Part shown: positions 1 through 64,000 of the stretch, piece by piece | Layout: every line of letters starts with the position of its first letter | How positions within the stretch are numbered: position 1 is the first letter of the stretch | Assembly (NCBI GenBank): GCA_965235115.1 | Contig: OZ249442.1 | Span: forward strand, 6,882,001 to 6,946,000 | Length of the DNA stretch: 64,000 bases | From: Laetmonice hystrix | Taxonomy: Eukaryota | Direction: 5' to 3' | Notes under the pieces: generated by a model | Database searches by the model: none | What the model was told of the DNA's origin: nothing | The model's input: the letters and a program-made list of their open reading frames with translations, nothing else | Made by a program: the position numbers and the translations under genes

Positions 1-259
1 CATGAAAGATGTGTATCTCTCATAGTGAAATCCTTGAGGTTAACTCCATGAAAGATGTGTATCTCTCATAGTGAAATCCTCGAGGTTAACTCCATGAAAG
101 ATGTGTATCTCTCATAGTGAAATCCTTGAGGTTAACTCCATGAAAGATGTGTATCTCTCATAGTGAAATCCTCGAGGTTAACTCCATGAAAGGTGTGTAT
201 CTCTCATAGTGAAATCCTTGAGGTTAACTCCAAGAAAGATTTGCATCTCTCTTAGTGAA
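1..259. repeat. 46-bp minisatellite, ~5.5 copies, truncated by window start
   Basis: Unit CATGAAAGATGTGTATCTCTCATAGTGAAATCC(T/C)TGAGGTTAACTC recurs at 1, 47, 93, 139, 185. Confidence 0.95.
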
Positions 260-2924
260 TAAAACAGAAACAATGAAAGCCTGCGTAAACCTGGTCATGA
301 TGACTTGGGACAAATTCAGATATTAAGTTTATTCTACACATGAACATTGTACGCTTTTGTAAGGGGAATTTTAAATCACAACAAAGACATTTACTGTGAA
401 ATGCAAGGAATTGTTAGCCCCGGTCGTGGCAAGGCGCCGAATGTCAGTAGTATATAAAAAGTGGCATTTAGTTTGTCCGAAACGTGCCATGAATCTTTCT
501 TCTATTTTCTCCTAAGAAAGTGGACGTTAAAGAAACGTTTTGGGCAGTACTTAGTAATCTATCGTGCGAATTCCATTCTGCGGATGTTTGTTCTATGTTT
601 GGATAGGTTGTAGAGCTTTAATACAAGCAGCAGATAACGGCTCTATAACCTTGGTAAGAGTCCCGTAAGTTTTTGGATTTTCTTTTGGCAGCAGTCTGAA
701 AGATCGATTGTTAATTGATCCGGCGTTTACGTGAATATTCTGTGAATAGTTGAGTTAAGGATATTGACATGTAATCCATCAAGATGATGAGCAGGATGTG
801 TAGAAAGAGAGAGCGCAGGGGAAAATTTGTGATATGTTGAAGAGGTGAAAATCTCAAGCGACACATTGTAGTTGGGCAGGTTGTGTAGTATTTCACGGAA
901 GCTGTAGATCATGAACAACAAGATTGCTGCCAGGCGGACCTGCTGCATTGTGGGAGTACGGGATAAAGTTGCGGGATCAGGGCTGTGTCAATTGTGGTAA
1001 CTGCTGATACCGGTTATCGTTGAATGCAGGCCATATTGTAGGCTTAGCCATAGATAAAAAACCTGCTGTGGCGGCCGCCGGCCTCCATAACTCAGCGGCA
1101 CACGTGTGCGCCACGACCGCTCATGACTGCAGAGATTCTGTGCAAAGGTGATGTATGCTGTCTCCATGGATACATGTCGTCACGGGCAACTGACGGGGTG
1201 GAACCAGCCGGAATCGCTCATCAAAGACCACTTGTTGTGGAGGGTGATGACAAATAGTGCACCTGCGAAAAGCAATTTGGTTGGTCAGTGGCATGCCTTC
1301 ACTCTGCCAGGTGTAGATATGGCGGACACCGGGAGGGTCGCCGTTGTCCTTGGCAACATGGGAGGCAGCTGCACGGCTCTGATAATCGTAGTTTGGTGAT
1401 TACAAAGTTTCAGGGGGCAGATTGGCAAGCCACATAGACACTTGCTCTTTTCTATAAATTTTCTGTGTCACGTGTGAGGCTGGGATAGAGAACCATTTCA
1501 CTATCGTTCAGTTGAAATGTCTGCGCAACCATTTACAAAATCTCTAAGAGGAACATTGTTTCAGAGAGGTGTGTGCGAGCAATGATAAGATGAAGATGCT
1601 GTCTGTAGATAGTCACCTTTGTTCTACTTTATCAGTCCATGCGGTGTAGTGCTTATGGCAAGACGGAAGTCCAGTTATGAGACTTTTCATCCGTATGAGT
1701 CAGTTCTCATCGATTTCCTGCCATGGTAATGAAGATTTATTATTTATCAGGAATAACTGCATGCAATACTTTATCACAATTTCAACTGTATATAAAATAA
1801 ACAAAAATTCCAAAAAAAGAAGAAGAGGGCAAGATACGTAAAGATTTTGGAAGGGTCAAGGAATATAATTTGTTTCGAGCAGCTGACTGAACCTTCTCTT
1901 CAGTTCCAATATTCTACCTCAGTTCTGGAAGGTTGGGTTCACGAAAGGTGACACTTTCTGTCTGCAGTGTATTCACATGTGACACGACTCGAGCGTTAGC
2001 ATTCTTAGGTTTTCAAAGTCTTTAGGACGAGTTCTGATAGATCTACACACCAATTATTGGTATTAAATCGACCTGTCTTGAGTTACTTGCCAAACCGTTT
2101 ACCTCTACATTGTTGGATGCCATGAGAATATGGCATGAAGATTTCTCCTTCAGTAAGTGTTGACTCTTAGAAGATGTTAGATTATATACTCAGCCAAGTC
2201 AGGTCAGCGGTCGTCGACCAAGGCCAGTAGACATCGCTTGCTTCAAATTGACAGATGAAAACAGACACAAAGGGACTGCACTTAAACAAAAAGTTATTGC
2301 TGCCATCTTTGTGTTTCATTTTTCATATTTGGGAAGTTTTGATTGAGAATGAATCTTATTTAGAGCCGGGGCAGTGTTCGTTTGGCACAGGAGCACGTGG
2401 AAGCATTTAGGGTGTTTGATGTGGACCACTGGCACTTGTGCAGTGCGTAGATAGAGTATCTGCGCTGCACCAGTGTTTTCCTACTGAGCCTCAGGGACGA
2501 GGCTGGGGTGTGGCGATAACCCATCGCTCTACCCCACACAAAACACTCGCCTGCCCCCCACAGTCTAACTCACTGGGCTTCTACTCCTGACCACGTCTCG
2601 CCAGTATTGTTAGACCCCCTTCTGGTTGAAACCTCGGTGAAAGAACTGTATTATCTAATTAAACTTTATGTTTACAGTCTCCACGAGTGCTGTCGGCTGT
2701 GTACAATATACTGCCATTACTCTACGTGCTCGTACCTCGAACTTTCGTCTACGTATACAATCCCTTGTCAGAACTTTGGTGAACAAATCACCGCACTAAT
2801 GGAAACCGTGAAACTTTAAAAAAAGTGTGATTTGTTCTCATATGTTTGTTTACTCAGTGTTCAGTCGCCAGATGTACAGGTAGTTCATTAATGTTTAGTC
2901 AGGACAGAATCAGTGGAGTCGGAT

Positions 2925-3605
2925 TTAGTAGTGGTATATAGTTCGAAATGGAAAATGTCGAGTTGAATTCAGCAAGTGTATAGTTCGAAACAGTGGCGGA
3001 TCCAGCAGTTCAGGAAGGGGGGGGGGCACTAATTTTGATGGATAACGGTGGGCCCATTTTCGGGGGGGGGGGGGGGTTGTTTTCTGAACATATAGAATAC
3101 AAGTTTCTCCCAAATCTTTCAACGAAATTCCATTATTTTTATGCATGAAACATAGAAAATAAGCCAGAGTTTGAAAAATAGGGGGGGGGGGCTGAATCCG
3201 CCACTGCGAATGGCAAAAGGTTGAGTTGGAGTGGGTCGTGGTATACTTCGAAAGGGTAAAAGGTTCAGTTGGAGTCAGTAGTGGTTCGAAAGGGTAAAAG
3301 GTTGAGTTGGAGTCAGTAGTGGTTCGAAAGGGTAAAAGGTTGAGTTGGAGTCAGTAGTGATATAGTTCGAAAGGGAAAAGGTTGAGTTGGAGTCAGTAGT
3401 GATATAGTTCGAAAGGGAAAAGGTTGAGTTGGAGTCAGTAGTGATATAGTTCGAAAGGGAAAAGGTTGAGTTGGAGTCAGTAGTGATATAGTTCGAAAGG
3501 GAAAAGGTTGAGTTGGAGTCAGTAGTGATATAGTTCGAAAGGGAAAAGGTTGAGTTGGAGTTAGAGTGGTATAGTTAAAGATGGAAAAGGTTGAGTTGGA
3601 ATGAG
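2925..3605. repeat. 38-42-bp minisatellite, degenerate at left end and interrupted by a MITE
   Basis: Unit TATAGTTCGAAAGGGAAAAGGTTGAGTTGGAGTCAGTAGTGA, with 38-bp variants lacking part of the ATAT segment. Confidence 0.9.
2991..3206. mobile_element. 216-bp MITE with CAGTGGCGGA termini
   Basis: 16-bp TIRs CAGTGGCGGATCCAGC (2991-3006) and GCTGAATCCGCCACTG (3191-3206), 1 mismatch. Internal poly-G runs. Flanks ...TTCGAAA / CGAATGG suggest an imperfect 4-5 bp CGAA(A) duplication. Superfamily not assignable. Confidence 0.8.
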
Positions 3606-5421
3606 TTGAGGTGTGTCTTTGTGTGCTTTCATTCCATCATTTGAGGTGTGTCTTTGTGTGCTTTCATTCCATCATTTGAGGTGTGTCTTTGTGTGCTTTC
3701 ATTCCATCATTTGAGGTGTGTCTTTGTGTGCTTTCATTCCATCATTTGAGGTGTGTCTTTGTTTGCTTTCATCCCACCATTTGAGGTGTGTCTTTGTATG
3801 CTTCCATCCCACCATTTGAGGTGTGTCTTTGTGTGCTTTCATTCCATCATTTGAGGTGTGTCTTTGTTTGCTTTCATCCCACCATTTGAGGTGTGTCTTT
3901 GTATGCTTCCATCCCACCATTTGAGGTGTGTCTTTGTATGCTTCCATCCCACCATTTGAGGTGTGTCTTTGTATGCTTTCATTCCATCATTTGAGGTGTG
4001 TCTTTGTTTGCTTTCATCCCACCATTTGAGGTGTGTCTTTGTATGCTTCCATCCCACCATTTGAGGTGTGTCTTTGTATGCTTCCATCCCACCATTTGAG
4101 GTGTGTCTTTGTATGCTTTCATCCCACCATTTGAGGTGTGTCTTTGTTTGCTTCCATCCCACCATTTGAGGTGTGTCTTTGTATGCTTCCATCCCACCAT
4201 TTGAGGTGTGTCTTTGTGTGTTTTCATTCCACCATTTGAGGTGTGTCTTTGTATGCTTTCATCCCACCATTTGAGGTGTGTCTTTGTTTGCTTCCATCCC
4301 ACCATTTGAGGTGTGTCTTTGTATGCTTCCATCCCACCATTTGAGGTGTGTCTTTGTGTGTTTTCATTCCACCATTTGAGGTGTGTCTTTGTATGCTTTC
4401 ATTCCACCATTTGAGGTGTGTCTTTGTATGCTTTCATTCCACCATTTGAGGTGTGTCTTTGTATGCTTCCATCCCACCATTTGAGGTGTGTCTTTGTGTG
4501 CTTTCATTCCATCATTTGAGGTGTGTCTTTGTTTGCTTTCATTCCACCATTTGAGGTGTGTCTTTGTATGCTTCCATCCCACCATTTGAGGTGTGTCTTT
4601 GTTTGCTTTCATTCCACCATTTGAGGTGTGTCTTTGTATGCTTCCATCCCACCATTTGAGGTGTGTCTTTGTTTGCTTTCATTCCACCATTTGAGGTGTG
4701 TCTTTGTATGCTTCCATCCCACCATTTGAGGTGTGTCTTTGTTTGCTTTCATTCCACCATTTGAGGTGTGTCTTTGTATGCTTCCATTCCACCATTTGAG
4801 GTGTGTCTTTGTTTGCTTTCATTCCACCATTTGAGGTGTGTCTTTGTATGCTTCCATCCCACCATTTGAGGTGTGTCTTTGTTTGCTTTCATCCCACCAT
4901 TTGAGGTGTGTCTTTGTGTGCTTCCATTCCACCATTTGAGGTGTGTCTTTGTTTGCTTTCATCCCACCATTTGAGGTGTGTCTTTGTTTGCTTTCATCCC
5001 ACCATTTGAGGTGTGTCTTTGTGTGCTTCCATTCCACCATTTGAGGTGTGTCTTTGTTTGCTTTCATCCCACCATTTGAGGTGTGTCTTTGTGTGCTTCC
5101 ATTCCACCATTTGAGGTGTGTCTTTGTTTGCTTTCATCCCACCATTTGAGGTGTGTCTTTGTGTGCTTTCATTCCACCATTTGAGGTGTGTCTTTGTATG
5201 CTTCCATCCCACCATTTGAGGTGTGTCTTTGTGCTTTCATTCCACCATTTTAGGTGTGTCTTTGTATGCTTCCATCCCACCATTTGAGGTGTGTCTTTGT
5301 ATGCTTCCATCCCACCATTTGAGGTGTGTCTTTGTATGCTTCCATCCCACCATTTGAGGTGTGTCTTTGTATGCTTCCATCCCACCATTTGAGGTGTGTC
5401 TTTCTTTGCTTCCATCCCACT
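3606..5421. repeat. 35-bp minisatellite, ~52 copies
   Basis: Unit TTGAGGTGTGTCTTTGT(A/G/T)TGCTT(T/C)CAT(C/T)CCA(C/T)CAT; source of the repetitive minus-strand ORFs 3699-5472. Confidence 0.97.
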
Positions 5422-6102
5422 ATTATGACTCCTTTTCTTACTTAACGAATTTATCAATTTGGTTATTTTCACTCTGCTTCAGTGCTCATTGGAACCTTAC
5501 TAGTCAGTCAAGTACGAATTCTTACAGTCGGTTCTTCAAGCTGAATGTATTTTGGATTCCTCAATATAAAAGTAGATGTGGCATCTCCTTATCGCCACCT
5601 GCAGCGGAACTAGTCAAGTTCTCTCGTTGGTTGACACACAGAGAGCCGGGCAGTTGGGGGACAGAGGTACGGACCTTGAATTAAAACTGATTTAAGTAAC
5701 TGACAAAGAGTTGGGGGTAATTCTCTGTCCTGTTTTTTGTCTGTAGTTGTTTGTGTAGAGAGATGGTTTGATGTGGGTCGGTTGATGGTGACATAGACTT
5801 GGCCGGCGTGACAAAGCCCCCGCCAGTCAGGCATGGCTATCAGCTGGTAGCAGCGGACCCCTGCCCAGCGCCACAGGACACCCCTCAGGCCAGCGACCCA
5901 CTCAACCCTGTCCGTGACCAGCCGACGGCAGCAGGCACGGCCAGCAGGGGGACGAGCACGGCTAACACACAGTGACGGTCTCCGACTGTCTTCATCACAC
6001 ACAGCCCGTATACAGCCGGCTGGGCGGCGGGCTCACAGACAACGTTATAGACCTTTACTTTCTACGCTGAATCTTTCAATTCAAATTTGGTCCTTTCATT
6101 TA

Positions 6103-6579
6103 GGCCAAATAAAAAATGTTACTTGTTTAGCGTCCTCGCCCGACCTGTGAAATGCCCCCGACCTGGGAATTTTTTTAATTTTTTTTATTAAAAAAAAAAC
6201 AAAATAAAGTGTAAAAACTGTCAAAACGACGTCTTCCCACATAAGAACAGTGTATAATGCGCTTTGTAAACCCATTAACGATAGTAAAGTTGCTTCTAAA
6301 AGAGTCCCAGCAGTGTCACTTCGAACTGTGTTGTATGATGACTGGTGAAAAATTTCATTTTAAAATACATGTGCACATGTAAGTTTAACTTTCGCTTAAA
6401 CAAAGACTTAAATAGAAGTTTCATGTTTTCTTCTTCAAATTCTAGCTTGGAAGTTTTCATAGTCTATACCTTCCTAAGTTGCCGTCTGACCATGAATACC
6501 ATGGGTGTCTGCTTCCTACAGCCACGCTGGAAAAATTTGACGAGGCGGACGCTAAACAAGTAACTTTTTTTATTTAGCC
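6103..6579. mobile_element. 477-bp non-autonomous DNA transposon, Zator-like
   Basis: 33-bp TIRs GGCCAAATAAAAAATGTTACTTGTTTAGCGTCC (6103-6135) and inverse (6547-6579), 2 mismatches. TTA on both flanks (6100-6102, 6580-6582). GG termini, ~30-bp TIR and TWA TSD match the Zator description. Confidence 0.8.
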
Positions 6580-7762
6580 TTATTCGTGTGTTTTTATTGT
6601 ATCAGAAGCAGTATTCCCTCTCTGATGAGATAGATTAAATTGTTGCAAAGAAGTAAAATATTGCACAGCGATGCTAAGTGCTATTTTTTCTGGTTAAGAA
6701 GAAGAGACTTCCTATAAAAGTTTCCCAAAATTTTCTTCTTGTGATATCCTTTTGTGAGGGTCGTTTTGCTTGTTTTGGTAGATTTATGGAAAGTGCTCTC
6801 CTGTTGATCTGTTTAGATTTGTTGTCTTGGTGTTGTCATGGTGACATAATGGTCACAAACTGTCCGGGACAACGACCGCGCCAGGTTGCTGTGAGATAAG
6901 AGCTTTATTCTCGCATACAAATCAGTCTGAACACCTCTCAGTCACGTGACCTATCCTCTCGGCTGACGAGATCCCAGTGTGGCGTTATCTCACGGCCTGG
7001 ACTCGTTCTGTAATCGTCTACATTCCCCCACTGGATGCATAAATTGTACACTGCCCACTGTGCTGGCAAAACGGGGCTCATTCATTGACGATCGGCCTGT
7101 GATTTGGGTGGGCCAGTCGGTGGGCCAGTCGGTGGGCCTGAAGTCATGTTGGTTGTTGTGGCGGGCGGCTTATCGCAGTGTCGGGCGTGTCCCTGTCGCC
7201 GTGACACGTGCGCGCCCACACACACACGGGTCTCGTCTGAGTACGATCAGCATCCAGCGTGCGCCCACGCCTGCCATTGGATGATAACACAATGATTGGC
7301 ACCTCCACGCAATCAGCGATTTGCACAGGTATTTGACGCTGTATCAGCTCCCCGACACATGGAACCTACGCCATATTAACTCTTTTTAAGTTTTATATAA
7401 ATAGCATTCTGGTTGACAGGAAAATAAAAGTTTTTGTTTCTGATTTCATGTAAGTATGAAATATGATTGCATGAAAGATCGCTGCTTAAAGAGGCGAGCC
7501 AAATGCGCATTTTCCGAGGGGTTCAATAAGAGAAGCGGGAAGGAATACACGATTCTTTCTCGTAGATAAAGAGTATTGACTTTCCACGTCTTTGATCTCA
7601 CCAGTGGGAGCACTTTATTTAGATTTTGATTTATTTCAAAGCTACGTCTGGTTTTAGCTTTCAGTTTCAGCTTCTAGATTTATTGTGATGACTTTCAGGA
7701 AAGTTTCTCCGTGTTTCTCCCGTGACCTTTAATTTTGACATAGGCCTACCCGTTGAGTATAA

Positions 7763-7856
7763 ACATCCTGACAACTAGCTTGGACACATACAAAACCAAT
7801 CAAGGATCCACATCCTGACAACTAGCTTGGACACATACAAAACCAATCAAGGATCC
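7763..7856. repeat. Perfect 47-bp tandem duplication (2 copies)
   Basis: ACATCCTGACAACTAGCTTGGACACATACAAAACCAATCAAGGATCC at 7763 and 7810. Confidence 0.9.
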
Positions 7857-8046
7857 TAGAGGGGTAATTTAGATTTATGAGGGACCATTGTACTCAGACA
7901 ATGTTTAACTGGCGCGGCCTCGAGTGTCCTCGTGGGGCGGCGGATGTTGGATTCTAGAATTACCTGCGTATCACAGAGAATCAGTTGATTTCTCGCACTG
8001 ACCCTCCCGAGTGGTAAGTAAATACTCCGGTATATCTGAGTCTATC

Positions 8047-8753
8047 TCAGAAACTGCCTTCAATCAGTAAGCGTCCTTCTCACCTCATCCAGAACTGCCT
8101 CTAATTATCAGGCTTGTTTCTCACCTCATCCAGAACTGCCTCCAATCATCAGGCTCGTTTCTCACCTCATCCAGAACTGCCTCCAATCATCAGGCTTGTT
8201 TGTCACCTCATCCAGAACTGCCTCCAATCATCAGGCTTGTTTGTCACCTCATCCAGAACTGCCTCCAATCATCAGGCTTGTTTCTCACCTCATTCAGAGC
8301 TGCCTCCAATCAGCAGGCTTGTTTCTCACCTCATCCAGAACTGCCTCCAATCACCAGGCTCGTTTCTCACCTCATCCAGAACTGCTTCCAATCATCAGGC
8401 TTGTTTCTCACCTCATTCAGAGCTGCCTCCAATCATCAGGCTCGTTTCTCACCTCATCCAGAACTGCCTCCAATCAGCAGGCTTGTTTCTCACCTCATCC
8501 AGAACTGCCTCCAATCATCAGGCTTGTTTCTCACCTCATCCAGAACTGCTTCCAATCATCAGGCTTGTTTCTCACCTCATTCAGAGCTGCCTCCAATCAT
8601 CAGGCTCGTTTCTCACCTCATCCAGAACTGCCTCCAATCAGCAGGCTTGTTTCTCACCTCATCCAGAACTGCCTCCAATCATCAGGCTTGTTTCTCACCT
8701 TATCCAGAACTGCCTCCAATCATCAGGCTTCTTTCACACCTCATCCAGAACTG
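8047..8753. repeat. 41-bp minisatellite, ~17 copies
   Basis: Unit TCAGGCTTGTTTCTCACCTCATCCAGAACTGCCTCCAATCA; source of ORFs 8114-8870. Confidence 0.95.
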
Positions 8754-8830
8754 AAACTGGACATCAGTAGTTTTAGGTTCAGGGTGGAGGTGGAGACGAT
8801 ATGGAAGATTTCTGTATTCATCTGTGTTCA

Positions 8831-9691
8831 GGGTCATTCCATGTCAATTCAACAAGGAGTCCCCGGGTGACCCCTTCAGAATTCAACCAGAATTTTGGCA
8901 TACACGTACTACAACATATATTATGAAGCCCTGCAAAATTTTAGTGCAAAATATCCAATAGTTTTGAAGATATGACCCTTTCAACATGCCTGGGGGTGCG
9001 AATTTCGCAAGCTTTTTTGCGTGTTATTTTTCAAGTCATGTTCAAGACCTTATAACTTTTGATCCATAAGAAGTAGAGCTCTGAAATTTTTAGTATTGAT
9101 TCATCTCACAGGCTGCTGTCAGAAGACATCGACAGATACTTTTTATATTAATTGACATGTGATACAGATTAAGTCAAAAATCATGATTTCATCAATACGA
9201 ATGTTTGCACCTTTGCGAGCCCACATTTGGCCACGTGCCAAGCAAAAACAAACTGCTTAAATCCCTTGTAACTCTGTGTACAACATCTCTAGAACCCTGT
9301 CTACTAGTGTGTATAATATAAAGTCTCTGGTGATTATAACTTCTGAGATATGGGCATCCCAATTCGTAAAAAATAGAATTCTAGTGCAGTTTCAAGTACA
9401 TTTTTCAAAAGGATGGATAGGTCGTACAGTTAGGTATTATATCTTAAATGGAAGAGTGAAATTTACTCTTTCCTTTGATATTAAGCACACCTTGCTTCCA
9501 TGAAGTCTTCTGTAACTAACTGACAATTCAAAAAGAGGTCATATCTTCAAAACTATTGGATATTTTGCCCGAAAATTTTTGCAGGGGTTCAAAATATATC
9601 TTGTAGTACATGTATGCAAAAAATGGTTGAATTCTAAGGGGGTCACCCGGGAATTCTTCTGAAAATTTGACGATTTGACGTGGAATGACCC
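8831..9691. mobile_element. 861-bp non-autonomous DNA transposon with long TIRs, Sola2-like
   Basis: Imperfect ~150-bp TIRs (8831-8977 and 9537-9691), both beginning GGGTCATTCCA(T/C)GTCAA and ending TTTGAAGATATGACC. 4-bp TSD TTCA (8827-8830, 9692-9695). GRG termini with a 4-bp TSD fit Sola2. No transposase ORF. Confidence 0.8.
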
Positions 9692-9765
9692 TTCATCATG
9701 ACAAAGAACGAACGAGTGTCTCCTTTTGAAAAGTTGTCCTCGTGATGGAATGGTCCGTGTTGCAT

Positions 9766-11306
9766 CTCTACTGTGTACGTTTATAATGACCGGTATGACA
9801 TCGGGCTTGGCCTGAGCTCAGCGACTTCAAACTCTATTGTGTACGTTTATAATGACCGGTATGACATCGTGCTTGGCCTGAGCTCAGCGACTTCAAACTC
9901 TACTGTGTACGTTTATAATGACCGGTATGACATCGTGCTTGGCCTGAGCTTAGCGACTTCAAACTCTACTGTGTACGTTTATAATGACCGGTATGACATC
10001 GTGCTTGGCCTGAGCTCAGCGACTTCAAACTCTACTGTGTACGTTTATAATGACCGGTATGACATCGTACTTGGCCTGAGCTCAGCGACTTCAAACTCTA
10101 CTGTGTATGTTTATAATGACCGGTATGACATTGTGCTTGGCCTGAGCTTAGCGACTTCAAACTCTATTATGTACGTTTATAATGACCGGTATGACATCAG
10201 GCTGGGCCTGAGCTCAGCGACTTCAAACTCTATTGTGTACGTTTATAATGACCGGTATGACATCAGGCTGGGCCTGAGCTCAGCGACTTCAAACTCTATT
10301 GTGTACGTTTATAATGGCCGGTGACATCGTGCTTGGCCTGAGCTCAGCGACTTCAAACTCTATTGTGTACGTTTATAATGACCGGTATGACATCGTGCTT
10401 GGCCTGAGCTTAGTACATTGTGCTTGGCCTGAGCTCAGCGACTTCAAACTCTATTGTGTACGTTTATAATGACCGGTATGACATCGTGCTTGGCCTGAGC
10501 TCAGCGACTTCAAACTCTATTGTGTACGTTTATAATGACCGGTATGACATCGTGCTTGGCCTGAGCTCAGCGACTTCAAACTCTATTGTGTACGTTTATA
10601 ATGACCGGTATGACATCGTGCTTGGCCTGAGCTTAGTACATTGTGCTTGGCCTGAGCTCAGCGACTTCAAACTCTATTGTGTACGTTTATAATGACCGGT
10701 ATGACATCGTGCTTGGCCTGAGCTCAGCGACTTCAAACTCTATTGTGTACGTTTATAATGACCGGTATGACATCGTGCTTGGCCTGAGCTCAGCGACTTC
10801 AAACTCTATTGTGTACGTTTATAATGACCGGTGACATCGTGCTTGGCCTGAGCTCAGTACATTGTGCTTGGCCTGAGCTCAGCGACTTCAAACTCTATTG
10901 TGTACGTTTATAATGACCGGTATGACATCGGGCTTGGCCTGAGCTCAGCGACTTCAAACTCTACTGTGTACGTTTATAATGACCGGTATGACATCGGGCT
11001 GGGCCTGAGCTCAGCGACTTCAAACTCTATTGTGTACGTTTATAATGACCGGTATGACATCGGGCTTGGCCTGAGCTCAGCGACTTCAAACTATTGTGTA
11101 CGGTACGTTTATAATGACCGGTATGACATCGGGCTTGGCCTGAGCTTAGCGACTTCAAACTCTATTCTGTATGTTTATAATGACCGGTATGACATCGGGC
11201 TTGGCCTGAGCTCAGCGACTTCAAACTCTATTGTGTACGTTTATAATGATCGGTATGACATCGGGCTTGGCCTGAGCTCAGCGACTTCAAACTCTATTGT
11301 GTACGT
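9766..11306. repeat. 66-bp minisatellite, ~23 copies
   Basis: Unit TGTGTACGTTTATAATGACCGGTATGACATCGTGCTTGGCCTGAGCTCAGCGACTTCAAACTCTAT; source of the 22-aa-periodic ORFs. Confidence 0.97.
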
Positions 11307-12135
11307 GATCCAGTCAGTGACTGGCCGTGATCCAGTTAGTGACTGGCTGTGATCCGGTTAGTGACTGGCTGTGGTCCGGTTAGTGACTGGCTGTGGTCCG
11401 GTTAGTGACTGGCTGTGATCCAGTCAGTGACTGGCTGTGATCCAGTCAGTGACTGGCTGTGATCCGGTTAGTGACTGGCTGTGATCCAGTTAGTGACTGG
11501 CTGTGATGTGATCCAGTCAGTGACTGGCTGTGATGTGATCCAGTCAGTGACTGGCTGTGATGTGATCCAGTCAGTGACTGACCGTGATCCACTCAGTGAC
11601 TGGCCGTGATCCAGTTAGTGACTGGCTGTGATCCAGTTAATGACTGGCTGTGATCCAGTTAGTGACTGGCTGTGATCCAGTTAGTGACTGGCTGTGATCC
11701 AGTCAGTGACTGGCCGTGATACAGTCAGTGACTGGCCGTGATACAGTCAGTGACTGGCCGTGATCCAGTCAGTGACTGGCTGTGATCCAGTCAGTGACTG
11801 GCCGTGATCCAGTCAGTGACTGGCCGTGATACAGTCAGTGACTGGCCGTGATCCAGTCAGTGACTGGCTGTGATCCAGTTATTAGTGACTGGCTGTGATC
11901 CAGTCAGTGACTGGCTGTGATGTGATCCAGTCAGTGACTGGCTGTGATGTGATCCAGTCAGTGACTGGCTGTGATGTGATCCAGTCAGTGACTGACCGTG
12001 ATCCACTCAGTGACTGGCCGTGATCCAGTTAGTGACTGGCTGTGATCCAGTTAATGACTGGCTGTGATCCAGTTAGTGACTGGCTGTGATCCAGTTAGTG
12101 ACTGGCTGTGATCCAGTTAGTGACTGGTTGTGATC
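11305..12135. repeat. 22-bp minisatellite with palindromic core, ~37 copies
   Basis: Unit GTGATCCAGTCAGTGACTGGCT containing CCAGTCA-G-TGACTGG; directly abuts the 66-bp array. Confidence 0.95.
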
Positions 12136-13255
12136 AGTGTGATTGGCCGGCGTTCAGTGTGCGCCCATTGTCTCCGCTAGTGTTTGTGATGATCACCTGG
12201 TTATCAGGGAGATTCAGATGAGCTCCGTGTTCGCGATAAACCAGGCCGTTATCAGGGCTGTCCACTCCGCCTTCTGCTCAGTCGGAGTTGGCGATCACCA
12301 GTTGCTGTGTTGACTGATAATCACTCCATATAATTAAGTAAGACTTAATGTGGACATGATTAGAGAGAATTGATTTATTCCTATCAAATGAGTTTCGCTG
12401 TCAGCATGGCTGGGTTATGGCGGGTGTTGCTGCAGGGTCACGTGAACAGCTTACGCGACGTGGCCGACGGTGGCGACACTCAGCGGCGTGGAACGATGTG
12501 CACGGAGCGTGGCCACGTGACCGTCGCTGTACTCCACCTCCTCCTGGCCGACGCTGATACGTAACCCATACCAGGGCGCTTTTTATCGCCACCCAACCAC
12601 CGATCACTGCGCCGCCCACCGGTTTTATGATCCACAAGCCAGCAGCCGGACCCGGCCAGCCGATAGCGGATGGCACACTCCTGGGATGAGGCGTTGCAGC
12701 GACTGATAGTATTTAGCAAGACGGATTTAGAGCTAAGCCTCGTACATCGACGCCTTTACAGGTCATGTTTCCCTGGCATGGTATTGAAGTGATTGCAGCT
12801 GGCTGCAGGATTCTGACAATCCCAGGAAATGCCTCCCCAAGAAACAACGAAGTGAACTTGGGATGCCCTTGCTCAGTATACGGCTTCAATTCATTACCCA
12901 TGCAGGCATTTGCATCCTAAGAGCTTGGAGGGAATTCAACAGGTTACACCTGCCGCTATACCTAAGCTAAGATAAGCAGGGACTTCTGTCTGCTTGAAAA
13001 TTGGGGGGGGGGGGGGGGGGGGGGCAGGTGTGTAAAGGAAACAGACACAACTTCCGTACATGAAATGCCCCCTTTTTATTTATGTGGGAACAGGCTCCGT
13101 ACTGTGAAGAAAGTCAGGGATATTTAGACCTACATCCCAGACATTGCACCGAGGCCCAACGTATATTCTATTATAACCAAAATGACTCCAGACCGAATCT
13201 GACAGGCATGACATCTTTTTAAAGGAATAAATTATTAGTAATCAATATACATATA

Positions 13256-16200
13256 CATGGGTCAAACGATGTACAACAGTTAACGTAAGCCGTAGGGCAA
13301 CTCCTAGATACCACATGGGTCAAACGATGTACAACAGTTAACGTAAGCCGTAGGGCAACTCCTAGATACCACATGGGTCAAACGATGAACAACAGTTAAC
13401 GTAAGCCTTAGGGCAACTCCTAGATACCACATGGGTCAAACGATGAACAACAGTTAACGTAAGCCTTAGGGCAACTCCTAGATACCACATGGGTCAAACG
13501 ATGTACAACAGTTAACGTAAGCCGTAGGGCAACTCCTAGATACCACATGGGTCAAACGATGTACAACAGTTAACGTAAGCCGTAGGGCAACTCCTAGATA
13601 CCACATGGGTCAAACGATGAACAACAGTTAACGTAAGCCTTAGGGCAACTCCTAGATACCACATGGGTCAAACGATGGACAACAGTTAACGTAAGCCTTA
13701 GGGCAACTCCTAGATACCAAATGGGTCAAACGATGTACAACAGTTAACGTAAGCCTTAGGGCAACTCCTAGATACCACATGGGTCAAACGATGTACAACA
13801 GTTAACGTAAGCCTTAGGGCAACTCCTAGATACCACATGGGTCAAACGATGGACAACAGTTAACGTAAGCCTTAGGGCAACTCCTAGATACCACATGGGT
13901 CAAACGATGGACAACAGTTAACGTAAGCCTTAGGGCAACTCCTAGATACCACATGGGTCAAACGATGGACAACAGTTAACGTAAGCCTTAGGGCAACTCC
14001 TAGATACCACATGGGTCAAACGATGTACAACAGTTAACGTAAGCCTTAGGGCAACTCCTAGATACCACATGGGTCAAACGATGGACAACAGTTAACGTAA
14101 GCCTTAGGGCAACTCCTAGATATCAAATGGGTCAAACGATGTACAACAGTTAACGTAAGCCTTAGGGCAACTCCTAGATACCACATGGGTCAAACGATGT
14201 ACAACAGTTAACGTAAGCCTTAGGGCAACTCCTAGATACCACATGGGTCAAACGATGTACAACAGTTAACGTAAGCCTTAGGGCAACTCCTAGATACCAC
14301 ATGGGTCAAACGATGGACAACAGTTAACGTAAGCCTTAGGGCAACTCCTAGATACCACATGGGTCAAACGATGGACAACAGTTAACGTAAGCCGTAGGGC
14401 AACTCCTAGATACCACATGGGTCAAACGATGGACAACAGTTAACGTAAGCCTTAGGGCAACTCCTAGATACCACATGGGTCAAACGATGGACAACAGTTA
14501 ACGTAAGCCTTAGGGCAACTCCTAGATACCACATGGGTCAAACGATGGACAACAGTTAACGTAAGCCTTAGGGCAACTCCTAGATACCAAATGGGTCAAA
14601 CGATGTACAACAGTTAACGTAAGCCTTAGGGCAACTCCTAGATACCACATGGGTCAAACGATGTACAACAGTTAACGTAAGCCTTAGGGCAACTCCTAGA
14701 TACCACATGGGTCAAACGATGGACAACAGTTAACGTAAGCCTTAGGGCAACTCCTAGATACCACATGGGTCAAACGATGGACAACAGTTAACGTAAGCCT
14801 TAGGGCAACTCCTAGATACCACATGGGTCAAACGATGTACAACAGTTAACGTAAGCCTTAGGGCAACTCCTAGATACCACATGGGTCAAACGATGGACAA
14901 CAGTTAACGTAAGCCTTAGGGCAACTCCTAGATATCAAATGGGTCAAACGATGTACAACAGTTAACGTAAGCCTTAGGGCAACTCCTAGATACCACATGG
15001 GTCAAACGATGTACAACAGTTAACGTAAGCCTTAGGGCAACTCCTAGATACCACATGGGTCAAACGATGTACAACAGTTAACGTAAGCCTTAGGGCAACT
15101 CCTAGATACCACATGGGTCAAACGATGGACAACAGTTAACGTAAGCCTTAGGGCAACTCCTAGATACCACATGGGTCAAACGATGGACAACAGTTAACGT
15201 AAGCCGTAGGGCAACTCCTAGATACCACATGGGTCAAACGATGGACAACAGTTAACGTAAGCCTTAGGGCAACTCCTAGATACCACATGGGTCAAACGAT
15301 GGACAACAGTTAACGTAAGCCTTAGGGCAACTCCTAGATACCACATGGGTCAAACGATGGACAACAGTTAACGTAAGCCTTAGGGCAACTCCTAGATACC
15401 AAATGGGTCAAACGATGTACAACAGTTAACGTAAGCCTTAGGGCAACTCCTAGATACCACATGGGTCAAACGATGTACAACAGTTAACGTAAGCCTTAGG
15501 GCAACTCCTAGATACCACATGGGTCAAACGATGTACAACAGTTAACGTAAGCCTTAGGGCAACTCCTAGATACCACATGGGTCAAACGATGGACAACAGT
15601 TAACGTAAGCCTTAGGGCAACTCCTAGATACCACATGGGTCAAACGATGGACAACAGTTAACGTAAGCCGTAGGGCAACTCCTAGATACCACATGGGTCA
15701 AACGATGGACAACAGTTAACGTAAGCCTTAGGGCAACTCCTAGATACCACATGGGTCAAACGATGGACAACAGTTAACGTAAGCCGTAGGGCAACTCCTA
15801 GATACCACATGGGTCAAACGATGAACAACAGTTAACGTAAGCCTTAGGGCAACTCCTAGATACCACATGGGTCAAACGATGAACAACAGTTAACGTAAGC
15901 CTTAGGGCAACTCCTAGATACCACATGGGTCAAACGATGTACAACAGTTAACGTAAGCCGTAGGGCAACTCCTAGATACCACATGGGTCAAACGATGTAC
16001 AACAGTTAACGTAAGCCGTAGGGCAACTCCTAGATACCACATGGGTCAAACGATGAACAACAGTTAACGTAAGCCTTAGGGCAACTCCTAGATACCACAT
16101 GGGTCAAACGATGAACAACAGTTAACGTAAGCCTTAGGGCAACTCCTAGATACCAAATGGGTCAAACGATGTACAACAGTTAACGTAAGCCTTAGGGCAA

Positions 16201-17950
16201 CTCCTAGATACCACATGGGTCAAACGATGTACAACAGTTAACGTAAGCCTTAGGGCAACTCCTAGATACCACATGGGTCAAACGATGGACAACAGTTAAC
16301 GTAAGCCTTAGGGCAACTCCTAGATACCACATGGGTCAAACGATGGACAACAGTTAACGTAAGCCTTAGGGCAACTCCTAGATACCACATGGGTCAAACG
16401 ATGGACAACAGTTAACGTAAGCCTTAGGGCAACTCCTAGATACCACATGGGTCAAACGATGTACAACAGTTAACGTAAGCCTTAGGGCAACTCCTAGATA
16501 CCACATGGGTCAAACGATGGACAACAGTTAACGTAAGCCTTAGGGCAACTCCTAGATATCAAATGGGTCAAACGATGTACAACAGTTAACGTAAGCCTTA
16601 GGGCAACTCCTAGATACCACATGGGTCAAACGATGTACAACAGTTAACGTAAGCCTTAGGGCAACTCCTAGATACCACATGGGTCAAACGATGTACAACA
16701 GTTAACGTAAGCCTTAGGGCAACTCCTAGATACCACATGGGTCAAACGATGGACAACAGTTAACGTAAGCCTTAGGGCAACTCCTAGATACCACATGGGT
16801 CAAACGATGGACAACAGTTAACGTAAGCCGTAGGGCAACTCCTAGATACCACATGGGTCAAACGATGGACAACAGTTAACGTAAGCCTTAGGGCAACTCC
16901 TAGATACCACATGGGTCAAACGATGTACAACAGTTAACGTAAGCCTTAGGGCAACTCCTAGATACCACATGGGTCAAACGATGTACAACAGTTAACGTAA
17001 GCCTTAGGGCAACTCCTAGATACCACATGGGTCAAACGATGGACAACAGTTAACGTAAGCCTTAGGGCAACTCCTAGATACCACATGGGTCAAACGATGG
17101 ACAACAGTTAACGTAAGCCGTAGGGCAACTCCTAGATACCACATGGGTCAAACGATGGACAACAGTTAACGTAAGCCTTAGGGCAACTCCTAGATACCAC
17201 ATGGGTCAAACGATGGACAACAGTTAACGTAAGCCTTAGGGCAACTCCTAGATACCACATGGGTCAAACGATGGACAACAGTTAACGTAAGCCTTAGGGC
17301 AACTCCTAGATACCACATGGGTCAAACGATGGACAACAGTTAACGTAAGCCTTAGGGCAACTCCTAGATACCACATGGGTCAAACGATGGACAACAGTTA
17401 ACGTAAGCCGTAGGGCAACTCCTAGATACCACATGGGTCAAACGATGGACAACAGTTAACGTAAGCCTTAGGGCAACTCCTAGATACCACATGGGTCAAA
17501 CGATGGACAACAGTTAACGTAAGCCGTAGGGCAACTCCTAGATACCACATGGGTCAAACGATGGACAACAGTTAACGTAAGCCTTAGGGCAACTCCTAGA
17601 TACCACATGGGTCAAACGATGGACAACAGTTAACGTAAGCCGTAGGGCAACTCCTAGATACCACATGGGTCAAACGATGGACAACAGTTAACGTAAGCCT
17701 TAGGGCAACTCCTAGATACCACATGGGTCAAACGATGGACAACAGTTAACGTAAGCCGTAGGGCAACTCCTAGATACCACATGGGTCAAACGATGGACAA
17801 CAGTTAACGTAAGCCTTAGGGCAACTCCTAGATACCACATGGGTCAAACGATGGACAACAGTTAACGTAAGCCGTAGGGCAACTCCTAGATACCACATGG
17901 GTCAAACGATGGACAACAGTTAACGTAAGCCTTAGGGCAACTCCTAGATA
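13256..17950. repeat. 58-bp satellite array, ~81 copies, with higher-order structure
   Basis: Unit CATGGGTCAAACGATG(T/G/A)ACAACAGTTAACGTAAGCC(T/G)TAGGGCAACTCCTAGATACCA; very homogeneous. Confidence 0.98.
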
Positions 17951-19665
17951 CACCAACACTAATTCACGTGAGCTTGGACACATGTTGGCTAGAAATTCGT
18001 CTTTACCTCCTTGGCCACGACCATTCTTGCGGAGCCTGTTACAGTATAAGTTATCTGGAAGGCCTTGTGCCATGGGGCGTCAGTTGATTATCCGAGCCCG
18101 CAGCAACTCGGGGTAATTGGTCTATGAGGGTCCTCTATGGTGAAACCGGCCTTGGTCTCTTCATTTCTACCCTCATCACCACCATGTTGATACGACCAGA
18201 TCATGTCCGCTCAATGCTTAACACAGTTCGTACAACAATGGTAACATGCCTCCATACTGGCCGGTCACTTAGGACATTTTTATCTATTGTAAACCGCCGC
18301 ATTCACAATGGGGTCAATTATTCGAGAGAAAAACGGTGGGATCGATGTAACAGGTGTCATAGAATGAAAGCTCTTACAAAGTACTGCCTGTATGCCTTCA
18401 TTGTAAGACGGCAGCGGGTGTATGTGCGTCTAACAGCATTAACAGTGATATCAGTCGATCTGTGATATGGCTGGCCATGAGACTGGGCGCCCACATGGGA
18501 CTCAGCTAGAGCACACCTGGCGCCACACCTGTCCGTATAGACCAGGAGAAACATCGCTATATCCTGGTAGGCGGACGGTGGAAAAATCACTAACCCACTC
18601 GGCCACCGCCACTTCCAAAATTTGCTCGAGCAGAACAATGTCGGTCTACATCCCCCTCCACACACACACATGGATATTCGGAATCCATGCTGTCGTAGAT
18701 CGGGGTACACATAAATGTATGAATGTTACGGCACATTCCACTGTTAAGGTGATCCTGGGATTCATTACCGTTGTCTGTGACCACTTGAAGCCGAGATGAC
18801 CTTATTCCCTGAAGGGGAGACCTGCAGCAGGAGTTGGCGGGGATGTTTGGGGACCCTATCGATAGGGGCACACTGTGGTCGGCCCGACCACCTGATGGTA
18901 CAACGACTGTCTGTGAGAACAGCAGTCCCCCCCCCCCTCGTACTCTACCAACGTCATACTGGTCTACTCTTCCAGTCTGAATCATGTTTACATTCACCAG
19001 CTGGCACACTCGTTATGGACGAGGCTGTAACAGACTGGATGGTCGTGCTACAATTATAGATGAATTAAGTAAAAGAAGTTATGCTGGTTGTATTGACATA
19101 TTGGCTGACGAATACAGGTCACATTGCATGATCTGTACAGTGCTGACTCCTGGTGGCCATGATATATATATATTTTTCAGGGACGTCGGACTCCGCTGGA
19201 GGGTGGCGGGCGCCCCCCCCCCCCATAAAATTGTACGAGAGACATTAAATGTTAAAACTGTGCGGGAAAAGTAAAATCCCTGAGGTCAAGGTGAAAGTGA
19301 CCGGTGTTTTACAGGATGGAAGATCCACGCTGTCTTACCTGAGAATACCTCCCGACAGCTGTGTATTGTTGTTAATTACATCCTCTCTAGACCTGGCAAG
19401 GCGAACAGTGAGGCCATGCAAGTATCGTTGGCTATTTAGGATTTGTCCAAAACAAACAGGTTTAACAAACGCTATCGAAAATTTAAAACACTCCAAAAGA
19501 ATGCTACTGGAGCTGAAAGAACCTTTGTCAGGGATTCGTTCCACTGGATATCGTAGGACATGGCTCTCTCGTGTTCTCTTTATGCTATCGTCAACGTTTT
19601 CTCCACGGAGGTGCTAAAGTAAATGTTGAATTGAAAATTCTACGAGAAGGCCCGACGACGACGAC

Positions 19666-20264
19666 GACACGACGGCCGTGACATGACGGCCGTGACATGA
19701 TGGCCGTGACATGACGGCCGTGACATGATGGCCGTGACATGACGGCTGTGACATGATGGCCGTGACATGATGGCCGTGACACGATGGCCGTGACACGATG
19801 GCCGTGACACGACGGCCGTGACACGACGGCCGTGACATGATGATGATGGCCGTGACATGATAGCCGTGACATGATGGCCGTGACACGACGGCCGTGACAT
19901 GACGGCCGTGACAGGATGGCCGTGACATGATGGCCGTGACATGACGGCCGTGACATGATGGTCGTGACACGATGGCCGTGACACGATGGCCGTGACACGA
20001 CGGCCGTGACATGATGGCCGTGACATGATGATGATGGCCGTGACATGATAGCCGTGACACGATGGCCGTGACATGATGGCCGTGACACGACGGCCGTGAC
20101 ATGATGGCCGTGACATGATGATGATGGCCGTGACATGATAGCCGTGACATGATGGCCGTGACATGACGGCCGTGACATGACGGCCGTGACATGACGGCCG
20201 TGACACGATGGCCGTGACACGATGGCCGTGACATGACGCCGTGACACGATGGCCGTGGCATGAT
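19666..20264. repeat. 14-bp minisatellite, ~43 copies
   Basis: Unit GACA(T/C)GA(T/C)GGCCGT; source of the SRPSCHGHHVTAIM ORFs. Confidence 0.95.
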
Positions 20265-20801
20265 GAGCACCAAGTCTCCAGTAAACCTGCCCAGAAGACG
20301 TCCCTCCTGTCTTGTGTAAACCCAAGTGTACACCCAGACAATAACCCTCGTATAGCGGCACCGTTTTAGTCACAGCCCCGCCGTTATTGGTTGAAGGTAT
20401 TCATTGTAGACGGAGAAGATTCAAGTTGAATCCTTTTCATTCGGTAAGTCGGCGGAAACAGAGTCCCTTTTTACACTTCACGTCTCTGTAGGGCCTACAT
20501 GGTACTGCAGTAGGTCGGGGTGATTAAAAATAATGAGTAGACCTAGACTTGGCAGGAAATGGACGCGTGTTATTCAAGATCAGGCGAGGATATACTGAGT
20601 CTACTATACTGCATGCGGCCTTTCAGCGTTGACCAAACATAAATTGACCTTTGCTGCGCACTATCCCTTTTTTATTTAACCAGAAAATGGTTCTCAAACG
20701 TGTATACGTTAAAAATATAAACCTGTGTCCGTCTCCTGTCGGGTAATGCAGGAACCAGCACAGGGACTGTGGCCAGTATGACGGTTTTGTCATAATTAGC
20801 A

Positions 20802-21520
20802 TGCTTCCATTGGTTACGACCTTTGCGTACCTGAGTCTTCTGTTAATTCGCAAGCTTCCATTGGTTACGACCTTTGTGTACCCGAATGTTGTCTTAAAGA
20901 CAAGCTCCTATTGGTTACGACCTTTGTGTACCTGAGTGTTGTCTTAAAGACAAGCTCCCATTGGTTGCGACCTTTGTGTACCTGAGTGTTGTCTTAGAGA
21001 CAAGCTCCCATTGGTTACGACCTTTGTGTACCTGAGTGTTGTCATAAAGACAAGCTCCCATTGGTTACGACCTTTGTGTACCTGAGTGTTGTCTTAAAGA
21101 CAAGCTCCCATTGGTTACGACCTTTGTGTACCGGAGTGTTGTCTTAGAGACAAGCTCCCATTGGTTACGACCTTTGTGTACCTGAGTGTTGTCTTAAAGA
21201 CAAGCTCCCATTGGTTGCGACCTTTGTGTACCTGAGTGTTGTCTTAGAGACAAGCTCCCATTGGTTACGACCTTTGTGTACCTGAGTGTTGTCATAAAGA
21301 CAAGCTCCCATTGGTTACGACCTTTGTGTACCTGAGTGTTGTCTTAAAGACAAGCTCCAATTGGTTACGACCTTTGTGTACCTGAGTGTTGTCTTAAAGA
21401 CAAGCTCCCATTGGTTACGACCTTTGTGTACCTGAGTGTTGTCATAAAGACAAGCTCCCATTGGTTACGACCTTTGTGTACCTGAGTGTTGTCATAAAGA
21501 CAAGCTCCCATTGGTTACGA
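20802..21520. repeat. 50-bp minisatellite, ~14 copies
   Basis: Unit CAAGCTCCCATTGGTTACGACCTTTGTGTACCTGAGTGTTGTCTTAAAGA. Confidence 0.95.
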
Positions 21521-22394
21521 GTCTTGTTTACACAGTGCCACCATGTGAATAAGCGTGTCACACAGGTTGTCATTGATCACCCAAACAGGTGTGGTTATAA
21601 GGACGTCCTTTCGTGTCTTTCTGTCAAAGTATGATATTCATTATGATACGAGGAATGGCACCCCCCCCCCTACTCCAACCCACTCCCACCCCCACCAAAA
21701 AAAAAGGAAGGGGAAAAGGAAAACTAAAACTAAAAAGCAGGCTGCATTGTCCAGTATAAATTGTGACCTTCGATTGGGTGGCCAATGGCAGCTGTTGTTC
21801 AGTGGTTCGCGGAAGCGGGTGATGTGTACAAACTACCAGGGACCTGCTGTACCTTTAATACCAAGAGGCGGGGGGGGGGGGGGGGGGGGGGGGCAGATGT
21901 GAACGATACTCTCGTCGGCAGCTGTTGAACGTTTCGGAGAGTGTATATCTTTGGCCGTGTTGCTATGGATATACCATGGGTAGCGACCAGGTGCCCCTGC
22001 AGGTGCGTGAAGTGGTATGGGCGGGCAGGAGGGGATTAAAGAACCAGCACGTGCTCTAGCCGCCGTTTGCAGGTGTTGAGACAGGTGTCCAATTCACCAC
22101 ACCACACGCAGCAAGCTTTGCATAGGTTAAAAAATATGTATTTATATACGGTGCTTGTTGGGAAATGTCGAACGGTTCGTCCATAGAAAGAGAAAAGATG
22201 ATTTACTTTATGCATGTGGTTGTTTGAGATGAATGGTGTCTGCGCTCGGCACTCTGGAAGCTTGGGGTTTTTTGTTCAGTCAGAGGAAGTACCTTAGCAC
22301 CATTCCTACAGTACAATGAACAGTTTGTATTATTCACTTTTTTAATGGATACCAGCCGGAAATATTAACGGACACAAGCCGGCAATCAGCTAGA

Positions 22395-22517
22395 CGTTTC
22401 CACGGGCGTCAAATAATCCCTGAACTTTTCCATGGGCGTCAAATATCTCTGAATGTTTCGATGGGCGTCAAATATCCCTGAATGTTTCGATGGGCGTCAA
22501 ATATCCCTGAATGTTTA
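22395..22517. repeat. 29-bp tandem repeat, ~4 copies
   Basis: Unit GGGCGTCAAATATCCCTGAATGTTTCGAT. Confidence 0.85.
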
Positions 22518-22667
22518 CAACCGTGTCGAACGTACAGTAAAGACGATGTCATAGTGTCTGGTTATCACTGAAAGTGACGATAAAATAATGTCGTTTATGA
22601 TTTCTAGTGTGGCTCGGTATGGGGATTCTATTTGCCTGCTGTCGGAGGACTTGTTAATGTTTGATAT

Positions 22668-23165
22668 ATAAACAGTGCAGTGTTTGTAGTGTACCGTAAT
22701 GGGAGTTAATGTTTATAAACAGTGCAGTGTTTGTAGTGTACCGTAATGGGAGTTAATGTTTATAAACAGTGCAGTGTTTGTAGTGTACAGTAAATGGGAG
22801 TTTTATTTTTAATTGATCCTTTTATACTGGGCCTAGTTCAAGCCCGACAGCTTGTTCTCCCACTAGGAGCAGTTTTGGAATACATATGGGCATGAAATAA
22901 ACAACACTATTATAAAAAAGAGCTTGTCATATACTAATAGTGATACCAAGTGTATGGATGGATAGTGCAGTGTTTGTAGTGTACAGTTAATGTTTATAAA
23001 GAGTGCAGTGTTTGTACTGTGCAGTAATTGGAGTTAATGTTTATGAACAGTGCAGTGTTTGTAGTGTACAGTTAATGTTTATAAAGAGTGCAGTGTTTGT
23101 ACTGTGCAGTAATTGGAGTTAATGTTTATGAACAGTGCAGTGTTTGTAGTGTACAGTAATGGGAG
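22668..23165. repeat. ~45-bp degenerate repeat in two blocks (22668-22800, 22963-23165)
   Basis: Recurrent AGTGCAGTGTTTGTAGTGTACAGTAATGGGAGTTAATGTTTATAAAC-like units. Confidence 0.8.
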
Positions 23166-23371
23166 TGTTCCATGGAAGCCAAACAGACAAGTTTACATGT
23201 CGGTATACTCTGGGTTCACGAGTTTCGATTAGCGCTTCAATTAAAATTAGTTGTCAGCCCCCTCCCCCACCTGTCTGTGATGACCTTGAGAGGGAGAGAC
23301 ATAGAGAAAGAGAGAGAAAGAAGAGAGAGAGACAGAGAGACAGAGAGAGCACAGTGATGACCTTGGGAGAG

Positions 23372-23515
23372 NNNNNNNNNNNNNNNNNNNNNNNNNNNNN
23401 NNNNNNNNNNNNNNNNNNNNNNNNNNNNNNNNNNNNNNNNNNNNNNNNNNNNNNNNNNNNNNNNNNNNNNNNNNNNNNNNNNNNNNNNNNNNNNNNNNNN
23501 NNNNNNNNNNNNNNN
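23372..23515. other. Assembly gap (144 N) after a GA-rich simple repeat
   Basis: Run of N. Confidence 1.
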
Positions 23516-23539
23516 AAGTGGTCCAATAATGTTTTTCCT

Positions 23540-24094
23540 AGGTGCGTGTCTGTCTGCTTCTGTCGGTCTGTCTGTCAGTCGCTGTCTCAGCTTCGAGTCC
23601 ATGACATGATGTCCTGTTTCTGTCTGTCTGTCGCTGTCTCAACCTCATGTCCATGTCCTGTTTCTGTCTGTCTTTCTGTCTGTCGCTGTCTCAGCCTCAT
23701 GTCCATGTCCTGTTTCTGTCTGTGTGTCTGTCTGTCTGTCGCTGTCTCCGCCTCATGCCTATGTCCCGTTTCTGTCTGTCTGCCTGTCGCTGTCTCAGCT
23801 TCGTGTTTATGACATGATGTCCTGTTTTTGTCTGTCGCTGTCTCAGCCTCATATCCATGTCCTGTTTCTGTCTGTCTGTCTGTCTATCGCTGTCTCAGCC
23901 TCGTGTCCGTGTCCTGTTTCTGTCTATCGCTGTCTCAGCCTCGTGTCCATGTCCTGTTTCTGTCTGTCGCTGTCTCAGCCTCGTGTCCGTGTCCTGTTTC
24001 TGTCTGTCGCTGTCTCAGCCTCGTGTCCGTGTCCTTATATTGAAAGTCTGCCGAAACAGGACATGGACACGAGGCTGAGACAGCGACAGACAGA
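23540..24094. repeat. ~40-bp TGTC-rich minisatellite ending in one inverted unit
   Basis: Unit TGTCTGTCGCTGTCTCAGCCTCGTGTCCATGTCCTGTTTC; reverse-complement copy at 24053-24094. Confidence 0.9.
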
Positions 24095-24483
24095 CCGACC
24101 GTTATCAAACAGAAGAAGTAGAAGGGTTCAAGTGTGGAGAAGGATCCGTTTTCTCCGTCAGATATCACGTATGCCATACTTTCGATTTCAGTATCGCATT
24201 TTATACCGACCACTAGTTTTCTTCAAGTCTTATCTAATTGTTTTAGCACTTCATCGTTTGATGTCCATTAACCACAGTCGAATGCGACCAATCTGCTGGA
24301 GGCGAAGTATCGGATAGGGTCATCCATTTTTAACCTAACATTTTTTTTACTTAATTTCCTGAGGTAAACATCAAGTGGTAATGTTAATCCTCTACAGCAT
24401 GTCTGAGATAACTACCTTTCAGACTCTCTTCTATATCCTTATGTAGAGTTGGCAGTGTGCCCGTGCGCATTCCGTTACGGCCC

Positions 24484-25986
24484 CGTGCCAGGTCCCGGCC
24501 CCCGGTATGGCTACCCCTCTCGGGGCGGCCACACCCCACTCGGGGCGGCCGTGTACAAGGTCCCGGCCCGCGGTATGGCTACCCGCACACCCCTCTCTGG
24601 GCGGCCGTGTACAAGGTCCCAGCCCGCGGTATGGCTACCCGCACACTGCCACACCCCACTCGGGGCGGCTGTGTACAAGGTCCCGGCCCGCGGTATAGCT
24701 ACCCGCACACCCCTCTCTGGGCGGCCGTGTACAAGGTCCCAGCCCGCGGTCTGGCTACCCGCACACCCCTCTCTGGGCGGCCGTGTACAAGGTCCCAGCC
24801 CGCGGTCTGGCTACCCGCACACTGCCATGCACACCCACTCGGGGCGGCCGTGTACAAGGTCCCGGCCCGCGGTATAGCTACCCGCACACTGCCACACCCC
24901 ACTCGGGGCGGCCGTGTACAAGGTCCCGGCCCGCGGTATGGCTACCCGCACACTGCCACACCCCACTCGGGGCGGCCGTGTACAAGGTCCCGGCCCGCGG
25001 TATGGCTACCCGCACACTGCCACACCCCACTCGGGGCGGCTGTGTACAAGGTCCCGGCCCGCGGTATGGCTACCCGCACACTGCCACACCCCACTCGGGG
25101 CGGCCGTGTACAAGGTCCCGGCCCGCGGTATGGCTACCCGCACACTGCCACACGCCACTCGGGGCGGCCGTGTACAAGGTCCCGGCCCGCGGTATGGCTA
25201 CCCGCCCACTGCCACACCCCACTCGGGGCGGCCGTGTACAAGGTCCCGGCCCGCGGTATGGCTACCCGCCCTTACCACACCCCACTCGGGGCGGCCGTGT
25301 ACAAGGTCCCGGCCCGCGGTATGGCTACCCGCCCTTACCACACCCCACTCGGGGCGGCTGTGTACAAGGTCCCGGCCCGCGGTATGGCTACCCGCACACT
25401 GCCACACCCCACTCGGGGCGGCCGTGTACAAGGTCCCGGCCCGCGGTATGGCTACCCGCACACTGCCACACCCCACTCGGGGCGGCCGTGTACAAGGTCC
25501 CGGCCCGCGGTATGGCTACCCGCCCACTGCCACACGCCACTCGGGGCGGCTGTGTACAAGGTCCCGGCCCGCGGTATGGCTACCCGCACACTGCCACACC
25601 CCACTCAGGGCGGCTGTGTACAAGGTCCCGGCCCGCGGTATGGCTACCCGCACACTGCCACACCCCACTCGGGGCGGCCGTGTACAAGGTCACGGCCCGC
25701 GGTATGGCTACCCGCCCTTACCACACCCCACTCGGGGCGGCTGTGTACAAGGTCACGGCCCGCGGTCTGGCTACCCGCCCAATGCCACACCCCACTCGGG
25801 GCGGCCGTGTACAAGGTCACGGCCCGCGGTCTGGCTACCCGCCCAATGCCACACCCCACTCAGGGCGGCTGTGTACAAGGTCCCGGCCCGCGGTCTGGCT
25901 ACCCGCACACTGCCACACCCCACTCGGGGCGGCCGTGTACAAGGTCCCGGCCCGCGGTCTGGCTACCCGCCCAATGCCACAACCAC
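24484..25986. repeat. 64-bp GC/CpG-rich minisatellite, ~24 copies
   Basis: Unit CCACACCCCACTCGGGGCGGCCGTGTACAAGGTCCCGGCCCGCGGTATGGCTACCCGCACACTG; source of the 531/405/358-aa ORFs. Confidence 0.97.
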
Positions 25987-26949
25987 TTAATTTTAAGTAA
26001 ATCGGCTGGCGTTGATGACACGGCGCTATATGAAGTGGATAGGGTAACCTGAGACCAGATAACCCTCCGCCCTGACCTCCCCCCTGACCCCCACCCCAGG
26101 TATATTGACCCCATGATTACCTGTGGGTCAGTACAGATACCAACTTTCCTTCAGGTCTGTTAGGTTAAGGGGGTCGTGGCGTGTGGCATTGTCCTGGTCG
26201 GTGACAATGTCCTGTGATTGACAACAGTTTGGAACTCTTTGTAAAGTGGGCAATGGTAGCTGCTAGGGCTACTCATTCTATTGGCTCAACGACATTCTTG
26301 TATCTTATTTTAGAATTCGGATATAAGTCTAGGCTGGTGCTGAGTGCATATTAACGACTTCTCCGTCACTGAATTTTGTATAACTTAAAAAGGTCATGGA
26401 AGAAAAGCGTGGTCCCTTCTTTTATATCTTGCAATTTTTCATGTCACTTTCACACTTATTACTTAAAAAGGTTTTTATTCTCATTTTACAAGAGGTATAA
26501 ATTACGGGTGTATAGGTGGTCCCAACTATTACATATCTGGGTCATAACCTGAGAGCTGTTTGTGCTCTAAGATAGAAATAACACGAGCTCTATATACCTA
26601 GACTTAGAACGTCGTGGTTTTGGTAAAAGTGGCTCTCAGCACAAACATTAATACGTAGAGTATGTGGTGGTGACATGAACATTGAAACCAGACACTACAC
26701 ATAATATAGTACGGGTGTTACAGTAGTTTCAAAAAGTCTTCTCTCTGAATGAAATTGATACCGAGCAATGGGGATTATTGCTATTGGCATAAACCGGGGA
26801 AACTTGTGTGAGTGACATGAGGTCTTGACGGCACGATGAAGGCTAATATTGACCTTTAATAAACGGGCTTCTGTCAGCTTTACACGGGTGGTGTTGGGAT
26901 ATGGGAGAACGTATTGTAACTCGGTTCATTTTCCGCCTAGATTCAGGTG

Positions 26950-27962
26950 CATTTACCGGCAAGGTCCAGGACCATTTACCGGCAAGGTCCAGGACCATTT
27001 ACCGGCAAGGTCCAGGGCCATTTACCGGCAAGGTCCGGGACCATTTACCGGCAAGGTCCGGGACCATTTCCTGGCAGGGTCCGGGACCATTTCCTGGCAA
27101 GGTCCGGGACCATTTACCGGCAAGGTCCAGGACCATTTCCTGGCAAGGTCCGGGACCATTTCCTGGCAAGGTCCGGGACCATTTCCTGGCAAGGTCCGGG
27201 ACCATTTACCGGCAAGGTCCAGGACCATTTACCGGCAAGGTCCAGGGCCATTTACCGGCAAGGTCCGGGACCATTTACCGGCAAGGTCCAGGACCATTTA
27301 CCGGCAAGGTCCAGGACCATTTCCCGGCAAGGTCCGGGACCATTTACCGGCAAGGTCCAGGACCATTTACCGGCAAGGTCCGGGACCATTGACCGGCAAG
27401 GTCCGGGACCATTTCCCGGAAAGGTCCGGGACCATTTACCGGCAAGGTCCGGGACCATTTACCGGCAAGGTCCGGGACCATTTACCGGCAAGGTCCGGAA
27501 CCATTTACCGGCAAGGTCCAGGACCATTTACCGGCAAGGTCCGGGACCATTTACCGGCAAGGTCCAGGACCATTGACCGGCAAGGTCCGGGACCATTTAC
27601 CGGCAAGGTCCGGGACCATTTACCGGCAAGGTCCGGGACCATTTCCTGGCAGGGTCCGGGACCATTTCCTGGCAAGGTCCGGGACCATTTACCGGCAAGG
27701 TCCGGGACCATTTCCTGGCAAGGTCCGGGACCATTTCCTGGCAAGGTCCGGGACCATTTACCGGCAAGGTCCAGGACCATTTACCGGCAAGGTCCAGGAC
27801 CATTTACCGGCAAGGTCCGGGACCATTTACCGTCAAGGTCCGGGACCATTTCCCGGCAAGGTCCGGGACCATTTATCGGCAAGGTCCGGGACCATTTACC
27901 GGCAAGGTCCGGGACCATTTACCGGCAAGGTCCGGGACCATTTACCGGCAAGGTCCAGGACC
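26950..27962. repeat. 23-bp minisatellite, ~44 copies
   Basis: Unit ATTTACCGGCAAGGTCC(G/A)GGACC containing GGTCC-R-GGACC. Confidence 0.97.
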
Positions 27963-27980
27963 AGGAATCTCGCCGAGAGA

Positions 27981-28118
27981 CCAGGGGGTGTTTCAATATG
28001 TCCGTCGTACCGTCCGACTGGCGACGGACGGTCCGTCGCTTGGTTGTAGGGCCTGCAATCTTTGGTCCGTCGCCGGTCGCGCGGACGGTCCGACGCGCTT
28101 ATTGAAACACCCCCCTGG
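27981..28118. mobile_element. ~140-bp foldback (palindromic) MITE, possibly PIF/Harbinger-derived
   Basis: CCAGGGGGTGTTTCAATA at the left end and TATTGAAACACCCCCCTGG at the right end. Inner arms (CGTCGTACCGTCCGACTGGCGACGGAC vs GTCCGTCGCCGGTCGCGCGGACGGTCCGACG) are also inverted. No clean TSD. Confidence 0.65.
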
Positions 28119-29069
28119 GTCCAGTTTGTCAAAAATAGAAAAAAACTAGGCCTATATATAAATCTTAGGTAGGCCTACCATGATGCTACTTTGCTGGTCA
28201 ACAACCTTCCTTCCTTCCTATGGTCTGAGTGGGGGGGGGGGGTCATTTTAATGTGATAAAAAAATATTTTAAAATGGGAATTTGGAGATATTTAGCCTAA
28301 GATTGAGTAATCTGGAGCTAACGGTTACCTGGACTAAGATTGGGAGACGGTCGGTCTGTGATCAGACAAATGAAAAGAGTACACCGGTGTGTGTTTGGTC
28401 GAGTCGAGTACGTCACAATGGCTCTCTTGACGAACACCACAAACGGGATGATTTATTTGTTGTAGTATGTGAAGTGCTTTGTTGGTGTTCATCCTTGGTG
28501 GTGGTACACGGGCGCTGAACGACCTCACTTTGTTGAAAAATGTCGGTGAGAAAAGTCCAGCGTGTTGATATTCTCTCAGACAACATTGACACAAGAAGCT
28601 GGGCTCGTTTCTGTTTTTGTGACAACTGAGGCTAGAAGCATGATTGTCAACATGGCGTGGCATAGCGAGAAACTTTATGTTTATCCATGCAATCACTTCA
28701 CCTAGAATAAAGTCCTCGTTCACAGCTGTATAGTGTGTGGATATGAAGCAGCAATGAATTTTCTAAACTGTGATGTGACAAAAACTCGCCCATTAGTAGT
28801 GGAGCCCAGTGACGCGAGGCAAGGGACCAAATCCTTTGTTACACAAACTGATACGCTAAGGACACATCAAGGATGAAGGGACATGTCACCTTGGCCATAG
28901 ATTGAGGTCCTCGAGGTCTACAGTAAATGGTTCCTCCTTCACAGGTCCATCATTGTGCCTGTCATTGGTGCCAGACACAGGACTCCGTCAAACCGCGGAA
29001 TTTGACGATGTCAAACATGGCGGCGGCATGTCGCGAGTGGCCAAGCAGCCTTGGATGAAAACGTTATGA

Positions 29070-30210
29070 CTGACGGTCGGCAGGGTGTCTGGTGATGGGG
29101 CTGACGGTCGGCAGGGTCTGTCTGGTGATGGGGCTGACGGTCGGCAGGGTCTGTGATGATGGGGCTGACGGTCGGCAGGGTCTGTCTGATGATGGGGCTG
29201 ACGGTCGGCAGGGTCTGTCTGGTGATGGGGCTGACGGTCGGCAGGGTCTGTGATGATGGGGCTGACGGTCGGCAGGGTCTGTCTGATGATGGGGCTGACG
29301 GTCGGCAGGGTCTGTCTGGTGATGGGGCTGACGGTCGGCAGGGTCTGTCTGGTGATGGGGCTGACGGTCGGCAGGGTCTGTCTGATGATGGGGCTGACGG
29401 TCGGCAGGGTCTGTCTGGTGATGGGGCTGACGGTCGGCAGGGTCTGTGATGATGGGGCTGACGGTCGGCAGGGTCTGTCTGATGATGGGGCTGACGGTCG
29501 GCAGGGTCTGTCTGGTGATGGGGCTGACGGTCGGCAGGGTCTGTCTGGTGATGGGGCTGACGGTCGGCAGGGTCTGTCTGGTGATGGGGCTGACGGTCGG
29601 CAGGGTGTCTGGTGATGGGGCTGGCGGTCGGCAGGGTCTGTCTGGTGATGGGGCTGACGGTCGGCAGGGTCTGTCTGGTGATGGGGCTGACGGTCGGCAG
29701 GGTCTGTGATGATGGGGCTGACGGTCGCAGGGTCTGTCTGATGATGGGGCTGACGGTCGGCAGGGTCTGTCTGGGGATGGGGCTGACGGTCGGCAGGGTC
29801 TGTCTGATGATGGGGCTGACGGTCGGCAGGGTCTGTCTGATGATGGGGCTGACGGTCGGCAGGGTCTGTCTGATGATGGGGCTGACGGTCGGCAGGGTAT
29901 GTGATGATGGGGCGGACGGTCGGCAGGGTCTGTCTGATGATGGGGCTGACGGTCGGCAGGGTGTCTGGTGATGGGGCTGACGGTCAGCAGGGTCTGTCTG
30001 GTGATGGGGCTGACGGTCGGCAGGGTCTGTCTGATGATGGGGCTGACGGTCGGCAGGGTCTGTGATGATGGGGCTGACGGTCGGCAGGGTTTGTCTGGTG
30101 ATGGGGCTGGCGGTCGGCAGGGTCTGTCTGATGATGGGGCTGACGGTCGGCAGGGTCTGTCTGGTGATGGGGCTGACGGTCGGCAGGGTCTGTCTGGTGA
30201 TGGGGTTGAC
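29070..30210. repeat. 33-bp (31-bp variant) minisatellite, ~35 copies
   Basis: Unit GTGATGGGGCTGACGGTCGGCAGGGTCTGTCTG. Confidence 0.97.
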
Positions 30211-31685
30211 TGCTGATCGGGCGGCGAGGGACACGCGTAGATCTACAGGGCGACCTCAGTTAACTTTGGGATCTCGTGAAATCAGCAGCCTATAGGATGA
30301 GAAAATTGGTTTCTTATTGACACGATGAAGATTTTATTTACTCATCTGTCTGTTTGATTGTTCACGCAGACGCTGACTGTTTTCGACCTATAAGGCAGTA
30401 TTATGTTAGTTTAGAGCCGTAACGACTCATCATGCCTTCGTCCTTTCCTTTCATCTCTCCCTATGATTTAAGCCCTAGGTCTAACCATTAGAGTCTATAT
30501 TGATAGACTCTATGGTCTAATTGTCTTTAAATTGACCAGAGCAGGCTGTTAGAGTTGCGAATGCCGTCTGATGGGTGTTTCATTCCCAAGTATTTTGCAC
30601 TTATTCATCGGTATTCTAAAGGAACAATACTTTTCAGCTGAACTTTTACTTTCCCCCCAAAATTATACACTAGTATAGGGAAACTCTAGGCCAGGCCAAT
30701 AAGTTTATTTTCAATGTCAGTAACCTAACATCGATTTTTTTCTGGGATATGTACACAAGATGTGAGAGGTAGCCGGGAGGGTGTGAATAGGTTTGGTGGA
30801 GTTGAGTATTAAAGGTATCGTATATGTATACTAGGTTATATAGGGACAGAGAGGGTGAAACAGGATAAGGAAGGTGTGTACTAGGTAAAGCACGGTGGAT
30901 TAGGGTTCAGGGTTGGGGATTATCAGTATACACAGTGAATATAGAGGCGGGCTCAAACGATGGGATATAGGACCCACCTTTACGGTGTATTTGTCACCTA
31001 CCAGACTGCGATACTTACCTGCCTCCATCTCTATATGGGACATACTAGTGTACATTACAGTCCATCCCAACCTACATGTGTCAACACACAACGGCTGCTT
31101 CATTTTTATTCCACGGTGAATCGGGAAGAGTCAATCCAACTTCCACATATTTCCCAACGTACGTGTCGAGAGACCACGATTCGGCAAACTTTTCTTTATT
31201 TGGGAAAAAAATCTAGGTCCATATAGGCTGGTAGTTTGAAACATATATGTTTTGTGTAAATATAAAGTTTAGTGTGTGTGCCCAGTACCTTATTCCTTGG
31301 AATTCCCTGCACCAGATGATATCTTCGTATAGAGTACTTGGTTTTTGTAAGTTTATCTCTTTCAGAAGATGTGTGGAAGAGCTCGTCGAGTTCTGCCACA
31401 CAATGGAATGGTATGTTTGACTAGACAGAGTTTAGTCGCTGGACCGAGCAGCCCGTATTAGTGTTGGTCCACCTGATTCAGCTAACTCAAACAGACAGCC
31501 AGCCCTCATACAATACGGAACCTCTGGCGCGCCAGGCCCAGTTGATTCTCGCTTCATGTTGGAGAAAGTCTTCCTCACCGCTATACTTTAGGTTACCACT
31601 AGGGGAGCTGTGACTGAAGGCGGCAGTAAGACCTGATTTAGGGCGATCGTCACCAGGAAAAGGTTGTGACTTCATATCACTACTG

Positions 31686-32460
31686 GAACATCACGAAAGG
31701 TGCTCCTGACGGACGTCCTAAACTATCTCCTGAGACAGGACATCACGGACATCCTGACGTCCTAAACTATCTCCTGAGACAGGATATCACGGACGTCCTG
31801 AACTATCTCCTGAGACAGGACATCACGGACGTCCTGAACTATCTCCTGAGACAGGACATCACGGACGTCCTGAACTATCTCCTGGGACAGGACATCACGG
31901 ACGTCCTGAACTATCTCCTGAGACAGGACATCACGGACGTCCTGAACTATCTCCTGGGACAGGACATCACGGACATCCTAAACTATCTCCTGAGACAGGA
32001 CATCACGGTCGTCCTGACGTCCTGAACTATCTCCTGAGACAGGACATCACGGACATCCTGACGTCCTGAGCTATCTCCTGAGACAGGACATCACGGACGT
32101 CCTGAACTATCTCCTGAGACAGGACATCACGGACATCCTGAACTATCTCCTGAGACAGGACATCACGAACGTCCTGAACTATCTCCTGAGACAGGACATC
32201 ACGGTCCTCCTGACGTCCTGAACTATCTCCTGGGACAGGACATCACGGACGTCCTGAACTATCTCCTGAGACAGGACATCACGGACGTCCTGACGTCCTA
32301 AACTATCTCCTGACACAGGACATCACGGACGTCCTAAACTATCTCCTGAGACAGGACATCACGGACATCCTGACGTCCTGAACTATCTCCTGAGACAGGA
32401 CATCACGGACGTCCTGAACTATCTCCTGAGACAGGACATCACGGTCCTCCTGACGTCCTG
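31686..32460. repeat. 36-bp minisatellite, ~20 copies, some with an 8-bp TCCTGACG insertion
   Basis: Unit TCCTGAACTATCTCCTGAGACAGGACATCACGGACG. Confidence 0.95.
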
Positions 32461-33401
32461 AGAATGTCCCAAGGAAGATTTGTCTACTGTAGCTGTCGGC
32501 GGATAGCTCTCGTGGATTGTATCTGACAGAGAGGAGGACGTTTCGGATGTGTGTGGTATAACGGAAACCAGCACGACGACGAACCCCCCACGTGGTTCCG
32601 GAATCAGGTAGGCCCAGTTCTCAGACTTACAGAATGAGTTTATAAACCAAGTGTTCCAACCCATCAGCCTTTTCTTATCTCCACCCCAGTTTCTCCAAAT
32701 GGAAGATGTTATTGGATGTTAAGTGTTACGTCATTAGCATCAAGTGTTTCTTGTTTTCTGCGTCTGGCTGCTCCAGAAATACCTTCACCTGCCGTGCCCA
32801 TGATACATGTAGTTCTTTCCTTCCGGTGATCGCTCTGTCCTAACCAGAAACAGTGCAGAGAATGCTGGGCCGTCAGGTCGTTCGGCTCTTTATCTGGTCT
32901 CAGTCTGATACTAGATCAGCACCAGAGATCATAGGATGAAGTGTAACAAGATACAACATCAAAATCTGGCTGGCATACTTCTCCCGGACACCTGGCCACA
33001 AAATTATAACGGTCTGAGGAACGTCTTCATGGCATGAGGCAAGGGGGCATGTGACTCCGTGTTTCCTGTGATCATAACCGAGGGAGAGGTTTTTTGGTAC
33101 CTCTCAGCTCCTTGTAATCATCCATTAGGTTGACCTGCTGAGCAGTCTGTTCTAGTTTATCATTTTCTTCCACCCCCATCTATTTTTTCTGGCCTTTATC
33201 TTGGGGTGTTTTTTATATTATTATTTAATAAAGGCGTGGCAGGCTATGAAGTGACATGAGTGAGGTTTGTCAGGCAGTCCATCTTGTTTAGCTGCTCCAG
33301 CACCCTTGTCATAACAAATTTATTGTGGAGAAATAGTTGAACCTAATACTGGAAACTCACTGCTACTGTGCCACAGTACTCAGGAACAGTCGGACCAGAC
33401 A

Positions 33402-33663
33402 CCCATTGGGGGCGTAGTTACAGGAGGCATTGGGGGCGTAGTTACAGGAGCCATTGGGGGCGTAGTTACAGGAGCCATTGGGGGCGTAGTTACAGGAGCC
33501 ACTGAGGGCGTAGTTACAGGAGCCATTGGGTGCGTAGTTACAGGAGCCATGGGGGGCGTAGTTACAGGAGCCATTGGGGGCGTAGTTACAGGAGCCATTG
33601 GGGGCGTAGTTACAGGAGCCATTGGGGGCGTAGTTACAAGAGCCATTGGGGGTGTAATTACAA
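33402..33663. repeat. 24-bp minisatellite, ~11 copies
   Basis: Unit CCATTGGGGGCGTAGTTACAGGAG. Confidence 0.95.
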
Positions 33664-34626
33664 AGTCTACGTTCACAGAAACTTGTACACATGTAGATTG
33701 GACCCCAGAAACAGTATGTCGGTTTTCTGATACATATTCAATATTGGACAAAATGCTGTAAAATTTATGGCATTGATACTGTATTGTTTTTTAACCCCAA
33801 GGACTGCGGTGTTTAACAGTAGGGGATTATATTGACCTGCAGCAGACAGATTCGTATAAAGTAATAAAACAAAGTACGTTTGATATTATCCCTATGGTGA
33901 ATCGCCTTAGAAATAGTTCGCCGTTACACGACCAGGGGGCGCTGTGAAGGGTTAACTGTAAGGTTATGGGAAGACGTGACAACCCGGATGCAGACAGTCA
34001 TTTATCTGGTCCGAGGCGGAGCGAGTCAGTGATGGGATTAACGGTGAGCCTGGCTGGTCAAGGGTGTGGTCATCCCCTGACCGCTGCCTGCACCAGGTGC
34101 CATCATTGGGCCAGCACCGGTTAAGTCGGACACTGCCCGGGGATCAGGTGCACCAAGCTCGAGATTTAGGAGGGACACTCAAACATTCTTCAGGGCAATG
34201 TTTCCAGTTGGCTATTGCATTCGGTTCTCTGTGCTTATCGAGGAAAATATTCAAGGAAATGTTGGGTATTTTGGCACGCTTTCTAGATGTATAGATTTGT
34301 CGATTCAATAAATAATGTGTATTGGGTGAAGATTGCGGTCGAACTCTCTGGGGCCGTCTTATTGGGTTCTGGAGGTTCTTTCAAGAGTTAAGACCCATAT
34401 ACCACCAGATATGTTACGTTAAACTCTACACGACAGGGAGGATTATGATATTTAATACTCATTAATCTCGATGGAAACCTGAGATATATGGTAATCCCAA
34501 CAGCCTGGGGAGAGTAGGAAGAATCAAGCGGTGTATAGAGTTTTATTACTTGTACCTGTCTATGGAAGAGTATGATTTCAACCAGCATACATTTTTTTTT
34601 TTTTTTTTTTTATTATGCATATTTTG

Positions 34627-34675
34627 ACAGGGGAACCCACTCGACTTGTCAGCCGCCATTAATGTAGGGCCCTGT
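34627..34675 (-). other. 3'-terminal stem-loop of the LINE RNA
   Basis: Sense ACAGGGCCCTACATTAATGGCGGCTGACAAGTCGAGTGGGTTCCCCTGT: ACAGGG/CCCTGT outer stem, CCCTAC/GTGGG inner stem, ~15 nt upstream of the tail. Confidence 0.6.
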
Positions 34676-34866
34676 GATACATTAACGTATTATACACTTT
34701 CACACATACATTCTACATTACCTTGTATGTACAGTATATAGTTTTACACATCCTTCTTAGCACTTAACAATTACATATAATATTTCTGCACTTACACATT
34801 CACTTTCGTATACAATTTAACCCATGCTTCTTAGAGCTTCTTACGAGATAAATCTATCTTTTCCCC

Positions 34867-37728
34867 CTAGTGTCTTTCATTCATGTACATATTATTATAA
34901 TATTTTTTAATCTCTACTTTAAATTCCTTCTTGTCCTTTAGGTTTCTCATGTAAACTGGTAGTTCGTTCCAAAGTGTAGGCCCAGTGTAGCTATTACATT
35001 TCTTAAAATGCTCACTCCTAGGTCTGGGTACTTCTAATAGAACTGCATCATGTGCTCTTGTAATGTTTGATTGAGCTATTCTGGAAGTGTTTTCAAGTAC
35101 CTCAAAGAAGGTAATCTTTTGCATCATAATTAGTCGTCTATATTTACATGGGAGTAACTTTGCTTCCTGGTGTAGCTGAAAAGTATTGAATAATCTATCC
35201 TTGTTCAATGCAATCTTTAACCCATTGTTTTGTATTACTTGCAGTTTGTGTTTATAATATTCAGTACACGTCCCGTTAAAAATGTTACCATATTCGAGAT
35301 ATGGTAGAATCATTGATTTGAATATAGTTAATGCAGTCGTTTTATTTACATATCGTCTTAATTTAGATAACATATATACCTTGTGTCCGGCTTTCTTGAT
35401 ACAATTTTTAATGTGATGATGGAATTGAAGTTTATTGTCGATTACTATCCCCAAATATGTAAATTTGTTAACAAATTCTAGATTATTGTTATTAATACTG
35501 ATATGGATATTTCTATCTTCGTCACTGCTTCTACCAAAAAGCATACATTTCGTTTTCTTTACATTAACTGTAAGTTTATTGTTTATAAACCAAGTATTCA
35601 GTTTATTAATGTCGTCAGTAATTTGTGTTACCAATTCTGGCAAACTAAAACTGTGTGCTACCATAGCTGTGTCATCGGCAAATGCACTTAAGTCTGATTT
35701 GATATCGGAGTCCAATATGTCATTGACATATAATAAGTAGATCAACGGGCCAAGAATTGTACCTTGCGGTATGCCGTAATTGATAACTTTACATTCTGAT
35801 TCAATTTCATTGTGTCTTACAAATTGCTGTCTATCTTTTAAGTATTCTATTATCCATGATTTGCTTTTATCTATTATACCCACATTTTCTAATTTAGTGG
35901 CTAGGATATCATGGTTGATACAATTAAATGCTTTTGCCAGATCCAGGAAAACTATAATGCTGTATTGGCCACTATTCTTATGTTCAAATATTTGGTTTAC
36001 AACTTTGTTGACCGCACCAGTTGTTGACTTTCCCTTCCTGAATCCATTTTGTGAAGATAAAAAGAGGTTATTGCTTTCCATATAGTTGTAGACAATTTTG
36101 TTTACGTGTTTTTCCAAGATCTTTGATGGCAGGGGAGTGTTAGAGATCGGTCTTAAGTTATTCAAATCCGTTGGATCTCCTTTTTTAGGTACTGGGGTAA
36201 CTCTAGCCACTTTAAATGCCGTAGGAATTTGGGAGTTTTCCAGCGAGTAGTTGTAGAGCCTAACAATGATGTCTGGTATTGCATTGAATGCATCGACTAG
36301 GACTCTCGTGCTAACTCTATTTAATCCCGATGACTTTGATAAAGAGATTTCATTCAAGATATTACAAAGACTGTCGACTGTGAATTTGCCAAGGTCTGCT
36401 AATACTGCATTGCTCTTCTGGACTGTAGGTCTGTTGATTGCCGAGGGATGTGGTAATCGGTCGGCTAGATCCTTTCCTATATTAATAAAATAGTCATTCA
36501 TCAGTTCCGTCGCCTCTTTATCTTTACACATGTTACCATTAACTGGATTACGTATTTCATCGATTTTAATATTTGACATCTCCGGTATTAAAGTTTTAAT
36601 ATCTTTCCAGAATTTCTTTTGGTCTTTTTCGTGTTCTTTTAATTTATTCAACATATAGTTTTGCTTAGCATCTCTGACTAGTTTATTGTAGGTTCTCCTT
36701 GCATGGCAGGCCCTATCATAGTTATATTGGGTTTTACTTCTACGGTAAATCCTAAATAAAATATCTCTTTGCAGCTCAAACTCTGTTAGTTCCCTATTTA
36801 ACCACTCGGGTCGTTGGCTTCCAACTTTAACCTTTCTATAGGGGCACATGCGGTCAATTTCAAACTCAATACCTTTGTAGATCATATCCCACATGTCATT
36901 TATATCTTCCAGTAGATCAAGGACTGTCCAATCTAAATTTTTTAATCTACTTTGGAATAGCTCCTTATTATAGTTGCTAAAACGTCTGCAATAAATAAAC
37001 TTCTTATCTCTAACGGTATGTTTCCTTTTTTTGATAATATATACAGGTAGGTGATCGCTAATATTGTAGTTTATGCATCCCGAGCTAAATATGTTCTTGA
37101 TATTGGTAATAACTACATCTATTAAGGTACTACCTTTAAGATGAATTCGGGTATCGTTTTCTATAATTTGTTTTAGTGTATAGTCATCTTCTAAGCCAGC
37201 AAGTAGTTTATACGAATCGGCTTTTTTATCCGAATAATCTAGGTTAAGATCTCCAATGATGACCACTTCACATTTATGTAAATCATTAATAGTGTTTATA
37301 CATTCTCTAATTGTTTCGATAGCTATTCCTGGGGTTCCCTTAGGTGGTCTATAGCAGTTTAATAGAATTATTTTCTTAGCATTATTACCCTTGATAATAA
37401 GGACTTGCAGTTCTATGTGACAATTCGAAATTTGGGTTACTACCTGGAAATTTATATCTTCTTTAACATAAGTGCAAGTACCCCCTCCCCTTTTGTTAAC
37501 TCTATCATTACGAATTATCTGGTATCCTTTAATCTGTACCATTGATGATGGTAATTCAGGTGACAACCATGTTTCACTCAGGCACAGAATGTTCACGTAT
37601 GGGGTAAAGTTATGTACAATGCTATCGAGTTTAGGTAGTAAACTTCTGACGTTGAGATGCATAATTTTAAATCCCTTCATCATTGAGAGCTCTTCCGCTG
37701 ATATGTTTACTTGTTCATTAGTACACAT
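34867..37728 (-). CDS. LINE ORF2: apurinic-type endonuclease + reverse transcriptase, 953 aa, uninterrupted
   Basis: APE motifs HLNVRSL, LSETWL, RNDR..GGG, YRPP, GDLN, LID, SDHLP. RT motifs NLRPIS..SKILEK, QNGFR..KST, FLDLAKAF, GIPQGTILGP, FADDT, KTKCM, YLGIVID. CR1/L2-type tail LEYG, KLQVIQN, GPTLWNELP. Confidence 0.97.
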   Translation of the reverse strand: MCTNEQVNISAEELSMMKGFKIMHLNVRSLLPKLDSIVHNFTPYVNILCLSETWLSPELPSSMVQIKGYQIIRNDRVNKRGGGTCTYVKEDINFQVVTQISNCHIELQVLIIKGNNAKKIILLNCYRPPKGTPGIAIETIRECINTINDLHKCEVVIIGDLNLDYSDKKADSYKLLAGLEDDYTLKQIIENDTRIHLKGSTLIDVVITNIKNIFSSGCINYNISDHLPVYIIKKRKHTVRDKKFIYCRRFSNYNKELFQSRLKNLDWTVLDLLEDINDMWDMIYKGIEFEIDRMCPYRKVKVGSQRPEWLNRELTEFELQRDILFRIYRRSKTQYNYDRACHARRTYNKLVRDAKQNYMLNKLKEHEKDQKKFWKDIKTLIPEMSNIKIDEIRNPVNGNMCKDKEATELMNDYFINIGKDLADRLPHPSAINRPTVQKSNAVLADLGKFTVDSLCNILNEISLSKSSGLNRVSTRVLVDAFNAIPDIIVRLYNYSLENSQIPTAFKVARVTPVPKKGDPTDLNNLRPISNTPLPSKILEKHVNKIVYNYMESNNLFLSSQNGFRKGKSTTGAVNKVVNQIFEHKNSGQYSIIVFLDLAKAFNCINHDILATKLENVGIIDKSKSWIIEYLKDRQQFVRHNEIESECKVINYGIPQGTILGPLIYLLYVNDILDSDIKSDLSAFADDTAMVAHSFSLPELVTQITDDINKLNTWFINNKLTVNVKKTKCMLFGRSSDEDRNIHISINNNNLEFVNKFTYLGIVIDNKLQFHHHIKNCIKKAGHKVYMLSKLRRYVNKTTALTIFKSMILPYLEYGNIFNGTCTEYYKHKLQVIQNNGLKIALNKDRLFNTFQLHQEAKLLPCKYRRLIMMQKITFFEVLENTSRIAQSNITRAHDAVLLEVPRPRSEHFKKCNSYTGPTLWNELPVYMRNLKDKKEFKVEIKKYYNNMYMNERH

Positions 37729-38047
37729 TGGTAAGATACGTGAGATATTTTATACAGTCGAGTCTTCATATACGGGTAGTTCGTTTTGTCAATTTCTTCA
37801 TCTAGGGTTTTACGAATCTTAGTTTGAGAACGCAATGAGGTATACATAGTCATGGGTGAAAGTCTTTCACTGGGTGCATACAAGGTACAAATACAGCACA
37901 TATATACATATATACAGTCAATTCCGGTATCGTCAGTAGGTGAAGGCATATGTTTTCTACAGTCACCAATGACCACGTATGTCCACGGGCAGATACAATG
38001 AGCTGTAACTGTGATGTTGTTACTGTGACATGGTGTCTTTGCTTAGA

Positions 38048-38313
38048 GCACCCCGCTGCCCATATTCCCCAGCGGGAGCTATATGCACACGGGGTACAAA
38101 GGCATCTTACCACAAGATAGGTAGCACTGAGATATTTAAATCAGATGTGTATCTTAGTATAAGCATAGATGTAGGGTATAAGGCACCCCGCTGCCCATAT
38201 TCCCCATCGGGAGCTATAGGCACACGGTGTACAAGATATCCTACAGTAATATAATCCTATGTATATGTGATAAAAAAAATACTTTCGTGCCCATATTCCC
38301 CAACGGGAGCTAT
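38048..38313 (-). promoter_or_regulatory. Three copies of a conserved 26-35-nt motif in the inter-ORF spacer (putative RNA stem-loops)
   Basis: Plus-strand TGCCCATATTCCCCA(G/T/A)CGGGAGCTAT in copies at 38048-38082, 38183-38217, 38288-38313. The repeat is directly visible; function is inferred. Confidence 0.5.
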
Positions 38314-38365
38314 GGGTTTGGTTGACTGACATCCTACCGTAAATCCGAGGATGGCGTGAGTCCTA

Positions 38366-38981
38366 TTAGCGGGGGTGGAGAGTAATGTTCGTTTTGGCGG
38401 CTTTTGCTATGAGGGCGGACCACAGTTTTTGAGTTGCCGTATTTGGATGTAGACCATCATAAAATCAATTGTATTTATTTATCCTGCGTCCGTTGGTTAG
38501 GCTATGTATTGTGTCCATGGTCCATTACGACTTGATTGAGGGTTATAACTCCATCGTTTATGACTGCCTGAGCAGTATCAAAATCTGTTATGTGACCACG
38601 GTACGTGTTGTATACATTAATGTCCAGCCCGGTGGGTTGGCAGATTATAACACATTTGGAGTAACGTTGTAGATATGTTTTCGCCCAGGTAAAGTAATCT
38701 GTTAACACATCTACCATATTTGGTATTTCGGTAAAAGTTGGAGTGATTTTACCAGTTGGCGATTTAGAAGTTAGGTTGTTCACACCGGCCATTAGATATA
38801 TAAAATCGAATGATCCTGACTTCAAATAATGGTCCGCTGCTTTGACTGCTGTAGTAATGGTGGCACCAGGTGTGGTGGAAACTGTGAAGTTAGTCGGGAT
38901 ATTGCGGTTGGCACATTCCAGGTTTATAAAATATTCAAGTCCTCTGCCTCGTGAGTCACATATGAGTAAGGAGGGTGTCAT
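38366..38981 (-). pseudogene. SGNH/GDSL esterase ORF of the LINE, disrupted by a frameshift and an in-frame TGA
   Basis: ATG at 38981. Block I LLICDSRG, block II TTPGAT, block III AGVNNL in the listed frame (stop 38502-38504). The C-terminus continues in the +1 frame as WTMDTIHSLTNGRRINKYN*FYDGLHPNTATQKLWSALIAKAAKTNITLHPR* (TGA 38465-38467, block V DGLHP 38444-38458, stop 38366-38368). Confidence 0.8.
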
Positions 38982-38982
38982 C

Positions 38983-40275
38983 TTACAGATCCTGTCTAAC
39001 CTTTTGGAGTAAATCTCCAAACTTGTTTTGGCCTGGACAGTTGGAGTCAATGCGGGAGGCTTGCATTAGGGTGAGACCACATCCATAGAAGGGGTCGCGG
39101 GTTGCTTCGTACAGTGAGCAGTTCCCGGTGGCCTTGAGTTTCTCCAACAGGCTGGTGTTCTGTTCAAATTTAGCCTTGACAATAGTTTCCAACTTTTCAA
39201 GTTTCTTTGTTGTCCATGCGTCAGTGGTCTTAATTCTTCTTGCAATTTTGTGGGCTTCAAACGGGTCCGTAGTGGCTAGTATAGACTCCGCTAGTACTTG
39301 TTCACCATGTTCCACGGCCTTCTGATGGCAGAATGCTTGCTCAGCACTGTTATATGTGACACCCTTGAGTTCAATATTACATGGGTACATGTTAGACATG
39401 TAGGACTCCTGACCTTGGAAGGCGATACCACTCTGTATATGTAGGGTTTTCGCTTCAGTGAGGGAAAGATTGTGTGGGAGGTATTGGAGGTCAATTTGAG
39501 TGTATCGCCTGCCGTCAATCACAAGGGCCTCTCCTTTCAGTTTGGCATTCAGGTGTTTAATTTTAGCCAGGTTGTATATGTGTTGCATTACATGCCGCCT
39601 TGATTGAGCTTTGGGTGAGAGGTCATCAACAATAGAGATCCTTGCCCAGCGTTGGTGGTCCTTAAGCCTCTTGACCTTGCTGTATACGTCACTCTTTGAG
39701 GTGGTGCGGCTAAGTTGTATTAGAATAGGTCGGGGGTTGGTTCTATTTTTGTTCCTGTCCCCCAGTCTGTAGACAGCACAACAATCAGCTATTGTAGTTT
39801 CAGTGCCCAGATCAGTTAGTAAGTCGCTTACTATTACTTTCACATTTTCTCCATTTCTTTCTGGGATCCCATGTATGATTAAGTTAAACTTGCGTTTGTC
39901 ATTCTCTATCTTCTCTAGTCTACTCTCCAGGGTATCAATACGCTCCACCAGTTGAGAGTTTTCAGCTCCGACGCGCACTATTTGTTTGTTTAATTCTTTG
40001 ATAGTTTCCTCTTGTTCATCTACTTTGGCTTTTATCTCCTTCATTTCTTTAACACTTTCAGAGACTTCGTTCAGCTGTGCACTCATCTGATTCACATTGT
40101 TATTTGTTGTCATCATTAGTACATAGAGGTCTCGTAGGGTCGGCGTATCGTCTGTATCTGACTGGAGGGGTCTAATTGTTGGCGCCTCTCCCGGTAACTC
40201 GCTCACCTCTTTGTCCGTGTTCATATCTATTGTAGGATTCCTGTTTGTAGCCTTGGATCTTGTCCTTTGTGACAT
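38983..40275 (-). CDS. LINE ORF1 (coiled coil + L1-type RRM/CTD) fused to a C-terminal NADAR (YbiA/DUF1768) domain, 430 aa from the first ATG
   Basis: First ATG at 40275 (MSQRTRSK; the track's start at 40344 is GTG). Heptad-rich segment (LNEVSESV...LEKIEND), RRM motifs RKFNLIIHGIPE, YRLG, PRPILIQL, ISIVDDLS. NADAR at 38986-39426: F....YMSNMYP, GVTYNSAEQAF..QKA, AKFEQN..L..KLKATG, LYEATRDPFYGCG, GQNKFGDLLQKVR. Confidence 0.92.
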   Translation of the reverse strand: MSQRTRSKATNRNPTIDMNTDKEVSELPGEAPTIRPLQSDTDDTPTLRDLYVLMMTTNNNVNQMSAQLNEVSESVKEMKEIKAKVDEQEETIKELNKQIVRVGAENSQLVERIDTLESRLEKIENDKRKFNLIIHGIPERNGENVKVIVSDLLTDLGTETTIADCCAVYRLGDRNKNRTNPRPILIQLSRTTSKSDVYSKVKRLKDHQRWARISIVDDLSPKAQSRRHVMQHIYNLAKIKHLNAKLKGEALVIDGRRYTQIDLQYLPHNLSLTEAKTLHIQSGIAFQGQESYMSNMYPCNIELKGVTYNSAEQAFCHQKAVEHGEQVLAESILATTDPFEAHKIARRIKTTDAWTTKKLEKLETIVKAKFEQNTSLLEKLKATGNCSLYEATRDPFYGCGLTLMQASRIDSNCPGQNKFGDLLQKVRQDL

Positions 40276-40796
40276 TTGGATTGTTCTTGGTTCGCACAGC
40301 TTACAGGTTGTCTTGTTGTGGTTCTGGATCTCGTTAAATCTCACAGTAATGTCCCGGTTAGCTAGTTAAAAGTGATTTTCCTGAGAGCCCGCGGTCGACA
40401 CGTCTGGTCACTCTGACGCCATATTTGATTTGAACACTGCAGGGAGGACTGAGAGAAGTTCAGTATGGTTCTCTTGTTGTCCGAAACCTACATCATTTAC
40501 ACGATCTTTATCTATTCATTCTCACCGTATTAGTTCCGAGGCAATGATTGCAGTCAATAGGGGGCTCAGGTCCCATCTTGGTGCCGATGAAAGTAATCGT
40601 TTCGGGTCTGATTGCCTCTCTCCCTTGTAGCAGGCCTTCAGTCAGATATTGTATTCAAGTGAAAGCAGTGTTCAATGCCAGTGTGTTTAAAATAGAACGA
40701 ATCACAAGAGAGAATCAACCGGGGCAGGGGTCACCTAGACTATTTTGGAGATAGTTTACAGATATGCCATCTCGACGTTTAAGCGAGTAAACTAAA

Positions 40797-41111
40797 AATA
40801 GAACTGTCGAGGAGGGCTGATTGTGAATGTTAAGGTAATAGAACTGTCGAGGAGGGCTGATTGTGAATGTTAAGGTAATAGAACTGTCGAGGAGGGCTGA
40901 TTGTGAATGTTAAGGTAATAGAACTGGTGAGGAGGGCTGATTGTGAATGTTAAGGTAATAGAACTGTCGAGGAGGGCTGGTTGTGAATGTTAAGGTAATA
41001 GAACTGTCGAGGAGAGCTGATTGTGAATGTTAAGGTAATAGAACTGTCGAGGAGGGCTGATTGTGAATGTTAAGGTAATAGAACTGTCGGGGAGGGCTGA
41101 TTGTGAATGTT
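40797..41111. repeat. 40-bp minisatellite, ~8 copies
   Basis: Unit TAATAGAACTGTCGAGGAGGGCTGATTGTGAATGTTAAGG. Confidence 0.95.
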
Positions 41112-41278
41112 TTTGTACGATCGGTTGATTCTAGCTCCTGTATACCCGAGGATTTGAGGATTTTTACCTTGACTTTCTCGGGGTTGGTGAGTGGGAATGA
41201 TATTGGGTGATTCCCCGGAAACTTGGATCACCTCTAGTCTTGAAATAGACCTTCTAATTTGACGTCATATATACATCA

Positions 41279-41495
41279 AGGCCGTCCGGGGCGGGGTGGT
41301 GGTGGTCCGGGGTGTCTGTACCTCCCGCCCCCCCCCCCATCCAAAATCAAGTATAGGGCTTGAAATGGATCACTTTTGACATGTAATTTCAGTCCTTATT
41401 TTGTGCTCTAAGATGTGGCCCCCGGACGTCCCCCCTAGCATGGCTTCCCCCGGCCCAGGTGTACCCCCCTCCGTCAGAAAATCGTGCGCACGGCC
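41279..41495. mobile_element. Possible degenerate GC-rich MITE
   Basis: GGCCGTCCG at left vs CGCACGGCC at right, poly-C tracts near both ends; layout resembles the 2991 element. TIR match is only ~6-9 bp. Confidence 0.3.
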
Positions 41496-41638
41496 CGGTA
41501 CATGACCTATGCCATGGTTTACTGATGTTTTCCTAATCCCTTGATGCAGTAATCAGTAAACGTGATCCAGGCGATCATGGTAGGGCATGGAAGATGTTTA
41601 AATATTCTCTCGGTCACGTCATGGCACATACCGGACCC

Positions 41639-42067
41639 CGTTGCTCCTAATCTGCGTAGTTCTTATTCTTAATCTTATTCTTTAAGGCCCTTCTAAGATG
41701 CTTTGAGAGATTAAAGAATGTTGGCGTTGCTTCTGAACCCTCGTATCTGATCGTATCTTATAAATTTAACCTACCAAATCCATTTTGGAGTGTGTGGTTA
41801 CCTAATAAGACACTTGAGCGACATGTTTTAATTAAAAACTTGCATATACGCGACCGATTTCATTAAGAAAAACTTAAAATGTTATTATGATACGTACGAT
41901 AATCATCCTCTCTTACTTCTTAAGACAGCCCCCTGAGGCTGTCTTAGGAAGTAAGAATTTTCACGTTTTTCTACGATAAGATACGATACGAAATAATGTA
42001 GAGCAACACTTGACCGTTATTATCCTAAATTTCTTTAAAGAATGTACTAACGAATCCTGGAGCAACG
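41639..42067. mobile_element. ~430-bp degenerate foldback MITE
   Basis: Several inverted repeats: terminal CGTTGCTCC/GGAGCAACG; ATCGTATCTTAT/ATAAGATACGAT; a 20-bp stem TCTTACTTCTTAAGACAGCC (41911-41930) / GGCTGTCTTAGGAAGTAAGA (41937-41956) with 1 mismatch and a 6-nt loop. Confidence 0.55.
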
Positions 42068-42068
42068 A

Positions 42069-42121
42069 CAGGCGTCAGGCACACAGGCGTCAGGCACACA
42101 GGCGTCAGGCACACAGGCGTC
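42069..42121. repeat. 15-bp tandem repeat, ~3.5 copies
   Basis: Unit CAGGCGTCAGGCACA. Confidence 0.85.
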
Positions 42122-42623
42122 ACCTTGACATGAAAACCTTTATGTTATTGAACAAGTAAATGTACGTCGTCTTGAACACTTCTGGTAGGGTAACTAATAA
42201 ACTCCGATTAAAAAAATGGAATCCTGAATAAGTGCACAATTATTTCATTCAATGTATATGGTTTGAAGTGGTTGAAACACGCGGAGAACTTTATTCTTCC
42301 GGGAGGACAGGGCGTGATAATGTACATCATGCATTGCTTTGATGTACACATCTTCTTCAGACATATATATGTCAGGAATACAACACGGATGTCACTTGTG
42401 GCGTCTTTGTGTTGAGGAGGTAGCTGTTTGTTAGTAAGATCCACATCCAGGCCGGGAGGGGGGCTGCAATCACCAAGCTCAGATTACTGTGGAGGCTGAG
42501 GGATGAAAGCCAGGCTCGGGTGTCCAATTTGTCTAAGCGCTTTTCATCAAAATGAACTTTCCTTGGAAGTGTGAAATGTCACAGGTAAGTGGCACATGGA
42601 TGTAGGAAAGTGTTTCTGACCTT

Positions 42624-43448
42624 TCAGTGTTTCAGAGTTGGGCAATGATATTGATGTCCATTCCGTGTTTGTAACAGGTCAGTGTTTCAGAGTTGGGCAA
42701 TGATATTGATGTCCATTCCGTGTTTGTAACAGGTCAGTGTTTCAGAGTTGGGCAATGATATTGATGTCCATTCCGTGTTTGTAACAGGTCAGTGTTTCAG
42801 AGTTGGGCAATGATATTGATGTCCATTCCGTGTTTGTAACAGGTCAGTGTTTCAGAGTTGGGCAGTGATATTGATGTCCATTCCGTGTTTGTAACAGGTC
42901 AGTGTTTCAGAGTTGGGCAATGATATTGATGTCCATTCCGTGTTTGTAACAGGTCAGTGTTTCAGAGTTGGGCAGTGATATTGATGTCCATTCCGTGTTT
43001 GTAACAGGTCAGTGTTTCAGAGTTGGGCAATGATATTGATGTCCATTCCGTGTTTGTAACAGGTCAGTGTTTCAGAGTTGGGCAATGATATTGATGTCCA
43101 TTCCGTGTTTGTAACAGGTCAGTGTTTCAGAGTTGGGCAATGATATTGATGTCCATTCCGTGTTTGTAACAGGTCAGTGTTTCAGAGTTGGGCAATGATA
43201 TTGATGTCCATTCCGTGTTTGTAACAGGTCAGTGTTTCAGAGTTGGGCAATGATATTGATGTCCATTCCGTGTTTGTAACAGGTCAGTGTTTCAGAGTTG
43301 GGCAATGATATTGATGTCCATTCCGTGTTTGCAACAGGTCAGTGTTTCAGAGTTGGGCAATGATATTGATGTCAATTCCGTGTTTGTAACAGGTCAGTGT
43401 TTCAGAGTTGGGCAATGATATTGATGTCTATTCCGTGTTTGTAACAGG
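42624..43448. repeat. 55-bp minisatellite, 15 copies
   Basis: Unit TCAGTGTTTCAGAGTTGGGCAATGATATTGATGTCCATTCCGTGTTTGTAACAGG. Confidence 0.97.
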
Positions 43449-43578
43449 ATGCCCGGAAACTATCGGTACAATGTACGGAGTGCTTTCAATCCTTGACACT
43501 AGGTGGCGCCTCGATATGAGTAACCGTCAACAATTCTCCAGCGTTTTCACTCACACTCAGCCAGTGACAGCAGCGCCA

Positions 43579-44932
43579 ATACAACACACACCCCATGGTC
43601 ATGATACACCAGACACCCCATGGTCACGAGACAACACACCCCATGGTCACGACACAACCCACACCCCATGGTCATGATACAGTACACACCCCATGGTCAC
43701 GAGACAACACACACCCCATGGTCACGACACAACACACACCCCATGGTCACGATACAACACACCCCATGGTCACGACACAACACACACCCCATGGTCACGA
43801 TACAACACACCCCATGGTCACGACACAACACACACCCCATGGTCACGATACAACACACCCCATGTTCACGAGACAACACACACCACATGGTCACGATACA
43901 ACACACACCCCATGTTCACGAGACAACACACACCACATGGTCATGATACAGCACACACCCCATGGTCATGATACAGCACACACCCCATGGTCACGAGACA
44001 ACACACACCCCATGGTCATGATACAGCAGACACCCCATGGTCACGATACAACACACACCCCATGGTCACGACACAACACACACCCCATGGTCACGATACA
44101 ACACACCCCATGTTCACGACACAACACACACCCCATGGTCACGATACAACACACACCCCATGGTCACGATACAACACACCCCATGTTCACGACACAACAC
44201 ACACCCCATGGCCACGGTACAGCACACACCCCATGGCCATGATACAGCACACACCCCATGGTCATGACACAACACACACCCCATGGTCACGATACAACAC
44301 ACACCCCATGGTCACGATACAACACACCCCATGTTCACGACACAACACACACCCCATGGCCACGGTACAACACACACCCCATGGTCACGGTACAGCACAC
44401 ACCCCATGGTCATGATACAGCACACCCCCCATGGTCACGATACAAGACACACCCCATGGTCATGAAACAGCACACACCCCATGGTCACGATACAGCACAC
44501 ACCCCATGGTCACGGTACAGCACACACCCCATGGTCACGATACAACACACAACCCATGGGCATGATACAACACACACCCCATGGTCATGATACAGCACAC
44601 ACCCCATGGTCACGATACAGCACACACCCCATGGTCACGGTACAGCACACACCCCATGGCCATGATACAGCACACACCCCATGGTCACGGTACAGCACAC
44701 ACCCCATGGTCACGATACAACACACAACCCATGGGCATGATACAACACACACCCCATGGTCATGATACAGCACACACCCCATGGTCACGGTACAGCACAC
44801 ACCCCATGGTCACGATACAACACACACCCCATGGTCACGATACAGCACACACCCCATGGTCATGATACAGCACACACCCCATGGTCACGAGACAACACAC
44901 ACCCCATGGTCACGATACAGCACACACCCCAT
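43579..44932. repeat. 23-25-bp minisatellite, ~55 copies
   Basis: Unit ACA(A/G)CACACACCCCATGGTCA(C/T)GAT. Confidence 0.95.
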
Positions 44933-45654
44933 AAATCAGAATGATTTAATCTTTCATGATAACCATGCACCTTTCACACTCACCAGCAAACTGTCGTGGA
45001 TATAGCACTAAGGGGTTGGAAATGCACATAGTTATATTTTCAGGAATGATAACTAATTTATAGCTGTTGGTTTTGGGTGACTTGAGTTATTTTCATGTCG
45101 TGAAAGGTTACTTTTAGGTGTTGTCATGTGGTAGTCTCTCCAGGAGTATGCGATTACAGCAAACGTTACTACCATCTGGTGGGACACAGGTTTGACCTCG
45201 GGTCAGCTGACCCTTGCTCATGGCCATACACAGAGGTCAAACTGACCGTCAGGTGTGTCACCATGCTGACCAGTGATGGCCTGACCCTCCCCTGACAGCT
45301 GCCCCCTGAGATGAGCTCCGGGTAAAGCTCCCCCAGGCCAGGGCGGGGCACCCTGAGGACGTCTATCAGAGAGGGATCAAATAGGATCGACAGGGGGAGC
45401 GTCTCGCTGTGATTGAGGTCTCGCTATCAGCATGGCCCTGGGAGTTCACAGGCCGTGACGTGCATGTAGCCACATCACACAGTGATTCTGTTTTAAAAAA
45501 AAGCTTTTGATAATACGCATTGCTCTAGGAGTCGAGGAATCGCACAATACGTTTCCTGTAAACAACAGCCTCAGTTTGTTTGAGGATTGTGGACTGGCTG
45601 CATCTCCCAGTTGAGATCTCTATACGTTTTATAACCGACTCTCAATATTGGCGA

Positions 45655-45855
45655 NNNNNNNNNNNNNNNNNNNNNNNNNNNNNNNNNNNNNNNNNNNNNN
45701 NNNNNNNNNNNNNNNNNNNNNNNNNNNNNNNNNNNNNNNNNNNNNNNNNNNNNNNNNNNNNNNNNNNNNNNNNNNNNNNNNNNNNNNNNNNNNNNNNNNN
45801 NNNNNNNNNNNNNNNNNNNNNNNNNNNNNNNNNNNNNNNNNNNNNNNNNNNNNNN
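45655..45855. other. Assembly gap (201 N)
   Basis: Run of N. Confidence 1.
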
Positions 45856-46199
45856 GCCTTGCCCCCTGCCCCCCTCCCCCCTCCCCGCGAATCTCGCATT
45901 TGTAAACTTTAAGTGTAATGAGAAGAATTTGTTCCTGGTTACTTTGTTCAATGTCCTGTCAAGTGCCACGTAAGGCTTCTGGCTGAGACCGGGGTCCGAT
46001 GTGATTGCAGAAATGTGCGTTATTTATTGCGAGGTGCTCATTACGTTGGGAGACAAAGGCAGTGTTAGAGCGAGCAGCGTCGGTGGACGGTATTAGCATA
46101 GAAATGAGGTTGATGTGATTTATAGTGTCATCAAGCATGACTGTGTGGATCACGTGGGGGATGACATGATGCCGGTATCACCAACTCCCATCATCCCCT

Positions 46200-47086
46200 C
46201 ACTCCAACACACCAACCCTCTCTGTGAGGGAATTCGGCATTCATTATCAAATATAACCCACTCCAACACACCAACCCCTTCTGTGAGGGAATTCGGCATT
46301 CATTATCAAATATAACCCACTCCAACACACCAACCCCTTCTGTGAGGGAATTCGGCATTCATTATCAAATATAACCCACTCCAACACACCATCCCTCTCT
46401 GTGTGGGAATTCGGCATTCATTATCAAATATAACCCACTCCAACACACCAACCCCTTCTGTGAGGGAATTCGGCATTCATTATCAAATATAACCCACTCC
46501 AACACACCAACCCCCTCTGTGAGGGAATTCGGCATTCATTATCAAATATAACCCACTCCAACACACCAACGCTCTCTGTGAAGGAATTCGGCATTCATTA
46601 TCAAATATAACCCACTCCAACACACCAACCCCCTCTGTGAGGGAATTCGGCATTCATTATCAAATATAACCCACTCCAACATACCAACCCCCTCTGTGAG
46701 GGAATTCGGCATTCATTATCAAATATAACCCACTCCAACACACTAACCCCCTCTGTGAGGGAATTCGGCATTCATGATCAAATATAACCCACTCCAACAC
46801 ACTAACCCCCTCTGTGAGGGAATTCGGCATTCATTATCAAATATAACCCACTCCAACACACCATCCTCTGTGAGGGAATTCGGCATTCATTATCAAATAT
46901 AACCCACTCCAACACACCATCCCCCTCTGTGAGGGAATTCGGCATTCATTATCAAATATAACCCACTCCAACACACCAACCCCCTCTGTGTGGGAATTCG
47001 GCATTCATGATCAAATATAACCCACTCCAACACACCATCCCCCTCTGTGAGGGAATTCGACATTCAATATCAAGTAAAACCCACTC
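46200..47086. repeat. 59-bp minisatellite, ~15 copies
   Basis: Unit AACCCACTCCAACACACCAACCCCCTCTGTGAGGGAATTCGGCATTCATTATCAAATAT. Confidence 0.96.
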
Positions 47087-47180
47087 GGGACACATTTCAT
47101 TGTCGCATACTGGTACATAGATCAACGAAATCATCATTTCAGTACTTCCTTGAAGGGGCTCACACTTTGTGGTGAAAAAA

Positions 47181-49045
47181 TAGATAAATGATGTACGAAT
47201 TGAGGTGGTTTACTAATAGATAAATGATAATGAGGTGGTTTACTTTAATAGATAAATAATATACAAGTAATGAGGTGGTTTACTTATAGATAATTGATGT
47301 ACAAGTAATGAGGTGGTTTACTTATAGATAAATGATGTACAAGTAATGACGTGGTTTACTTATAGATAAATGATGTACAAGTAATGAGGTGGTTTACTTA
47401 TAGATAAATGATGTACAAGTAATGAGGTGGTTTACTTATAGATAAATGATGTACAAGTAATGAGGTGGTTTACTTATAGATAAATGATGTACAAGTAATG
47501 AGGTGGTTTACTTATAGATAAATGATGTACAAGTAATGAGGTGGTTTACTTATAGATAAATGATGTACAAGTAATGAGGTGGTTTATTTATAGATAAATG
47601 ATGTACAAGTAATGAGGTGGGTTACTTACAGATAAATGATGTACAAGTAATGAGGTGGTTTACTTATAGATAATTGATGTACAAGTAATGAGGTGGTTTA
47701 CTTATAGATAAATGATGTACAAGTAATGAGGTGGTTTACTTATAGATAACTGATGTACAAGTAATGAGGTGGTTTACTTATAGATAATTGATGTACAAGT
47801 AATGAGGTGGTTTACTTATAGATAAATGATGTACATGTAATGAGGTGGTTTACTTATAGATAAATGATGTACATAACAATGTACAAGTAATGAGGTGGTT
47901 TACTTATAGATAAATGATGTACAAGTAATGAGGTGGTTTACTTATAGATAATTGATGTACAATAATGAGGTGGTTTACTTATAGATAAATGATGTACAAG
48001 TAATGAGGTGGTTTACTTATAGATAACTGATGTACAAGTAATGAGGTGGTTTACTTATAGATAAATGATGTACAAGTAATGAGGTGGTTTACTTATAGAT
48101 AAATGATGTACAAGTAATGAGGTGGTTTACTTATAGATAAATGATGTACAAGTAATGAGGTGGGTTACTTATAGATAAATGATGTACAAGTAATGAGGTG
48201 GTTTACTTATAGATAACTGATGTACAAGTAATGAGGTGGTTTACTTATAGATAAATAATGTACATAACAATGTACAAGTAATGAGGTGGTTTACTTATAG
48301 ATAAATGATGTACAAGTAATGAGGTGGTTTACTTATAGATAATTGATGTACAATAATGAGGTGGTTTACTTATAGATAAATGATGTACAAGTAATGAGGT
48401 GGTTTACTTATAGATAACTGATGTACAAGTAATGAGGTGGTTTACTTATAGATAAATGATGTACAAGTAATGAGGTGGTTTACTTATAGATAAATGATGT
48501 ACAAGTAATGAGGTGGTTTACTTATAGATAAATGATGTACAAGTAATGAGGTGGGCTACTTATAGATAAATGATGTACAAGTAATGAGGTGGTTTACTTA
48601 TAGATAACTGATGTACAAGTAATGAGGTGGTTTACTATAGATAAATGATGTACAAGTAATGAGGTGGTTTACTTATAGATAAATGATGTACAAGTAATGA
48701 CGTGGTTTACTTATAGATAAATGATGTACAAGTAATGAGGTGGGTTACTTATAGATAAATGATGTACAAGTAATGAGGTGGTTTACATATAGATAAATGA
48801 TGTACAAGTAATGAGGTGGTTTACTTATAGATAACTGATGTACAAGTAATGAGGTGGTTTACTTATAGATAAATGATGTACAAGTAATGAGGTGGGTTAC
48901 TTATAGATAAATGATGTACAAGTAATGAGGTGGTTTACTTATAGATAAATGATGTACAAGTAATGAGGTGGTTTACTTATAGATAAATGATGTACAAGTA
49001 ATGAGGTGGTTTACTTATAGATAACTGATGTACAAGTAATAAGGT
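47181..49045. repeat. 38-bp AT-rich minisatellite, ~49 copies
   Basis: Unit AATGAGGTGGTTTACTTATAGATAAATGATGTACAAGT. Confidence 0.97.
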
Positions 49046-52000
49046 AATAAACCTTCTGAGAGGACTGACCAACTCATGTCAAACAAATATTAAATTATCG
49101 ATTCGATGTAAAAAAAACCCTCGTAATATTTAAATTTGGAATGCTTTACTGCCATCTTGGACACACTAAAAATGCAAGGTTTCATTTAGAAGAACCCTCG
49201 CGGTTTATCGAAATGACTCCAGAAAGCTACATTATAAACTTTAGTTTTACAATGATAAGTAAAATTCATGGTTGCAGCTACACTGGGAGCGGGTGCCAAG
49301 TTTCCCAGTCTGAGGCCGATATTCTCCGAGTAAGGACACGTACGCGCGGGGAGTCGTTCAGTATTGGTCGTGATTAGTGAGGAGGTTTGATATGACCTTG
49401 TGGGGTTCGAGACAGCGCCCTTTGATGACGTGCTGGTGTTGAGGCCTCACGACCCGCCGTCGTTGACCAAGGACTCCAGTCGTAGCCTCATTAGTATGCA
49501 CTGATCCGACCCTGGGACTGGCGCAGGTGGCTGGTCCGCCTCCAGTACTCTGTGGTAACATTTGTATGATGTCAAACTCAAACACAGGGGACTGAGAAAC
49601 TCCACAACTATCAATGAGTCTCCCACCACGGCCTCTGTACCTTTATATCCAGTTTGGCTTCAGAAAACGATGTGCGCCCTGCACCGGCAACATCAGACAG
49701 CATATTGATCAGGAAATGACCGCTCGGAACCAGAGAAAATGACAAGGAAATTTCACAAGGCTTTCTACAAAGCTGTCCATTGGTAGAAGAACTGCGCTGA
49801 TTTTAGAAAACGTTGTGAAACGTAGAACTGAAATAGAAGTTAGAAGTCGTGTACTGTGTAGGAATTGATCATAGGCCTGTATTGACAGGGGCGCACTTAT
49901 ACTGAACCGTTGTGAGCAGCATATAGATCTAGGTCCTATGCTGCTGCTGTGAATAGCCGAAATCACCTTTTCGTTGAGGTTACCCGTACCTAATCAAGAT
50001 TAGATCTATGTTGTTGAAGCTGGGACGTCTACCATATCTATGACCATGAATTGTCATAATTTCTATTCTTGATTTTTACCGGAGTGAGACTGTTGTCGCC
50101 GTCTGGCGGCCATGCGGTCACCACGGAACCCAATTACTTGCCACCTTAAGTTGTCTGGCCGTAATTTAAAAAAATCAAAATACAGACATCAGCACACCGT
50201 TCCAACCACTGAGAGTGAGTGATCAGTGGCCAGGTCCTAGCGGTCGGGACCGGTACTACGAGCGCCCTGATCGTAAAGGTCATTATATCCCTGCGCCGTT
50301 TCACGTACGTTGTACTGTAGTTCCATAACATTTCGGGACACAACCATTAAGGTAAATAGGAGGAACAATTTCAGCGACTTTTTTATTTTGGAAGAAGTAT
50401 GGCACAGGTAAACGTATTGTCATAGCAGAATCTAAAGCATCGTTTCTCATCTCTTCATCTACAAAGACCGGATCCTATGGCGGTGGCCAAGTTTCTAGCC
50501 TAGACGTTGTTTCATACGTCAAGCCGGGTTAGACGTTTCCTTCGGCCAGATATGGTTGAATGGTGATGGGAGATGTCTTTGTCAATGCCTGAACCCCCTG
50601 ATAGGGTTCTGTGTTGGAAACTGAAGGTTCAGATCACATATTGACAAGAACTGTAGTCAAAGAAGTTTGGTATGGTTACATCAGACCGGGGAGTGTCTGT
50701 GTTGTCAGGCTGGAGTGGGAACCCGACATCTGGAGCCGAGTTCAGAGAGACAGGTTTTCATAATTAGTATGTGGCACACATAACAAACAGCCAGGCTAGA
50801 GAAAAAAACAACACCCACACAAAGAGAGGAAAGCGAGAATTCTTACAATCTTTGCAAGTGTTAGGGTGGAAAACAATATTTTTTTTTTTTCATAACCGTT
50901 CTTCTTGACCTTATCTGAGACTATTATTTGTAGATGGATGTGATTAAATCTCTTGGTGAAATTCATATTAACTCATTCTTTATGTGTTTAGACACAAATA
51001 CCTGTGCTTTGTTACGTTGTACTTTGCTCCAATTAATGTATCCTAAGTAATTATTAAGTTATAGGTTCCTGTTTTCTGTATCGTATCGCTATGTCAGTAA
51101 GGCATACCTTCACTGTACAGATAGAAAGAACACCACCGGAAATGGACCTCGGACGGACAGGATATGTGAGGGCCGCTGGGACAACTTGGAAGCGAGTTTT
51201 CATAAACACTGTATAAACCGGTAAAACCCACTAATTATGACAGACATCCCAGGACATGTGTAAATAAATAGTGTAAACAAAAGCAGGGCTCAGGTTATTA
51301 CAGTAAAGCCGAATATCAATACATCTCTGACTAATATTCGCTGTCGTAACGTGGCTGCGTGAACTTAAACTGTGGATTTTGGCAGCACCTTGTCCAGCTG
51401 TGCATCGCCTGCCAATGTAAGCTCATTGATTACCAGGGAAACCCATATAAAGTATTTGAATTTCTGCAGGTGCTTGCCTAATATTTTGCAGATTGCCAAC
51501 ACTATTCTCCTTGGTAATTTTGAACATTGCTGCGGAAATGTAACAGCTGCCAGGAGAGGGGTAAAGTTTTCTGTGTAATACACTGATTCCATGGCAGGTG
51601 TTCCCTGTCACATGTTTGTGTTGTGTCATACAGTCTTATATTGAAATGGATTCAGGGACATTTGCGTGAAATGCAAGTGTATTGTCTTCAGGAGAGATTT
51701 TTGGGGCGGGTGAGATTGTCTGTTCTTTTGTCTCAGCTGTTTTGAATTGGAAGCGTGTTTTCAATCAGTGGATTGTTAAGTGTTAAGTGATTAGGGAAGT
51801 TCTCTGAAGAAGCTCAACTTGGTTGAATGTTGATGGGAAAATGTTCACTTAGTGTGATGTGAGAACCAAACAATAAGGATATTCGGTTTTCATGGCGCTA
51901 CATGTGTGACATTTCAGAGCAACATTTATTTTCTACCTTTCCTGGTGTATGTGCCTGACAGCTAATATTGATTGTAGTCTAAAGGCACCCAGTCTCTGTC

Positions 52001-52390
52001 TCGCTTGGTAGAAGAAAAGCAAGGACATTTTTATCAATTTCAATCCGTCATTGTTTATATAAACACTTGCAAAAAGTATCACAACTGAACGGTGCATACA
52101 GTTAGATACACATTAACTCGGGCACAGATTTCATTACACACTGGATATACTTGGAGTCGGAGCTCAGCACATTTCAACGCAATGTTGATGCATGAAGTTC
52201 ACTCCCGAACCAAGGGCTGTGGTTCGGGAGATGATACCCCAAAACGTTTGTTTCCGCCAAACGTGGGGATAATGTGGGAGGGGGGGAAATTGTTTTATTT
52301 TTGTAAATGAAATGAATTCTATACAGAGAAAGAAAACCCGGATTGCCGCTTAATATCAAAATGGTGCGCCCCTTCACTTTGTGCATTTGT

Positions 52391-54191
52391 CCTGGTAATG
52401 GACTTACGTGGACGGCTTTCATTCGTACATTCACTGTTAGCCACCACCCTTCCCCTGGTAATGGACTTCAGTGGACAGCTTTCATTCGTACATTCACTGT
52501 TAGCCACCACCCTTCCCCTGGTAATGGACTTCAGTGGACAGCTTTCATTCGTACATTCACTGTTAGCCACCACCCTTCCCCTGGTAATGGACTTCAGTGG
52601 ACAGCTTCCATTCGTACATTCACTGTTAGCCACCACCCTTCCCCTGGTAATGGACTTCAGTGGACAGCTTTCATTCGTACATTCACTGTTAGCCACCACC
52701 CTTCCCCTGGTAATGGACTTCAGTGGACGGCTTTCATTCGTACATTCACTGTTAGCCACCACCCTGTCCCTGGTAATGGACTTCAGTGGACAGCTTCCAT
52801 TCGTACATTCACTGTTAGCCACCACCCTTCCCCTGGTAATGGACTTCAGTGGACAGCTTTCATTCGTACATTCACTGTTAGCCACCACCCTTCCCCTGGT
52901 AATGGACTTCAGTGGACAGCTTTCATTCGTACATTCACTGTTAGCCACCACCCTTCCCCTGGTAATGGACTTCAGTGGACGGCTTTCATTCGTACATTCA
53001 CTGTTAGCCACCACCCTTCCCCTGGTAATGGACTTCAGTGGACGGCTTTCATTCGTACATTCACTGTTAGCCACCACCCTTCCCCTGGTAATGGACTTCA
53101 GTGGACGGCTTTCATTCGTACATTCACTGTTAGCCACCACCCTTCCCCTGGTAATGGACTTCAGTGGACAGCTTTCATTCGTACATTCACTGTTAGCCAC
53201 CACCCTTCCCCTGGTAATGGACTTCAGTGGACAGCTTTCATTCGTACATTCACTGTTAGCCACCACCCTTCCCCTGGTAATGGACTTCAGTGGACGGCTT
53301 TCATTCGTACATTCACTGTTAGCCACCACCCTTCCCCTGGTAATGGACTTCAGTGGACGGCTTTCATTCGTACATTCACTGTTAGCCACCACCCTTCCCC
53401 TGGTAATGGACTTCAGTGGACAGCTTTCATTCGTACATTCACTGTTAGCCACCACCCTTCCCCTGGTAATGGACTTCAGTGGACGGCTTTCATTCGTACA
53501 TTCACTGTTAGCCACCACCCTTCCCCTGGTAATGGACTTCAGTGGACGGCTTTCATTCCTACATTCACTGTTAGCCACCACCCTTCCCCTGGTAATGGAC
53601 TTCAGTGGACGGCTTTCATTCGTACATTCACTGTTAGCCACCACCCTTCCCCTGGTAATGGACTTCAGTGGACGGCTTTCATTCGTACATTCACTGTTAG
53701 CCACCACCCTTCCCCTGGTAATGGACTTCAGTGGACGGCTTCCATTCGTACATTCACTGTTAGCCACCACCCTTCCCCTGGTAATGGACGTCAGTGGACG
53801 GCTTTCATTCGTACATTCACTGTTAGCCACCACCCTTCCCCTGGTAATGGACGTCAGTGGACGGCTTTCATTCGTACATTCACTGTTAGCCACCACCCTT
53901 CCCCTGGTAATGGACTTCAGTGGACGGCTTTCATTCGTACATTCACTGTTAGCCACCACCCTTCCCCTGGTAATGGACTTCAGTGGACGGCTTTCATTCG
54001 TACATTCACTGTTAGCCACCACCCTTCCCCTGGTAATGGACTTCAGTGGACGGCTTCCATTCGTACATTCACTGTTAGCCACCACCCTTCCCCTGGTAAT
54101 GGACTTCAGTGGACGGCTTTCATTCGTACATTCACTGTTAGCCACCACCCTTCCCCTGGTAATTGACTTCAGTGGACGGCTGTCATTCCGT
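52391..54191. repeat. 63-bp minisatellite, ~28.5 copies
   Basis: Unit GGTAATGGACTTCAGTGGAC(G/A)GCTTTCATTCGTACATTCACTGTTAGCCACCACCCTTCCCCT; source of three ~608-aa ORFs. Confidence 0.98.
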
Positions 54192-54597
54192 CCCTCAGAA
54201 CTGTCTGAAGAATGTGAAGATGGTTAGAAAGAAACTCATAACTAAATTCTCCCGACTTGAGCACTTTATTGATGTGACCCACGCCACCTTCGTTGTATGT
54301 AAATTCATTTCTCCGATTTTTCGCTCAAATGGAGAAGTTGGAGGCGGATTTGTGGGAAGTGACAATTGTATGAGGGTGGTGGCGTGGGATTGTTGAAGGC
54401 AGCGCCAGCGGGAGGTTGTTAATCGGGGGTTAGTGGTGGTCCACCGGCGGATCTTTCATGTGTGCCCGGCACCTGGAAACGTACCACCTGATGTGTAATC
54501 ACGTGGAAACATTTCGCAACACAAGCCGCGCACAAAGCGCTAAAAACCATCGATATTCATTTCTTTGAGAACGTCTGGTGAGCACAAAGGAGCGATT

Positions 54598-54631
54598 ATG
54601 GCGGAGGGGGGAGGGTCAGTGGGATCCCGAG
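54598..54631 (+). CDS. Candidate short first coding exon (MAEGGGSVGSR) of an unidentified host gene
   Basis: ATT-ATG-G Kozak context, then CGAG/GTGAGG donor at 54632, at the edge of a GC/CpG-rich island (54590-54890). No downstream exon identified. Confidence 0.2.
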
Positions 54632-54977
54632 GTGAGGTTCCGGGGTTATGTCTGCCGGCGACACCGTCTGCCAGGCTTCCCACCGCCCGTCGGTGCCCGG
54701 CGCCCGGCTCCCCCCGCCCCGCCGCCCACCGCTCGGCACCGCTCGCCGAGCCAGGCCTCCCTCCTTCAACCCGCTCGGCCCACACTGCCTCCAACTTGGC
54801 CACCTTGTCGCACGCCCAGAGTCATCAACGCTGCTACCTTGGCCCTGCCGCGCCCCAAACTCTAACCCCAACACAGACAGCGCCGGACTAATTAACAGCT
54901 ACCTCTAGAGTTTGGAAGGGAAGGGAATGATGAAAAACACTGAAATGTACGTTCTTGGCTGATTTAACGTTTTACTG

Positions 54978-57900
54978 CCAACATATGAGTGGTCCTACCA
55001 ACATTCGGTTCACTCTGAGTGGTCCTACCAACATTCGGTTCACTCTGAGTGGTCATACCAACATTCAGTTCACTCTGAGTGGTCCTACCAACATTCGGTT
55101 CACTCTGAGTGGTCCTACCAACATTCAGTTCACTCTGAGTGGTCCTACCAACATTCGGTTCACTCTGAGTGGTCATACCAACATTCAGTTCACTCTGAGT
55201 GGTCCTACCAACATTCGGTTCACTCTGAGTGGTCCTACCAACATTCAGTTCACTCTGAGTGGTCATACCAACATTCAGTTCACTCTGAGTGGTCCTACCA
55301 ACATTCAGTTCACTCTGAGTGGTCCTACCAACATTCAGTTCACTCTGAGTGGTCCTACCAACATTCGGTTCACTCTGAGTGGTCCTACCAACATTCGGTT
55401 CACTCTGAGTGGTCCTACCAACATTCGGTTTACTCTGAGTGGTCCTACCAACATTCGGTTTACTCTGAGTGGTTCTACCAACATTCAGTTCACTCTGAGT
55501 GGTCCTACCAACATTCGGTTCACTCTGAGTGGTCCTACCAACATTCGGTTCACTCTGAGTGGTCCTACCAACATTCGGTTCACTCTGAGTGGTCCTACCA
55601 ACATTCGGTTCACTCTGAGTGGTCCTACCAACATTCGGTTCACTTTGAGTGGTCATACCAACATTCGGTTCACTCTGAGTGGTCATACCAACATTCGGTT
55701 CACTCTGAGTGGTCATACCAACATTCAGTTCACTCTGAGTGGTCCTACCAACATTCGGTTCACTCTGAGTGGTCCTACCAACATTCGGTTCACTCTGAGT
55801 CCTACCAACATTCGGTTCACTCTGAGTGGTCCTACCAACATTCGGTTCACTCTGAGTGGTCCTACCAACATTCAGTTCACTCTGAGTGGTCCTACCAACA
55901 TTCGGTTCACTCTGAGTGGTCATATTAACATTCAGTTCACTCTGAGTGGTCATACCAACATTCAGTTCACTCTGAGTGGTCCTACCAACATTCGGTTCAC
56001 TCTGAGTGGTCCTACCAACATTCAGTTTACTCTGAGTGGTCATACCAACATTCGGTTCACTCTGAGTGGTTATACCAACATTCAGTTCACTCTGAGTGGT
56101 CCTACCAACATTCGGTTCACTCTGAGTGGTCCTACCAACATTCGGTTCACTCTGAGTGGTCCCACCAACATTCGGTTCACTCTGAGTCCTACCAACATTC
56201 GGTTCACTCTGAGTGGTCCTACCAACATTCAGTTCACTCTGAGTGGTCATACCAACATTCGGTCACTCTGAGTGGTCATACCAACATTCGGTTCACTCTG
56301 AGTGGTCATACCAACATTCGGTTCACTCTGAGTGGTCCTACCAACATTCAGTTCACTCTGAGTGGTCCTACCAACATTCGGTTCACTCTGAGTGGTCCTA
56401 CCAACATTCGGTTCACTCTGAGTGGTCCTACCAACATTCGGTTCACTCTGAGTGGTCCTACCAACATTCAGTTCACTCTGAGTGGTCCTACCAACATTCG
56501 GTTCACTCTGAGTGGTCCTACCAACATTCATTCACTCTGAGTGGTCCTACCAACATTCGGTTCACTCTGAGTGGTCCTACCAACATTCGGTTCACTCTGA
56601 GTGGTCCTACCAACATTCGGTTCACTCTGAGTGGTCCTACCAACATTCGGTTTACTCTGAGTGGTCCTACCAACATTCGGTTTACTCTGAGTGGTTCTAC
56701 CAACATTCAGTTCACTCTGAGTGGTCCTACCAACATTCGGTTCACTCTGAGTGGTCCTACCAACATTCGGTTCACTCTGAGTGGTCCTACCAACATTCGG
56801 TTCACTCTGAGTGGTCCTACCAACATTCGGTTCACTCTGAGTGGTCCTACCAACATTCGGTTCACTTTGAGTGGTCATACCAACATTCGGTTCACTCTGA
56901 GTGGTCATACCAACATTCGGTTCACTCTGAGTGGTCATACCAACATTCAGTTCACTCTGAGTGGTCCTACCAACATTCGGTTCACTCTGAGTGGTCCTAC
57001 CAACATTCGGTTCACTCTGAGTCCTACCAACATTCGGTTCACTCTGAGTGGTCCTACCAACATTCGGTTCACTCTGAGTGGTCCTACCAACATTCAGTTC
57101 ACTCTGAGTGGTCCTACCAACATTCGGTTCACTCTGAGTGGTCATATTAACATTCAGTTCACTCTGAGTGGTCATACCAACATTCAGTTCACTCTGAGTG
57201 GTCCTACCAACATTCGGTTCACTCTGAGTGGTCCTACCAACATTCAGTTTACTCTGAGTGGTCATACCAACATTCGGTTCACTCTGAGTGGTTATACCAA
57301 CATTCAGTTCACTCTGAGTGGTCCTACCAACATTCGGTTCACTCTGAGTGGTCCTACCAACATTCGGTTCACTCTGAGTGGTCCCACCAACATTCGGTTC
57401 ACTCTGAGTCCTACCAACATTCGGTTCACTCTGAGTGGTCCTACCAACATTCAGTTCACTCTGAGTGGTCATACCAACATTCGGTCACTCTGAGTGGTCA
57501 TACCAACATTCGGTTCACTCTGAGTGGTCATACCAACATTCGGTTCACTCTGAGTGGTCCTACCAACATTCGGTTCACTCTGAGTGGTCCTACCAACATT
57601 CGGTTCACTCTGAGTGGTCCTACCAACATTCGGTTCACTCTGAGTGGTCCTACCAACATTCGGTTCACTCTGAGTCCTACCAACATTCGGTTCACTCTGA
57701 GTGGTCCTACCAACATTCGGTTCACTCTGAGTGGTCCTACCAACATTCATTCACTCTGAGTGGTCCTACCAACATTCGGTTCACTCTGAGTGGTCCTACC
57801 AACATTCGGTTCACTCTGAGTCCTACCAACATTCGGTTCACTCTGAGTGGTCCTACCAACATTCGGTTCACTCTGAGTGGTCCTACCAACATTCGGTTCA

Positions 57901-58253
57901 CTCTGAGTGGTCCTACCAACATTCGGTTCACTCTGAGTGGTCCTACCAACATTCGGTTCACTCTGAGTGGTCCTACCAACATTCGGTTCACTCTAAGTGG
58001 TCATACCAACATTCGCTTCACTCTGAGTGGTCCTACCAACATTTGGTCACTCTGAGTGGTCCTACCAACATTCGGTTCACTCTGAGTGGTCCTACCAACA
58101 TTCGGTTCACTCTGAGTGGTCATACCAACATTCAGTTCACGCTGAGTGGTCATACCAACATTCAGTTCACACTGAGTGGTCATACCATCATTCACTTCAC
58201 TCTGAGTGGTCATACCAACATTCGGTTCACTCTGAGTGGTCATACCAACATTC
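54978..58253. repeat. 30-bp satellite array, ~109 copies, with an internal 1222-bp duplication
   Basis: Unit CACTCTGAGTGGTC(C/A)TACCAACATTC(G/A)GTT. Confidence 0.98.
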
Positions 58254-59009
58254 TGTTCAGATCGATTAGGATTTGGTGGTAGGATATAGGCCAGTATAAT
58301 GTCAATATATCACTAGTGAGCAAACAGGAGGCAACGACATTTTCACGGTGTTTCCCTAAATTTTATCCAAATTACACAGAAAAAAGACTTCAGATTTCTC
58401 TGGCACGACTAAAAACATTAATCGTTAAAAGACACTTCAGCACAATCTATGCATGGGAAAATCAGATTTTCGTAATGAGAAAGATTATTCCAATAGGCGG
58501 ACGAATCCCCGTTTTTCACAGTTTGACCCGTTTAAGTGTAAGAAAATGCTTACCGGGGTATTTAAATAATTGTATTATCATGTCCTTCAAAATGACAGCT
58601 ATACCAATGAGTAAAAACGCTACAAGACATTCAGAAATCTGAAAGGTGCTCAAAAACATGCACTTTATTCTTCAGCCACTACAGTTGGTTAATGGCTGTC
58701 ATGAGGAAGGTGTCATTGAGTATTGTGAATAGTGTTTGGCCGTCAGTGGGATGTCAAATGGTCGAGACTAGGAACGCTCACCCACACACACACACACACA
58801 GACGGGGTAATGAGGCCCGCCGCCCAGGGAGCAGGTGTGAAACTGGTGCCTGAGTGTAACGTCCCACTTTGCTAACAAATTCCATCACTCAGCTCAACCA
58901 ATCAAATGCTGCCTTTCAATTAAAGGCCATCAGCTGCGTCACCGGAAGGACCACGTCACGTGATGTACCATTAGGGCAGAGGGCAAGCACGTGGATGGGA
59001 ATCCATCTT

Positions 59010-61418
59010 GTAGAACTCGTGTCCACGGTTCTCGATCCCTTCCAAGTCAGTGTCAAGTATTGGTCACAGTGATGGCATTTAACGTAGAACTCGTGTCCAC
59101 GGTTCTCGATCCCTTCTAGGTCAGTGTCAAGTATTGGTCACAGTGATGGTGTTTAACGTAGAACTCGTGTCCACGGTTCTCGATCCCTTCTAGGTCAGTG
59201 TCAAGTATTGGTCACAGTGATGGTGTCTAACGTAGAACTCGTGTCCACGGTTCTCGATCCCTTCTAGGTCAGTGTCAAGTATTGGTCACAGTGATGGCGT
59301 TTAACGTAGAACTCGTGTCCACGGTTCTCGATCCCTTCTAGGTCAGTGTCAAGTATTGGTCACAGTGATGGTGTTTAACGTAGAACTCGTGTCCACGGTT
59401 CTCGATCCCTTCTAGGTCAGTGTCAAGTATTGGTCACAGTGATGGCGTATAACGTAGAACTCGTGTCCACGGTTCTCGATCCCTTCTAGGTCAGTGTCAA
59501 GTATTGGTCACAGTGATGGTGTTTAACGTAGAACTCGTGTCCACGGTTCTCGATCCCTTCTAGGTCAGTGTCAAGTATTGGTCACAGTGATGGCGTTTAA
59601 GGTAGAACTCGTGTCCACGGTTCTCGATCCCTTCTAGGTCAGTGTCAACTATTGGTCACAGTGATGGCGTTTAACGTAGAACCCGTGTCCACGGTTCTCG
59701 ATCCCTTCTAGGTCAGTGTCAAGTATTGGTCACAGTGATGGAGTTTAACGTAGAACTCGTGTCCACGGTTCTCGATCCCTTCTAGGTCAGTGTCAAGTAT
59801 TAGTCACAGTGATGGTGTTTAACGTAGAACTCGTGTCCACGGTTCTCGATCCCTTCTAGGTCAGTGTCAAGTATTGGTCACAGTGATGGTGTTTAACGTA
59901 GAACTCCTGTCCACGGTTCTCGATCCCTTCTAGGTCAGTGTCAAGTATTGGTCACAGTGATGGCGTTTAAGGTAGAACTCGTGTCCACGGTTCTCGATCC
60001 CTTCTAGGTCAGTGTCAAGTATTGGTCACAGCGATGGCGTTTAACGTAGAACCCGTGTCCACGGTTCTCGATCCCTTCTAGGTCAGTGTCAAATATTGGT
60101 CACAGTGATGGTGTTTAACGTAGAACTCCTGTCCACGGTTCTCGATCCCTTCTAGGTCAGTGTCAAGTATTGGTCACAGTGATGGCGTTTAACGTAGAAC
60201 TCGTGTCCACGGTTCTCGATCCCTTCCAAGTCAGTGTCAAGTATTGGTCACAGTGATGGTGTTTAACGTAGAACTCGTGTCCACGGTTCTCGATCCCTTC
60301 TAGGTCAGTGTCAAGTATTGGTCACAGTGATGGCGTTTAACGTAGAACCCGTGTCCACGGTTCTCGATCCCTTCTAGGGCAGTGTCAAGTATTGGTCACA
60401 GTGATGGAGTTTAACGTAGAACTCGTGTCCACGGTTCTCGATCCCTTCTAGGTCAGTGTCAAGTATTAGTCACAGTGATGGTGTTTAAGGTAGAACTCGT
60501 GTCCACGGTTCTCGATCCCTTCAAGGTCAGTGTCAAGTATTGGTCACAGTGATGGCGTTTAAGGTAGAACTCGTGTCCACGGTTCTCGATCCCTTCTAGG
60601 TCAGTGTCAAGTATTGGTCACAGCGATGGCGTTTAACGTAGAACTCGTGTCCACGGTTCTCGATCCCTTCCAAGTCAGTGTCAAGTATTGGTCACAGTGA
60701 TGGTGTCTAACGTAGAACTCATGTCCACGGTTCTCGATCCCTTCTAGGTCAGTGTCAAGTATTGGTCACAGTGATGGTGTTTAACGTAGAACTCGTGTCC
60801 ACGGTTCTCGATCCCTTCCAAGTCAGTGTCAAGTATTGGTCGCAGTGATGGCGTTTAACGTAGAACTCGTGTCCACGGTTCTCGATCCCTTCCAAGTCAG
60901 TGTCAAGTATTGGTCACAGTGATGGTGTTTAACGTAGAACTCGTGTCCACGGTTCTCGATCCCTTCTAGGGCAGTGTCAAGTATTGGTCACAGTGATGGT
61001 GTTTAACGTAGAACTCGTGTCCACGGTTCTCGATCCCTTCTAGGTCAGTGTCAAGTATTGGTCACAGCGATGGCGTTTAACGTAGAACCCGTGTCCACGG
61101 TTCTCGATCCCTTTCAAGTCAGTGTCAAGTATTGGTCACAGTGATGGCGTTTAACGTAGAACTCGTGTCCACGGTTCTCGATCCCTTCCAAGCCAGTGTC
61201 AAGTATTGGTCCCAGTGATGGCGTTTAACGTAGAACTCGTGTCCACGGTTCTCGATCCCTTCTAGGTCAGTGTCAAGTATTGGTCACAGTGATGGCGTTT
61301 AACGTAGAACCCGTGTCCACGGTTCTCAATCCCTTCTAGGTCAGTGTCAAGTATTGGTCACAGTGATGGTGTTTAACGCAGAACTCCTGTCCACGGTTCT
61401 CGATCCCTTACAAGTCAG
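59010..61418. repeat. 74-bp minisatellite, ~32 copies
   Basis: Unit GTAGAACTCGTGTCCACGGTTCTCGATCCCTTCTAGGTCAGTGTCAAGTATTGGTCACAGTGATGG(T/C)GTTTAAC. Confidence 0.98.
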
Positions 61419-62008
61419 ATCCTTCATCTCAAACATTGAAATAATCCTAGAATCAGTGAGTCACAAGTATAACCCGTGATGGGGTCTGTGATTTTAATAG
61501 CAAACATATCCATGTCCTATTTAGATTTTGAAGTGCGTAGGACATTATCGACTGGTTGTTATAGATCCTGTGATATGAAATGATGACTTTAGAATCGAAT
61601 GCCCCCTCGGTGTGGCAGTTGTAAAGTCATTAGATTTACCGTCGCCTTCAATGAAGTATGTCTAGATGAACAGAAATATCTCGATTGCCTGGACTGTGCC
61701 ACTGACTCTGAGAGCAGATATAGATAACCCTTCTCTTACCCGCTAGTATATGAAGAACAATCGAAAGGTTCGCCGTCTGACAATGCTGGCGATATCAAAG
61801 AACAGGTGTCGGTGATAGACAATCAGAACTAGTGGATTTGATGAACGGGAAAGGCAAAGAGCGACATGCAAATTATATATAAAAACGGCCGTGCTAATGG
61901 TTAAAGACCACCTTCATTATGTTTTTTGGTTGATAAGTTAGTGCACCTACATGTAGGAATTAGGAGCAGTATAATTACTTCTGTGTACAACCATGGTTTA
62001 CGGAAGCA

Positions 62009-62454
62009 ATGGTTAAACATTGGAATGGTTGATTGATGTTAAACAATATGATTTATCATGGGTTAAACATTGGAATGGTTGATTGATGTTGAACAGTATG
62101 ATTTATCATTGGTTAAACATTGGAATGGTTGATTGATGTTAAACAATATGATTTATCATTGGTTAAACATTGGAATGGTTGATTGATGTTAAACAATATG
62201 ATTTATCATTGGTTAAACATTGGAATGGTTGATTGATGTTGAACAGTATGATTTATCATTGGTTAAACATTGGGATGGTTGATTGATGTTGAGCAATATG
62301 ATTTATCATTGGTTAAACATTGGAATGGTTGATTGATGTTAAACAATATGATTTATCATGGGTTAAACATTGGAATGGTTGATTGATGTTAAACAATCTG
62401 ATTTATCATTGGTTAAACATTGGAGTGGTTGATTGATGTTGAACAGTATGATTT
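62009..62454. repeat. 50-bp minisatellite, ~9 copies
   Basis: Unit GGTTAAACATTGGAATGGTTGATTGATGTTAAACAATATGATTTATCATT. Confidence 0.95.
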
Positions 62455-63880
62455 GAACATATTGTGGTGTGCCAACTGGAATTATTGTCAGTATTTGGAT
62501 GTTTACAATAACTGATCAGTCTATGTTAAAGATAAGTATGTAAGTTAATGGCACCTCTCAGTGTGACTGCGCACGTCCTAAGGTAATTGTGAGAGTATTC
62601 TGTCTGGCCAGCAGATATCTCTCAATGATCGGGTTATTAGCTCGTCTAGAGTCAGTCTCTCGGGCATATTTACAGTTAGAAGTACGGACAATTAGACGGT
62701 ATGCATTTTGTTGTATCCTGGAGGACGTGCGATCTTTGGGCCCACTGTGAGCGCCATTACATTCAATGAATCTACTGTCCGGGTGACATTTATTATCAGG
62801 AGCCTGTACGGTGTCAGGATTGTTTTCAAATGAAAAGTTTAGAGACACTAGTTTAATTACGAGGAAAGTTTCACTAAGCCAATATCCTTATTTTTCTCTC
62901 TCGGAATTACGGAATCTTTGGGAACCGGAAATGCCGGATTTGCTACGTTTGACATACTACGACTTTATCTTATGTTCAATTGAAAACAAAAAATCTTCTG
63001 AACAAATTTGTGTTGTGAGATTTATAACATACATGTAATTATAACCTGTTTGCATGAACCTATCTCCTATACTATAAGTACGTAATTATTAGCATAGTTA
63101 TTTATTCCAATTGTCATTTACATTGCCATTTTCATCAATTTTCAAAAAGTGAGTTTTGCGCGCACAAAAACCTTATTAATTTTAGATCCCAATTGCTAGG
63201 GATATAAATGGGCAAGATTGGCCCAGTGGTCGCAAGGTGCCCCTTCAGTATTTGATCTCGTCAAAAGATTGAAGGCGCATGCATGGCATTAAATGAAACG
63301 TGCGTCGTTTCCTTCTAGAAACCCATAAATTTGAGTTAAAATGAGTTCCAGAGAAAACTATCCTATTTATGGTTGACGTCTGCGAGATCTTACATGGTTG
63401 ATGTAAGAGAACCCCCTTGATCTCGTTACTGGTTGATGGTTCTTGCCGGAATATGTAATGAGCACGGTTTAATTACTACCGAGCCTCGGTCGGGGGTTGT
63501 CCGGCAGAGGGCGTGAGTCATACAAGTGGGTCAGCCAGTTCTCCTGTCTATGACGAGCGACAATGACCTCGAGTAGCAGCTGTGTTTCAGATTAAACATT
63601 AGTAGTGTAATTAAGATTATCACAATCAATCTGCAGTTGCTAATCTGTGTTTGGATTAGCGTGTAGAAAGGAGTGCTTTCCAGAGTCAGGAAGCCGAAGG
63701 GAAGTACATCAGTATCCTTCCAGTATAACCGGCGCTGATCAAGTAACATTGTTAACTAGCAGGTGGTTAAAAAACCTGTCAATTCAATGGACTTTGTGGT
63801 TGGCCCCCACCTGCTTCATGCATGCTGAAATCCGACATTTACATTGTGTCTGTGAGATAGCAGTCTTGTGACATTCACTG

Positions 63881-64000
63881 TTTCCGCTCTAACTTGTGAC
63901 GATTGTCGTTTAGTTGTCAGAGATTCCGTCTTTCTGCTGTAACTTGTGACGATTGTAGTTTAGTTGTCAGAGATTCCGTCTTTCCGCTGTAACTTGTGAC
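63881..64000. repeat. 50-bp tandem repeat, truncated by window end
   Basis: AACTTGTGAC recurs at 63891, 63941, 63991. Confidence 0.85.

What the first reader, a model, noticed from the sequence alone, without database searches (positions are those of the whole stretch)
38366..40275. Tricistronic LINE layout with TAA-G-ATG stop-start coupling of a stand-alone esterase
Seen: the ORF1-NADAR stop (38985-38983) is followed after one G by the esterase ATG (38981). Established: SGNH esterases occur in CR1/L2/RTE-type elements, normally fused within ORF1, and closely coupled stop-start codons support termination-reinitiation. Inference: this element has three cistrons and two different accessory enzymes (NADAR and esterase), which departs from the standard two-ORF LINE plan.
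Basis: partly seen in the sequence, partly recalled or inferred. Interest (0 to 1): 0.7.

Follow-up and report, generated by a model that had tools for sequence, protein, structure and literature searches.

The report
Three-gene jumping element with two enzymes
This is a young copy of a large family of animal jumping genes (LINEs) with three genes instead of two: an RNA-coating protein ending in a NADAR enzyme, a separate small esterase-like gene starting one base after the first gene's stop, and the copying enzyme; in this copy the esterase gene is broken.

Summary
On the minus strand, ORF1 (40275-38983) ends TAA, then one G, then the ATG of a second ORF (38981).

- **ORF1** is an L1-type coiled-coil/RRM/CTD protein ending in a NADAR domain.
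- **The second ORF** is a stand-alone SGNH-fold hydrolase from a very large family of ~215-aa proteins.
- **ORF2** (37728-34867) is APE+RT.
- **Layout:** the same order, NADAR-ORF1, separate esterase ORF, long spacer, ORF2, recurs in seven fetched lineages. Three more partial or decayed loci show NADAR-ORF1 followed by the esterase. Protein identity between lineages is 25-45%, so this is not a nested insertion.
- **This copy is damaged:** its esterase has a 35-nt deletion and a premature TGA. The abundant version in the same sample's reads lacks both and keeps TAAGATG.
- **Junction:** the exact sequence is not conserved. Gaps are 1, 1, 1, 2, 7, 11, 13, 56, 131 and 185 nt. They are ATG-poor (1 against 5.7 expected), and every esterase ATG has A at -3. 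This fits reinitiation after ORF1 termination but does not prove it. No RNA data exist.
- **ORF2 expression:** the ATG-rich spacer means ORF2 cannot be reached by scanning, so one tricistronic mRNA is unproven.

The scan met this family before on other DNA of this genome (s1-337654, s1-337653). Verdict: new variant of a known kind, moderate interest.

The parts
38983..40275 (-). ORF1, 430 aa, intact: coiled coil (about aa 57-130), L1-type RRM+CTD (about aa 134-250), NADAR domain (aa 289-430, nt about 39411-38986), stop TAA 38985-38983
   Evidence: NADAR E 3.9e-26; 8bau NADAR 4e-24; human LINE-1 ORF1p 2yko 1.6e-9 with the 7-sequence profile
38979..38985 (-). Stop-start junction TAA-G-ATG; the esterase frame is +1 relative to ORF1; A at -3 of the ATG
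   Evidence: identical in the high-depth contigs of the same sample; same heptamer in L002, TAAAATG in L004
38366..38981 (-). Stand-alone SGNH-type esterase gene, broken in this copy. The open part 38981-38502 (159 aa) has the DSRG and GVNN motifs. A 35-nt deletion at about 38525 shifts the frame. TGA at 38467-38465. The C-terminal part with DGLHP is in another frame and ends TAA 38368-38366
   Evidence: alignment with intact relatives; abundant version has 34 extra letters at 38525 and a sense codon at 38467
37729..38365 (-). 637-nt spacer between esterase and ORF2. It holds 16 ATGs and three copies of a strand-specific motif gctCCCGNTGGGGaatatgggca (plus-strand coordinates 38057-38085, 38192-38220, 38288-38316)
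34867..37728 (-). ORF2, 953 aa, intact: APE endonuclease and reverse transcriptase
   Evidence: RVT_1 5e-29, Exo_endo_phos_2 1.1e-5; 31-35% identity over about 900-940 aa to ORF2 of L001, L002, L008
34592..34866 (-). 3' UTR with an AATAAA signal, ending in a run of 20 A (34611-34592): the 3' end of the element
   Evidence: read directly

Best explanation
The stretch is a recently inserted copy, about 99.6% identical over ORF1 and the esterase to the abundant version in the same sample. It belongs to a poly(A)-ended APE-type LINE family with three protein-coding ORFs on one strand. ORF1p is an L1-type coiled-coil/RRM/CTD RNA-binding protein with a C-terminal NADAR domain. The second ORF is a separate polypeptide of about 215 aa with an SGNH-hydrolase fold. 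ORF2p is APE+RT. Shown: the domain calls, the separate frames, the conservation of this order in many diverged lineages, purifying selection on the esterase, and that this copy's esterase is broken by a 35-nt deletion and a nonsense codon while the family version is open. Inferred: the esterase is translated from the full-length element RNA by ribosomes that terminate at the ORF1 stop and restart at the next AUG, with only short-range scanning of an AUG-free gap. This resembles stop-start coupling in the SART1 LINE. Also inferred: ORF2, which lies behind a long AUG-rich spacer carrying a repeated CCC-N-TGGGG motif, is expressed by another route, either internal entry or an internal promoter. 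The role of the esterase is probably binding or lipid-related and does not always need catalysis, because one lineage (L002/L004) has lost the nucleophile Ser and the His yet keeps the ORF under constraint.
For: Architecture: ORF1 domains; SGNH motifs DSRG/GVNN/DGxH, AlphaFold pLDDT 97.8, all top PDB fold hits are GDSL/SGNH esterases. Searches show the same three-ORF order in L001-L004, L008, L010/L011 and L012; all three ORFs diverge together; 986 esterase clusters at E<=0.001 and 400 at E<=1e-10; among the best 150, most are 200-235 aa and begin at the domain. Selection: (WIN/L006 dN 0.15, dS 1.1; L002/L004 dN 0.18 with dS saturated). Family version in this genome: (junction identical, esterase frame open). 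Reinitiation. Gaps are 1, 1, 1, 2, 7, 11, 13, 56, 131 and 185 nt. There is 1 ATG in 408 nt of gap against 5.7 expected (P 0.016), and that single ATG opens an 8-codon mini-ORF ending before the esterase ATG. A at -3 in 10 of 10. The frame offset is +1 in some lineages and +2 in others, which rules out one programmed frameshift. LINE precedent for coupled stop-start: SART1 UAAUG, as reviewed in PMC3894237. ORF2 by another route: 14-28 ATGs per spacer, not depleted; motif arrays.
Against: No RNA or ribosome data: no RNA runs hold the stretch. Reinitiation after a 430-codon ORF is normally inefficient (general knowledge, also stated in PMC3894237). No conserved UGGGA/TURBS-like motif lies within 120 nt upstream. 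No unusual RNA structure follows the junction (z -0.6 to +1.3). Three lineages have gaps of 56-185 nt, so tight coupling is not required family-wide. One decayed copy (L007) has ORF1 and the esterase in one frame without a stop. The ATG-depletion test rests on only 408 nt.
Confidence: 0.5

Rival explanations
1. The three-ORF architecture is real, but the esterase is translated from its own transcript (an internal promoter inside ORF1, or splicing) or by internal ribosome entry, not by restart after ORF1 termination. On this reading the short gaps merely reflect compaction.
For: Gaps of 56-185 nt in L009, L008 and L010 work without tight coupling. No TURBS-like motif and no downstream structure. 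ORF2 must in any case use a route that does not depend on scanning.
Against: With gaps of 1-13 nt in seven lineages, any promoter or entry site would have to lie inside the conserved NADAR coding sequence. The gaps are ATG-poor (P 0.016), which only matters if ribosomes scan them.
Confidence: 0.3
2. ORF1 and the esterase are made as one fusion protein, by frameshifting or readthrough, or because the true family sequence is fused. The separate ORFs would then be an artefact of this copy.
For: One decayed copy (L007/P0026) has NADAR and esterase in one frame without a stop. The esterase frame is open for 7-33 codons upstream of its ATG.
Against: The abundant version in this genome keeps TAA-G-ATG. 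Ten lineages have a stop, nearly always TAA. The esterase frame is +1 in some and +2 in others. A conserved ATG with A at -3 sits just before the DSRG motif in all of them. Most of the best 150 esterase hits are stand-alone proteins of about 215 aa.
Confidence: 0.05
3. In this element's lineage the esterase is dispensable and decaying, so the copy is in effect a two-ORF LINE carrying a dead passenger.
For: In this copy ORF1 (1.3 kb) and ORF2 (2.9 kb) are intact, and both disabling lesions fall in the 0.6-kb esterase. A related NADAR LINE (L005) has no esterase at all.
Against: The abundant version lacks both lesions. The esterase of this lineage is under purifying selection against L006 (dN/dS about 0.14). 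Two lesions in one copy are too few for a statistical claim.
Confidence: 0.08
4. Chance juxtaposition or nested insertion: the NADAR-ORF1/esterase block and the APE-RT ORF2 come from different elements.
For: The spacer between the esterase and ORF2 is long (637 nt) and contains repeats.
Against: The same order recurs in L001-L004, L008, L010/L011 and L012, with all three ORFs diverging together. Read depth rises smoothly from 5' to 3', as for a single LINE family.
Confidence: 0.02

Closest known systems
Esterase-type (Type IV) ORF1 LINEs of the CR1, L2 and RTEX clades, e.g. zebrafish ZfL2-1 (PMC3905857, PMC4120745)
   Same: An APE-type LINE that encodes an SGNH-fold hydrolase upstream of ORF2. 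The catalytic S, N and D-x-x-H motifs are present in most family members.
   Different: In those elements the esterase is the ORF1 protein (coiled coil plus esterase) and no RRM is present. PMC3905857 states that no esterase ORF1p in Repbase has an RRM and suggests the two may be mutually exclusive. Here an L1-type RRM ORF1p and the esterase coexist in one element as two separate polypeptides. Sequence kinship to the ZfL2-1 esterase is only marginal (4c1b, E 0.085).
NADAR-bearing ORF1 proteins of oyster LINEs filed as Tx1 in Repbase (one paragraph in PMC12477816)
   Same: A LINE ORF1 protein with a YbiA-family NADAR domain, in a marine invertebrate.
   Different: That paper mentions only the NADAR domain. 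It describes no esterase ORF and no three-ORF layout. I could not confirm a Tx1/L1-clade placement for this ORF2: the solved human L1 ORF2p is not among its sequence hits, whereas R2 proteins are.
Stop-start coupled translation in the SART1 LINE (UAAUG) and in RNA viruses (calicivirus TURBS, hypovirus UAAUG; PMC3894237, PMC2699510)
   Same: A downstream ORF whose AUG lies at or next to the stop of a long upstream ORF, in a retroelement or RNA genome.
   Different: Here the codons are adjacent (UAA-G-AUG) rather than overlapping, and the downstream ORF is an accessory enzyme, not ORF2. The spacing varies from 1 to 185 nt between lineages. Neither the 18S-complementary motif nor a downstream structure was found. 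No experiment exists.
Stand-alone GDSL esterase ORF3 of bdelloid LTR retrotransposons and Athena Penelope-like elements (PMC5408684)
   Same: A GDSL/SGNH hydrolase encoded as an extra, separate ORF of a retroelement.
   Different: A different class of element (LTR and PLE, not LINE), a different position (after pol), and independent captures according to that paper.

Membership tests
APE-type non-LTR (LINE) retrotransposon | ORF2 with an APE endonuclease followed by a reverse transcriptase | tested here: met
   Pfam RVT_1 E 5e-29, Exo_endo_phos_2 1.1e-5, Exo_endo_phos 0.004 on the 953-aa ORF
APE-type non-LTR (LINE) retrotransposon | Multi-copy family with 5'-truncated copies and an A-rich 3' end; target-site duplication | tested here: inconclusive
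   Depth of same-sample contigs rises from about 425 (ORF1) to 860-2800 (ORF2). A20 tail at 34611-34592. No TSD was found and the 5' end is not defined.
L1-type (Type II) ORF1p | Coiled coil followed by the L1 RRM and CTD | tested here: met
   The ORF1 profile hits human LINE-1 ORF1p 2yko/2ykp at E 1.6e-9 (profile positions 95-257 against chain 9-178) and mouse 2ldy at 1.8e-4. Coiled-coil-type Pfam hits at aa 57-130.
NADAR (PF08719, YbiA family) | Match above Pfam's gathering score over the whole domain | tested here: met
   92.7 bits against 35.1, profile positions 9-162 of 163; PDB 8bau E 4e-24 and YbiA 2b3w 6.7e-16 with the profile. Catalytic residues were not examined.
SGNH/GDSL hydrolase superfamily | SGNH fold with Ser (block I), Asn (block III) and Asp-x-x-His (block V) | tested here: met
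   AlphaFold model of the closest intact relative, P0008, has pLDDT 97.8. The top 50 Foldseek PDB hits are nearly all annotated GDSL/SGNH-type esterases, E down to 3e-7. DSR in 69 of 84 members and DGxH in nearly all. Pfam GDSL hits stay below the cut-off (best E 0.002). In the window copy only blocks I and III are in frame. L002/L004 lack the Ser and the His.
Esterase-type (Type IV) ORF1 LINEs (CR1/L2/RTEX) | The esterase is part of the ORF1 protein, after a coiled coil, with no RRM | tested here: not met
   The esterase is a separate ORF in another frame in ten lineages. ORF1 carries an L1-type RRM.
Termination-reinitiation (stop-start coupled) translation | Start codon overlapping or next to the upstream stop | tested here: met
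   UAA-G-AUG in the window, L002 and L004; 2-13 nt in four more lineages
Termination-reinitiation (stop-start coupled) translation | Upstream 18S-complementary motif (TURBS UGGGA) or a downstream enhancing structure (SART1) | tested here: not met
   UGGGA within 120 nt upstream in only 1 of 7 loci. Fold z-scores from -0.6 to +1.3 for 120 nt at the junction in 6 loci.
Termination-reinitiation (stop-start coupled) translation | Downstream translation depends on upstream termination | not testable with these tools
   Needs reporters or Ribo-seq; no RNA runs are available.
Tx1 clade (Repbase label for oyster NADAR LINEs, PMC12477816) | The RT groups with the L1/Tx1 clade | tested here: inconclusive
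   No reference RT set was on hand. phmmer of ORF2 against PDB finds R2 proteins (3.7e-9) but not human L1 ORF2p at E<=0.01. ORF2 is 953 aa with no Pfam-detected domain beyond APE and RT.

The most novel reading that the evidence does not exclude
This large invertebrate LINE family is a natural three-cistron eukaryotic mRNA that uses two different non-canonical routes. The first is a signal-free restart after a 430-codon ORF, which makes a free SGNH protein. The second is internal recruitment of ribosomes, or an internal promoter, through an array of conserved CCC-N-TGGGG motifs, which makes ORF2p. The coexistence of an RRM ORF1p, a NADAR enzyme and an esterase, sometimes catalytically dead, would then show that the LINE esterase is a separable accessory module and not an alternative to the RNA-binding ORF1p.
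Probability: 0.25. Interest if true: 0.65.

Novelty: new variant of a known kind. Interest (0 to 1): 0.5.

Why it matters
LINEs are usually described as one- or two-ORF elements. The esterase has been treated as one of several mutually exclusive ORF1 types: PMC3905857 notes that no esterase ORF1p carries an RRM. This family is large, with about a thousand esterase clusters at 50% identity, and is spread over several marine and invertebrate samples. In it an L1-type RRM protein, a NADAR enzyme (a family now known to remove ADP-ribose from nucleic-acid bases) and a free SGNH protein are kept together under selection. That gives three things:

- a natural system for asking what the LINE esterase does, including a lineage where it seems to work without its catalytic residues;
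- a candidate case of translational restart after a long ORF in animals;
- an open problem of how ORF2 is expressed behind an AUG-rich spacer that carries a conserved repeated motif.

None of this changes the basic picture of LINE biology, and the stop-start detail itself is variable.

Tried and rejected
- **Other copies in the window:** none; the junction 32-mer occurs once.
- **Pfam on the window's truncated esterase:** no hit. Intact relatives give only sub-threshold GDSL hits, so the fold was settled by structure.
- **RNA evidence:** The look-up of sequencing runs returned only four runs of one sample, none recorded as RNA, so one-transcript and expression claims could not be tested.
- **Frameshift or readthrough fusion:** rejected because the frame offset differs between lineages and a conserved ATG starts each esterase.
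- **Leaky scanning:** rejected because ORF1 holds many in-frame and out-of-frame ATGs (read directly).
- **TURBS-like UGGGA upstream:** absent in 6 of 7 loci.
- **Downstream RNA structure as in SART1:** no signal.
- **Rfam on 34300-41400:** no match at E<=1.
- **TSD search with the 15 nt after the poly(A):** only chance-level matches.
- **RT clade placement:** the ORF2 word search gave no informative names, so the clade stays open.
- **Esterase tree to map gap lengths:** only two pairs are resolved, (window, L006) and (L002, L004). The ancestral gap cannot be inferred, beyond noting that the window's 1-nt gap is not shared with its closest relative.
- **P0157 context:** no DNA was returned.
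- **ESM Atlas features for the esterase:** only unnamed or GDSL clusters.
Full report
**1. What is in the sequence**

The element lies on the minus strand. Read in its own direction it has these parts:
- ORF1 from ATG 40275 to TAA 38985-38983 (430 aa).
- One G (38982).
- ATG 38981 opening a second ORF.
- A 637-nt non-coding spacer (38365-37729).
- ORF2 from 37728 to 34867 (953 aa).
- A 3' UTR with AATAAA and a run of 20 A ending at 34592.

**2. Domain calls**

ORF1 matches Pfam NADAR at 92.7 bits (cut-off 35.1) over residues 289-430, with coiled-coil-type matches at residues 57-130. Alone it hits the solved NADAR protein 8bau (3.5e-12) and human LINE-1 ORF1p (0.004). A profile of seven ORF1 sequences from related loci raises these to 4e-24 (8bau), 6.7e-16 (YbiA 2b3w) and 1.6e-9 (LINE-1 ORF1p 2yko, RRM plus CTD). 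ORF1p is therefore an L1-type coiled-coil/RRM/CTD protein with NADAR added at the C-terminus.

ORF2 has APE and RT.

The second ORF gave no Pfam hit in the window copy, and intact relatives give only sub-threshold GDSL hits. Other evidence settles the call:
- The family carries DSRG near the N-terminus, GVNN/GVND in the middle and DG(L/I/C)H near the C-terminus.
- A family profile finds GDSL proteins in the PDB (7ddy 9e-4, 3p94 8e-3) and, marginally, the ZfL2-1 LINE esterase 4c1b (0.085).
- An AlphaFold model of the closest intact relative (P0008, 84-sequence alignment) has pLDDT 97.8.
- The top 50 Foldseek PDB matches are nearly all annotated GDSL/SGNH-type esterases, with E down to 3e-7.

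The 'esterase' label is sound at the level of fold and motifs. Activity is untested.

**3. This copy is damaged; the family is not**

Alignment with intact relatives shows that the window's second ORF stops early (TAG 38504-38502). Its C-terminal part, including DGLHP, lies in another frame and ends at TAA 38368-38366. A TGA sits at 38467-38465.

I laid Logan contigs of four runs from one sample on 34800-40400. Single contigs of depth 295-570 cover 38272-40400 and differ from the window at only seven or eight bases. They carry 34 extra letters at 38525, or 35 nt counting the base shared by both flanks. That restores a reading that matches L006 residue for residue. They also read T for A at 38467, which makes the window's TGA a sense codon.

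So the abundant version has an open esterase, and the two lesions are private to this copy. The same contigs show no difference at 38979-38985, so TAAGATG is the family's state in this genome. Depth rises from about 425 over ORF1 to 860-2800 over ORF2, the usual sign of 5'-truncated LINE copies.

**4. The three-ORF layout is old and conserved**

A word search with ORF1 found six proteins. Their contigs, plus contigs found through esterase hits, were fetched. Intact or nearly intact elements with NADAR-ORF1, a separate esterase ORF of 214-222 aa, a spacer of 330-1350 nt and an APE-RT ORF2 occur in L001, L002, L003, L004, L008, L010/L011 and L012. These come from three samples.

L006 is a decayed close relative of the window copy. 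L009 is a short plankton contig with the NADAR end followed by the esterase.

Pairwise identities are 23-42% for ORF1, 25-44% for the esterase and 26-44% for ORF2. The pair L002/L004 is close in both ORF1 (79%) and the esterase (73%). The three ORFs have therefore travelled together for a long time, which rules out a chance juxtaposition or nested insertion.

An exhaustive profile search with the esterase found 986 clusters (50% identity) at E<=0.001 and 400 at E<=1e-10. Among the best 150, most are 200-235 aa and match from about residue 3-6 to the end, so they are stand-alone proteins.

The esterase is under purifying selection: window against L006 gives dN 0.15 and dS 1.1, and L002 against L004 gives dN 0.18 with dS saturated.

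Two exceptions were seen:
- L005 is a NADAR-ORF1 LINE with no trace of an esterase.
- L007 is a decayed copy in which NADAR and the esterase are in one frame with no stop.

**5. The junction across lineages**

| Locus | ORF1 stop | Gap to esterase ATG (nt) |
|---|---|---|
| Window | TAA | 1 (G) |
| L002 | TAA | 1 (G) |
| L004 | TAA | 1 (A) |
| L003 | TAA | 2 |
| L012 | TAA | 7 |
| L006 | TAA | 11 |
| L001 | TAA | 13 |
| L009 | TGA | 56 |
| L008 | TAA | 131 |
| L010/L011 | TAA | 185 |

- The esterase frame is +1 relative to ORF1 in some lineages and +2 in others, so a single programmed frameshift is excluded.
- The window's closest relative has an 11-nt gap, and the esterase tree resolves only the pairs (window, L006) and (L002, L004). 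The exact heptamer is therefore not a conserved signal.
- What recurs is a short or AUG-free gap: 1 ATG in 408 nt against 5.7 expected from shuffles (P 0.016). That one ATG opens an 8-codon mini-ORF that ends before the esterase ATG.
- All ten esterase ATGs have A at -3.

This pattern is expected if post-termination ribosomes resume scanning and start at the next AUG. The SART1 LINE gives a precedent for coupled stop-start translation (Kojima et al. 2005, as reviewed in PMC3894237).

Several points count against a specialised signal:
- UGGGA occurs within 120 nt upstream in only one of seven loci.
- The 120 nt around the junction fold no better than shuffles in six loci.
- Restart after a long ORF is normally inefficient.

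I rate the restart mechanism as the most likely route (about 0.5). An internal promoter, splicing or an IRES is the main rival (about 0.3).

**6. ORF2 is a separate problem**

The esterase-to-ORF2 spacers are 574-1350 nt (330 nt in L012) and hold 14-28 ATGs (7 in L012). That is at or above expectation, so scanning from the esterase stop cannot reach ORF2.

In five lineages the spacer carries several copies of a short motif on the sense strand, within otherwise unconserved AT-rich sequence:

| Locus | Motif | Copies |
|---|---|---|
| Window | CCCG(T/A/C)TGGGGAAT | 3 |
| L003 | CCCG(T/A/C)TGGGG | 8 |
| L002 | AGCCCATGGGGCC | 4 |
| L004 | CCCATGGGG (four as AGCCCATGGGGC) | 5 |
| L001 | CTCGTTGGGGA | 2 |

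There are no matches on the opposite strand of the spacers, and 0-2 in about 4.8 kb of coding sequence per element. The last motif lies 280-360 nt upstream of the ORF2 ATG in four lineages.

Its role is unknown. It could be an internal promoter, an entry site for ribosomes, or a protein-binding array. Either way, 'tricistronic' in the sense of one mRNA translated three times is not established.

**7. Comparison with what is known**

- LINE esterases are described as the ORF1 protein itself (coiled coil plus esterase) in the CR1, L2 and RTEX clades (PMC3905857, PMC4120745, PMC13343379).
- PMC3905857 states that no esterase-containing ORF1p in Repbase has an RRM, and that the combination may never have occurred or may be mutually exclusive.
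- Stand-alone GDSL ORFs are known in bdelloid LTR elements and Athena PLEs (PMC5408684), not in LINEs as far as my searches reached.
- NADAR in LINE ORF1 has one brief mention, for oyster elements filed as Tx1 (PMC12477816). I could not confirm a Tx1 placement here.
- NADAR enzymes are now known to reverse ADP-ribosylation of bases (PMC11543638 and PMC12945103, titles and abstracts seen). I did not examine the catalytic residues here.

**8. Earlier notes of this scan**

Two earlier notes on other DNA of the same genome describe the same family (s1-337654, s1-337653). I treated them as leads only. My own searches and loci reproduce the three-ORF layout and the single literature mention.

**9. 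Verdict**

- The three-ORF, two-enzyme architecture is real and widespread.
- The specific TAA-G-ATG coupling is lineage-specific, and the restart mechanism is plausible but unproven.
- This copy's esterase is dead.
- Classification: new variant of a known kind (LINE). Interest 0.5.

Noticed in passing
window 38057-38085, 38192-38220, 38288-38316 (motif on the minus strand); L002:9238-9560, L003:9054-9645, L004:8534-8775, L001:9985-10266: The esterase-to-ORF2 spacer carries 2-8 sense-strand copies of a short GC motif (CCC-N1-3-TGGGG) in unconserved AT-rich sequence, in five lineages with 30-45% protein identity. There are none on the other strand and almost none in coding sequence. The last copy lies 280-360 nt before the ORF2 ATG. 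It may be an internal promoter, a ribosome entry site or a protein-binding array.
   Followed up: partly
L002:8376-9035 and L004:7851-8510 (also P0010, P0011, P0056, P0057): In this esterase sub-lineage the nucleophile Ser of DSRG is Asp or Glu (CEDRA, CDDRG) and the His of DGLH is Asn (DGLN). The ORF nevertheless stays open and constrained (73% identity, dN 0.18 with saturated dS). This looks like a pseudo-enzyme with a non-catalytic role.
   Followed up: partly
L005:508-5272: A more distant NADAR-ORF1 LINE (559-aa ORF1) has no esterase remnant in the 1.4 kb before ORF2. That region holds an Arg/Gly-rich low-complexity ORF instead. So the NADAR and esterase modules are not always linked.
   Followed up: partly
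L007:6001-7245: A decayed, 5'-truncated copy in which the NADAR end of ORF1 runs in frame into the esterase without a stop (protein P0026, 414 aa). Whether any active lineage is fused is unknown.
   Followed up: partly
window 40717-41191 and 33355-33714: Tandem repeats flank the element: about 9-10 units of 40 nt upstream of ORF1 (possibly the 5' UTR or a promoter array, or just flanking satellite) and about 11-15 units of 24 nt downstream of the poly(A).
   Followed up: no
L006:2958-3644 (opposite strand): A 228-aa OTU-domain ORF (PF02338) lies just after the decayed esterase of L006. It is probably part of another inserted element.
   Followed up: no
L008:7558-10425 and L012:6982-9843: The precomputed Pfam lists give a weak PF28493 (fs1K10_C) hit in ORF2 of two related elements. 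Some more distant RT relatives carry PHD (PF00628) fused to ORF2.
   Followed up: no

Follow-up and report, generated by a model that had tools for sequence, protein, structure and literature searches.

A LINE of Laetmonice hystrix with a predicted NADAR domain at the C-terminus of its L1-type ORF1 protein

The DNA analysed here, a stretch of 64,000 nucleotides from Laetmonice hystrix (the window), contains a LINE of the APE type that is young, ends in a poly(A) tail and has three open reading frames (ORFs). Its first ORF is predicted, from profile matches and a structural model, to encode an L1-type RNA-coating protein in which a trimerising coiled coil, an RRM and a CTD are followed by a C-terminal domain of the YbiA/NADAR fold. 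LINE ORF1 proteins are usually viewed as RNA chaperones, and their accessory modules are few: a zinc knuckle, a PHD or an esterase. The ORF1-NADAR fusion is family-wide and old, not an accident of one copy, and its NADAR domain is under purifying selection, constrained as strongly as the RNA-binding core across lineages that are saturated for synonymous change. The best explanation, to which we give a probability of roughly 0.45, is that the NADAR borne by ORF1p removes base-linked ADP-ribose during LINE retrotransposition. The parts of the element are listed below, with the basis of each assignment in brackets.

34591–40432, minus strand: whole LINE element, 5.84 kb, from 5' end to poly(A) tail (copy alignment).
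40276–40432, minus strand: 5' UTR (sequence common to copies, upstream of the ORF1 ATG).
38983–40275, minus strand: ORF1, 430 aa plus TAA stop, predicted L1-type (type II) ORF1p with C-terminal NADAR.
39892–40137, minus strand: coiled coil, residues 47–128 (single long helix in the AF2 model, aligning with the L1 ORF1p trimer coiled coil).
39661–39885, minus strand: RRM-like domain, residues 131–205 (AF2 beta-alpha-beta pattern; Foldseek to 2w7a, the L1 ORF1p central RRM, and to 2ykp).
39481–39636, minus strand: CTD, residues 214–265 (Foldseek to 2ykp/2yko and to 2ldy, the RRM-CTD of L1 ORF1p).
39448–39480, minus strand: conserved linker LPHxLSLxxAK, residues 266–276 (alignment of ORF1s).
38986–39447, minus strand: NADAR domain, residues 277–430, with E312, K319 and E390 (Pfam; sequence and fold matches to 8BAU and YbiA).
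38502–38981, minus strand: stand-alone SGNH/GDSL esterase ORF, truncated in the window copy (intact homologous copies, motifs, AF2 fold).
38057–38316, minus strand: three copies of a 29–52-nt motif, in the spacer that separates ORF2 from the esterase ORF.
34867–37728, minus strand: ORF2, 953 aa, with APE endonuclease at ~37039–37656 and reverse transcriptase at ~35443–36192 (Pfam, profile matches).
34591–34866, minus strand: 3' UTR, with AATAAA at 34610–34615 and a poly(A) run at 34592–34611.

ORF1 is an uninterrupted minus-strand frame with its ATG at 40275 and its TAA stop at 38985–38983; the 453-aa numbering of the initial annotation came from a mechanical extension of this frame to a GTG at 40344. 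That annotation had placed a NADAR domain at the C-terminus, and the assignment holds at the level of sequence and of fold. The Pfam NADAR profile (PF08719) matched ORF1 with E=4.4e-26 and 92.5 bits (cut-off 35.1) over profile positions 9–162 of 163, and phmmer against PDB sequences returned the Phytophthora NADAR (8bau_A, 6e-13) and E. coli YbiA (2b3w, 4e-4). The AF2 model of ORF1 (mean pLDDT 86.6) matched 8BAU with E=1.9e-10, a TM by target of 0.74 and an rmsd of 2.1, and YbiA 2B3W with a TM by target of 0.70.

The model also resembles the trimer of human LINE-1 ORF1p (2ykp/2yko), with E about 2e-7 and a TM by target of 0.61–0.64. Foldseek matched 2ykp, 2yko and 2ykq with E values between 2e-7 and 8e-6, as well as 2w7a and 2ldy. 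The N-terminal helix gave many weak Pfam coiled-coil matches. PF02994 (Transposase_22) is absent from the full ORF1 match list at E≤0.1 and is not among the matches listed at E≤10 (25 of 72 families); the relationship to type II ORF1p rests on fold. Together, the AF2 model, Foldseek and Pfam bear out the proposed order of coiled coil, RRM, CTD and NADAR. Human and mouse LINE-1 ORF1p (2ykp, 2yko, 2w7a, 2ldy) have the first three of these domains in identical order but end after the CTD without an enzyme domain, whereas the window protein continues into the NADAR through a linker in which P267 never varies and L266, A275 and K276 each reach 90% conservation or more (alignment A1).

The active-site residues were surveyed in 23 diverged ORF1s (in-genome and related) that are 26–41% identical to the window ORF1, with residues mapped from 8BAU. 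E390 aligns with the YbiA-type catalytic glutamate E125 of 8BAU, D394 with D130 and Y397 with W133, in agreement with the initial annotation, which had noted a retained glutamate at 39108 (E390), its aspartate partner and a tyrosine at the usual tryptophan. E312 corresponds to E43 of the Phytophthora enzyme and to the catalytic E88 of the E. coli C7 NADAR. Both E312 and E390 are present in 23/23 ORF1s, and in 91% and 93% of the public representatives, respectively. Other ADP-ribose-contact positions are similarly kept: W354 in 22/23, an aromatic residue at 397 in 23/23, D394 in 20/23 and, at positions 346 and 358 alike, K/R in 20/23. The window copy has K319, the equivalent of the phosphate-binding lysine (K50 in Phytophthora, K95 in the E. 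coli C7 NADAR). Among the families, K/R occupies this position in 10/23 and Cys in 9/23; for the public representatives the K/R share is 75%.

Synonymous change (dS) is saturated in comparisons between families, and the dN of the NADAR part (0.18–0.49) is mostly equal to or lower than that of the RRM/CTD. The comparison of dN and dS that had been proposed as a check gave an omega of ~0.1 where it could be computed. No part of ORF1 is better conserved than the NADAR, whose mean identity of 0.41 compares with 0.39 in the RRM/CTD and 0.23 over the N-terminus and coiled coil; its identity co-varies with that of the RRM/CTD (Spearman 0.72).

That the fusion might exist beyond a single copy had been raised, and the genome and public data agree that it does. 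This genome yielded no fewer than 150 NADAR matches that exceed the Pfam cut-off, mostly in open frames of 430–480 aa, together with at least 93 scored ORF1 matches. Among the diverged families retrieved, ORF1-NADAR was present in 20/20 and a homologous ORF2 lay downstream in 18/20. Public data yielded at least 281 clusters at E≤1e-30, and RRM/CTD and NADAR occur in one protein in 114 of the best-scoring 150 public representatives. The gene order is identical in two other assemblies. Related proteins come from the abalone Haliotis rufescens, the one taxon named among 20 cluster representatives looked up, and from Atlas clusters with the label Annelida. When the NADAR part was used by itself in a word-based search, five fragments came back, all of similar ORF1s. 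The AFDB cluster matches showed 30–33% identity to entries with eukaryote-style accessions and ~25–27% to short DUF1768 entries. Two open frames of 1650 aa with a NADAR are also present in this genome.

The ORF1-NADAR fusion itself is not a first sighting. The initial annotation knew of no description of a NADAR in a LINE; there is one, a single sentence on Repbase Crassostrea gigas LINE families (labelled Tx1) whose ORF1 carries a YbiA-family NADAR (PMC12477816, Genome Biol 2025), and it was the sole description of a LINE ORF1-NADAR found in our literature search. The oyster elements likewise have a YbiA-type NADAR on a LINE ORF1 in a lophotrochozoan. The coiled coil/RRM/CTD core, the separate SGNH esterase ORF, the conservation of catalytic residues, the purifying selection, the hundreds of copies and the public clusters are reported here and are absent from the oyster note. 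As regards the Tx1 label, no Tx1 hallmark was seen among the features examined in the window element: insertion sites differ between the copies compared, and no Pfam match to zf-RVT/CCHC was found in the element.

Phytophthora nicotianae NADAR (8BAU) and E. coli YbiA (2B3W) have the fold, both glutamates and most ADP-ribose contacts in common with ORF1-NADAR, but they are stand-alone cellular enzymes, whereas ORF1-NADAR is fused to a transposon protein predicted to coat RNA. YbiA also acts on riboflavin intermediates. In ORF1-NADAR the equivalent of the adenine-stacking Y84 of 8BAU is lost, and the equivalent of its K50 varies among families, although the corresponding K95 is essential in the E. 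coli C7 NADAR. The substrate could differ from ADP-ribosyl-guanine because of the loss of the Y84 equivalent; most residues that contact pyrophosphate and ribose in the ADPr complex are retained. An independent capture of a YbiA-type NADAR is known in Ectocarpus Gypsy LTR retrotransposons, which belong to another class of element and carry it at the N-terminus of Pol; its closest reported relatives are bacterial (PMC12477816).

Removal of G-ADPr from both DNA and RNA has been shown for every NADAR family tested, and C-ADPr is likewise removed by enzymes of the NADAR and YbiA types (PMC11543638, PMC11125620, PMC11833690, PMC12945103). Many ORF1p molecules would bind the RNA that encodes them, so that the NADAR enzyme would be brought in cis to the LINE RNP. 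Its putative activity there is hydrolysis of base-linked ADP-ribose on LINE RNA, nascent cDNA or single-stranded target DNA; this chemistry appears the most likely one because every NADAR tested removes ADP-ribose from guanine. With the ADP-ribose removed, the template would stay readable for target-primed reverse transcription. Candidate sources of the mark are a host restriction enzyme, the animal's own CARP-1-like toxins or microbial genotoxins.

A counter-defence role of ORF1-NADAR is plausible by analogy with DarT1-NADAR (DarG1) antitoxins and with phage NADARs that act against DarTG1, in which a NADAR of a selfish or mobile genome undoes nucleic-acid ADP-ribosylation (PMC11543638, PMC11825919). 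The likeness has limits. The last-strand catalytic residue is Glu in the window protein, as in the YbiA-type branch, in contrast to Asp in BC4488/DarG1 and His in phage; the neighbours are an SGNH esterase and an APE-RT with no adjacent DarT, and the host is a eukaryote. In its broadest form, which we regard as speculative and rather improbable, the idea would be that base ADP-ribosylation restricts retrotransposons in some invertebrates and that a large, old LINE lineage answers with ORF1p-NADAR as an eraser coating the RNP. The writer in bivalves might then be the CARP-1-like guanine ADP-ribosyltransferases, and the arrangement, if true, would be an animal counterpart of the phage NADARs that counter DarT1.

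Several other readings were weighed against ADP-ribose removal by ORF1p. That the similarity is due to chance, or that a host NADAR exon lies beside an unrelated transposon, is scarcely credible, since the Pfam score is 57 bits above the cut-off and accompanied by fold matches, the NADAR frame is continuous with the RRM-CTD, and the arrangement recurs across hundreds of copies as well as in further assemblies. The NADAR could instead be a non-catalytic module, either a reader of ADP-ribose or nucleotides or a part that caps the ORF1p trimer structurally. The variability of the phosphate-binding Lys would fit such a module, as would the rigid conservation of the CTD linker, which suggests a fixed architecture; however, pure binding modules seldom retain catalytic glutamates, and both are kept in 23 of 23 in-genome ORF1s and in 91–93% of public representatives, so that we consider this very unlikely.

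If the domain is an active N-glycosidase, its substrate may still not be a defence mark. It could be an NAD- or ADP-ribose-derived group on the element RNA, for example a non-canonical cap or an RNA-metabolism by-product. For the oyster and Ectocarpus NADAR elements RNA processing of transposition intermediates has been proposed (PMC12477816), RNA processing is also a role suggested for viral NADARs, activity of NADARs on RNA is documented, and the variable K319 together with the lost adenine-stacking residue would permit a substrate other than ADPr-guanine. We nevertheless think this unlikely, as NADARs are not known to have such a substrate and the majority of the pyrophosphate- and ribose-contact residues are retained. 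The domain might also repair collateral damage, instead of opposing a defence aimed at transposons, by erasing base ADP-ribosylation that stems from genotoxins (ScARP/Scabin-like) of the environment or of symbionts, or from CARP-1-like toxins which the animal itself stores. Such a role has been proposed for cellular NADARs of marine invertebrates, and the occurrence of ORF1-NADAR in oyster, with related proteins in abalone and in the Annelida-labelled clusters, is consistent with it. Yet it is puzzling that a transposon and not its host should carry a repair enzyme in hundreds of families, and no writer was found in this genome with the two Pfam toxin-ART families Enterotoxin_a and ADPrib_exo_Tox, though the control genomes were equally silent; we hold this reading to be quite doubtful. 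The search for a writer bears in like manner on the counter-defence reading.

Judged from sequence conservation, a domain of the ADP-ribose-removing hydrolase type appears to have been retained for long on the RNA-coating protein of a transposon in hundreds of lineages, which suggests that retrotransposition in these animals is sensitive to some chemical mark on RNA or DNA. What animal NADARs do physiologically is a question that the ADP-ribosylation field has yet to settle (PMC11125620, PMC12945103), and ORF1-NADAR LINEs offer an abundant natural test case for it with a clear selective context. Since the published record consists of one sentence, the anatomy, scale and constraint shown here should be of use.

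Full-length copies of the element on C19 and C1 are 99% identical to the window element and have unrelated flanks. At least 40 copies, 96–100% identical, are present in the genome, and the majority are 5'-truncated and have the 3' end in common. These full-length and truncated copies and the poly(A) tail are the reasons for inferring recent activity. In the four copies compared the flanking sequences are unrelated, so the insertion sites differ; target-site duplications were not clear in three copies, with at most 5–6 shared bases, in one copy. Among sequencing runs, the sequence was found only in those of DNA type, all from one study. GC content falls from 0.45 in ORF1 to 0.34 in ORF2, and a chimera of two different elements was considered on this account. 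The idea was dropped because the 99% copies span both parts and an equal GC step is present in other families.

As the initial annotation had it, ORF1 lies upstream of an APE-RT ORF2 in the same LINE, which is confirmed by Pfam and by the 99% copies; it had, however, overlooked the separate SGNH esterase ORF that sits between the two. The esterase ATG is at 38981, one base past the ORF1 stop. A 34-bp deletion near 38525 truncates the ORF in the window copy, and in the C19 and C1 copies it is intact (216 aa from the ATG). A programmed frameshift fusing ORF1 to the esterase was rejected because the relation between the two frames differs among families. By motifs and predicted fold the middle ORF is an SGNH/GDSL hydrolase. 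Blocks I, III and V (GDS, GxN(D), DxxH) are present; all 8 families compared share D9, S10, G66, D187 and H190, and the Asn of block III is kept in most of them. Its AF2 model has a pLDDT of 93, and the best 50 PDB matches are essentially all SGNH/GDSL-fold hydrolases. The Pfam match to Lipase_GDSL_2 (16.6 bits, E=0.011) is below the cut-off of 32.9, and a profile search gave a weak match to the ZfL2-1 ORF1 esterase (4c1b). The esterase-type (type IV) ORF1p of CR1/L2 LINEs such as ZfL2-1 likewise places an SGNH esterase 5' of ORF2, but there the esterase is ORF1 itself, whereas here it is a separate small ORF after a type II ORF1-NADAR. Metcalfe & Casane (PMC4120745) encountered esterase ORF1s in vertebrate subgroups only; the stand-alone esterase ORF widens the ORF1 module repertoire beyond vertebrates.

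ORF2 matched the Pfam families RVT_1 (5e-29), Exo_endo_phos_2 (1e-5) and Exo_endo_phos (4e-3). Its profile found L1 ORF2p in the PDB at 1.4e-46 over APE and RT, and R2 at 1e-31; neither this search nor phmmer against the PDB separates Tx1 from CR1/L2, and the names of the Atlas clusters were generic. The motifs at its end, N-x-RSL...SETWL and LWNxLP...FK, are suggestive of CR1/L2.

When window positions 30001–44000 were compared to genomic copies by blastn, the segment 34591–40432 was found to be 99% identical to copies on C19 and C1 of the same genome, with unrelated flanks. Since this identity spans both ORF1 and the APE-RT-encoding ORF2, the two belong to one 5.84-kb element, a LINE on the reverse strand with the following features.

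ORF1: 38983–40275 (−), uninterrupted, first ATG at 40275, stop TAA at 38985–38983, 430 aa
Esterase ORF: 38502–38981 (−), truncated in the window copy
Spacer motif of 29–52 nt, three copies: 38057–38085, 38192–38220 and 38288–38316, within the ~640 nt that separate the esterase ORF from ORF2
ORF2: 34867–37728 (−), 953-aa APE-RT; Pfam RVT_1 (5e-29), Exo_endo_phos_2 and Exo_endo_phos

The element ends 3' in AATAAA and ~20 A. A DNA search of the genome recovered at least 40 copies at 96–100% identity, most of them 5'-truncated to differing extents and sharing the 3' end, the pattern that recent target-primed reverse transcription leaves behind; their insertion sites vary from copy to copy. No zf-RVT or CCHC match was found in the element with Pfam, and the terminal motifs of ORF2 may be CR1/L2-like. 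The repeated spacer motif might promote ORF2 translation.

The ATG-to-stop frame of ORF1 matches the coordinates of the initial annotation; a mechanical ORF listing extends it upstream to a GTG (38983..40344, −). Its C-terminal 142 residues match the Pfam NADAR model PF08719 over nearly the whole profile (E = 4.4e-26; 92.5 bits, cut-off 35.1), and phmmer against PDB sequences retrieved the Phytophthora nicotianae NADAR (8bau_A, 6e-13) and E. coli YbiA (2b3w, 4e-4). An AF2 model built from an alignment of 23 diverged homologues (mean pLDDT 86.6) divides ORF1 as follows.

Residues 1–42: disordered N-terminus
Residues 47–128: single long helix
Residues 131–205: RRM-like unit
Residues 214–265: second small domain
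Residues 277–430: alpha/beta domain

In the PDB, the top Foldseek match was 8BAU (E = 1.9e-10, TM by target 0.74) and the next was YbiA (TM by target 0.70); behind them came the human LINE-1 ORF1p trimer chains 2ykp, 2yko and 2ykq (E 2e-7 to 8e-6, TM by target ≤0.64), the L1 RRM (2w7a) and the RRM-CTD (2ldy). Pfam, phmmer, AF2 and Foldseek thus bear out the anatomy first read from the sequence, i.e. coiled coil, RRM, CTD and NADAR, and the ORF1-NADAR feature is real.

The fusion is not confined to a single copy, and its generality was understated at first. Searching this genome with the ORF1 protein gave at least 93 scored matches among 908 candidates (28–43% identity), nearly all reaching the NADAR end and lying in open frames, and the Pfam NADAR model gave at least 150 matches over cut-off among 741 candidates, most of them within 430–480-aa open frames. 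All 20 diverged families fetched encode ORF1-NADAR, 18 of them with a homologous ORF2 downstream. The same gene order was found in two other assemblies: in one, a 441-aa ORF1-NADAR is followed by a 214-aa ORF and a 950-aa RVT ORF, in the other a 559-aa ORF1-NADAR by an APE ORF. Exhaustive HMMER searching of 1.84 billion cluster representatives identified 281 proteins at E ≤ 1e-30 and 2391 at E ≤ 1e-10; RRM/CTD and NADAR share one protein in 114 of the 150 best-scoring representatives (median length 463 aa). ESM Atlas clusters of 415–489-aa NADAR proteins are labelled Annelida wherever the phylum is known. Four long proteins (P0145, P0220, P0251 and P0279) carry 3–7 tandem NADAR stretches, P0145 being XP_048255699.1 of Haliotis rufescens (4240 aa, seven stretches); they may stem from host genes or from transposon copies that were merged. 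Two NADAR matches in this genome (G000:C1:23020367-23020792 and G000:C8:28856722-28857147) sit in open frames much longer than ORF1 (1660 and 1649 aa); ORF1 might be fused to ORF2 there, or the element might be of a different type.

The ADP-ribose contacts of 8BAU (PMC11543638) were transferred via the phmmer alignment to 23 ORF1s that are 26–41% identical to the window ORF1.

Conservation of 8BAU contact positions in 23 ORF1s
E312 (8BAU E43): 23/23
E390 (E125, the YbiA-type Glu): 23/23
W354 (W89): 22/23
Position 397 (W133): aromatic in 23/23
D394 (D130): 20/23
Position 346 (R79): K/R in 20/23
Position 358 (R93): K/R in 20/23
K319 (K50; K95 of E. coli C7 NADAR, essential there): K/R in only 10/23, Cys in 9/23
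Position 351 (Y84, adenine stacking): aromatic in 0/23

Of 147 public representatives, 91% retain the glutamate at E312 and 93% that at E390, and 75% have K/R at the lysine position. No other part of ORF1 is as well conserved as NADAR. Between-family dS is saturated; NADAR dN (0.18–0.49) does not exceed RRM/CTD dN in most family pairs, and omega is ~0.1 where computable. Pairwise NADAR and RRM/CTD identities track each other (Spearman 0.72) and strong outliers are absent, which fits one old NADAR capture followed by co-inheritance with the RRM/CTD.

A third ORF of the element was missed by the initial annotation. A stretch of 34 bp near 38525, present in the C19, C1 and C5 copies, is missing from the window copy; this loss truncates the esterase ORF and leaves ORF1 and ORF2 open. 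Intact copies hold a 239-aa frame after ORF1, 216 aa from its ATG. Its sequence similarities are weak but consistent: Pfam Lipase_GDSL_2 matches at E = 0.011, and a profile search picks up GDSL proteins along with 4c1b, the esterase of ZfL2-1 ORF1. Of the 50 PDB entries that best match the AF2 model (pLDDT 93), essentially all are SGNH/GDSL-fold hydrolases; a few designed proteins and a single metagenomic esterase are the exceptions. The D-S of the GDS block, the G and, mostly, the N of block III and the D-G-x-H-P of block V are conserved across eight diverged families. The element is therefore predicted to encode two accessory hydrolases, NADAR and an SGNH esterase. The ORF1 stop and the esterase ATG (38981) are one base apart (TAAGATG, 38979–38985), and in 8/8 families (the window and seven others) this ATG is placed at ~−10 to +60 nt relative to the stop codon of ORF1; such spacing points to coupled translation by termination-reinitiation. 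This ORF is present between ORF1 and ORF2 in about half of the 20 diverged families, in a frame that varies relative to ORF1; this speaks against an ORF1/esterase frameshift fusion and argues for a separate cistron.

At the protein level, the window ORF2 and its counterpart in family L043 share 57–59% identity, yet for ORF1 (29%) and the esterase (27%) no family is less similar to the window element than L043. In family L041, ORF1 is sister to that of L043, but ORF2 is only 27–31% identical to the window's. From these identities, it looks as if the 5' module (ORF1 and esterase) has been exchanged against ORF2 between lineages.

The claim that NADAR in a LINE is new was overstated. NADAR domains in Ectocarpus Gypsy elements and oyster LINE ORF1-NADAR fusions have been reported (PMC12477816, Genome Biol 2025); the architecture is thus already catalogued and noticed, without analysis, and ours is a further case of a barely described kind. 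We found no other description of NADAR in ORF1 in the literature, and the DUF1768 literature found was unrelated. Metcalfe & Casane, surveying ORF1 types, include no ORF1-NADAR and report esterase ORF1s from vertebrates only (PMC4120745). The oyster elements are labelled Tx1; unlike that clade's hallmark, the window element is not site-specific.

Removal of ADP-ribose from guanine, in DNA as well as RNA, is documented for members of every NADAR family, and removal from cytosine for NADAR- and YbiA-type enzymes, one of them from a sponge (PMC11543638, PMC11125620, PMC11833690, PMC12945103). Trimeric ORF1p coating LINE RNA in cis would place many enzyme copies on the RNP, where the best-supported activity would be to strip the RNA template, cDNA or single-stranded target DNA of base-linked ADP-ribose. 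With the lysine variable and the adenine-stacking residue gone, the substrate could also be another one. Searching this genome for a writer of base ADP-ribosylation with two Pfam toxin-ART families (Enterotoxin_a and ADPrib_exo_Tox) gave no match, and control genomes were equally silent in that search. CARP-1 homologues occur mainly in bivalves (PMC12945103), which is suggestive in view of the oyster ORF1-NADAR report. As the candidate function is directly testable, ORF1-NADAR is of moderate to high interest.

G+C is consistently higher in ORF1 (~0.45) than in ORF2 (0.34–0.41) of one element, in the window and in L027, L028, L030, L035, L041 and L043. Adjoining the element, the forward strand at 43408–44865 holds a tandem repeat array with overlapping ORFs in several frames encoding His/Thr/Pro-rich repeats (HTPHGHDTT...), and a run of N at ~45650–45900 marks an assembly gap or masked stretch.
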